A stretch of 57,415 bases of DNA from assembly GCA_025201805.1 (NCBI GenBank), contig MU619323.1:85716-143130 (forward strand). The letters run 5' to 3'. Source of the stretch: Parasitella parasitica NRRL 2501. Lineage: Eukaryota > Fungi > Mucoromycota. The notes under the pieces were generated by a model. It saw only the letters and a list, made by a program, of their open reading frames with translations, made no database searches and had not been told where the DNA came from. Both the position numbers and the translations under genes were made by a program. How positions within the stretch are numbered: position 1 is the first letter of the stretch; every line of letters starts with the position of its first letter. Positions 1 to 57,415 of this stretch are shown here, in pieces.

Positions 1-964
1 GGTAGATATCCATTTTTATGTTTATGACACCATTTGGAAACTACTTGATAAAAAACTTTGTTCTAACTTCCAAATAGTATGCACCAAAAAGAAAGCAAAA
101 AGAAGATAAAGAAATCACAACAGTAAGTATCTCCCAAACTATTTATATGTCTTGATCAAGACTTTGGTGATGTGTGGCACTAATAAACACTGTTATTTAG
201 AAAGCAACAAAACGGCCAAACCAGCAACAGACCCGAAGTGAAAAGTTTAGAGTTTATAAGCAGAAGGTCATGAGGAAACAAATATATCAGAGCTTATGTA
301 AATATGTTGATGATTCATTTTTTTGTTGACAACACATAGCCAATATCATGCTCCTTACACCTTCTCAATTTTTTGGTAATGCATTTCATGTGATATCTTT
401 GATTTGCATTGATGCAAACAAAAATTGAATTGTAAAAATAAATAGTAAATATTATATTATCAGTTTGAGGATATACAGACTCTGTTAATAAATACCAAAT
501 ATACTTCACCGAATGTGGCCTTCTTAAACTATTCATGAATTGTATTTATTGTCCAGCAAATAAAGGAATAAAGCCTGTGTGTGGAGAAACTATGGTTTGT
601 TAAGTCTAGTTCTCACCGTAAAAAAGTATGCAATTATTTAAAAGTAGAAACTGACAAATCTGTTAATATTGCTTTAGGCGATTCATTCAGTCTTCCAGAA
701 AAGAAAGCTAAAAGAAGTTGTCATTCTATAATTCAACTACTAGGTTATATTAACTATTCTAAATATTATATTACATCTAACAGCGGAGTCGCTTCAGATC
801 GCACGAAGTAGATGTACGTTGGTTGTGCGTAATCCTTGAGACACAAGACGTAGAGCTTATTCGCCGGTTCAAATTATGCCTTGTTTCATTTCATTTCGCC
901 AACAATAACAATGTTATCTCGAGTTTCTCTTTTAGTTCGTCATTTACACAATTCAACAAATATC

Positions 965-1756
965 ATGACTACAGAAAAGGCTACTTTTGCTGCTGGATGC
1001 TTCTGGTAGGTCAAGTGCTCTTTTAAGTTTGGGATAAGCTGACGTAGAACTAGGGGTGTGGAGCATTTGTATGCAAAGCATTTTAAGCAATACGATATCA
1101 AGACCAAGGTTGGTTATATCGGTGGAAATACAGAAAATCCTGATTACAAAAAGGTATGTATCAATAGACATTAAAGAGGCATACAAGTTAATACTTTAAT
1201 GTATGCATTATTAGGTTTGCTCAGGATTAACCCAACATGCTGAAGCTCTGGAAATCAGTTTTGATCCCAACAGAGTTTCCTTTGAAACACTGGTTAAATT
1301 CTTTTACAGAATGCATGGTAAGAGAAAAAGATGGAAAAAAAAAGCAGCTTGTAGGCGTGAACAATAATATCTGTACGAAAACTAGATCCTACTACTGTCA
1401 ATGCACAAGGACCAGACAGAGGAACTCAGTACCGATCTGCAATTTTTTATCACTCTCCTGAACAAAAATTAACCGCAGAAAAAGTAACCAAAGAGGTTCA
1501 GGAAGAGCACTATAAAGGCAAAAAGATTGTTACAGAAATCATTCCTGCTGGGGTCTTTTATGATGCGGAAGCTTATCACCAGGTAAAAATGCGCGAATTT
1601 TGCATGTTCGAATGGCCGTTTAACTGGACTATTCAAATAGGAATATCTGGATAAGAATCCTGGAGGATACGAGGTAAGAATGCAACTATCATCATATCAC
1701 TTGAAGCAGTTGCTAATGCAAAATCCCAGTGCCCTACTCATTACTTGCGTTGGTAA
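965..1756 (+). CDS. msrA: Peptide-methionine (S)-S-oxide reductase MsrA (6 exons)
   Basis: Manual splicing gives MTTEKATFAAGCFWGVEH...VGYIGG...HAEALEISFDP...HDPTTVNAQGPDRGTQYRSAIF...FYDAEAYHQEYLDKNPGGYECPTHYLRW*. The GCFWG catalytic motif is present and the introns are GT-AG. Confidence 0.96.
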
Positions 1757-1843
1757 TTTGCTATTTGGGTGAGCACCATCGTCACGTATAAAAAAAAACC
1801 ATGTTTTGAATAAATCCACTCGTTTTCTTTTGCAAACTTCAAA

Positions 1844-3566
1844 ATGAGAACCATTTCACTTGTAAAAAGATTAAAATGGTCCTTTTCAGGCAACATGAAC
1901 CCGCATGCTTTGGTAATTGGGGATGTTGATAACGATAATGTAAAGTACTACTTGATGCGCTCACGCTTCTGTACGGAAAAAGTCGCCCAAGAAGCAACAA
2001 GTAGAGTCGTTAACCAGAATGATAGCGACACAAATAAATCAATCATCTCGAAACAAAATGAAAGAATGAACAGAAAAAAAAAAAAAAAAAAAAGGAAAAT
2101 GAATTTGTCATTGGCAACTTAAATGGCGACTTGGCCATCTTCAAAGGACAATGCGAAGATGGGTTTCCATCTTACATATGCCGTGGTTTGGGGACAGTAG
2201 GTGACTTGGGTATGACAATGCAGTGTCGCTTGTGTTGACTCCAACTTGCTTCCGATAGATTACTTGTATAGCAGTTGGGGATGTGCGGAATACAGGAAAA
2301 GTAGGTAACATGAAAGCTCACAATAGAAGCATTAAAAAGTAACCCGCACAAAGAACTCGGTTGTCATCATTAATGCTGAAGGACATGCCCATATATTCGA
2401 CATTCCACAAAAATCAAAAATCGCAGACAGCAGTGAGCATATATCAGTTGACGACTATCTTCGAGGAGGACGACGAACATCTGATTCAGCAAGTTTGCAA
2501 GCTTTTAGACGAGTGATGAGCAGCAATACAATGTTGAGCGCTTCTGATTCACCTCATCATCAGCAGCAGCAACAGCAACAGTTTAACAGCACAGCAAATT
2601 CACAACAAAAACCTCGAATTTACGATTTGGGAAAACCAAATTTAACGCTAAAAGTACCTGTAAATGTCAACAAGATCCTGATTGCCGACATAGACCATGA
2701 CCACCTGAATGAACTCATTCTAGCAAGGACTGATCGAATCTTGCACGCATTTCAACTTGTGCCATCCGATGTCTCTGCACCGTATGAACATGTATACAAG
2801 GGCATACAAACACCATCAGTTGCTTCCTTGTCACCATCTGCATCCACCATAAGCTTAACAGGATTATCAACGCACACAAAGCAACCGCCACAGCAACAGC
2901 AAAAGAGGCCCACGAATACTGCTGCTACAACGACCTCCACAACCACTAAAGATGAAAACAATAACAGGAAAATCAGTCTACTTGACAAAAACATGTGGGT
3001 GTTTGACGGACAAATCAGCTCATTGTGCACAACTACACATCCTGATCGGCCCAATGAACCGCTGCTACTCGTAGCCCAGCCAGGCAATACATTTACAATC
3101 ATAGATCAAGGTGGCAACCGGCTCAACCGCGATTTCACGCCACAAAATAGCAACAGTACTTCGTACGACACCCGAGACAGTTCGTCTGCAAAGATGTCAG
3201 CATCCAATTTAACCGTAGACACAAACACTTTGGCTTCGACAACCACCGCTGCCAAGCAGGATGAAGAAAGGATTGAATCGCTACTCCGCAGTCAAACAGA
3301 CGGTGATCTGCCGTATACCTTTGAAATATACCACGACCCATCGTTAGACAAGGCAGGAACCAACGACGGTTCAGGCACACACTTTGAGAGATCCAATTAC
3401 GTGGTAAAGAATTGGCCAGTATTGGATGGACTAGGCAACAATAACGAAGATGTGATTGATGACGAAGTGGAAAGTGGAGCAGTTGCGACGGAAATAGTCA
3501 TTGGGAAACGGCATTTACTGGGGGATTCGTTCTCTAGTAGTGAAGTCGGGATGCTGAGCATGGATG

Positions 3567-3601
<35 letters not shown>

Positions 3602-5249
3602 GTGTGCATCAAACGTCCATTTTTTTTAAATACATTGTACACAGGCAAGTTTTCAATATACGACCTCAAGACCCAAACGACATCACAGAGAGATTTATTT
3701 GTAACGCACAAATTGTTCAGTTTAGCAACCTTGGACCTGTCAGCTTCGTCAAGGCTTCCTAGTGGTAACAGCAAGACAGATGACGCCTTTGTAAGTAGCT
3801 CGGCCAACCGTTACCACAATGGTACACACACACCCGTGAGTAGTACATCCCATCTTCGATTTTCTTCTGCTACACCAAGAAATGGATCATTACACGAAGG
3901 GTCTCGAACGTCATCCAAGCTGTCACTGAATGGCCTTGCGAATCGAAAGCAAGTGTTGAAAAACCAGCAAAAAGACGAAAACTCCAATGACGAGGAAGAC
4001 GAGATAGGAGACGAGGAAACCAGAGCAAAGTCGATTACTGTCAACAGCAGTGACAGCAGTGACAATATACAAAATTCCGATGCATCTTCAAGCCTTCTTT
4101 CGAGTGGGGATGAAGACGACAACAGCGATTATGAAAGCGTCCCATGGAGTGAAGGGAGTGACATTGAAGACGAAGAACCAGGCTGCGATTTGTTTGTGGC
4201 CTGTGCGTGGAACGGTGTCACATATCTTATCGATTGGAGTAAAAAGCTAGATAGTAATACGGATGAAAATGCAATCAAATACCAGCTGGTTAAGTTTGCG
4301 TTTGAAGGAAGAGTGTGCGCTTTCACAGCAGGACTTTACAGCGTAGAAAACCATGCCAACGTGCCGTGCCTATTCTATGTGGATTTTGAAGATCAAATTT
4401 ACGTCTATTACGATGTGCGCATTGCACCGGGGCCCGTAACTGGATTCATTGATGTAATTGATGACGATGTCGAAGAGGCGTTGGACAGAATCATGGGAAT
4501 CGAAAGCGGTATAGAATCTCTATTAAACAAGGAATCGGAACAACCGACTTCCAAGAACAATGCCACCGGCGATGATCCTAGTGGGGGAAGAATAGATTTA
4601 GGGGATGGCTGGGAGGGATTTACGGGTGGCGAAGATGAGGATGACGATATTATTGCAAGACATTCCAAAATAGACGATGATCCAATAAGTAATTTCTTTA
4701 TTGCGCACACCATTAAAATGTTACTCATATGGCATCTTAATTAGATCTTGCTGATTTCATTCATGAGTGCCTATACGGATTCCAAGACATGAAAGATCGA
4801 ATGGAAAATGAGATGCTACAGGTGAGTTTTAATACTGCCGATATTATACCCTTTCTCTTGCTTGGGCTGCAATATACTCATTCAGGATAAACGTTTCTCT
4901 CTTGTAGTTTGAGCAAAGTAGGCTTTCAAACCGATTACCTCCGGGTGCAGATGCGCGACGGTTATCAGATCTGAACATTACCATCGAGCCTCCCGCGCTA
5001 GAAGAAAATGAAATGTCGCTCGAGAAACCATACCAACGTAAAGTGGCTCTAGCTCAGCCTGAAGGGCCCATTGGATTATACCCTACAAACAGCAACATCA
5101 GTGAGCAATCATCTGAAAGTTATGGCCGCAATGACAGCCATATAGCGTCATGGATTGAAGGATCTCTGATTAACTCGTCTATATTCAACCAGCAAGACTC
5201 TTCAGATGATGACGATGCTGATGATGACAGTGATGACATATCGTCTTGA
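1844..5249 (+). CDS. ITFG2: ITFG2-like KICSTOR complex subunit (FG-GAP repeat protein) with long low-complexity insertions; multi-exon
   Basis: The spliced N-terminus MRTISLVKRLKWSFSGNMNPHALVIGDVDNDN-ENEFVIGNLNGDLAIFKG...ITCIAVGDVRNTGKNSVVIINAEGHAHIFDI parallels animal ITFG2. Later blocks (IADIDHDHLNELIL, LFVACAWNGVTYLID, VCAFTAGLY, PCLFYVDF) also fit. Confidence 0.85.
3569..3600. repeat. (GT)n microsatellite within an ITFG2 intron
   Basis: About 15 GT units read directly after the gtat donor at 3567. Confidence 0.95.
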
Positions 5250-5435
5250 CAACTGTAGAATTTTATAAATGATTATTAATGTACAAAAAATTGAAATTGA
5301 AATGAAGAATAATAATAGCAAATGAAAGTATAATAGGAATGTGGGGGAGTCGGGTAATTTTTTGTTGCGGGTTTGTGTGTGGGTATTTTGTAGAACGTAT
5401 GACAAAAATACTAGGTATATAGGTATTATTGTGCT

Positions 5436-6386
5436 CTATTGCTTGTATTTTCCAGTCCACATTTGCACGCCTTGTTCAGCGAAAAGATCAACAATACCGC
5501 TATAATAGCCACCAACAGAAGCACAAATACAGGCAACACCACTTGCTTGCATCAGTGAAACAATGCCGGTCAAATTATAGCAGGCTTCTAGAAACAAATT
5601 CAAGAAAATAAAGAACAGGCACCAAGACAAGAGGAAACTGCCATTCTTGATCTTGAGCGAAATGCCACAGACCATCAGTCCGAAAAAAGACCACAGAAAC
5701 AGGTAGATGGCAGTAGTAGTGGCCTCTTCGTGATTGATAGCGTAAACATCCAACGACTGACCAACAGACGGGACCATCATCATGCCTGAGCCTAGCCAGT
5801 AAGCACCAAATGTGACAAATAAGGTACCATTAAAGCTATCACCACCAATCAGGACGAGAAAGCCGGCCAAGAATTGGGCTAGACCGCCGTACATCAAGGC
5901 GGTAGGTAACATTAAATGGTTTGAGCCAGTCGGCAAAACCAATTTGTGCAATGCCATGAGCATGGTGACAGTTGCAAATCCCCATGTAGCTGTAAAAAAG
6001 TTAGAGGTTACATGTTACACTTGACAGTGGTATGAATTTCATTTACCAATGATAGCAGGATTTCCCATTCCAAAAGGCCTCATCGTGGACTGATTGGCAG
6101 AAGAAATAATAGAGCTATTTTTCGCGGTGTCGTCGCCTGCCAGTTTCTCGACATCGTAGTAATTATGATGTGTGGTCGTCTTTTCAACGCAAATGATGCT
6201 ATCTGCCGAGAGGTTATTATTGCTATTCTTTATTAATTGGTGTTGGATAGAAGAGAAATCTGTCAATGTGTTTTGACTGTCAACAATAGGAAATTCACTG
6301 GGACGCTGAGAAAGAGGAGGAGCTGCCTTAGTGGTAGTAAATACATTTGCTGTACTTGTAGCCATTGTAGCAACAGTATTAGACAT
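5436..6386 (-). CDS. GPR1/FUN34/YaaH (AceTr/Ato) acetate transporter family protein, 2 exons
   Basis: ATG at 6386, intron 6046-5990. Contains NPAIIATWGF, YGGLAQFLAG and FNGTLFVTFGAYW, with about 6 hydrophobic helices. Confidence 0.9.
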
Positions 6387-8250
6387 TGGAAATTTCACTC
6401 AAAGAATAGCAGGGAAAGAGATAAGATTACAGGAACGGATTCCCCACATTAGTGAGTGGTTTATATATGATTGTCGCAAGTAATACAAAGTTAGAAATAT
6501 ATATTATTTCCCTGAAAGACTGGACTCCAACCGAAAGAGCTATATTTTACCACGATGCTTTATAAATAAACCAGCAAAACATGGATGAACTATTTCCATC
6601 TCTTACTCTTTCTATTTGCTGCTCTTCATATTTCAATGATCGACATTGTGTTTTGGAATTATACACTTTCACATTTTTGTTTGTGATCTTTTTACTGGGA
6701 TGGGGGACAACCTTGATGAACAGGAAGATTGGCTGTGGCTTTTTTTTTTTGTCCAAGATAAATTTTTTTTTTTCTTCAATCCATTTTGTAATACATTAAC
6801 CTCTTTGATTCAAGCATTTCAGACATTTGAAAAGACTAAGCAGTCGTTTTTTTCTCTAGTCACTGCAAGAAGGCTTATGCCTCGTCTGATCGAAGAAAGT
6901 ATAAAAGGTGGCCAAAAGTTGGCAAATGTGCTGTTTCTTTACCAATCAGTAGGAAAATGATCTGTTAGCAGATGCTACGGCACTGCAACATTTATATTTT
7001 TCAGATGATGAAAACGGGTATTCGGATGAATTCGTCAGTTGATTACAACGCGCCCTGGTAGAAATACCTTTCTGATCTAATACTGAGCCATCTTATACAC
7101 AATGAAAATGGAAATAAAAAACTAATTGCCTTTACAAATCATAAATTTTTTATGTCAGGAAAAGGAAACTTGTAACAGCATCTTCTCCAAAGAGATGGCC
7201 AATGTTGTACCAATGAACATATCATTTGCTTTTTGTGGTTTTGTATGCTGTGTTTAATCTTTTGAGTGTGTGAGTGTGTCGACATATGCCTTCTGAGCGT
7301 GCATGTGTGTTTATGTGTGGTGCAAATCTATGTAAAAATTCTTTTTTCTTCCATTTCCTTTTCTTTCTTTGACCTTGGTTCTTTTCTTTTTTTTTNNNNN
7401 NNNNNNNNNNNNNNNNNNNNNNNNNNNNNNNNNNNNNNNNNNNNNNNNNNNNNNNNNNNNNNNNNNNNNNNNNNNNNNNNNNNNNNNNNNNNNNNNNNNN
7501 NNNNNNNNNNNNNNNNNNNNNNNNNNNNNNNNNNNNNNNNNNNNNNNNNNNNNNNNNNNNNNNNNNNNNNNNNNNNNNNNNNNNNNNNNNNNNNNNNNNN
7601 NNNNNNNNNNNNNNNNNNNNNNNNNNNNNNNNNNNNNNNNNNNNNNNNNNNNNNNNNNNNNNNNNNNNNNNNNNNNNNNNNNNNNNNNNNNNNNNNNNNN
7701 NNNNNNNNNNNNNNNNNNNNNNNNNNNNNNNNNNNNNNNNNNNNNNNNNNNNNNNNNNNNNNNNNNNNNNNNNNNNNNNNNNNNNNNNNNNNNNNNNNNN
7801 NNNNNNNNNNNNNNNNNNNNNNNNNNNNNNNNNNNNNNNNNNNNNNNNNNNNNNNNNNNNNNNNNNNNNNNNNNNNNNNNNNNNNNNNNNNNNNNNNNNN
7901 NNNNNNNNNNNNNNNNNNNNNNNNNNNNNNNNNNNNNNNNNNNNNNNNNNNNNNNNNNNNNNNNNNNNNNNNNNNNNNNNNNNNNNNNNNNNNNNNNNNN
8001 NNNNNNNNNNNNNNNNNNNNNNNNNNNNNNNNNNNNNNNNNNNNNNNNNNNNNNNNNNNNNNNNNNNNNNNNNNNNNNNNNNNNNNNNNNNNNNNNNNNN
8101 NNNNNNNNNNNNNNNNNNNNNNNNNNNNNNNNNNNNNNNNNNNNNNNNNNNNNNNNNNNNNNNNNNNNNNNNNNNNNNNNNNNNNNNNNNNNNNNNNNNN
8201 NNNNNNNNNNNNNNNNNNNNNNNNNNNNNNNNNNNNNNNNNNNNNNNNNN

Positions 8251-9188
8251 TTTTTCGTAGAAACTACTTAGCACCTGTCAGTGATGTTTTGAGAAAAGGA
8301 GGTCGTGTGCTAGACATTGGTTGTGGCCCGGGCTCATGGTCTATGGAAATTGCTGGCGAATACCCAAAATCAACTGTTATTGGAGTGGATATAACCCCAA
8401 TTTATCCTCGAGATATCAAGCCAGCCAACTGCGCCTTTTATCAATGCAACATCCTCAATACTTTACCATTTGAAGACGGTACATTTGATTATGTATTCAT
8501 GAGGTACGTATATATATATGTATATATATGTGTGTGTATATTGACAACCTTGTCAAACAACTCTTGTTTATGTGATCTAATTAATTTCCTTTATTAGGTT
8601 CATGGGCCAAGGTGTTGAATCCGATAAATGGCCTGAACTACTGGCAGAGCTTTTACGCGTATTGAAACCGAATGGTTGGATTGAATGGATTGAAGCAGAT
8701 ATCAAGATCCATCGCCCTGGTCCTGTTACCTTGGAATTTAATCAGAAATTGATGGATTTGATGACAAAAAATAACCAAGATTCGCATATTGGAAGAAATT
8801 TGAAATCGAGATTGCTCGAGATGAATAAATTGACAAATATATCGACTACGTTTGTATCTTGTCCAGGTGGGCATTGGGCAGGAAAGGTAAATTTGGAGCG
8901 TTACTCTAATATGCAGCATAAACTTACACAACCTTCTATTAGTTGGGGCAGTTAACAATGCAATCCTGGAAAGCGTACGCTCAAGCTTTACGTCCGTTAA
9001 TGTGCCAATCTTGGGGGATATCACCTATGGAGTACGACGAAAAATTAAAGGAATGTTGGAGAGAAGCAGATGAGTACAAGACATTTGAAAATGTTCATTT
9101 CTCCTATGCACAGAAACAACCAGCCCCCTATCCTTCCGCTACAACAAGCTCCTCAGTTGCGTCTTCCTTGAAAGGCGGAAGATTTTGA
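8251..9188 (+). CDS. Class I SAM-dependent methyltransferase (LaeA-like); 5' part lies in the assembly gap
   Basis: Motifs VLDIGCGPGSW, VIGVDI, LPFEDGTFDYVFMR and ELLRVLKPNGWIEWIE; two GT-AG introns are visible. Confidence 0.9.
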
Positions 9189-9785
9189 TCCATTTGAATA
9201 CATCTAAAATTTTACTATAACAATCTAATGATTCTTATTATCATTAAAGACTTGAAGATACTTAATTTTTGAGTGATTCACATGCGATTACATTGTCTTT
9301 ACTTTGTACAAATAGCGATAATTAAGTTTGCATTTATGTACTTTTTTCTAAAATAGAAGAAACTTAACGAGCTTTGTCGATGTACATGATGCGATTATTA
9401 TAAAAAAATGAACAAAACACCCAAGCACAATAGCCAAGAATGAATTGTTGAACAAGCCTGGACATCTTTAGCTATAACAGCGCACCAAACCCTCTTTTTG
9501 TTTTGGCACAAATTATGAACATCCAATTCATGTTTAAAAATGGTAAAGGTGCTGAACCAATCGATTTACATTGTTGACGAGGAGCAGCCTCTCAGAGCAA
9601 GTCGAACGGAGAAGCTAATTTTACAAAATTTTACAAAATACCTCTCCAACGGATCAGGTAAATAGGGTGCAAGAGGTAAAATAAGATTGCCAGGAAGCCA
9701 AATTTGGCCGTCATGTTGAAATTTATCTTGGCTCCTGGTTTGTATAATCACATTTAATTACTTTCGAACCAAGATTTATATCAAA

Positions 9786-10668
9786 ATGTCTATTGAAAAC
9801 AACGATTTAAATGACGATTTACAAGAATCAGGTCGCTTGATTTCAGATCAAGAAAACGAAGTGTCCATTGTTGCCTCCTCTTCTAGTAGAAAAGGCAAAG
9901 CAAAGGAAAAATTTGAAGATAAGCAACTATGCAAATCATGGTTGTTTATTTCTATCGATCCAATTGTCGGCAATAGCCAAAATGAAAGTACTAAGTGGAA
10001 GCGTATCTTCAACCATTATCAAGAACAAATTCCAGATACCGCAAGAAGCACCACTTCGTTGGAGTCTCGTTGGGGTGATATTTCGAAGCATATCTCAAAG
10101 TATTGCGGGTTCTTGGCCCAGTGTAGCCAATATCCCAGAAGTAGAGAGATTGAAGAGGATGTTGTAAGTATTCTATACAGTATAAACGGGATCAACTAGT
10201 AATTTCTTTTTTCTGCAATAGCAAAATAGAGCATCAGAACTTTATGTCAACGAGCTCAAAAAGCCATTTGACTTGATGCACTGTTACAAGATCCTTTCTA
10301 AATTTCCAAAGTGGAGTGATCCTGTGAGTGCTTACTCACAACGGGCCACTCGTCGGTCGAATGCTGCTGCAGCATCTCGACCCACTTCCAATGAAGTTGC
10401 TGCCGAGGAGATTGGCGAAGACGTTGATGATGCTTTCCAACGTCCTGAAGGGCGTAAGCAGGCCAAAGATAGGAGAAAGCAGAAGCGTCGCTTGGAAGAG
10501 ATATATGAGGAGCTGGCATCTTGTCAACGTTTGTTGCTTGAGAATCAAGAAAAACGATCCAAGCAAACAGAAGATTTCATTGAATTTGAAAAGGAAAAAT
10601 TCAAAATCATGATGGAATTCAAGAGGATGAAATATTCCAAGGAAAAAGACAACAATGACATTCAATAA
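9786..10668 (+). CDS. Harbinger Myb/SANT-like DNA-binding protein with NAM-associated C-terminus (intron 10164-10221)
   Basis: Motifs EDKQLCKSWLFISIDPIVGNSQ, WKRIF, RSTTSLESRWGDI, PFDLMHCYKILSKFPKW and RPEGRKQAK. The intron is phase 0 and the spliced frame stays open. Confidence 0.85.
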
Positions 10669-10744
10669 AAATCAATGATTCATTTTGTTCAAATATTGTT
10701 AGTTATATGTTAATGTAAATTTAATTTATTACAACTATACAGTT

Positions 10745-11590
10745 TTATTTCCTTATTGATTCCCATGATTTTCCAAAGATGATCAATAATATCTTTTTGA
10801 AGACAAATATGGATACCAGCATTTCTGATACGACCGTATTTAGAAACATAGTCTCTGGGCGCATTGCTTTTGGTAGGCGGCACCCTTCCAGTCTTTGAAG
10901 CAGGGCCGGCAACAATGTTCCACCGAGCTTGTAGAACACCAAAGGCACTTTCGACATCTTTGCGGTAATTCTCATGAGTTTTGGTGAACAACTAGGCATA
11001 CATAATTAATATTTGAGTATGTATTAGTTTGGATTATGTACACATGTGTGTTATAATTACTTTTTCTTTCTGAGTAAAATGCTCAGCAATGGCAGAAATC
11101 AAAGTAACATAGTTTAGGTAAATTTCATCTACCAAATAGTATCCAAACTCGTAATGGTGGCCATTGACTCCGAAGCTAGTAGAAAAACCTACGCCATTCT
11201 GTGCAGATGCAAACAAAGGAGAACGATCGAGGACATTAATGTCATTAAGAGTACCTCGGAGGCCAAAAAAGCATGCCAGATCATAAATAATAAGAAGCAA
11301 CAGCTTCCAGGATTACGGTGGCGACTTTCTCCTTGCCACAGTAGGCCCCATGCCATGCATTTGGACAATTCTTCCACGTCAAATGCATACAATCCAAAGA
11401 TACAAGCATCTCTTTTTTGGACGAAATATTCACCAAATTCTTCAATGTCTCTCCAGATCTTGACAAATAAGTTTTTCCTCACACCGAAAAGACGTATGAA
11501 GTTGTCAGCATATGCAGCACTATCTATAAAGTAATCATCCATGAGATTAGCTTCGCCAATGTGGCGACGGCGACCAATTTCATTGCGGTG
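10745..11590 (-). pseudogene. Harbinger (HARBI1/Plant_tran) transposase, frameshifted and 5'-truncated
   Basis: Motif pieces lie in different frames: LMDDYF, YFVQKRDA, SLDCMHLTWKNCPNAWHG, TVILEAVAS, NDINVLDRSPLF, GYYLVDEIY, RKDVESAFGVLQARW. Confidence 0.9.
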
Positions 11591-11634
11591 AGTATCGCTA
11601 TCTCTTCAGACACGGTTGGTTCCTTCCTTTAATT

Positions 11635-11962
11635 GCACTGAATTGACTTTCACTGACTTGATTATCATTGATCTGATTTTCACTGATTGATTTTCACTGA
11701 CTTGACTTTTACTAACTTGACTTTTACTTACTTGACTTTTACTTTACTGAGTTGACTTTTACTGATTTGACTTGTACTGAATTGACTTTCACAGAGTTGA
11801 CTTGACTTGACTTACACTGACTTGACTTGTACTGACTTCACTTACATTGGCTTGACTTTTATTCACTCGACTTGCACTGAATTGACTTGCACTGACTTGA
11901 CTTTTGCCTCTGACTTGACTTACACTGAGTTGAATTTTGATTTTTACCTCTGGCTTGACTTT
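11635..11962. repeat. Degenerate 15-bp minisatellite, consensus ACTGACTTGACTTTT, about 20 units
   Basis: Units such as actaacttgactttt, actgagttgactttt, actgatttgacttgt, actgaattgactttc and actgacttgacttgt are read directly. Confidence 0.9.
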
Positions 11963-13429
11963 CTTATGCCATCAGTTTGATCTAGCGTCTTTTAGTGTAA
12001 GAGATCTTGTCAGACAAATGCCAAGCCTGATTTCTCTGTATCTAGTTGCGCAGCAGAACAGTTAGTCAAACTCGTGCCATTTTTTCCATAAACTTGAATT
12101 GTTCAAAAGTGTGCCTGTCTTTGCAAAGCCAGGGACATAGATTTGAAGTGCTTTATTTTTTTATTTTATTTTGTTTTGGTCTACGCAAACTTCAGTGTGT
12201 TATTGTCAGAAAAAAGATGAAAGCTGTAAAAAACAAAACAATGTTTAGCAATCTCAAACACAAAAACGAGCAATGCAAATATAAGGCACCATTTGATTAC
12301 ATATTTGCATAGCTTATAGCAAGTTTTTGTACTCTTTTAGTTTGACATCAAATGAAGGTAGCGACTTTTCTGACTTTTTTTCGAAAAAGTATTTTTCAAA
12401 ATCGGAGCGTGAGATCGTCAGGCCAGGTACAGACATGCAAGTACTACCATTAGAAAGCCAAGAAGCACATAATTTAAATAAACTAGGCCAAAATTGTTTT
12501 TCTCTTGAAATGAAAAAACTGTGGCTCCTCAAAGCTAATGCTTTCTTCAAAAAACGCACACTATCTTTCTTTGATAGCGGAGATTAAACGGATCCAAAAT
12601 CAGGAAGAAAAAGTTCTTTCAGAAACTCCATTTGGACATTTCGAAAATAAAATTACTTCTTTGAGGCAAATTATCATCTTTTGATACTATGCATACCACG
12701 GCTGTCAGTCTATGATAATAGCTGTATTTTTGGGCCCTCTACACGATGGTGTCATTTTCATAATCCCCGTATGCTTGTGGAAGAAGTTCTGCCAAGAAAA
12801 ACCCAAAAACGGATCAAGAAGAGAAAGTCAATATTTTGCTTAATTAGAGCGCATTTCCAGTCTTTCAGATCAAGGAATGGTCTTTTACGGTCATTTTCCA
12901 CCAATATATGCGATAGTAAAAAGTTGTATTTTTGAGGTCAAAATCGAGGATAATGCATAATCGATGATTTTGGATGGGTGGATACAAGGAAAAAATCGAA
13001 AAAATCCGCCATTTTGCATCGAAAAAAAAATCATACTCAAATTGCACCAAAACCATATATAATATAGTTCTTTCCCAATGGATACTATTTCTCGTGATTT
13101 CAGGGCACTTTTGTTTATAAGAATCAATCAAAAAATGGTATACGAAGCTAAAGTTGTTGCTTTTAAGCTGTAAAAAATATCCATCTGGCTATAATATTAC
13201 GTCAATATTAACTCTAGTATATGACACAGCTCTATAAAGTAAGCATTTTGATATCGCAAGTAAATCTTTGTTCATAGTAAAATGATCAAGCAGGTGTGGC
13301 CCATCGAGTTGCAAGCAGAAGAGGATAATTAATGGATACAATGCTTTGCGCCAGGGACATGTAACAACAATAACCTCAGGTAATATTTTTCAATATCTCT
13401 CGGGGATACGGTCTATTTTCTTCCAACTG

Positions 13430-14020
13430 TTCCGCCTAAACCTGTCCTTCTTGGAGCCTAATACCTGGGATGTCCTTCTAGATGAAACGTGTATCTTTCA
13501 TAAAAGCTGACATATAGTGTTTTCTTTGAATCAAAAAAAAAAAAAAAAAAAAAAATTAATTTCGACTTGCAGATCATTGTTTCCCGAGTCAAGTTGGGCA
13601 CGGTCGTCGCCCTTGTTAATATATTTTTTTATATGCCCTACGTAGTTGACCTGATGGCAGATTTCAACGTTGATGTGTGCATCATACTTTGCGGCCGAGT
13701 AAAGATTATGAGGCACAATCCACCTATTTTCAAAGATTTTTCTGCCATTGTCCCGCACCACAGTTTGTCCTGCCATTGCTCATCTTCTATAAGCGATCTT
13801 TCACCTTCATCAGGATTACCAAGAGAAGTTTCATTATTAAACGAAAAATGATAACATTTTGAGCACGACTCAATTTTCACGAATGGAGCGTCCGGATTCA
13901 ACAATCCACATGGGTCAAGTATCATTTTAGTAGTAATAGATTTGTATGCAGGAGGATGAGTAACAGGGTCATGAATCTCTGCGGAAACAGTGTCATTGAT
14001 ATCTTTGGGAATCCTTGGTT
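13430..14020 (-). mobile_element. Helitron Rep/helicase fragment (pseudogene)
   Basis: VSAEIHDPVTHP...MILDPCGLLNPDAP...CSKCY and NRWIVPHNLYSAAKYDAHINVEIC...KYINKGDDRA match the Helitron Rep region; the frame is broken. Confidence 0.88.
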
Positions 14021-14270
14021 TGTCATCCTCTTTGTCTGAATTAATTTCCTTTTTTGTCTGGTTTTTGACTTTGCTTTTTCCAAAATAGTGTATGCCGTAG
14101 CTCCCCCTTAAATCCATGTGTCAAGTATATGCATATGAAATATTTGTAACAATAGTTTATTTATTAATTTACTGGAAAAAAAAATTTTTTTTGGGAGGGG
14201 ATATATATGTATTTATCGACGGAAAGATAAGATAATAATAATAATACAAAACGCACACAATTTGTATTCA

Positions 14271-15146
14271 TCAAACTAGTTGATGTACAGATTTCTCATT
14301 ATAAGGTGGGCACCACGATGGAGGGAGATCTTGAAACATACAATTTACTTCTTTCTCATCTACAACGTGATGGTTGAAGTAAGCTGATTTTGGAGGCGGG
14401 ATAAAGCCTACATCATCTTCTGATGGAGATCGTCGGTTAAATTGGCGGCTCTTCAAGGCATTGAATCGGTCGTCAAACTCAATGTCAATAGCCTACGCAT
14501 GTATGCATGATTTAGTATGGTACAAATGACAAAATCTACGTTCTTACATAAATTGCCTTTAAGCCGGATAACGACTGTATTCTATACGGTGTTACATCAA
14601 GGCCGTTTTTAATGAACCGAAAGTTAATGCCACGAATATTCTCAGTCGCATTCAGCCGACTGCAAATTTCGAAAATGTTTTTTTCAAACTAGACGAGAAG
14701 GTGAGTGTTTTGGGTTGAATCAAAATTTGCTTGTTTATGTAATATGCTGTGTATATACCTTTGTCCTTCTGCTTCGATGTAGCCAAAGCATAAACAAGGA
14801 ACTGGTGATAATAAATGCCGGTAATGCCACCAAAACGTACGGATTGTTCAAGTGGATCCAGAGCAAGTAAAATGAGGTTGCTGCTGTCATCCACATGGTG
14901 AATAGCGTACCAAACCAAAATATTTTGGGCCCTGGCGGTGCTCTTAACCGTGCGGCTTGATTGAAAAGACCAACAATTGAATGAAAGTCATGGACTGTAA
15001 GCTAAACATGGTTTGAAATGAAATTGCGTAAATATACACATATATGGCGTCTGTGCTCATATGTAGTAGATACATACATTGTTTTGGAGGTCAAATGTAT
15101 ACTGATCGTCAAATTTTCTTCTAAACGATAGACGGACACTCTTCAT
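14271..15146 (-). CDS. Hypothetical two-TM membrane protein (4 exons), possibly distant Erf4/GOLGA7-like
   Basis: Splices cleanly to MKSVRLSFRRKFDDQYTFDLQNN-LTVHDFHSIVGLFNQAAR...two TM helices...FEKNIFEICSRLNATENIRGINFRF...AIDIEFDDRF...; the family assignment is speculative. Confidence 0.7.
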
Positions 15147-15410
15147 TGTTTTGTTTGATTTCGAGAGAGAAAAGGAAGGAGACGATGAAATAGAGATTCG
15201 AACGTAAAATATAAATGTGGAATGTTGATGTTTGCTGTGGGAGAAAATGGAAAAATGGAAAAGGGATACAGAAAAAGACGTATTCCTTGATCCCCCTTTT
15301 ATATGAAATTTCATTTCGAACAATGATGATTTGCTTTCCCGGTGATGTTGCAGAAGTTTGCAAAAGAAACCCTTTTATTGCCGTAATGTTTGCTAGTAAA
15401 TTTCGTTTTT

Positions 15411-15562
15411 TTAATCATCAACACGGCGGTGCGTATTGGACAGAACTCGATCCAGGTTGTAAGCAGCTATACAGAACAAAAATGTTAATTTTTTTTGCTC
15501 CATTACACAATTGACATTTTTATCCCCTCTCTCCCTCCATGTCCCCCTTTTCCTTTTGCCCC

Positions 15563-15628
<66 letters not shown>

Positions 15629-18069
15629 TTAAATATCCTGTTATACATTACCGCTGATAAATGACAGATGTGTAAATGCTTGAGGAAAGTTACCCAGCAA
15701 TTCACCAGATCTTGCGACTTCTTCAGAAAACAAACCGAGATGATTGCCGTAGGACAACATTTTCTCAAACATAACAACAGCACGAGTTAGTAGTCTTTTG
15801 TCGTATTGACCGGCTCTTGTTAAAGCCTCGACCAACCAAAAAGTACACATTGAGAAAGCACCTTCTAATCCACCTACGCCATCATCCGTAGTTAAAAAGT
15901 TGTATCTAAACACCAAATCATTTGCAACCAAACCACCCTTCTCAGGAGGCAGCAAAATGCGTTCGATGGTATTCAACAACCTGGGATCGGTTGGAGAAGA
16001 AAAGAAGACCAGAGGCATAATCAGCGTACTGGCGTCCAATGCATCCGGTGATTCAACACTCTGCGTAAAGATCTTGAGTTCTTTGTTGTAGCATTTAGTT
16101 TGAACAAGCTCGTAGATCTCGTCTCTTGTGGCCATCCATTTAGCACGGTTCGGGCATGGGAAGACTCTCTTGTCAGCCAAGCGTAGAGCTATACGTAAAT
16201 ATTATTATTAATATTGGTTTCAATCCCAATACTATTAAATTTACCTCTGTCTATCGCCACCCAACACATCACCAATGAATACGTAAATTGCTGCTTACGG
16301 CCACGTACCTCCCAAATGGACATGTCAGGAACATCCCAATTGTCACAAACATGGTCTGCAAGTTTGCGGACAGAGCACCACATATCGTATGAAATAGGCG
16401 ACCCATATTTGTTGTACAAGTAGATACCATCCATCAATTCACCATAAATATCCAACTGCAAGTGATCATAGGCACCATTACCCACTCGGACAGGACGCGA
16501 TTCCCGATAACCATCGAGATGATCAAGTTCATACTCGTCCAGTTTTTTAACGCCATCTATACTATACATGATGTTTAGTGAGCCGTCTTCGTTCAAATCG
16601 TTGCAGCGGTCTTCGACAAATTTCATGTATTGGCCAGCTTCATACGTAAATCCTAATCTGAGAAAGGCGTAGACAGTAAACGATGAATCACGCACCCATA
16701 CATAGCGATAATCCCAATTACGAGGCCCACCGATGGCTGTATGATCCCCCCCCCCGAGGCAAGTTAGTTTGTGTAGTTGTATTTTGCGATAAATATATAT
16801 TACCTTCTGGAATACCAAACGTGGGAGCAGCAATAACGGCACCAGTCTACTCAGATGGTTAGATTACATACAAATCTTGAAATAGATGCTTTTAAATGAA
16901 ATGCTTACTGGTTCATAAGTCAACAGTTTAAGTGCAAGAGCACTTCGCATGACATGTTCTCTCCAGCGGCCCTTGTAGGTGCTCTGTGTGACCCAATTCA
17001 GCCAAAATGTGCTTGTTTGTCTAAAAAGCGAATCCAGCAAGCTCATGGTAAGAGGAGGATCAGAGGCCAATCTTAATCTGCGGTCGGCCGCATCTTCCTG
17101 GGAGGGGTTGTGAGAAGCTTCGGACGTAGGCACCTCACGGAATACAAAAGACACCTCTTGCGTTTCTTGCAAATCAAAATTCGCGTACACACCAGGCCCC
17201 TTATGTCCAGAGTCCTCCTTGTCAATATGCACCTTGACCAAAGGGCACTCAAAATCGCCACATTTCACCAAATAACGCAGATCCATCGTCATGTCCTTGC
17301 TGGAAAAGACAACTCGCTCATTCGCAGTATAATAGTGCATGTCTTGTTCTGGATACAACTTGGCCTCGATGCCAGCCATCGTCTTTAGATCTTCGGACGT
17401 GGACTCTGTCAAGATTTGAGTTTCATGCTCATCCAATGCATAGTTGAAGGCGGGATAGCACTCCATCTTGAATTGGACTGTTCCGCGAATTACACGCACC
17501 TTTCTGATGAGCCACGGCAATAGAGGCTTTGTTGAATGGCGCTGTCCTTGGGCAGGCAAATGCATGTAATCTATGATTTCAGCTACACCTTCGTCGGACA
17601 TGAATCTTGTTGTCAGGATGTTGCTGTTTGGCAGATACATTTGCTTGTTGCTTGTATGAGGAGTTCGTGGAGAGATGCAAAAGTGGCCACCCTTGTCTTT
17701 GTCGAGCATGCGGCAGAACACAGAGGGAGAATCGAACTTGGGATAGCAGTAAAAGTCAATTGAGGCATCTGTGCCCACCAATGCCACGGTTCTCATATTG
17801 CCAATGATGCCGTAGTTTTCTACAGGCAAGTAGCCTCTCTGGCGGATGTTGCAACTTGTACTTTCAACATCTGCCTTGGGAAAATGGTCGGGATTGATGC
17901 TTTGACGGCGAGTATCAGCTACATAGCGGACGCCTGCTGGTAGTTCTTGACAAGGCTCTTCGCAATGCTCGATTTCAGACTCTAATTGAAGTCCGTAAGA
18001 TCGGTCGCGAGTGCTGGAAGCACTTGAGGGACGCTGGATTGGATCTGCGGATGTTGGAAATGAGGACAT
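15411..18069 (-). CDS. Glycoside hydrolase family 15, trehalase/glucoamylase-like (bacterial-type N-terminal domain)
   Basis: Motifs [13 protein letters not shown]...[77 protein letters not shown] and LGLFSEE...[10 protein letters not shown]. The last exon AYNLDRVL...DD* ends at 15411. Confidence 0.93.
15566..15627. repeat. Poly(T) tract of about 62 nt in the last GH15 intron
   Basis: Directly visible homopolymer. Confidence 0.9.
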
Positions 18070-18252
18070 TCTTTCTAACAAAATGCACAAAAAGAAAGAA
18101 AGAAATGTCTCTCTTTTTATATTGGGCATTTAGCCCCATAATTAAAAAACCAAAGATTAAAAACGTCATGTGTGTAATGCATTTTCATGCCAAGTTTTAC
18201 ATTTTTATTAACGCGGCGATATTTTTATCCCTTCTCTGCGCATGATGCTTGT

Positions 18253-19941
18253 TTACCCAGAGTATTTGCATGGGAGGATTTTACCGCTACATTCACCAAA
18301 GCCAATATTATAGCTTGAGCCGTCTGCTTGACCAGTGATTTTTACCTCATCGCCATCTTGCAAGAAAAATCTCTCAATACCATTTTCAAATGTAATTTTG
18401 TCTCTACCGCTCCATGTAACTTCTAATAATGAGCCATACGATCCCTTTTCCTACGTATCACGTGTGATGTTTAGTAGGAGACTAAAACTAATGATTACCA
18501 AAGCAAAAATAATAAAAACCAACTCACAGGTCCTGAAATGGTGCCAGTAGCACCCATATCGCCGGGTCGCATATTACATCCATTCACTGTATGGTGAGCC
18601 AACTGCTGTGTGATTGACCAGTACATATGCTTGAGATTGGAGACTGAAACTGTCTCGAACTTGGAGGATCCAGAAGCTATATTTATAAACGATTACTAAG
18701 AGCTTTGCATAACGTTTGTTTCTCTAGTGTATTTAGTGTACGTTACGTTTGATTTGTACTTGTAGCTCAATGTCATAAGCAGATGGCTTCTCTTCTTTGA
18801 GATAAGTCAATGGCTCTGGCGAGCTCTGATCAGGTCCGTTGATGAGGAATGGCTCGAGGGCATCCAATGTGACAATCCATGGTGAAATGGTTGTACCAAA
18901 GCTCTTTCCTAAAAAGGGTCCCAATGGCACATACTCCCATGCTTGAATATCGCGGGCTACAGGCAGACGATTAGAAAGTTTTTCATCTTTTAGAAATTCC
19001 TTTTGTGCATTTACCACTCCAGTCGTTGACTAGAACAAGACCAAAAATATGATCTTGCGCATTATGAATATCAATGCGTTCGCCCAACTCGTTCCCTGTG
19101 CCAACAAACCACCCAACTTCTAATTCAATATCCAGTCTCGTAGATGCTCCAAAGACGGGGGCCTTGGCGTCCTTTGAGGGAAGTTTTTGACCCGCGGGGC
19201 GGCGAATATCAGTACCAGAGACAACTACAGAAGAAGCACGGCCGTGATAACCAACAGGAATGTGAAGCCAATTGGGCTGGAGAGCATTGTCCTTACCGCG
19301 AAACATGATGCCAACATTGGTAGCATGGTCGCGAGAGCAATAAAAGTCGGTATAATCACTAATTTCCGTTGATCAATAGCCTGGCATCGCAAACTTGACT
19401 GGAAAAGAAAAAAAAAAAAAACTAACCCAATTTTAGCTGGTAAATGCATCTTGACGCTATCCAAGGAAATCAGTGCCTTTTGAACAAGTTCTGCATTGTC
19501 CTTCAGCTTGGTGTTGTTTTTGGATAAAATATCTTGAATAGCTGAGCGAGTTTTTCTCCATACAGGTCTTCCAAGAGACATAAAGGTGTTTAAACTCGAC
19601 TAATTTCAATACACCATTATTATAGATCATGCCTGTCTAAAAGTTGAAGCAGCCAACTTACCTCGCTGAAGATCTTGGTGGGATCGGTTAGCCCTTCGAT
19701 GTTGTCCAATAGACCAGCCTTGGAAATCTCAGAGAGATCAAGTACTCTATCACCAATAGCGGTACCAACACGAGGTTCAGGCTAAATACACACATGAATG
19801 CCATGCTTATAGCATTGTCTTTTCCTTTTATTTATGCATACATACCTTCTCAACTGTAGAAAATACACCAAATGGGATATTTTGAATAGGGAAATCAGAG
19901 GTCTTGGAAACAGACACAAAACTTTCGTTATAAGAAGACAT
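18253..19941 (-). CDS. fahA: Fumarylacetoacetase (tyrosine/homogentisate catabolism)
   Basis: Motifs [99 protein letters not shown] and GTISGP. Confidence 0.96.
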
Positions 19942-21892
19942 TTGTATATATTGATGATGAAATAAGATGCACATCACAAGTTGACGGAATCAACAAATCT
20001 TTTTATTCTTTGATTGCTGCACGGATCAGCTGACCGTGGTAGACTCTCTACGATGTGTAACGTGAAATCAGGGATTGCAAATGGTAAACCGTACTTAAGG
20101 ACGAGATGCCAAAGGTTCAACCTGCTTTATGTGTTTTAAAATGGTAAAAAAAAAACCACAAGATTTGAAATATAATGACCATAAAATTGCAGCGACATGT
20201 TTATTGCATAGATTAATACGGCTTTTCTCAATTATAAAGTCGCGTTGAAAAAGTAGTTTATGCATCGGTCAGAAGGAGTTTAAGGAACCCAGTTTTTAGT
20301 TGGTCGGTGAAACCATTTAATATGAGCACGTTTCATAGCCTACAATAGGTGCTCATGGCACTACCGTATATCTGTAGCTGCCTTGAAACCTTGCTTGAAT
20401 CGAGAATTTGCGTGATCTTTGACATTGACAACAATACAAATAGTCAAGTACTTGTCCACACACAAGCCTAGACAAAAGCCTTCCAACCAATGTCAAAATG
20501 GGCATATTCGAGTCTTCGGAAGCGGCTCCTGGTAACGACCTATGAACATTATATCACTTCTTGACCAACCGTACGCGTTATAAAGAAGCTGAAACTTATC
20601 ATGGAGAACTTCAAATACAAACAATCTAGCACCACCACCAAAATCAAATTAACCAACATTGAGGGAAAAGTACTCTGCAGATTAGTAAATCATGGCCAGA
20701 TTGACATGGACTCCATATTGTGATTGTCCACTTTTGACGAGGCTAAAGTTTATTATGGAAAAGTGTGTCATATCAAAATAGCTCATAGCTCATTGATCAA
20801 GCTGAGTACGTTGTGCTATCAAACATATTATTGTGATCAAGGTCGTTTCATGCGGTTCAAAAAGAGATTACCCAGAAATTGCTACCTAAAACTTTTTTTT
20901 TTTCTTTTGGTGTTCACTGTTCTTGAGACTTTTGGTTTACGTAATTGGAACTTGTTAATAGCTGACGATCCAGCAGTTATGTTTCAACTTGAAGATATTA
21001 TTGGCTGACAGACCAGCAGTAACCAGCACTTGGGTTGTTCAAGTCTTTACCTACAGCTTTTCATCGTAAACTGATCTGCTTATATTTAAAACGTAAATGA
21101 TATTATAATGAGATTCAGCTTATACCTTGCTTTGTCAATGGCATTGTTTTTGTTGCAGGCCAATTGCTTATTGACAGAGTAGCATCTTGCTCTGTAAAAG
21201 TTTCTCTCGGTATGCTCCGTTATTCTCTGTCATTCCAGCCGTTCAAGACCATCTGCAAAAAAACTATTACTCAACTCTCTTTGATAGAACAAAACGTTTA
21301 GTCAAGGGTCAGTTGAGAGAGCTTATGTACTATTCGAATTGATGTGATTGATGAATGATCTTCTTTACCTGATTTTTTTGCTAGTAATTTATTTCTGATA
21401 GATCAGATCCACTGTATTATTGGTCGTTTTACTATCTCCTCGTATACTAACATAAAATCAATGCATATATGTTACTGCAGTTGTCTATCAACCTACAATG
21501 TCGATCTCTTGACAATCTCCATGGATACTCCTATTGCTTGCAATAGTTTTTTTTTTNNNNNNNNNNNNNNNNNNNNNNNNNNNNNNNNNNNNNNNNNNNN
21601 NNNNNNNNNNNNNNNNNNNNNNNNNNNNNNNNNNNNNNNNNNNNNNNNNNNNNNNNNNNNNNNNNNNNNNNNNNNNNNNNNNNNNNNNNNNNNNNNNNNN
21701 NNNNNNNNNNNNNNNNNNNNNNNNNNNNNNNNNNNNNNNNNNNNNNNNNNNNNNNNNNNNNNNNNNNNNNNNNNNNNNNNNNNNNNNNNNNNNNNNNNNN
21801 NNNNNNNNNNNNNNNNNNNNNNNNNNNNNNNNNNNNNNNNNNNNNNNNNNNNNNNNNNNNNNNNNNNNNNNNNNNNNNNNNNNNNNNNNNNC

Positions 21893-22818
21893 TATCAGTA
21901 ATTCTATACAAATGGCACACCCACATTCAGCTCTACAGGTATATCAATTTCTTTCCATTCTGAATCAATTATGCCCCGATAAAGAGACATTTGATGGGAT
22001 ACTGCTTTCTCTTCATACACCTCGGTTTACACCCGTAGCCACGATTGCCGAACGATGGACACCCACCTTTCAAGCTCACATCCCTAATTTACTAAACAAT
22101 TTCCAGCAGCTAATGACCAGTGCAGCCCGATCACCAGAATACGATGCTTTAGTCATGAGCGTTGCAGAGCATTATAATCTACTTTACCGGGTGTCTTGCT
22201 TTTTAGAGAATGATTTGCAGTTGGAATTGTTTGTCAGGTGTCTCTGCTTGGATAGTGCCACGCCTGTAAAGAAAGATGAGGTCAAACAAACATTGATGCA
22301 GTTCTTTTACGAACTGCCAGGGGAATCACGAGAATACGTGCAGGAAATTGTTATCTCGGATTGCCATGGATACGTCAGTCGAGAGGATTGTATGGCGGAT
22401 GACGAGAGCACAAGGCAGCCCTTTAACGGCTTTTTGGATCTGGATAAAGTGTACCAAATAGTCGATGATCCGGATCTATTTGACCATTTAATGGCAATTA
22501 TTCAAACAAATACAGCAAGAGGGGTTGTGTGGTCTCAGACAATCCAGGAAATATATGAATTGGTTGCTGCAAAGGGCATTTGGGAGCAACTGGCGTCATT
22601 ATTGCAACAAGTACATGTGAAATCAGGTAAGAAACACTGCCTTGTAATTCACGCAACAAAATGCTGAACCGCAATGTACATATATAGAGGCAGCCAAATA
22701 TGACTCTTACGAGGATTATGTTCAAAAGAACTTTTTAGATGATGGGGGACATGAGTATCTGGATGCTGAAATTGACCGTGCTCAAGTAGAACACATGCTT
22801 GGGAACTTGAAAATGTAA
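21893..22818 (+). CDS. Hypothetical alpha-helical protein; 5' end may lie in or before the gap
   Basis: A long open frame follows the gap, then an intron (gtaag...atatag), then a final exon ...EHMLGNLKM* ending at 22818. No family recognised. Confidence 0.6.
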
Positions 22819-22926
22819 TTAGATGCATATTGTTTTGTTTTGGCTTCTTTTTGTAAATAAAGAATAAAGGGCTCATTTCACGACACATACTTGATTAAAA
22901 ATATAAAAAGATAATAATAATTTTAC

Positions 22927-25348
22927 TTAGTTAACATTAACACTGCTGCCAGCAAGGGGGCCTTGAGGCAAATCGACACTATAGTCCTTTGATTCTTCGC
23001 CATCCTGGGTGATGGTAAGCTTAACTTTGGTTAATAATTGGGTAGGATCCGATACTGTGACAGAGTACTCATCTTCATCGTCGTCAAGAGTGAAGAAGGT
23101 TAAAATGGGGCTGTCAGTCTTTACAGTAAGACCCCATGGAGTTTGGTAACTGCCTGCAGTCCAGAAAGCTAATGCGATAGTCTTTTCTTTAACATCGTAA
23201 GCGCCTCTTACCACGCCCAACTCGGCGTCGTCTTGGTGTGCAAACTGAACCAGTCGGTCGGGATGTTGGTTTCGCTTTTCATGAGTATTGAGTTGAGCAA
23301 TGTATGTAACAGGAGGCGTCTTGACCTTGTCGTTTTTATCATCTAGTAAGGTTTCGGGGGCGTGCTCAAGAGTGGCGGTAAAGATGGACTGTGTAGCATT
23401 GCCTGTGGAAATACCAATAGAAGCCCAGCCGTTGACAGAAGTTGGTTTCTTGGTGATCTTCAACTTGGGAGTAGTCTTGTTTTGGTTGACAACAGTGTAC
23501 AAAATGCGATTGTGCCAGAGATTGAGATGCTTGGTTTTAATAGACGAAAGCATTGAAGGCTGATCGTCCGACAGCATCTTGTTGTTGAGGTATACGGGTC
23601 CCTTCAGGTTGGATTGATCCAAAGTGGTGAGGATTTTAGCCTTTCCATTGTGATGGATAGGGCCAATTTGCACAGCATAAAATCCAGGGAAAAAGAAGAA
23701 TGTCTTTTCCCACTGAAGGCTTCCAGTCATTGGGTTCAGATATTGCATTACTGACATGCCACCCTTGTGTGAATAGCCCTTCTTGTTACGTGTAACAGAG
23801 CCAACGAATGTAGTGTTACCAGAGAACTGTGTGATATTACAGCCAAACGGTGTTGCATCGTAGTCTACTGTTGTGCCGGGGATCAGGTTCCAGTCATAGG
23901 CGCCGAAAACGTCAGAATATTCATCGCCATCAATGTAGGAGAAGATGGAGCCGTCGCTCAAATGGAAGCCAAAGGGGTTTTGATCGTTATTACATTCAGA
24001 GTTCGAGGTTCGGTTAGAGAACGACTTGAGGGTAGTGACATAATCGCGGCTTCGGTGAACGAGGTAGTCAGAAGTGTAGAAGCTGCGGGTGCCTCTGAAT
24101 TTACCTTGGCCCGAAATATTCTCCATGCGTTTTACAATCTTCTGGATCTTGCGAGCGTTTTCCCAACCCTCGGCTGCTTGTCCGATACGAGTGAGGTTGA
24201 GGTTAACACCTCCACTGGCTTGTTTGTCAGCAGCAGCGAATGAGACCATTCGGCCGATGGCACTGTATTCCCAGAGCAAAGTGTTGTTGAATGGGTTCAT
24301 GGTCTTGTTGTTGACAACCATCCACTCGGTACCATTGAGAAGGGTCAGGAAAGCGTCTTGTGAGTTTTGGGGAGGAGAGAATGAGGTGTTGCTAGTTTGT
24401 ATGTAGACTACGGCTACGTTGTTGATAAAGTCCTTTCCGTAGTTACCGTTGTATAACTGAGCAAAATGCTGCAAGTAAGAGCCGTCAGCCTTGATGCCGT
24501 CGACGCCAGTTTCTGGGGTAATGAGAGTTTGATTGTAGTAATAGTGTAGTGCTTCTTTGACGATGGTTGCATTGTCCTTCAAGAGACCAAGGTTCAGCAC
24601 AGCTGTTGCAGAGTCGAGCATGTTTGCACCTGTCATTCTGCCGACTCCCACAATCTCTGTATTGATGCGGTCGTACACACGCTGAGTGACCAGTGTGCAG
24701 TTTTCAAGCTGTGATTCTGTCAACTTGTCTTTGAGCAAGAGACAGGTGTTGGAGATGAATCTAGGCATCAAGATCATCTGATTATAACCATCAGTACGTC
24801 TATTTTGTAAACACTCATGTAATGCACGCTGCTATTATTACCTGGCCAAACCAATTTGTGTTCCAAAAGCCAGGTGTGTCACAGGGGCATTCGCCGCCTT
24901 CTACACCACCTTGATCCAGACATGCATCGGGCTTGTAGTTGTTATCAAACCAATAGTCCATTGCTTTGGAAATAGGAGCTAGCAAAGTCTTGCTGTTCTT
25001 GGGATCTGCTCGATACTGGCTAGCCATTGCAGCTACAGACGTTGTTAATTAGTAAATCACATTAGTATACATATTTCAAAAGATGGTCGTACCAATTCGT
25101 ATAAAATGCTGTTGGGCTGGCCAATTTGCTCTTCTTGCAGTGCAGCCAACGGTATAATCGACATCAGACCAGGTGCCTTGGTCGCTTGAAAAGGTCTCCA
25201 GCCATTTGGGAATTTGTTTGATATAAGTGCTGTAATCTTGAATAATGAAATCGACTTTTCGATCGTAGAGCGTCTTTAATTCCTCAGGTGAGGCGTATGT
25301 AACAACTGGTATAAGGGCCAGTGTTGAGATAATTTTCTTTAATTTCAT
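22927..25348 (-). CDS. Secreted polysaccharide lyase family 8 (hyaluronate/chondroitin/xanthan lyase fold), 3 exons
   Basis: Signal peptide MKLKKIISTLALIPVVTYA. PL8 motifs: NWFGQ, MTGAN, DGIKADGSYLQH...YNGNYGKDF (catalytic His/Tyr), IGRMVS, FHLSDG, DWNLIPGTT. Confidence 0.92.
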
Positions 25349-25894
25349 TTAGAGATTGTATAAAAAATGGGAAAGAAGGCTATTTATATATTCGTTTAGC
25401 TTATCTGGAAGGATCCCCTTAAATACGACTGAGGGGATCTTCTCTAAAGGAGGAAATGGGGGGGCTTGGAGGATTCTTTATTTCAGGAATAAATACACAA
25501 ACAAACAATGTGCCTTGGAATATAAAGACTTGTTCATTATATACCCGGAAAAACGTTTTGCGTAAAATTGAAAAACGATTTGTATATTAGATGCCAAGGG
25601 TACTTTTTGTTTTTTGTTTTTTTAGAAAAGAGATTCATTGTTGCAAAAACTTCTTTTGAGGGTATAGGGTGTTGTTTAATTACATGACATTTGACCTTAT
25701 TTCTTGTCTGTTTTTGAATGAGGCTCATTCCAAATGCAGCAAAAGGAAAGCTGGGTCTGATCACTTCTGATCTTACTGCATCAATGAAACATGTCAGTCT
25801 ACGAATCGCACACATGCATAACAAATCATTGTTACAGAGACCTTTATATATTATATTTTTATATATATATTTTTCTTTCATGCAAATTTTCTAG

Positions 25895-26580
25895 CTATGC
25901 TCTGCTCAAGAGTAAAACAACCGGCTCTTGAGGTAATAAATAGACGATACCATAACTTGCACCAGCAGCAATAGCACCAATCAATAGCGTTTGGACTGCA
26001 CCCCACACAGCGCCATTAGGATTAACTAGTCGGCTCTTGATGTAACCAAAGACAAGCAATGTCAGAAAAGTAACTGCTACGGATATATAAAGAGCAAACA
26101 TAGAGTCTTCAAAGAAACAGTAAGGCAACAATGGAATCAACCCCCCGATAAAATAGGACAACCCAATAGTTAAAGCCGATATCTATTGATGATTGTAAGC
26201 CTTTTGTAAACTTTACCCGGATATCGCTCCACTACAATACCCAGCTTCTGCGAGGATCAGGCATCTCTAAATTCAACTCAAATTTCATCATAAAATCCAC
26301 AAACTTTTGAGGGTCTCTCTTTAGCCTTTCAATTAGTGGCTGGATTGTTTCTCTGTCAAGACCATAGGGCTCCAGAATGTCGACAATTTCATCTTCTTCA
26401 TCCTGCGGACATTCCTCAACCTCACGCTCTTCTCGCTGTCGCTCTGTGCGGTAATGATCGATCTCTGATCTAGCGGCCAAATAGCCACCCAGACCCATTG
26501 AAATCGCACCACTAATACAATCAGCGTTAAGCACATGACAAACCTTGGTGCATTTCGATAAAACTTTACCTTACAAGCTC

Positions 26581-26625
<45 letters not shown>

Positions 26626-26928
26626 ATTTAGTAAATTTGTTGTCAAATAATGAAAAAATTAAAAAAACATTACCTGCGGCACCACCATAAATGACAATTT
26701 TGGAGCTGCCAAGAGAAGAAAGACCAGCAGCCAATGCAAATGGCACCGTCAACCCATCTTCTGACCATTAGTACATGCTTGATCTCTGCCTCAACCCAGT
26801 TCCTCACCTGAAAGACCAATAATGGTATCTCTTACAATTTCAGCAGATTCAAAATGCTGCTCTAAATGTTGGTATGGAGCATATTCATGTGAATGACGCC
26901 TTCTAAGCTTATTAATGATATTTGACAT
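25895..26928 (-). CDS. CCC1: Vacuolar iron/manganese transporter VIT1/CCC1
   Basis: Spliced sequence EQHFESAEIVRDTIIGLSDGLTVPFALAAGLS...GGAAELVSGAISMGLGGYLA...FMMKFEL...SALTIGLSYFIGGLIPLLPY; includes a 10-nt microexon at 26570-26579. Confidence 0.95.
26585..26624. repeat. (GT/CA)n microsatellite in a VIT1 intron, adjacent to the microexon acceptor
   Basis: About 19 dinucleotide units visible. Confidence 0.95.
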
Positions 26929-27668
26929 TTCCTATATTAGGGTGGTGAGGAAAAAAAAAAAAAAAACAAAAGCAAAAAAAAAAAAAAAAAAAATTACTTG
27001 CACAAATTCTGCTTAAAGCCGACCGAAGTAGCGCGACATTAAGCCAATCGCAAAACACATCATATAAGCGTTTGACAGACTGCGGTATAATATCCGTCTC
27101 GTAACTACCGTACACGCATTATTTATATTGCGTAAAACTTCCTCATGATATGTTTGATCCAGTGTTCGAAATGTAACATTTCCTTCCTAAAGGCATATGG
27201 CATCGTGTCTTATTGTTCAATCTGGTTTTGGCACATGAACCCAGTGATGCAAGTTGGTTCGTATACATCCCAAGCCCTTGATCCTGCTTTCTCTGGAACC
27301 AAAAGAAAAACACATGAAAGCTAAATATAGTGATGTAATAATTACATGTACAGTATTTCTCAAATTGGCGATATCAATACTGTGATACCATCAAGGTATG
27401 ATATTCATTTGGGGTTTCATGCTATTCTATGACAGCGCTACCATTGCTTATGGTACTATAGATGTGTGAATGAACAATAGATAACTCCCGACAAAATACA
27501 CATCTACGGGTAGTAAGATGGAGTGGGCGCAATTGTATGTATATCCCTTTTGCACAAGAAACTCCTCATGATACCACCATAACAACAACGTTTTCAATGA
27601 CAGATTGTTGAAAAATGAGCGACATTTCTTTTTCCAATAGCTTATAATCTTTACCTTCAAGTCATTCT

Positions 27669-28558
27669 ATGTTTGCTGCATATCATCGGGTGCTTACCAG
27701 AAGGCCAATATTAACTCAAAGTCTATCGACAGGTATTACCTCTTTTGACGTACATTTCACCAATACTGAGAATCTCTCCCAGCTGTCTTATTCGGTGCAG
27801 GTATGTACGTGAGACGGAAAACAAGAACTTGCCCGGCATACATAGCGTTTTCTTTCCTTCTTTCTATTAGGCGATGTAATTGCACAGCAGTTTGTAGAGA
27901 AACAAGGCTGGAGTAAGCATGATTTCACGCGAACCTTTCGTATGACGGCCTTTGGTGGTGTTTTTGCTGGTCCCGCTTTAAGCAATTGGTATCGATTTAT
28001 TGACAAGAAAGTTACTACGAAAAGTGCTTTTAAAGGCATGCTTATGATACTATCCAGTTGGATGCATTGCTGATAAATCGTTGGTCCAATATGTATGTAT
28101 AGGTTTAGTTACAAAAGTAGCCCTAGATCAGTTTATATTTGCACCGTTCTTCATTGCAGGTAAGTTATTTTTTGGCTTGGATGAATACGTGGATTTACTC
28201 ATTCTCCTCGCTGCTCATGCTCATGCTACATGTAGCTTTCTTTACAGGTCAAGGCATATTTGAAGGCAAATCCCTGCAAGACATTAAAGAGAAACTGCAA
28301 AGCGGGTACACTACTGCACTCATTGGCAACTACAAGGTTTGTACTGACATGTGGAGTGAATCAATATTATAGCTATGCTTTTAATTTAATTATGCGTTTA
28401 TTTTTTATTTTTTATTTTTTATTTTTATATAGATTTGGCCTGCAGTTCAAGTTGTCAACTTTTACTTTACACCATTGAATTATCGATTAATGGTGACAAA
28501 CGTTGTCGCATTAGGGTGGAATGCATATCTTTCTACTGTCAACCAAAGATCACATTGA
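27669..28558 (+). CDS. SYM1: Mpv17/PMP22 family mitochondrial inner-membrane protein Sym1
   Basis: Spliced [34 protein letters not shown]...RTFRM...[11 protein letters not shown]...[37 protein letters not shown]. Confidence 0.93.
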
Positions 28559-28564
28559 TGCTGA

Positions 28565-31500
28565 TTATTTATTGGATGGCATTTCTGCAATGCCTGTGCC
28601 ATTGATTTCAGGTACGCCGATTTTGATCCCTTTGAATTTCACAATGCCTCTTGTTTTAACCTATACGCAATAGTACCGTAAATAAATACACCCAATAAAA
28701 TATTCGCAGAATGTGTGTGTGTGTGTGTGTGCACGCATACCTTTCCACCTAAAAGTCCCACCGCGAACCCGCTAGGTGCTGATAGTCCCTTCAAAGCCAA
28801 ATCAGCCGTACTTGTATCGACTAGACGCTTGAATCTGTCTTCACACATTGGACATGTATATTTAGCTTCCTCGTCATCAACCAAGGTTTGATATTTTTCA
28901 GGAGTCAGTTGCTGATCGCAACGTGTGTGAATCCAATGATCGCATGTATCGCAGGCCACCATTTCATTATCTTCATCGTCGTTTTCTTCTTCCTCCGAGT
29001 AAGTTTTAAGGCACACTGTACAGAACCGATCATCCTTAAAGTTGCCGTTGCACTTGGGACAGTAGGTAGCCAAATACACAGGGTATTTGTATCTGTCCGT
29101 TTTAGGGGCTATAGCGTGAGTGTATTGAGATTCCTCTTCCATGCCATGCTCCTCACAGCTGTGGCAGTTGGCGCACAATGGACAGAGCCATGATCCTTCA
29201 GGCACATTTTCGACCTTGGGGTTACAACTAAGACGCAGATCTGTGAATATCATATATATCATATATATCATATATATATATATATTTATATTTATATAAT
29301 GCACATGATGCAGACGCTGCTTACCATCCTGTATGCCATCCTCTATCACATCCATCGCAAATCATCAATGTTGATTCATCACCAGCACTCTTACACACAC
29401 AACAAATTTTACATTCGGGACAAGACCACGGGTAGGACTCAACTGCTGCCACTTGCAGAGGTGTTGTTAAATTTGCACAAATGGGATGGTATTTTCTCGT
29501 GCATTTTGAGCATTTGACAACAGTGAAATCGTCCGTGACATGTTCCTCTGGTGAATTGAATAGCGATTCTGCTGCTTTAAGCTGATGACAGTCTGTGCAT
29601 TTATTGTCTGAATATACCATTTGCTATGTATATGTTAAGAAAGCAGGTTAAGCAAACATGTATTTAACGAGTTGCTGTTCTTACCGGCGGAGGTCCTTTT
29701 GCAAAATCAGACATTTGTTTAGGGGGTTGATGGGCAGGGCATTTCTCTCCGGCTTTATTTACCGGGTTTCTACAGATTTGATTACTTGAGAGCACGGTTC
29801 TACACATGGGCGGCTCTGGAGCCAGTGCATTGATTGGCATTCTAGATGGTTGCTGTGGCTGTTGCATTACCTGAGGTACAGGCTGGGTTGATAGTTTCTG
29901 CTGCTGTGGGGGAGTATGCTGTGTATGTTGTTGTTGGATTTGCGGTTGTGGAGGTGGGGCAGGCGAGTAATTCTGCGGCGATCGACCCATGGGCGATTGT
30001 CTTGACAAATCAGCGTACTGATTTACTGATTGATATACAAGGCCAAGGTAAAACTGTTGAGCAGCTAATGACTGAGCTGTGTCTACCATATCAGTTGGAT
30101 CGGGAACCTTGGGTGTTGGGTAGTTGAACCGTGCTTGATGACTATAAATTCCGCTTAAATGAATACATCCATGCTAAACTTGCTATAGTAGTCAAACTTA
30201 CACTGGGAAATTAGCTTGGAATTGTCCTTCCATGATGGCTAGGGGGTAACTGTCGTCGTCCTCTTGACTCGGCTCTTTTACTTGGTGGTCATTTGTCAAA
30301 ATCTTCCTCAGCTGCTCCCTCTCTTCGACATTAGGAAATGCCTCTACAACGGCATCTATGTCATACTCTAATAAGGCTTTACCTACACCACGATAAAGAG
30401 GAGCACTCATTGTAGGCGTTGTCAGCGATTTGAATTCAACCAATGGCGTTGTCGAGTTGCTATTGTTGTCTTTGGTAAACTCGAATTTACAAGAGTTGGA
30501 TTGATACGAAGCTGACACTTGGTTGATGTTAGAATGGATGTCATAAAATGTCGGTTTGGCTGCCCGTCTTTCATGTAACTGAGCATTGAATCCTCTAGCT
30601 GCCAGTGCTGCGTGGTGCATCCAAGTTTGATTCGTAAGGGGCGCTTTGGATGAATATCCCTCTGATCTCGCCGTCTTTGCAATGAGTGATTTGCGAGAAC
30701 TATCGTACTCTTCCTCTTCTGGCACTGTGTGTTTCGACGGTGATTCCTCAGGGTGGTCATTTTCGTAGTAATCATCTCGAATACGTCTGCCGCGCTTTAC
30801 CATCTTTGACCCAAAGCACTTGAACACTGAACGTGCAGTAACCACAGCGACATCACGATGTTTGGACCATTGGTGCAGTAATCCCATCCCCTTCAGCGTG
30901 GCCTTCTCCTCATCGTTGATTCGCACACGTTTTAACGAAGGATGTTTGTGGAAGAAGAGGTAGCTATCACGATAGCCTAATAACTTGGTCGGCTCCATCG
31001 CCACAATTAGCAAAAGCTCGCCATGGCTGGGCAATGTGAATGTAGGCACTTTGTATTCACGACCTGTCAAACCGAAGGTTTAGTTAATTTGCTTGCATTC
31101 AAAAAAAAACAAAACAATTGTATATTTTACCTCCCAACAGATTGCCATGGCGATCCACCTTTTGTTCGCCAATTTCATCAGTATCTGAATCCACGTCCAT
31201 GTTGCTGCCGTCGCCTGTCTTTACGTCTTCAGCCTCTTTCTCCTCCTGATCGGTTTCCTGGTTCTCGTCTTCGTCCTCTGCTTTTCCTTCGACTGCTGCT
31301 TCTGGCGACGTACGATCAACAGATGCAGTACGGGAAGATTCGCGCTTTCGCTTCGCGTCGCTTTCTTTATTAACAAGCGGATGGTTTATACTAGGGCGTC
31401 CTCTTTTTCTAGACGAAGAGCGCTTTGATTCGGCGTCAGATGCACTGGCTGATTTCCTGGTGCTTTGAGCAATTCTGGAACTGGATTTTCTGGATGAAAG

Positions 31501-31653
31501 TGGTGGTGTGGGTGCAGCTGTGGCTGTAGCAGAGGCTGGAGGCCTACCCCTCCTTCGTTTGGTGGTTTCTATATCAAAAGTAAAAGAAAAAAAAATTTCA
31601 ATTCATCATGAACATACAATTAAACAGCTTTTAAATGTACCTTTTGGTGGCAT
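28565..31653 (-). CDS. SWI/SNF-family subunit: AT-hooks + Rsc7/Swp82 (CRC_subunit) domain + multiple PHD fingers (PHF10-like)
   Basis: Two RGRP AT-hooks. DEIGEQKVDRHGNLLGGREYK...LGYRDSYLFF...VTARSVFKCFG...GRRIRDDYY is the Rsc7/Swp82 domain. PHD motifs include WSCPECKICCVC...ICDGCDRGWH, WLCPLC and CTVC...CDTCDHWIH...YTCPMC. Confidence 0.88.
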
Positions 31654-33195
31654 GATTAGTGAAGAGTAAAAAGGATTCAGTCAACAAAAAAGAGCCCCAT
31701 CTGTCGCTAAATTTTTATAGGTAAAATCAAGGAATGTCGCCAAGTGGTGGTGTGCACAATCTTGATGGAGTCACAAAATCAAGTACTGGGATTGCATGTA
31801 ATGTTAATCCAGACGAACCAAAGTGTTCAGAAATAGACAGAAAAATAAATAATAGACACCGAGGATGGTAATAATTGCTTTAGACCTTAATCAATAAAGA
31901 CATTCTGCATCAAGTGCTTTTGCTAGTGAAAAAGACACACCAGCAGGACTCTCCCGCAATTCAAGACAACTTGTCAGTTATTATAACATAAATGGCCCCA
32001 AGCAATTACGGAACTGCTATGAATTCGAAATAAACATAAACGTCAAAATTTGAATCGACAGCAAAAGTGTTTAGGAAATTCTTTTGATATTCTGCTACAC
32101 AATGCTGTTTTATATGTGAAGAATAAAGTCGTGTTGTCCTAAGATTCTACAATGCAGCTTGTTAATTGTTCACATATTTTATTAATATTGATAGGATTCC
32201 AGAAGAGCTCTAATGAATGGATTGTAGCTTTAGTTCCCATTTTAAGTTTTAGCAGGGTGTCATATTTAACTATTATCAGCTTTTGTTTTTTATGCCAAAA
32301 TGCATCGTTCATTGAGGGCATTGAGTTCGGCAATTATTGAACGGGAAAGCTTTTTTTTTTTCATCCAAAGGTATTGATCACTATAAAATTGACAGCATTT
32401 GATACGATACGAGAGCAAGTAGAGGACTACTCTGCTTTCAATAATATAAAAATTGATTGTGCATGGCACATTTTATACTCGACAAATCAACCACGTATGA
32501 AGCATTGAAAAGCTTCTTTTTAAAAGCTGCATTGCATTCATAAATTTGAGATTTTAGGACGATATGTACGAGTCAGTTAATCTAAGCGGTAAAATTTACA
32601 ATGAATATATAAGCTTGTGCTTTCTTTTGAATACAACGATTCCAGCCAAGAGATCAGTGATTCCAAAAAATGGCGTTTGAAGTAAAAAGAGATTTTATTT
32701 TTACTTATTAGTTAATTTGGCACAAGACATCAGTTGATCTGGTAATAGAATTTGATTCCCTTACTACTATAGACCCATCTCATAAATTTATAGATAAGAT
32801 TCTACATGCTGTTAATATTTTTTAAAGCTGAGACTTTTCAAAAAAAAAAAAAAAAAAAAAAAAGCCAAGCAAGGAGATACGATTTAACCGAGATATTTTT
32901 TTCTTGGTTTTTACAACACATTATGTGTCATATAACTACAAGCCATATGAATATAGGCCATAAAAGATCAAATCTATGATACGTCTTGTGCTGGTGCACA
33001 CAGTAACGCCTGAATACGAGTTCGCTTCATAATTATTTGGAAACAATGAAGCATAAACGGATTTGGATCATGTTCCAGATCCGAGTCGCATTCAATGACA
33101 ATTTTGGTGTTGCTTTTTTTTTTTTTTTATGTATAAATATTCCTCTTTTGTTTTAATAGATCATCCTTTTTCAATCTTAATATATTTTTAAACAT

Positions 33196-34932
33196 ATGAG
33201 TGTACCGGCTACTGAAGAAACGTGTCCTACAACGCCAGGATTATCTTCGTTTGGAGGATTGTATGTAATATACGTAGCTGCTATATATGATATCTTCTTC
33301 TCTGATACTTGTCGATAAATAGTGACCCAGGATTCGATTGGGCTTCAGTCAAAGCAAATCCTACTGATAACTGGCATGTCATCGGTTGGGTGGTTTGTCT
33401 TTTATTACTAGCCATTACATGGATTGTTTCTATTATTACAGTTACAAAGCATCTAAAGAATTATTAGTAAGTTTGATTTTTTTTTGTGCATAAAGAAAAA
33501 TCGTGTTTTAATAAGTTTTCAACTACTCAAGTGAACCGCAAATTCAGAGGCACAAATTAAGAGTATTATTATTTCCACCAGTATATGCAACATTAGCCTG
33601 GTTCTCTTATTTAAGATATGATTATGCCACCACGATCATGTTCTTTGCGACAATGTTTGAATCATTTGCTGTTTTCAACCTCTACACATCACTGCAAGCA
33701 TACCTTGAACCGTTTAGAAAAGAGGCTGGTGCTTTAAAAGAAGAAAAAGATACCAAGGTTATGTTTGTGAAGAAGCTTCACTTGTGAGTATATTTGACAT
33801 TGACGCATTGAAATGATCACAATTCTTATAGTTTTTTTTTTTTTTTTTGCAGGAAATCTATGTGGGGTATGCACTATCGAACAATTACTGATATCCTTGT
33901 ATTTCAATATCCTGTGTGGTAAAGTATAGGTATTGTGTAATGTTAAACAGGGCTAATAAATGCTCCTTTTTTGTACAATTTAAATATAGGTCCCTTATCG
34001 ATTCATTCATGTCTATATTTGCCCAATTAAAAGGTCGTTATTGCGAAGGTGTCTACAGTTTCAAGGGCGCCTATGTTTATTTAACCATCATCAACTTCTT
34101 TTCGCTCTCAGTCATTCTTACTGCGTTATTCACTTATTTGGACGTTTATCATCGTGAATGGAAGAGAGGTAATGTGCCTGCTCATGGCATGTTTTGGTGT
34201 GTCAAAGGCCCCATTATGTTTATCTTTTATATTGGCGAGATGCTTTTAACTATTCTCACAACCGCGGGTGTCATTAAAGGCACAGATGGGACACATGGTA
34301 GCCTTGCATGGCCTGCAGATGCCGTCAAGAATGGTCTTTATGTGATTATCATCTGTGTAGTCATGTTTGTCGATTGCTTCATGATGCTTCGTTTCTTTGG
34401 TCCCAAGGACAACATTCAGAATGCTGTCAAGAATGGGCAATCAAACAAGATGGGATATTGGCATGCTTTCTATGACGGTTACATATCGTATATTCCTGAA
34501 TTTTTCTATTCGGTTGCATGCTGTGGAGCGGATTCATTCAAACTGATGAAAAAACGTAAAGCGCTCAAAAAGAGAAAGGAAATGGAAGCATTGAGCGGTA
34601 CAAATAACAGTATGGGCAACAACAGCAATCCCACAGAACATTTGCTCAATAATCAAACTTCTGAATACAAGATGGACCACATTGGTGCTTATCAACCTAC
34701 CTCACAAGCTGCCATATCTTCATATCACCCCAACAATTCAGATGATTCCACTAACAATTACCAAGCGCCAATGCAAATGCCCGATAACACTTCATATCAA
34801 TACCAGCATACTACTTTCTCGACATCGCTTCAACCTCAAGCAGTGCACCATCAGCAGCACTCTACTTTTACTGAACCTTACGATCAACAAAGCCCCCTTA
34901 GTCCTCAGCGACAAAATACACACTCACAGTAA
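33196..34932 (+). CDS. TMEM184/organic solute transporter-alpha family membrane protein
   Basis: Spliced ...WHVIGW...KHLKNY..PQIQRHKLRVLLFPPVYA...FESFAVF...ILVFQYP...YCEG...FWCVKG; multiple TM helices. Confidence 0.88.
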
Positions 34933-35267
34933 CCACTCTAGACTCTTGACACTTGATGTAATTTTTTTTAATAAAATATCTGCCTCCTCCATTATATATC
35001 AATTGTTAATGATCTACGTCTAGACATGAGTAAGCCCTGTCAACATTTTCCATCAGTTTACAATAAGGATTTGACCTTTTATTTTACTCCTAAAATCAAA
35101 CTGGAAAATGAAAGGAAAGCGAAAGGATACTCAAGTCTCTTCAAATCAAGAAAAAATATCCGCCAAAAGCAAAGACGTAGGCCAAATATATTTGACATAA
35201 TGGATCAAAACTTTACTGACTAAAGACATGCAAAGCAGTTAGATTTATTTAAAGTGTAGTTCAGATG

Positions 35268-35761
35268 ACTTCTAAACCCAGGTCTGTAAATTTGGAAAAG
35301 TTTATGCACTACATCAAGACAAGAGTTTCAAGTTCAAACCACTCTGTACGAATATTATGGAAATTTATTCGTAGCAAGAATCCGTGGTTTCCCCCCCCCC
35401 AGTCTGCAAACTACTTCACTGACGCCTCCTAAGAGGCACAGATGTATGCCAACTACTTGCAAATAATGCTGCAAAAAAAGCATCTTTCAGAAAGGTTAGA
35501 TGGCAGCGCAAAAGAAAGGTTATAGGATTAGCAAAAGATTATAAGTAAAGCACCATTTGCAAGCTTTTCTGACAAGTCCACAACTTTTCCCGTTTTGAAA
35601 AATGAAATTCTCTAGCAAGCTTATTCTCGAGCAGAACGATCAAAAACTGATCCGTGGTTTAAGAGTCAAATTTGGTCAAGATGCTATCCTTGTCTTTGTT
35701 AATTAGTCAGCTCTCAACGTCAAGTATCAAGAACCAACAAGAAATAAGGGATTGATACATA
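35268..35761 (+). pseudogene. Fanzor1 (eukaryotic TnpB-like RNA-guided nuclease) relic, 5' fragment
   Basis: Manual translation: SVNLEKFMHYIKTR..LYEYYGNLFVARIRGF...YANYLQIMLQKKHLSERL...PF*KMKFSSKLILEQNDQKLIRGLRVKFGQDAILVFVN*SALNVKYQEPTRNKGLIH. This matches, from my recall, the Mucorales Fanzor1 pattern KFG.DA.LV.GNWSA.N.KYQ.PTRNKG. Confidence 0.82.
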
Positions 35762-35953
35762 CAGTGCCTCCACCCCAAATTTTCGTAAACCTAAAAACAG
35801 AATTCGTTTTGATCTCCGCCTAATTTTCGCTTTTGTTCTTAGCTCAATTTTCGTTTTTGCACAAGCTCAATTTTCGCTGTTGCACTAGTCCAATTTTCGT
35901 AGTTGTGATTTCCAAAGTTCGTTTTTGTTAATTACCAAAATTCGCTTCAGGCT
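35762..35953 (+). repeat. Left TIR with eight AATTTTCG-like motifs at 21-24 bp spacing
   Basis: CG cores at 35784, 35805, 35828, 35852, 35875, 35898, 35920 and 35943. Confidence 0.9.
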
Positions 35954-36191
35954 GCATACAAATTTTCTATGCACAATCCTGATGACACTGTTTGCAAGAC
36001 TTACTATTAGTAATATATTAGTGTCGACAATTAGCCCCGTCTTCATACTGTACATAAAGAATTTTGTTTTTACAATACTCAGTACCGTGACACACGCATG
36101 ATGATCGCAGTCCAATAACGAGATAGGCCCAGTAAACCGAGAAAATACCAAGATTTTTCAACTCTGTTACTTCTTTCATTAAATAAGCAAA

Positions 36192-37511
36192 ATGAGCAAT
36201 AATTTCTTTTACGAAGATGGTCAGGGTAACATTGTGGATGAGCAGGGAAATGAAACTATGGATTTGGAGGAGGAAGTCGATCCTTTCAATCTTGGAACCT
36301 TAATGACAATAACCCAGCACCGATCTTACCAGGATCGCTTTCCTGCTGAACCCACAGAAGAGCTTGATGTTGAAATGGAGGAAGCAGCTGAAGAATTATC
36401 GAAAGAAGTAGCAGGCGGTAGAAAATATAATGTCTATTCCGACAAGCATAAGGCTGTTTTCTATTATTTTAATAGAGTCCAGCTGTGGAAGGCCGCTCCT
36501 TCTGCTCGTAAGGCTCAAGTTGAAATTCGCACAGGACAAATATGGGCAAAGCGACTCAAAGAAGACCCTCAGTGAAATATCTATGAAAAGCAGACCAATA
36601 AGGTCAACCGATTGGCCTCGCAACTTCAGGAAAATCACAAAAAACATCTTATTGACTTTTTTGATATATATCCCCAAGCAACAAGACAAGATGCAGTTGA
36701 AAGTTTAACAGAAGCATTCGAAAACTTCAATTTGAAAACTACTGCTGTTGGAAATTTTATTCTTTACGAGTGCAATCTGACTGTGAAGAGGGTCACCTTA
36801 CAACCTTTGGCAAGAAATAGCCTCGATAATCGTGAAAAGCGTTATAACTGGGTTAAGAAATGGGAAGGCACCGATATGAAGTATCTGCAAAATTGCGTTT
36901 TTGTGGATGAAGCCGGCTTTAGTATCAATATGAGGAGCCCCAATGCTCGTTCAATTCGTGGTACACCAGCAATTGTTGAAACGCCTACTTCTCGAGCTCT
37001 CTCACATACTATTCTGGGAGCCATATCAGCCAATGACGTTATAACAATTGAAATAAGGGAGCCTATGAGGCCCAAGAAAGTGAAGGTTGATGGTAGAAAG
37101 AAGAGAAAGAAGCCTGCAGCAAAGAATATGCCCAAGGGAACTGTTACTGGCCATTACATGAGGTTCGTTTCTAAAACATTGGATGAAATGGATAAATTTC
37201 CTGAAATGACCAATTTCTATATTGTAATGGATAATGCACCAATCCACACCTCGCACGAGATAACAAGGATGATAGAAGCTAAAGGCTATAGGGCAATATA
37301 TCTTCCTCCATACTCTCCAGAACTCAATCCAATTGAAAACTTTTGGTCAATCCTCAAAGGTACAGTTAAACGAGGTATATTTGCTGATACAGAAGACTTA
37401 AAAACTAGGATTGCCGAAGCAAGCAAAAGCATCAGCAGAAAAACTCTTCATAACATTACTCAGCACTCTGTTGACAGTTTTGAGATATGTCTCAAGAAAG
37501 AGCCGCTCTAA
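36192..37511 (+). pseudogene. Tc1-like DD34E transposase with a single premature TGA (36573-36575)
   Basis: Two ORFs lie in the same frame. Motifs FVDE, VMDNA-x-YLPPYSPELNPIE, with 34 residues between the second D and the E. Confidence 0.93.
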
Positions 37512-37539
37512 TAAACTTTTAGGCAGGATGCCTAAAATA

Positions 37540-37870
37540 CAGTGCTTCCGCTCTCAAATCGTACATTTTTTGAACTTGGTGGTACATTTCTCGAAAACAA
37601 AATGGAACGTTCAACCAATTAAATTCGAACTTGATTTGAACTTAATTTGGAACACTTCTCAAACTTCAATTGGAACACACTGTGAACTTAAGTCTGACAT
37701 TATTATTTACCTCTTTATTTTTTACTTTTCTAATTCATAATTAGCTTGTTTTTTTTTACGTGAAGATAGTTACGACAACTGGTTATTACCTTAATTTTTA
37801 TAAGAGACACATTGGACGTCTTGGACGAACAGATATCCTGAAATGAAAGGATTTTATCTTATCATGGATA
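37540..37870 (+). mobile_element. Internally deleted second Tc1-family element (left end plus transposase scraps)
   Basis: Starts TA|CAGTGCTTCC with repeated GAAC motifs, then frameshifted TTGYYLNF...DTLDVLDE...YPEMKGFYLIMD, interrupted at TA|CAGTAGTGGC. Confidence 0.7.
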
Positions 37871-38254
37871 CAGTAGTGGCTTTATGTTAGGGTATCCGAT
37901 TTAAGGATATTTTCTATCCCCAGCATTAGGTGCAGCCCACCCGAAAATTTAAGCAGTGTTTTTGGTTCTAAATTTGTCGAACACGAAGGGAAAAGAAATT
38001 TTTAATAGCTGGCCGAAATACTCCGTTTCGAAAAAAAAATGGCTGCATGCTCTCATCAATTATAACTGTCCAAACATGTCTCCTCCGTTCCTTTATAAAA
38101 AAGTCTGAATCGCTCATTTAATGATTTTTACGATTTGGGCAGCATGACTTTTATTTAATATAAATTGAAGATATTCATTACAAAGATAGCGACAATGATA
38201 AACACAACCACAATGATCTTTATTATTATGGTGAATAAGTTAAGTTTTTTGGTA

Positions 38255-40080
38255 TCACTTGAAACTCAATGAAGGTTTCATCTTTTTTGGTTTCATATAG
38301 TTGATTATCTGGCTGTACTCTTTCTTACTCATTGATCTGCTTCTTCGTCTTTTTGGGGACTCAAAAGGTCTCTTGACACAATAACTTTGATACATATGAA
38401 TGATTTGCTTGATTTTGTGGATGCTTGTCATCAGGATTGGAAGAGAATTAAATGACTGGGGAACATCGATGCTGTATATTTCGAACATTGTATAAAAGTT
38501 GCTGTTGCGCAACACAATCATATAAAAAACCAGCTTAAATCCTTTGGTACGGTATAACATTTAACGATCAGAATGATGTTGGATACAGAAACAAAACTGA
38601 ATATTTTTTTTTGACAAACTTACCAACTACCATAACTATTAGGGCACTCTCCAAGTTTTCTTCGTCACAAATATTCTTTCCAAATTTAGTTAAACGTAGC
38701 ATGTCATAGTGAATGTCCAGAGAGTTGCTGTTACTTTCATTAATTTTCACTTCGCAGTAACCGACCGTATAGTCCGCTGTTCTTTGCTTCAAAAAGAACA
38801 TCTCTGCATCGGGACGCTCGTCGTCTGTGCCGGTACCTAGCGTGTTCGTCCTAAAAAAAACATATTTAGTTTACACGTTTAATACAGATATTACAACGGT
38901 TTTACCACATGAAACTATGGTTTTTGTCATGATTGTTCAACATTCCATTCAATAAGGGGTCTAGATATTTGGTGATCAATTCAATTTCCTTGATTTCGTG
39001 ATTTAATAACGGCTCCTCAGGAAGTTTGTCCACACTACGCAAAGCCATAATAGAAATCAGTATGTATTTCGATTGAGTCGCAATCAATAATACTTACTAC
39101 GCCAAGAAGATGTCTAATACTTTCGTATCAAGATCATCGGCTGCTTCGTATAGTTGAAATATTTGGCATTTTATATTTTTTCGGCTTGAATCTTCAATTG
39201 TCTACAGTTAATAAATTTGTTAAAAGTGCATCAAATTATCTGACATTCTATCGAAGCTTACTGTCATCACACTTTCTAGTTCTCCCACTAGGTGTTTGTC
39301 TACTCTCATTCCCATATCTAAATATTCATTTCTTAAATCCTTGTGATAACAAGCCAAATTTGCAATTCCAATAGAAGTTATTATTTCTTGGCAGTGTTGG
39401 TTTTTCACGAGAAGAAGTACATCGTTTAAAGCTCTAAAATTTGTGTTTCGTAAGCTTAAAAATAAATAAATCCCAACTAAATATACTTACAATAGCTGTT
39501 GTAGATTCCCATTGACGAATAGTCCTTGTGACTTTGCCAGGTTGCGAGATATAGTTGTAAATTCTCTAAACCCTTGCTTGATGTTATAACCATTGCTTGC
39601 ATAATCATGATCATCGTCAATATCTTCTTCGTTTTCTTTATCAGCATCGTCAACTTCGTCAACCTCGCTTCTGCTTTCATTCGTATTGGCATTCAAGTTA
39701 TTTAATATAGCTCTTCTTGCTTCAGAGACACCAGCTTCCAATGTTTTATAGCCTTCCATTAATGTCTTTCTCTCAGCTCGTGCTTCAGCATATAGTATCC
39801 CGACATCAATTGATTTTCCAGTTATTCGTTGACGGTTAGGGAACACGGTTTTAAATGCATCAGTGTACTTTTTCTCCAGATTTTTCTTGGCTTGGGTTTC
39901 TGTATCAAACTGGTGAATATATATCTTGGTGTCTTTTTTATTCAAATCTACAAACTGAGTCAGCGAACATCGAGTTTTGCAGTGTTTTAAATATTTTTCA
40001 ATATCTGTAAGGAAAGACACATTTAATTCACCCACCCTTGTTCAACACAAAGTTTACTTACCTGATGAGATAGAAGACAT
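38255..40080 (-). CDS. Apparently intact 6-exon PD-(D/E)XK restriction-endonuclease-fold protein (Mucorales repetitive / Crinkler-REase-like family)
   Basis: Five GT-AG introns give an open frame MSSISSDIEKYL...VDKLPEEP...EIELITKYLDPLL...WTN...ERPDA...TVGYCEVK...DMLRLTKFGK...VVGFKLVFY...SLSFK*. Confidence 0.72.
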
Positions 40081-40383
40081 CTCGTTGGTTATGATTGTAA
40101 ATGCAAATTAAAAACTCCAAGTTGCTACGCCACACAGTAATTTTAAACGCATAATCTGTGTTTAAAATAGAGTGCAAATAGCAAAAACCAATGGTTTTCG
40201 GCTCTTCCTACGTCATCAAATTATAAAAAAAAACCCTGGTCGCGTTGATGAGCACTGAACGAACCTTTTCTTCTGTTAATCTGAACATTAACAACTGGAA
40301 ATGGAATCACAGGTATCTAACTTTTATTTCACAATCATTCGAAGGCTAACCCTCTTACATTTACAAATGCCTACAATTCTCCA

Positions 40384-40766
40384 TGTGCATTGGAATCCAT
40401 CTTAATGTGAGGTTCGCCCGTTATGATGGTACGTGTGAGCGTAATGCCTACGGTCCTTTGTTGTAACATTTGTGCTGTTAAATATTGCTTCCGGTTCTCT
40501 GTTGGTGTGCATTGGAATCCATCTTAATGTGAGGTTCGCCCGTTATGATGGTACGTGTGAGCGTAATGCCTACGGTCCTTTGTTGTAACATTTGTGCTGT
40601 TAAATATTGCTTCCGGTTCTCTGTTGGTGTGCATTGGAATCCATCTTAATGTGAGGTTCGCCCGTTATGATGGTACGTGTGAGCGTAATGCCTACGGTCC
40701 TTTGTTGTAACATTTGTGCTGTTAAATATTGCTTCCGGTTCTCTGTTGGTGTGCATTGGAATCCAT
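40384..40766. repeat. Tandem repeat, 122-bp unit x3 plus a 17-bp partial copy
   Basis: TGTGCATTGGAATCCAT recurs at 40384, 40506, 40628 and 40750; the units appear identical. Confidence 0.95.
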
Positions 40767-40930
40767 TTTGTTGCAATTTGTTGAATACAATCTCGAGCTA
40801 TTCCGTTGTTTTTATTAGTTTTGATTTTAAATGAATACATAACTATTTTTGAAAATGGATTTAACTTGTCATCGAAATATACACTGATAGACAAAAATTA
40901 TCCGATTTTCAAGAAATAAAATTACATATA

Positions 40931-41961
40931 CAGTACTTCCACTCTCGATCTTTCGTTGCATAGGAAGTGATTCTTGTATTGTAGCATTATCCATTACCCA
41001 GTAATATTCTTTCATTGTTTCATCTCGATCCATAACATCAAATAATTCATTTATAAACTTGATGTAATGTGCTGTCGTTATGCCCTTGGGAGGAGCTTCT
41101 ACTTCCTCATCTAAATCCATTTCATTTACATCACGTTTCTAACCTTTGTTTGTTTTACGATTTTTTGTCGTCGATTTACTTCTTGATTTAGGTGGGGGAG
41201 GCTTTCTTAATGCAACATGCATTACACCAACAGCTGCGATTGCGCCGATAATGATGTGGGTTGTTGCTCCTTTTTCTGCCCATGCCCAGTTATTTTTCAT
41301 GTTGATATGAAAGCTGGCTTTATCGATAAAAACGCAGTTCTTCAAGAAATCAAGATCTGTTTTCGCGTAAATCTGATACCATTCAAACCGTTTTTCCAAA
41401 TTCTCAGTATCATTTCGAGCAACTGACTCAAATGTTGCATATTTCACCGTCAAATTGAGAGTTATTTTCATATGATAATGAAGTTGGCTTCTGGAAATGG
41501 TCAAACCCTCGAATTGCTTTGTTAAACTCTCTAATACATCATTTACTGTAGCTTGAGGGTTTTCTTCTACGATTTGCGCAACGAATTTACAATGTTCTTC
41601 TGTGACCTTGCTTTTTCTACCTAATAACTTACAAGTTTCAGGGCTTACAGGGAGCTCGTTTGTTTCTGTGTACTTTTTCCACCATCTTTGAGCTGTCCTT
41701 TCATTGATTCCCATTTCATGTGCAATTTTTGCAGTTTCTCTACTGTTGGTAGACTGCTTCTCGCTATAGCTGTTGTAGGTAGATAATCTAGCGCTATCTT
41801 TTTTTTTTTTTTTTAGGTTTTACTGCTTTAACTTCAATAGCTGGTTCTGATGATTGCTTTTCGAGGTACTGTTTTTTCGGTGGTTAAACTTCTAAAACAA
41901 TATTCCTCCTCTCTCATTGAAGACATTGTTTTGTATCTTCGTAGAAAAACATGTGATTCAT
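40931..41961 (-). pseudogene. Third Tc1-like transposase, degraded and 3'-truncated
   Basis: MNHMFFYED start, INERTAQRWWK HTH, CVFIDK (E>K), internal TAG at 41139-41141, TTAHY..FI..L.DVMD and VMDNA; breaks off before LPPYSP. Confidence 0.88.
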
Positions 41962-42065
41962 CTTCTTAATGACAATAAATAGAGGTAAAAGAAAAACGAC
42001 GACTTCGAAAAAAAAAAATGCGACAACGTTTTTCACAAAACGACTATCTTTTCAAGACAGACTGT

Positions 42066-42257
42066 AGCCTGAAACGAATTTTGGTAATTAACAAAAACGA
42101 ACTTTGGAAATCACAACTACGAAAATTGGACTAGTGCAACAGCGAAAATTGAGCTTGTGCAAAAACGAAAATTGAGCTAAGAACAAAAGCGAAAATTAGG
42201 CGGAGATCAAAACGAATTCTGTTTTTAGGTTTACGAAAATTGGGGGTGGAGGCACTG
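42066..42257 (-). repeat. Right TIR of the Tc1 element
   Basis: Reverse complement of 35762-35953. Confidence 0.93.
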
Positions 42258-42259
42258 TA

Positions 42260-42554
42260 TGCTCACGAAGAGCGGGTTTATCATATGAAGGCGAGCTAGA
42301 AAAATTCAAAACCATACCCAACCCCCGCCCTTTTCAAACACACAATAACCCGAATGTAGTATACCATGGCTTGTTGAGGTGATTCAAAGAAGAAGAAATC
42401 GTATTGACCCCTGATAAATAATGTATTACTAGCTGTAAGAACTTGTCGTGTCTTGAGTAAGACGATCAAGCTTAATTTCCTCAAGATTCTCAATAGTCTT
42501 AGACAGACAGGCAAACGCCGAAGCCTTTTTAGCAGAAAACACGCTTCAAACTAA
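42260..42554 (+). pseudogene. Fanzor1 relic, 3' fragment (zinc-finger/RuvC-III region) with intron 42379-42432
   Basis: Continues the left fragment across the TA: MLTKSGFII, then EGELEKFKTIPNP(R)PF, VVYHGLL|SCKNLSCLE, DQA and LNFLKILNSLRQTGKRRSLFSR...* (stop 42552-42554). Confidence 0.82.
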
Positions 42555-42559
42555 TTACC

Positions 42560-42630
42560 AAAAGCACTTTTTACCAAAGCTATTGCTTTGGCCATTTAAT
42601 ACAGATACTTCATTAAAATGAACACTATAA
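42560..42630 (+). ncRNA. Candidate Fanzor omegaRNA scaffold plus guide region
   Basis: Perfect hairpin CCAAAGC-TATT-GCTTTGG (42574-42591) lies about 20 nt after the Fanzor stop, where omegaRNAs are encoded. Boundaries are uncertain. Confidence 0.5.
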
Positions 42631-42864
42631 AACGAAATCTGCTTTTTTTCAAATCGACAAAATTTACCAGCAATCAAAGTTGAGCAACCTTCAAACGGAG
42701 TGAACAACCGACGGAAAAGTTTAATCTTAAATGTGCACAAGCAATTATCACAAAATCACAGTTTTTTTGCCGCTTCTCGTTGTTCTTTAACACATCTCTT
42801 CCATTTAACTTATATATAAGTGTCAGTCTATCCATTCATTTCAGCTTTGCACAACATTTAAACA

Positions 42865-44526
42865 ATGACCCGTAGCATTAAAAGTAATAGCAGCTATTCA
42901 AGAGAAAAGCACAATGTCAAAAATATCCGAATTGTGCATCATCCAGAAACTGTATCTATTGATGTGAAAAATGCCAATGATACCAGCAGTGTACCTTTTC
43001 ATGAATACTTGGCTCGAACATGCCCTTCACTGTTTGGATCTAAGGCTCATTATACCCCAACTCCTTATTTGAGGTCTAAGCATTTACAGACCATCTATGC
43101 TTCGTTATACGATAATAAGACAGCAAAAAATGATGTTACCTATAAGAGGTGAGTTTTATTTGGAATATATGCATCTATATATGAAAATCAACTTTTATCT
43201 TCAAGGCAGATTTTGGAGTTTGTGAATGGAGGTGTTGCTTCCTTGGATTGGGCTAATCCAGCTATTGCTCTACCAGAAAATACACCTACGCTTGTCATTC
43301 TACATGGGTTAACAGGTGGTAGCCATGAAAATTATATTCGAGGGTTACTTCAGATTGTAAGCATCAATATCCTTCTATCAAATTTTTTCCTGCTAATGTG
43401 CTATTCTATTGCATATAGCTCACTAGGCCACCTATCAACTACAGAGCTGTCGTATACAACGCCAGAGGATGCGGATTTACCAACGTGAATACACCTCAAT
43501 TATTTAATGCATCTATTACAGACGATCTAAGAGAAGCCCTGAGTCATATCCAGATGCAAGTAGGAGAAAAGACACCCTTAATTGGCATTGGATTTTCTTT
43601 GGGCTCTAATATTCTTGTAAAGGTATATATAATATATAACCTTTTTCTGTTTTGTGCCTGATCTCAACATAATTTCCAAGTATCTTGGCGAAGAAAAGGA
43701 AAAGACGCCTTTGGTCGCTGCAGTTTCTGTTGCCAACCCTTACGATCTCCTCAAGTAAAAGACCAATATAATAATGTAGTACACAACCAATCTCATTATT
43801 CCATTTCGTTTATTAACAGCTCTGGAAAAGTGTTGGATCAAGGTTTCTTTACTCGCAATGTTTATTCCGCTCGCATGACAAACAACCTGAAAAGGATCTT
43901 CATGAGGTAAATTTCATGCATATGCATTGTGTATAAATAAACACTGCTAACACACCGTCAGAAATAAGGATGTCATGCTGACTTGTAAAGATGTCAACGT
44001 GGATGAAGTGCTTGCATCCAAGACAATCCGAGAATACGACGATGCATGTACGAAGAAAATGTCCAATTACACTACAGTCGACAACTATTATCGCGATGGT
44101 AGTTGCGCACGTCTCATTGAGCATGTGCGTGTTCCATTGCTTTGCATCAATGCTTTGGATGATCCTATTGCACTGGCTCATTGTATTCCTGTCGATGAGA
44201 TCAAAATAAACCCTCACATTATTTTAGCTGCTACGAAACACGGTGGTCATCTGGGTTGGTTTGAGCATTCTTATAGACCTTGTAGATGGGTTGATAAACC
44301 TATTTCTGAATTTGTTGTTGCCATGTTCCAGGTGAATTTTTTTACAATCGTTTTTTTTTTATGTGTAGCTTTACTAACTTGGGTCTATGTGTATCGCTTG
44401 TAGGCGAGTGATTCTCGTCAAGAAGCAACAAAATTAGATACTGACGCTGTAGTACGCAGCGCCCAAGCAATTAGAAAGGTCAGATTCCCTCCATTAGCCG
44501 CCGTCATACCCCCAATGATGAAATAG
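42865..44526 (+). CDS. AB hydrolase 4 family esterase (ABHD1/3, EHT1/EEB1-like)
   Basis: Motifs HLQTIY, GGVASLDW, LHGLTGGSHENY, YNARGC, GFSLGSN nucleophile elbow, INALDDPI and HGGHLGWF. Confidence 0.93.
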
Positions 44527-44732
44527 CAGCCTTAATCAACATTTCTTTATTGATACATGATAAAAAGGAATAATACAAATCACATAATTTCTCTTGACCA
44601 AATAACCTTTAATTCCTAGTATTTGCTTGAACTAATACTTGTTTTGAACTCCACGTACGAGTTTCTCAACTTACACGCGGCTAAACACAACAGCCACCTT
44701 CAACTCTCTTTTTATTAAACAATAAACATATT

Positions 44733-45788
44733 ATGTATTCGTATGAAATCGAATTAGACCACACAGGTAATCGAATACACTGCTCACAGAATAATCTGCT
44801 GCATCTAACAGGCTTTTCCTAGCTGACCTCTCTAATCAGACTTTTCAGTTATACAAGCTTGGGCCTATTTACGAGTTTCGCAAGGCAACAGCAGCCAGCA
44901 AAGAAAAATCGATTGCTGCACAGCTTTGCCAAAACTTGAAATTACAAGATGGAAGGCAAACCACACGAAATCAGAAGCAAAAGGACGCTAGCAACATCTT
45001 TCAAGGCGACTTGCGTAGATTGCACATTGACCCCGTAAACATACCAGATATTAAATCGTACGATCCCGAAATCAAGCCACTTCGAATTACTATAGAAATA
45101 ATGCAATTCAAGGATAGTAGATTGACAGAACATATATTTTATATGCTTCCTTCGCCCACGGTACCGCAAAACGAGAAGAAGCCTGGTGCCTTTGAATATT
45201 ATCCCCTGCTGCTGATCAAAGCTACAAACCAAATAAGACAGGAGATGATTAATTGGTTTGACAAGAAATACATAGCAACATGCACACCCTTATTCATGTA
45301 TCCTCTTACCATGGCGGATTCAGTTGACATTTGGATTGACTCGATACTTGATTTGCAAGAGAAAATAAGAGTCTATGCATCCGTGCCTGACCAGATGCTG
45401 AGGCCGCCGTTGATGCTGGAATATACAACTGGAGATGAGAATTTGTCTACGGTCACTGTGAAAATATCACGGCAGCAGGCACTTGAGATTTGTAAGCGTA
45501 TACCTGACCCTAGACAATTTCTGCGTACATTTGAAGCACATGTGGAGAACACGGCACATTTCAGACTGAATACTCTGACATTGTATCAGGTAACGAGTTC
45601 AGTTGCCAATGTACGTAAAGATGGCCATGTGAAGGTATGTCCTGCAAATACATAAAAAGTGATTTCATCACACCAACCCGTCAACATAGATCAGCCCACA
45701 TGCGTACAAATCCTTTGCTATCCGTTTGCTTCAAGGCTGGATTGATTTAGCAGTAGAAAAAGTATTTCCAGATATTGGTACTTTATGA
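44733..45788 (+). CDS. CENP-L/Fta1-like inner kinetochore (CCAN) protein, 3 exons
   Basis: LSNQTFQLYKLGPIYEF, YPLLLIK...INWFDKKY and FLRTFEAHVENTAHFRLNTLTLYQVTSSVANVRKDGHVKI parallel the CENP-L N- and C-terminal blocks. Confidence 0.7.
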
Positions 45789-45958
45789 ATTAATAAACCG
45801 AAAATGAAGTGCACTAGATGGTATGTGATGTGGTGCAAGGGGAGGAACGAGGAGTTGTGCTGCTGGTGCTGGGTGGAGTTTTTATTTGTTTCTTTGTTTG
45901 CTTCTCTTTTAGCCCTCTTCCTTTTCTTCTCTTTCTTTTTCGTTATACACTGATCACA

Positions 45959-47549
45959 ATGACAAAAGAGACTAATCAGCCCAAGGCCATCAACATTATC
46001 CGGCCAAACAACCCTCACAACAACAGCAGCAGCAACAGCATTCTATACAACAGCCTTAGTCACAGCAGCAGTGGAAGCACAGCAAGCACGAATTCAAGGC
46101 GCACAGGAAGCTCTTTATTAACAAACGGCACTCGCAAGCCGAAAGTAGCAGGCGCATCCGTACTTAAATCATCGTCAGAAAAGCCCGTCTTGAATCTATA
46201 CCATCCCCCTTCCAGAAAACCATCGTACGATAATAATTACAGCAATGCCACACACAACAAAAGACCGCCCATAGAATTATACAAACCACTGACCAAATCT
46301 TTTACTGCTCCCTCATTAGTCGTATCTAATGAATCTAAATCGCATAGCAATAACAATAACAATAATGTACAGCACAATAGACCTATATCACCATCCTATG
46401 CAAAATCACAGCAACAATATCAGCGTTCAGTGCTGGGCGTCATAAACACTCCTGTGGCTGCGGCTATTAATACTTTGAATCAAGCAGTTCCATCAGAAGC
46501 CGTCAAAAAATCTACATCATCTTCACTAGTAGTAGAGCATCGAAAATTGGAAGAATCGACTATGGTGAACAGTGTCCTCATAAATCAACATCTAGATGAA
46601 TTGAAGGACGATGAAGACGATGAAGACGATGACGACGATGACGACAATGAGGATGCAGAGGAGGGTGATGAAGAGGAGGAGGGTGACGAGGATGAAGAGG
46701 AGGAGGAGGGGCCCATAATAAATGAGGCGCGAGTTAATAGAAAGGTAAATTGAAGCTTTAATTACCCCTCGTTTTTTTTCTAAAAAGAAAAGGGCATGCT
46801 TGTATGCATATATATCACCGTAGATTGCAGATTTAGAATTGTCCATCAAGTCGCTATTGACAGTAAACGCCATGTTGGAAGCAACTGTCAGAAAACAAGC
46901 ATTACAATTAAATCAGTTCAAGAAGCAAAGGTCACCAGATGATGGAATGCATGTCGATTTTATGTTAGATCATGCTCAATATCAGATGGCGGCAGATCCT
47001 GTAAGCTTATGTTTTTCAATGCTCCCTTTATTAGTCAATAACACTTTTGGCTATATAGAACAATCAGGATGAGGATGAAGATGATTGGGAAAATGATAGT
47101 TTATTCCAAAAGTTACGTAAAGTGACAGAGTATATGATTGAACAAGGACAAAAATCAGTTGCTTTTGAATACAAAATTTTGGGAAGAGTTTTGTCAAATT
47201 ATTCGGAACTAGAAGATGACGATAATGAACAAGAAGAGGATGATGGCTTGGGTCAGTCTAAAGAAGGTAAAGATATTGGTGATTGCTTCAAATATCAGAT
47301 TTTAAAAATTCAGGAACCAAATGTATACTAGATACGATAAACATTGTCAATGATACAGCAATGGCAGTAGGAAATTCAAATGCAGAAATAAAAGTTCAAC
47401 CCAAAACTGAGTCCAACAACGTCATAATACCCAATACTACTAGCATTGCAACAAATAAGAAATCTGCTTCTTCAATACCAAAAAACATCAAAAAATACAC
47501 AAGGAGAAAGACACCGCCAAAGAGCCATGGTATTAATATATCCACATAA
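45959..47549 (+). CDS. Conserved fungal hypothetical coiled-coil protein with an acidic tract
   Basis: EARVNRK|IADLELSIKSLLTVNAMLE...KQ motif after a D/E-rich run; GT-AG introns. Confidence 0.75.
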
Positions 47550-47830
47550 CCACGTGCATTACGATCTGAAGCAATAAAAACCACATAATACGCTATATCC
47601 CTGACCTTTCATTCATGAAATGTAACAAAATATGACCCGTGCAATGCTACTGATAATAAAGCATACTTCAAAGGCCAACAGAGTAAATACGCATAATTTA
47701 TTTTGACGCATACAATATAAATGATTAACGAATGATATACAATGCTTAAATAAATTGAGACACAAAATCTTCTTTTCATCTACCATCGAGATTGTAGATG
47801 GCCAAGCGCTGAAGACCTAAAAATTTGGGA

Positions 47831-49480
47831 TCACTCAATTAATAGACTATAAAAAAACGCATTACTTTTTAAACGAGAATGACGAACACTTGGGGAATTT
47901 TTGTCTAGTTTGCGTTTGGAAACGAAAACTACTGTGGGAGTATGCATGAACACAATATTTTCAGGAATATAAGCATGAGGGGCAGGGGGATTTCTTAAAA
48001 TCAATGCAGACAACTGAACTATGGGCTTCAATTTCTGGAATAGTGGAAAAATTGATTACAGCTGGTGCATTTCGTAATAATTACGAGGCAAGCAGATCTT
48101 CTTCAATAACATGACACGATACAACCCATCGTAATTATGATTCATGCAATAAACATCACAACAATTACCCTTCACCAGGATACCACAAAGAACTATACCC
48201 GAACGTTGTTCAATGTTGACGGCCTTGATTGTGTTTTTCAATTCGCGGCATAATTTAATCAAATCATTCACGCTTTTAGTCTTGTTCGACTTGGCCTCAA
48301 GAGAAAAAAGAAGAAAATGCTTCAGTGAATCTCTTTGCCGAATCACATATCATTGAGTCAGCACCAACAGATTTAGTCAATATAATATTGGTAAAATACA
48401 TTTTGAAAAGATTGTCGACAGTATCTCTTGCAAGATTAGCTTCATTCACATTATTTGTAGAATAATCAGCAAAGTAGGTTCTTGCCAGGTTGTTGAGAAT
48501 GTCAAACGAGGTAGCACCATCTGGAGTACTTTGTTCATTTTTGAAATAATTAATATCTGCTTCTATCTTGACTTGGTCAATGTTTCCAACTGTCATATCA
48601 CGAGCAAACTTTGAAATTAGATCAGCACGAGCTACTTCCATTTCCACTAGTTTAAAATATTCAATTTGTTCAATTTCCATCATAATGTCTTCAGCAAATC
48701 AACAATATATGATTTACTAAATCGTTATCAATCAACATGATGCCATTGAGAGCAAGTTGTTCATGATCATCCCGCCTTCTTGATTGTAGTATCACGGTTA
48801 TTAGTTGGCAGCTTATATGACGAGCAGGTATTAGCATTGTGTCAAGGCACAGACAAACTAATGGATATATCTAATCAGCAGTATTGACTTTTCTATTTGT
48901 TCATCAACAGTGATAAAGCACTATCACATTGATCTATTATTTATCAGACCCTGATGCTGTATTTCTATTGACTGATAGCAGAGAAAGTCGATGGTTTCCT
49001 ATCTTGTTGGCCACACAGTACAATAAAATTGCTATCAACAACGCCTTGAGATTCGACGCATATCTTGTCATGAGACACGGAGCACGTCAAAATCCTTTTG
49101 GATAGAATTCAGACACTTCATTGGTCTCGTTCCCGCTAGCAGCACTTTCAGCCAACTCATTCAAATCACTCAAGACATCAGCACACAGGCTAGCTTGTCC
49201 TAATGCCTGAGTTATCTCAGCGGCCTTCAACTTTGTTCTTCTCGCAGTTTGCGCTTTACCAATCCAGTATTTGACGAAAGGAGCCAGCTCCAGAATCTAA
49301 TAAGGTGAGTCTCAATTACTTGATCAGAGATATCTCGCTTGCAGAAAATTTGCTTTCGATGGCTTTCGAAAAGTGGGAAAGCGTATTTTTCTCTCAATCA
49401 TGCTAGTAATGGCAGTTGTAAGTATGTTTTCTGCAGGTAATAGCTCTCTCTCGAATCCGCTTTATAAATGTTAAGACATT
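47831..49480 (-). pseudogene. Degraded PD-(D/E)XK-like Mucorales repetitive-family gene
   Basis: NEANLARDTVDNLF..YF, LEAK...DLIKLCRELK...CGILVKG...Y.M...DGLYR...LP occur in shifting frames with stops. Confidence 0.6.
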
Positions 49481-50363
49481 TGCAATCTTTCCAATTGAGT
49501 TGCCAATTGCCAGTTCATAATCACCATAGTTTGTCTATTTCCTTGGTCTGCCTACCTGGAAAAAAGTTGTAATGCTTGACCCAGGCCTGTAGATTAGGGT
49601 GATTCTTTAATCTACATATTACAACAACGATATTCGTTACGCACTCCTATCACTGGTAATCTTGAGATACAGCTTGCTAGCAGGGATTCATTTAGAATGA
49701 ATCAGTAGCAATTTAGATTTGTTTATCGTATTTATGATAATATGACGAGCCTTGTGCCTGTTCAGAATTGCCTTCAAGTTTGATGGCCACTTGAACACCG
49801 TTTTTTAGGGGACCATTGATAATGTCAATGATGTATACCATAACGTTATGACTCACGTAAAAATACTGCTAATCATGCGAGCATAATCCATAAAATAAAG
49901 GTAATTAAGATTATTTTAGAGATTCGGAACAGCCTCATGTAGGAAATTTTATAAAAGATCAAAAAAGTGGATCAATTCGTCCTGCGGATAGAAACTGGCA
50001 CAACAAGAGAAAAGTGGGCCTCGGACAGATTGTATCTTCGTGCAACATGAAGCTAATTTTAAAGTGTCTTTTTTTTTTTTATGAAAAAATCTTCAAAGTG
50101 CCAATTGGCACGAGAGGCTCTGTTATGTTTTCTTTATTTAGTGTAACTTTTTTTTTTTTAGTTAGGTTAACAACGAATGTGTCAATGCAAAAATTTTTTT
50201 TTTGTAACATTTAACCAACACGGAAAGGACAGCTCCGTTTTTCTTACCATATCTAACTTGTATGATAAACAGGCCATTTTTTTTTAATAAAAAAAAGCTT
50301 AACATGTCTTGAACATGAGCATATATGATATTATACACAAATAACTAAAGCATAGAATTGCAA

Positions 50364-51850
50364 TCATTTACTTGAAATAAACTGATTACTGTGAAATGAT
50401 GATGGTCGTTGTGGCGTAACCTGGTTTTGAAACAAAGAATGCTGATAGCTTTGATGTTGTTTTTGTCTAATATTTGTAATCTTTTCTTGTCGTGCAACTG
50501 ATCGAGAATATCTCAAACCGCATGCATTACAAAGCCTAATTTATGACATTAGTAATTTTTTTTTTTTTTTGTTCAACTCAAACTTTACGTTTTGTGTCCA
50601 GTCGGGCCTCTTCTCCATTCTGGACTAGATTCGGTGCCACAGCTTTGACAACGATGATTGCTGTTCTTGTGCGAATATTGTTCTTGCTTTTCACTACGTG
50701 GTAATAATATACTTTCTAATGGGATAGACGACGGATACGGCTGGTGTTTCCTGTGCTGTCTTTGATGTGAATTCATTTGATTCAAAGGTTCGGATGCGCG
50801 ACGGAGGGGGTATTCATCAAGCTGATTATGTTTTATGGGTGAATAAGGCAAGGAAAATGGCCTTTTGGATGGAGATGGTATATTAGTTTGCTTCCGCTCC
50901 AAGTGCACTAATAAAAATGTAATTGGACCGTATTCAATATTTAAGCTGTCGATTTTTTGTCCTCTGGAACTCGATCGAGAAGGTTGGTGGACACAGCGGC
51001 AACACGATATGCTTGGTAACATGGGGCGGTCATCCAATGAAGAGATCAAGTTGCTGTAATAGTAGTCTATACTACTCAATTCGTTGGGATAGTGATCAGG
51101 CCATGACAGTAGTACTGATTTTGTTCGACTGTCTAAAATGTATAAGGATTGATGCGGAGAAGAATCGTTGTATTCGTTTTGAACTGATCCAACTGAAGAT
51201 AACGCAGAGCTTGCCGATAGTGCCGGTGAGAGCAGTTTATCCTGTTCAATTAAACTTTCTTTTAGGGTTAGGGCGCAGAATGTATTACTGCTGTTGATGC
51301 TGCCGTCGTATGTATTGTCTCCACATAATTTTAAATAGCTTTTGCTAGAGGGTTCTTTTGTTGAGTCACTGTGTCAGTAACTTGTTTTATATCTATTCAA
51401 ATACATGTAAATGCATACCTGGATAATGAAGAAACGCTAACACAAAATCAGCTGTTGCAACATATGCGATGACATCCATAACCCTATACTGATTAGAGTG
51501 TATGGAAAAATCATGCTATAATATTGACATGTTAGCGGATTATGTTTGATTTCATATGCGTTTATCCTTGCCTTGGTATAGTTTTTTAATCTACATCTAT
51601 GTCCGATTTCAGTAAACATCTCCTTCTGTTGCGATAGAAAAGAAAAAGGAAAAAAAAAAACTCACCTTGTCACAGAACCACCCAAAGAATTCGAATGTGT
51701 AAATTTGAGTAAATCTCTTTTGGCCATTGATACTTCCTCAGGATGAAACAGTTGAAACAAAGAAAGGCCTTTCAGTTTGTGACCAAAATCTGAAGCACTG
51801 ATAAATTCCAATTCATTCAATGATAGTATTGACCAAATGCATGGTGTCAT
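50364..51850 (-). CDS. PAS-domain GATA zinc-finger transcription factor (White-collar-2-like architecture)
   Basis: N-terminal PAS-like FISAS...SLFQLFHPEE...RCRLK; C-terminal CQSCGTESSPEWRRGPTGHKT|LCNACGLRY. Confidence 0.9.
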
Positions 51851-54800
51851 TTTTGTATAAATATAGAGCAAGCAAAGGCAAATAGAGAGAGAGAGAGAGA
51901 GAGAAAGAAAGAAGGGATGAATAAATAAAAATGGCAGCTTTTTATATTATACACAAATGCATGCAACACACAATAAATCAAAAATTCCCTGATTTAGATG
52001 ATCTGTTATAATATGGCTTTTTTGAAAGAAAGTTTTTATTCCTTTAAACAGCAGTTGAGCAGAGTATCTAGAAATTATTCTCTTTTGTTTGTACAACATG
52101 TTGGCAATCGTTCTCAACGATCGAAACTGCATTTGATCGAATAAACTTTCTTGTGCTGTGTTGTACCAGGCCAGTGCTTCCCCTTTTATTTATTTTGTAC
52201 AAGTACAACAAATATGAAATTCAATATGAAAGACACAAGGGGTTGCATTAGCCCATTTCTTACATGAATATTTTGAAAATCACAGAAAGACTCATGATTC
52301 ATAAGTAAAGCTTCTCGATCAGACCGACATTCCTTCTGAATGGACATTTTATCAGACTTGAAGGCGGTAAAAATAACGACAATGTATGTAGTACATAGAT
52401 CATTATTCTTCAAGATATCATTTGTTCTTGTGTTCATGAGAGAGCTTGTGTACACAGCCATGTCAAACTGCGAATCTTTTTTCTCAAAATAATGTAAGAC
52501 CAGTGTTTCGATATGCAGCTGCCATCATTTTAGAATACATTGATAAAATCAACTTTTAAGGACATGGTGTAATTGAAATAATGTACATGTGGCAATAATC
52601 ATGTTATCATAACAGAAGAAAAGCGAATATGAAGCCGTTGATGCTAAAATCTATTAAGTATGATGCTGAAAAAAAAAGAAGCGGGTGGATTGGGATCCTT
52701 GAACATTTTAAAAAGAGCATTCTTAGTTGATAGAATGAACCATCAAGCCATCTAATGTCAGAAAAAACCGTGCTCAGCAGGCATCCCTTAATTACATACG
52801 AGCCAACTTCCGTAGAATCCCCATTATTTCATAACCCTTTCCAATGACGCAAAACCAGAACTTGATACCTGTTTCAGAAAAATTGCAGGTAGATAAAGAA
52901 AAAGGTATCAGACCTTGAGTTTAGTTGAACCAATTTGCAAATAGACTGGTTTGTCGAATCACGTAAACAACCTTTTTTTTTTTTATATTGTGCTCTCATC
53001 AAGCAACAGCATTGACTGAACCTTATTTCATTTATCGCCTTACAGGTGATGTGCACAGAAAGTATACATTTTTACTTTTCGTGTTGATCATTATTTCCCA
53101 TGATTGTTTATGTGTGCTGCATAGAAGCAGATGGAATGCACTTTAATCTTGGCTTAGACGAAAGCATTGCTTTTAGAGATGCCCTATAAAAGACTAAAAC
53201 TAAAGGGATTACGGCTGAGAATCTAAAAAAATATAAAAAGAAAAAAAGAAAAAGAAACTTAATAACCGTTGATCAAGAAATATGGCCATCGCCAATGAAG
53301 AACAGTTATGGTACAAGTCCTTCTGATGATGCATATCTGCATCAAAATTTACTTGACATTCCGCTCAGGGATACAAGTTTGTTATGCTTTAGACACAGCA
53401 TAGCGCCATCGGATTTATCTTTTCAATATTCAATCGTATCTTTACATTGTTAAAATGCAATGTCATGAAGTGAATATTGAAAATATCGTATCTCAATGTC
53501 GGATAACAATATATACAAGGACACCCCCACCAACATGTCAAAGAAAATCAAATGGTACAATATGGAAAGACAATGGCTCATAAGTGGGTTGGTTTCTCTA
53601 TGTGTATGTTTTCAAGCTTTGAAACTAATAACCCATTAGTAATGAGTTTTGTTAAGTTATTCAATATAGCATTTAGTATTCAGTATGGGATCAACTACCT
53701 AGACCACCAGTTGTTATTTCAATGTCTGTGCAAGCTGCATGTCGGCTTATTTTATCGAATGTTCTTGAATCAAGAAAAGGGGCTCATCCTTAATAACTTG
53801 AAGAAATCACTGGAAAAAAACATACACTAAAACTAATAGAGTTCGAACGAATTTTACCATCCATATAAAGATTATTCAATATTTCCCCATTCATTGCACA
53901 GGTTCTCAAGCAGTATCAAAACTTGACGAAGGACGATAATACGTCTAAATCAAAACAATAAACAGCTTTCAGGTCTACTTGAAACTCGAAATCACAAGTA
54001 AAATACAAGGTTATGGCTCAATGTTCCACCAAATCATTATCAACTCGGCATCTTTTGCTTTAAAAATTTACACGGGACAGTTTTTTATGTGTCTTCCAAA
54101 TGATGGAAAACCTTTGGTGCAGAAATTGAATTAATATTAAAAATGTAATTACGCAAAGCTGTGCAAGCAAGTCTTCTCGATGGAACATTTAGCAAAGCAT
54201 GTGCACAGCAAAAATTGAGAAAATTTATAAAAATGCATACGGTGATACCATAATTTACCACACTTGAAAGTCTTCTCAGTGAATCATTCGTCAACCAATG
54301 ATGGAATGCTTCGACTTAAAAAAGTAGTGCAACTAACTGTAAAAATATACAGCTCATCAACATCCCATCAGTTGTACCATTAAATAACAAGGTACAACAA
54401 TCCTTGCAACGTGTTGCTTCCATGTCTCTTGACATGTTTTTTAATACTCCTGATCACTGAAATATCTTCTTGTTAACAGCTAACTTGAATCCGCCCGTTT
54501 GCTCGCATGCATCGAGATTTGCAAGTAACACCGGTACTATTTAAGAAGACATGCATGGTAGACAAGTTTTTTCTTAACCTTGAATTGGACGAATTTGGTA
54601 TAAGGGCAACAAACAAAAAATTTTCAAAACCAAACACTTTGTGCAATGAGAGACTAATGTGCAATTTTTATAGGCGTATGTTCTAGCGATCCAAATACAT
54701 ATTTTTACGGGTGTGAGAGCATAATAAATAGAGATATATTGCTTATCAAAGATGATCACATCACTCCCTTAAATTCACTTTGGCGCTCAATTTGTGTAGA

Positions 54801-57415
54801 TATATAATTATTTTAATGAAGTCTATTTGATGTGTACATAATATAAAGCTGTGTATACGTTTATACATAAAGTTAGCTCCTATATCTGTCATCAGCCTCC
54901 CCTATATAACAGGGTACGCCCTTAGCACGTTAAATAAAAACAGAAAGTACTCTTCCTCCCTGTTATGTCAAAAGTCTGATAAAATAAAACTGCCAAAGAA
55001 TTACGCTTTTATTCATAATACATCTCTCGATGTATTATATACACATTCATAACACTAGAGTTCTACTGTTTAGCTGCATAATGTAAATCATGACTACCCA
55101 TGATTTACTGCAAGACCCGGGGACTGATCTGAGACCCTGATGTGAGACCTTGCCATGTTACTGATATAACACTCCCTTCCAAAAAAAAAAGTGTCAGATG
55201 TAGAATTCAATAGTAGGTAACCAGCAAGTATAATATGGAGGAAAACACGTGATATATGTGAAATACATTCACCATGATGATCTGCATTCGACTTCGGTAC
55301 AGATTACCTAATAAATATCTAACCGTGAAACCGCGAAGCATTTATAAAAAGAAATCGAACCACAAACCACATTTGGAAAACGCATAGACCAATGTAAGGA
55401 CTGGTCCATGCATGTCATTTACAAATGTGTCAGAAACATCGATATTAGAATACCGTACTTGATTATGTAAAATCAAATACAGAAAAACCTGACTGACAGT
55501 TACGGCATAACTGACAGACAGACCGTTTACAACAACGAATATAAATAGAGTAGAAATGTCTAACCTGTCGGTTTTCGCCTAATAATTGAAGGTTGAATCT
55601 CATCTCAATTCCAATATTGACACTGACATTCAAATGGAATTGTATAAAGACTTTTAGAAACCAGGACCAGAGCAATCCTGGTGATGTATATTTCAGATAT
55701 TTCAATACAATAAAAAGAGACTTGTAATAATTCACAGCTTTCAACTGTATCCGAACAATAAAAGAAGTATATCGTTTATTATGATATAAATACAGGGTAT
55801 TTATATCTTCAATTATTTACTACAACTGAGATGGTAGCTGTAATAACCAATAGATTAATGTGATAGTATGTTGTCACTGTTGATGAACGAATAGAAAATA
55901 CACCGTGTTATCATTGTCAATTGGTTTGATATGTTTCATTGTTGAGATTGATCCAAGAATATGAGCTGATGTAACATATCAAATAGTTTGTTTGCACCTT
56001 GACATTTGAGCAAGTCCGCATATCTTGTTGATGTCATGGCAGCCAAGACATTGCGATATCCAGTGACCGTTGAGATATTATACTGATTCGTATCTGATAC
56101 AATCATATAATATATTTGCAGTAAATCAGCAAGCGTAGTACTTGTAGGAATTGATATAGTGCAGATGTAGCAGTGCGTATACATCACCTGGCTTCCTTTT
56201 CAATCTTTAATAAAGACCCTACGTTCTCCGTGATATAATCGCTTGTAGTCTCTTTATTTAATTGTCTTTGGAAATAATCGTTATTCATATAACTCTCATA
56301 ACCTTTGCACGTTATCTTATTCCAAAAAATAAAGAAAAAAAAATTGTTGGATCAAAAAGATAATAAAAAAACCAAAGGTTAACGAGATACGAAAACTAAA
56401 GATACTTGAATCAAAAACAAAATTGCATCTGCTATTTATACTTTTTACAACTACATAAATTTATGGTGACTTATTTAGATTACTAATTGACAAGACTAAT
56501 TCACAGTGACAATCTACTTGACAGGGTACGATATGAGGTTATACAGCAAGGGCTACACGTCTTTGATCTGACAGAGCCTTAACCTTTATCCTGGTGCTCA
56601 GATCTGTGTTACTTACAGGAATAACCTTCTTGATTTGAAACAGAGACTTTATTCTCCAATTTACACAAGCGTATCACATCACATCATTGGACAATCTTCA
56701 ATCTTCAATTGAAGTACATTGTCATGATCTTCTGTCTATAATTATGGCAGATCAGGAATTATATTGTATCTATTGTTGTTTTACACTTTTTATTACAATG
56801 AGCAGCGTTGTTCAACATTAGAAGCATGTGCCAGGGTTGCAGGAGATTGTACTTTGATCAGGAGTGCAAGCTTCTACCAACAACACTTGTTAATGTTTAC
56901 TTGTAATAAACTTATAGCTTGGTATTACATACCAAGTTCAATGTTTAACCAGGATGACAAATAGTGTTACAATAGATATAATCTAGTATAAAAAGATGGC
57001 ATTTTCTTATCAATAAAGTCATTAATTTTTGTGTCTGATTTTATTTTTATAAATTTATACATTTTTTGAGCAGATCATATTTATATATCCTCTGCGCATA
57101 GCAAGAATATATTTTTTATAAATTTAAAATCTAAATAAAATATGAAGTAGTTGTTTGACAACGCTGAAACTGTAACACAAAATACTTAAATATAAGGCAA
57201 GTATATTGGTATAATTTCGAGTTGATTGCGTTGCTGACTGTCGAGAAAATACGTTTTTTGTTGAAGTGAAAGTGTTTTTATCAGTATAGGATGGCAAAAT
57301 GTAATGTAAAAATAAAAGAAATGCCGGGCTAGCTCAGTTTAAAGAGGTTTTTATTATTATATACATGAATTCAAATGGGCACTCGATATGAGCATAAGCC
57401 TGGAATTCCAGAAGA

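Follow-up and report, generated by a model that had tools for sequence, protein, structure and literature searches.

The region described here lies within a window of 57,415 nucleotides (the whole stretch of DNA that was analysed) and is most probably, at about 93%, a fossil: a non-autonomous transposon with Tc1/mariner ends that carried the last third of a Parasitella-type Fanzor1 gene, bearing the FRI (Fanzor RuvC insertion) domain, and was later split by a Tc1-like element. Such fossils are of a known kind and matter little by themselves. The relic has a length of 1,144 nt in two parts, with limits taken from comparison with the Parasitella locus:

35030-35761, + strand: left relic part, 732 nt, with 79.6% nucleotide identity to the paralogous copy C99; homology to five paralogs begins at 35030-35071.
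42260-42671, + strand: right relic part, 412 nt; it holds the coding end, a guide-RNA segment and a right inverted repeat that is truncated.

The left coding remnant starts at about 35271 and corresponds to PpFz1 (Parasitella parasitica Fanzor1) chain positions ~955-1151, and the first 240 nt (35030-35270) are matched by paralogs and by no protein. The right part shares 67-81% nucleotide identity with copies C6, C1, C99 and C101, and the relic as a whole is 21-33% diverged from its kin. The initial annotation placed a split gene at 35268-42554; the Fanzor content of this interval was confirmed, but its extent was not, as the relic extends from 35030 to 42671.

Homology searches upheld the proposal that both flanks belong to a Parasitella-type Fanzor1. 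Flank pieces were searched separately against the PDB and against a Fanzor1 profile of 39 fungal homologs, and the flanks were joined only for the reading frame. Four stop-free pieces matched PDB entry 9cf0 (PpFz1) collinearly, at 1036-1061, 1098-1131, 1176-1206 and 1231-1258. In the profile search, the top five among 375 pieces were all relic pieces, on the + strand and in order. Each of the two sides has its own match to 9cf0 and to the profile:

35433-35522, + strand: piece of the FRI domain; PpFz1 chain 1036-1061, E 1e-3, its best PDB match.
35599-35703, + strand: stop-free piece KMKFSS...AILVFVN, directly upstream of G(N/D)WS; 9cf0 1098-1131, E 4.6e-6; profile 498-531, E 4.6e-10.
35707-35760, + strand: piece SALNVKYQEPTRNKGLIH, the final codons ahead of the insertion; profile 534-550, E 1.1e-3.
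42287-42378, + strand: piece EGELEKFKTIPNPRPF...HGLL, with which exon 1 ends; 9cf0 1176-1206, E 6.7e-6; profile 577-607, E 5e-10.
42433-42459, + strand: second Cys pair CKNLSC (42436-42453), then TAA at 42457-42459; from the reading frame and the paralog alignment.
42471-42554, + strand: C-terminal piece LNFLKILNSLRQTGKR...; 9cf0 1231-1258 of 1259, E 0.078; profile 631-657, E 3.6e-4.

The peptides quoted in the initial annotation were each present in the frame claimed, and the native stop is the TAA at 42552-54. Piece 35253-35429 matched nothing in the PDB and reached only E 0.04 with the profile. The FRI domain is an insertion of ~100 residues between YYGNE and LPFRK; 35433-35522 aligns inside it, copy C201 is unbroken through it, and the window copy and C99 have an 84-nt internal FRI deletion in common. 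Chance resemblance, flanks of unrelated families or an assembly chimera would be an extremely improbable source of this pattern. Such a source would fit the result that Pfam gave no match for any window piece searched singly; among the paralogs, exon 1 alone stays under the TNB cut-off because an intron splits the TNB domain. It is contradicted by the collinear and significant matches to the PDB and the family profile, by flanks that are contiguous in two paralogs (C99 and C6), and by RNA contigs that span both insertion junctions without mismatch, the RNA run being perhaps from the assembly's own strain and therefore no independent evidence for them.

The copy was described earlier as dead, and paralog alignments agree, with three in-frame stops, several frameshifts and deletions. 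The relic is predicted to be incapable of making a nuclease:

35430-35432, + strand: in-frame TAA stop; CAA in C99.
35596-35598, + strand: in-frame TGA stop; CGA in C99, AGA in C201 and C57.
35704-35706, + strand: in-frame TAG stop in place of the GNWS-motif Trp; TGG in C201 and C57.
42277-42278, + strand: site of a 44-nt deletion, by which VYLI(N/D)E..TSS.C..C was lost; from alignment with C99, C6 and C1.
42379-42432, + strand: ancestral 54-nt GT..AG intron inside the zinc ribbon; a stop-containing gap lies at the same position in C16, C57 and C201.
42464-42466, + strand: RuvC-III Asp codon GAT (the Asp of the RD motif, which in Fanzor1 follows the zinc ribbon), out of frame, between deletions of ~41 nt and 8 nt.

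The second and third of these stops are the CGA to TGA and TGG to TAG changes that had been suggested. The reported deletion of the RuvC-II Glu motif and of the first CxxC was also found, both being removed by the 44-nt deletion. The alternative catalytic Glu, which stands six residues before the first CxxC in C99 (LINE...C..C) and C16, is absent from the window copy. In Fanzors the C4 zinc ribbon (TNB domain) follows a [TS][TS]xx motif, as given by Bao and Jurka (2013, PMC3627910); here TSS and the first Cys pair are deleted, and only the CKNLSC pair is left. The PpFz1 protein is continuous across the position of the 54-nt intron, which is retained in the RNA contig. In Fanzor1, the RuvC-I Asp belongs to a DPG motif (Yoon et al. 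2023, PMC10711439). As noted earlier, no RuvC-I is visible, and neither tblastn nor the profile found one upstream of 35271; the DPG motif is absent from the whole subfamily, and C16 has one (IDPGRRD). A candidate RuvC-I trace, IVNDLRLDM at ~35003-35029, was rejected as host-orthologous DNA. With one catalytic residue absent, one deleted and one out of frame, RNA-guided DNA cleavage by the window copy would be excluded.

Nothing N-terminal of about PpFz1 position 955 is present in any of the seven closest copies, and the whole protein was probably never encoded at the window locus. Copy C99 is a non-autonomous element of 1,247 bp with inverted ends that read TA followed by CAGTCGAGCTGG... At the relic both transposon ends of the Fanzor element are gone, and part of the right one can be traced:

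42660-42671, + strand: inner 12 nt of the right inverted repeat (AAATTTACCAGC), by comparison with the ends of C99, C1 and C101; 7 nt at its outer end and the TA have been lost.

No significant left inverted repeat was present in 34900-35060 (18 and 81 of 500 shuffles scored at least as high), and this interval was rejected as an element end on the basis of synteny, which identifies it as host 3' flank. Neither a target duplication of the Fanzor element nor its left inverted repeat is left, so the mode of arrival is deduced from the paralogs.

The genome contains ~50 Fanzor zinc-ribbon matches, in line with the Fanzor family expected from the initial annotation; the intact copies it held possible were not demonstrable. 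Open frames of 550-1124 aa at Fanzor matches were rejected as intact genes, being artefacts of N runs. Copy C16, which matches 9cf0 at E 4.6e-123 and SpuFz1 (PDB 8gkh) at E 3.4e-45, has an in-frame TAA just upstream of its 529-codon exon. A derivative that keeps the C-terminal third and the guide-RNA segment could bear on the question of which element parts are needed in cis.

The insertion that splits the relic has the following features:

35762-42257, no strand assigned: 6,496-bp composite transposon of the Tc1 type; its inverted ends lie at 35762-35956 and 42063-42257.
35760-35761, no strand assigned: left-hand TA of the target-site duplication; a single dinucleotide in paralogs.
42258-42259, no strand assigned: right-hand TA of the target-site duplication; a single dinucleotide in paralogs.
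36612-37511, + strand: 299-aa transposase ORF within the insert; Pfam DDE_3 PF13358, E 6.6e-26, 91 bits, above the curated cut-off.

Excision of 35762-42257 and one TA by a local script gives ...NKGLIH-MLTKSGF... in one frame, as had been claimed, and the insert is Tc1-like as stated, with CAGTG inverted ends, TA on both sides and a DDE_3 transposase. Its arms measure 199 nt and are 98% complementary. At the insertion site, C99 continues without interruption and has a single dinucleotide (CATGTGC, compared with CA-TA-TGC in the window). The 6.5-kb insert is present as a single copy in the assembly, and its relatives are 70-84% alike. Related CAGTGCGGCTGG... elements were set aside, as they are Tc1-like and carry no Fanzor. 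Its arms are 98% alike, whereas the relic and its closest paralog are 79% alike, which points to a Tc1 insertion younger than the relic.

These results bear on whether a complete working Fanzor1 stood here and was inactivated by Tc1, with the other lesions arising later. That history would account for an insertion within the coding remnant and for flanks that rejoin in frame; it is nevertheless very unlikely, as host-orthologous DNA runs to 35029 and leaves no room for the N-terminal ~650 codons, the 5' deletion and the FRI deletion are common to the closest paralogs, and the Tc1 arms are far more alike than the relic is to its kin. Because the subfamily was already without the N-terminal 70%, Tc1 would not have killed a working gene. 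Apart from its extent, this point and the intact copies, the specific claims of the initial annotation were all upheld.

The Parasitella locus is 80-82% syntenic to 35029 and again from ~42670 (42670-72), with unrelated DNA between, and by this comparison the relic is lineage specific, being absent from the Parasitella locus. On its two sides lie genes for a solute transporter and a hydrolase. For the fossil transposon, the following order of events can be proposed. The truncated element would have landed between these two genes after the lineage split from Parasitella. After arrival, it may have lost both termini and gathered stops, frameshifts and deletions. Much later, the 6.5-kb Tc1-like composite element would have split it at a TA site.

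Fanzor omegaRNA scaffolds are encoded at the 3' end of the ORF or beyond it, and a guide-RNA segment lies just past the end of the coding remnant:

42573-42604, + strand: homolog of the PpFz1 omegaRNA core with an intact 7-bp hairpin; 27 of 32 bases equal the published PpFz1 omegaRNA (Xu et al. 2024, Table S3, PMC11423790).

The core has a fold z of -3.5 and is conserved in five copies; the scaffold search pattern was built after the alignment had been seen, so its chance estimate is generous. Rfam gave no match over 34900-42900. RNA contigs, which may come from either strand, indicate that the relic is transcribed unspliced, and one runs from 42212 to ~42602 with adapter immediately after. 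It may be hypothesized that the relic is kept as a source of guide RNA, its transcribed scaffold being loaded in trans by a PpFz1-type Fanzor1 from another copy. The conserved core with its hairpin, the contig that ends near it and the related coding copies in the genome would suit such a role, which is still highly improbable: the scaffold is conserved no better than the dead coding part around it, the right transposon end is truncated, the GT found in sister copies is AT here, no intact protein-coding copy is demonstrable, and a single contig end does not establish where an RNA ends. The RNA of the fossil is probably read-through without function.

In sister copies the scaffold is followed at once by the GT; they also have a branch-like ACTAA, and a CAG that precedes the transposon end by eight bases. 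The window copy has AT in place of the GT, and its transposon end is cut off. If the sister layout reflects spliceosomal removal of the transposon end, by which scaffold and guide would be joined, the window copy would be a natural loss-of-function control.

Among known systems, PpFz1 (PDB 9cf0-9cf3; Xu et al. 2024, PMC11423790) is the nearest: it is the best solved-structure match for three of the four matching pieces and the second-best for the C-terminal piece. Motif order, the FRI insertion and the C-terminus with its stop at the same place are alike, and the omegaRNA core homolog lies 18 nt after the stop. In contrast to PpFz1, the window copy represents only about the last 300 of ~880 residues and lacks the catalytic Glu, the first CxxC and RuvC-I. 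The host is not Parasitella but a near relative of it (the neighbouring protein is 87% identical). The FRI-bearing type is given only for Parasitella and Rhizopus in Xu et al. 2024 (PMC11423790), and this near relative now joins its hosts. SpuFz1 (Spizellomyces punctatus, PDB 8gkh) aligns with the window paralogs over REC, RuvC and the zinc ribbon, and shares with them DPG, the RD motif and a Glu placed six residues ahead of CxxC; it is much more distant, lacks the FRI domain and is not matched by the window pieces alone.

Several Fanzor1 families are on record in Mucor and Rhizopus. Bao and Jurka (2013, PMC3627910) described elements that carry Fanzor1 alone between Mariner ends, with TA duplications, which C99 resembles in its inverted repeats, which begin with CAGT directly after TA, and in carrying only Fanzor sequence; the window subfamily differs from them in that just one third of the gene is present, and the window copy also in the loss of both ends. 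The motif order in raw sequence can recover such Fanzor fragments where ORF tracks lack them. The insert itself resembles nested Tc1/mariner insertions in older transposons in its TA duplication, CAGTG termini and DDE_3 transposase, but it is unusually long (6.5 kb) and also contains a 122-nt tandem array, further ORFs and the remnant of a second transposase in inverted orientation.

The DNA on either side of 35762-42257 is Fanzor1 sequence. A better preserved paralog in the same assembly, C16, has a 529-codon exon that matches the Fanzor1 of Parasitella parasitica (PpFz1, PDB 9cf0) at E 4.6e-123 and that of Spizellomyces (8gkh) at E 3.4e-45. Four pieces of the window match the PpFz1 chain in collinear order:

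35433-35522: PpFz1 chain 1036-1061, E 1e-3
35599-35703: PpFz1 chain 1098-1131, E 4.6e-6
42260-42379: PpFz1 chain 1176-1206, E 6.7e-6
42408-42551: PpFz1 chain 1231-1258 of 1259, E 0.078

The first of these falls within the FRI insertion of PpFz1 (Xu et al. 2024, PMC11423790), a domain through which the alignment of paralog C201 is unbroken. All 375 stop-free pieces that the flanks (5.5 kb, either strand) contain were scored with a profile of 39 fungal homologs, and the top five were all plus-strand pieces of the relic (profile positions 451-472, 498-531, 534-550, 577-607, and 631-657; E 4.6e-10 to 0.04). The initial annotation had assigned both flanks to Fanzor1, and in view of these PDB and profile matches the assignment therefore survived its refutation test. 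The peptides it quoted are all present in their assigned frames.

The two flanks belong together. In a DNA search of the 32.8-Mb assembly, they lie side by side in two paralogs, C99 and C6, and C99 is 79% identical to the left flank and 67% to the right. Removal of 35762-42257 and one TA by a local script recovers the in-frame junction ...NKGLIH-MLTKSGF... that had been proposed; the joined string was confined to that script, and the database queries were separate stop-free pieces. Compared base by base at the join, C99 has CATGTGC and the window, with a single TA left in, has CATATGC, which makes the excision model exact to the nucleotide.

The intervening DNA is, as first described, a Tc1-like insertion. 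Inverted arms of 199 nt, 98% complementary, occupy both ends, the first bases are CAGTGCC, and TA flanks both sides (35760-61 and 42258-59). The insert is composite, and the assembly has no second copy of exactly this family. It contains the following:

36612-37511, forward strand: DDE_3 transposase ORF, E 6.6e-26
38255-40035, minus strand: ORFs without a Pfam match
40869-41714, inverted: second, decayed transposase with an HTH_32 trace

Alignment with the paralogs revealed three in-frame stops on the reading path of the relic, including the CGA>TGA and TGG>TAG changes suspected earlier. Its coding landmarks are as follows:

35430-32, plus strand: stop TAA (CAA in C99)
35596-98, plus strand: stop TGA (CGA in C99)
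35704-06, plus strand: stop TAG (TGG in C201 and C57)
42379-42432, plus strand: GT..AG intron of 54 nt; paralogs have a stop-containing gap there, and the PpFz1 protein is continuous there
42464-66, plus strand: RuvC-III Asp codon, stranded between deletions of ~41 nt and 8 nt
42552-54, plus strand: native stop

The left part has at least three frame changes. Relative to the paralogs, a 44-nt deletion, 18 bases past the insertion site, removes VYLI(N/D)E..TSS.C..C. A Fanzor hallmark is the alternative catalytic Glu that precedes the first CxxC by six residues (Yoon et al. 2023, PMC10711439), and this deletion takes out both, in agreement with the loss reported initially; the second Cys pair is retained. 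No RuvC-I was detectable in the relic by tblastn or by profile search, which accords with the first impression.

Downstream, 27 of the 32 bases at 42573-42604 are identical to the PpFz1 omegaRNA core (Table S3, Xu et al. 2024, PMC11423790). The 7-bp hairpin is kept (fold z -3.5), and the segment is conserved in five copies. The public run X1 is RNA and shows five GT..AG joints in the neighbouring gene. One X1 contig starts in the Tc1 end at 42212, crosses the relic unspliced as far as ~42602, and then continues into adapter sequence; another spans the left junction, and a third derives from paralog C6. The run leaves 42607-42793 without cover.

The omegaRNA core of the sister copies has ...ACAG as its last bases, and the next two are GT, or GC in copies of the C57 type; a branch-like ACTAA or GCTAAC follows, and a CAG or TAG lies within a few bases of the end of the transposon (L022 ~1778-1900 in the C1 copy and L029 ~2013-2110 in the C57 copy, corresponding to window 42604-42671). 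The published PpFz1 omegaRNA likewise reads ...GCAG followed by GTAAGC (Xu et al. 2024, PMC11423790). Such an arrangement would fit removal of the transposon end by splicing. The window has AT in place of this GT, and no splice joint was seen there in X1.

Inside the Tc1-like composite lie three exact 122-nt tandem units, at 40384-40769. X1 contigs over this array have a word depth of 6,800-34,750; the spliced gene nearby has ~20, and the DNA immediately next to the array has zero. The unit has no other occurrence in the assembly, no Rfam match, and no unusual fold. The array is either collapsed in the assembly or the source of a very abundant RNA.

The genome is a near relative of Parasitella, because the solute transporter encoded beside the relic shares 87% protein identity with its Parasitella parasitica ortholog. 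Synteny with the orthologous locus, LN733663.1, holds at 80-82% as far as window 35029 and resumes at ~42670; these limits define the relic as 35030-35761 plus 42260-42671 (1,144 nt). Between these points LN733663.1 has ~930 bp of unrelated DNA, and neither the relic nor the Tc1 is present. That intergenic DNA (L062 11836-12765) includes an N gap, is unrelated to the relic and the window, and is either an ancestral spacer lost in the window genome or a Parasitella-specific insertion. The left inverted repeat of the relic is gone, and only the inner 12 nt of the right one remain (42660-42671). The Tc1 insertion was the later event, since its two arms still agree at 98% and the relic has diverged 21-33% from its kin.

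A six-frame scan found 49 matches to the zinc-ribbon (TNB) domain in the genome, and C16 as query found 59 segments, most with stops. The genome has the predicted Fanzor family; of the intact copies also envisaged as possible, none was demonstrated among the matches examined. Open frames of 550-1124 aa at several zinc-ribbon matches (L002, L008, and L011) were rejected as N runs translated as X, and in C16 the long exon is preceded by an in-frame TAA.

None of the seven closest copies has any sequence N-terminal of about PpFz1 position 955, and within the FRI region the window copy and C99 have lost the same 84 nt in frame. The window copy was apparently already truncated before its arrival. 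A younger Tc1-like family with identical ends, CAGTGCGGCTGGTAAATTT, occurs at C83:47629-52928, C99:54852-58705, and C68:144908 and 149760. Its ends are related to those of the Fanzor-fragment subfamily, and it encodes a transposase with HTH and no Fanzor; it could be a transposase source for the Fanzor fragments. The copy in C99 is a small but complete element: it is 1,247 bp long, with TA followed by CAGTCGAGCTGGTAAATTT at one boundary and the inverse at the other, and ends of this type number ~30 in the genome against 3 in a control. Such an element is consistent with those of Bao and Jurka 2013 (PMC3627910), which have Mariner ends and carry only Fanzor. The initial call was correct in identity and lesions. 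The window feature is the fossil of an already known family, and its clade is one in which Fanzor is known to abound.
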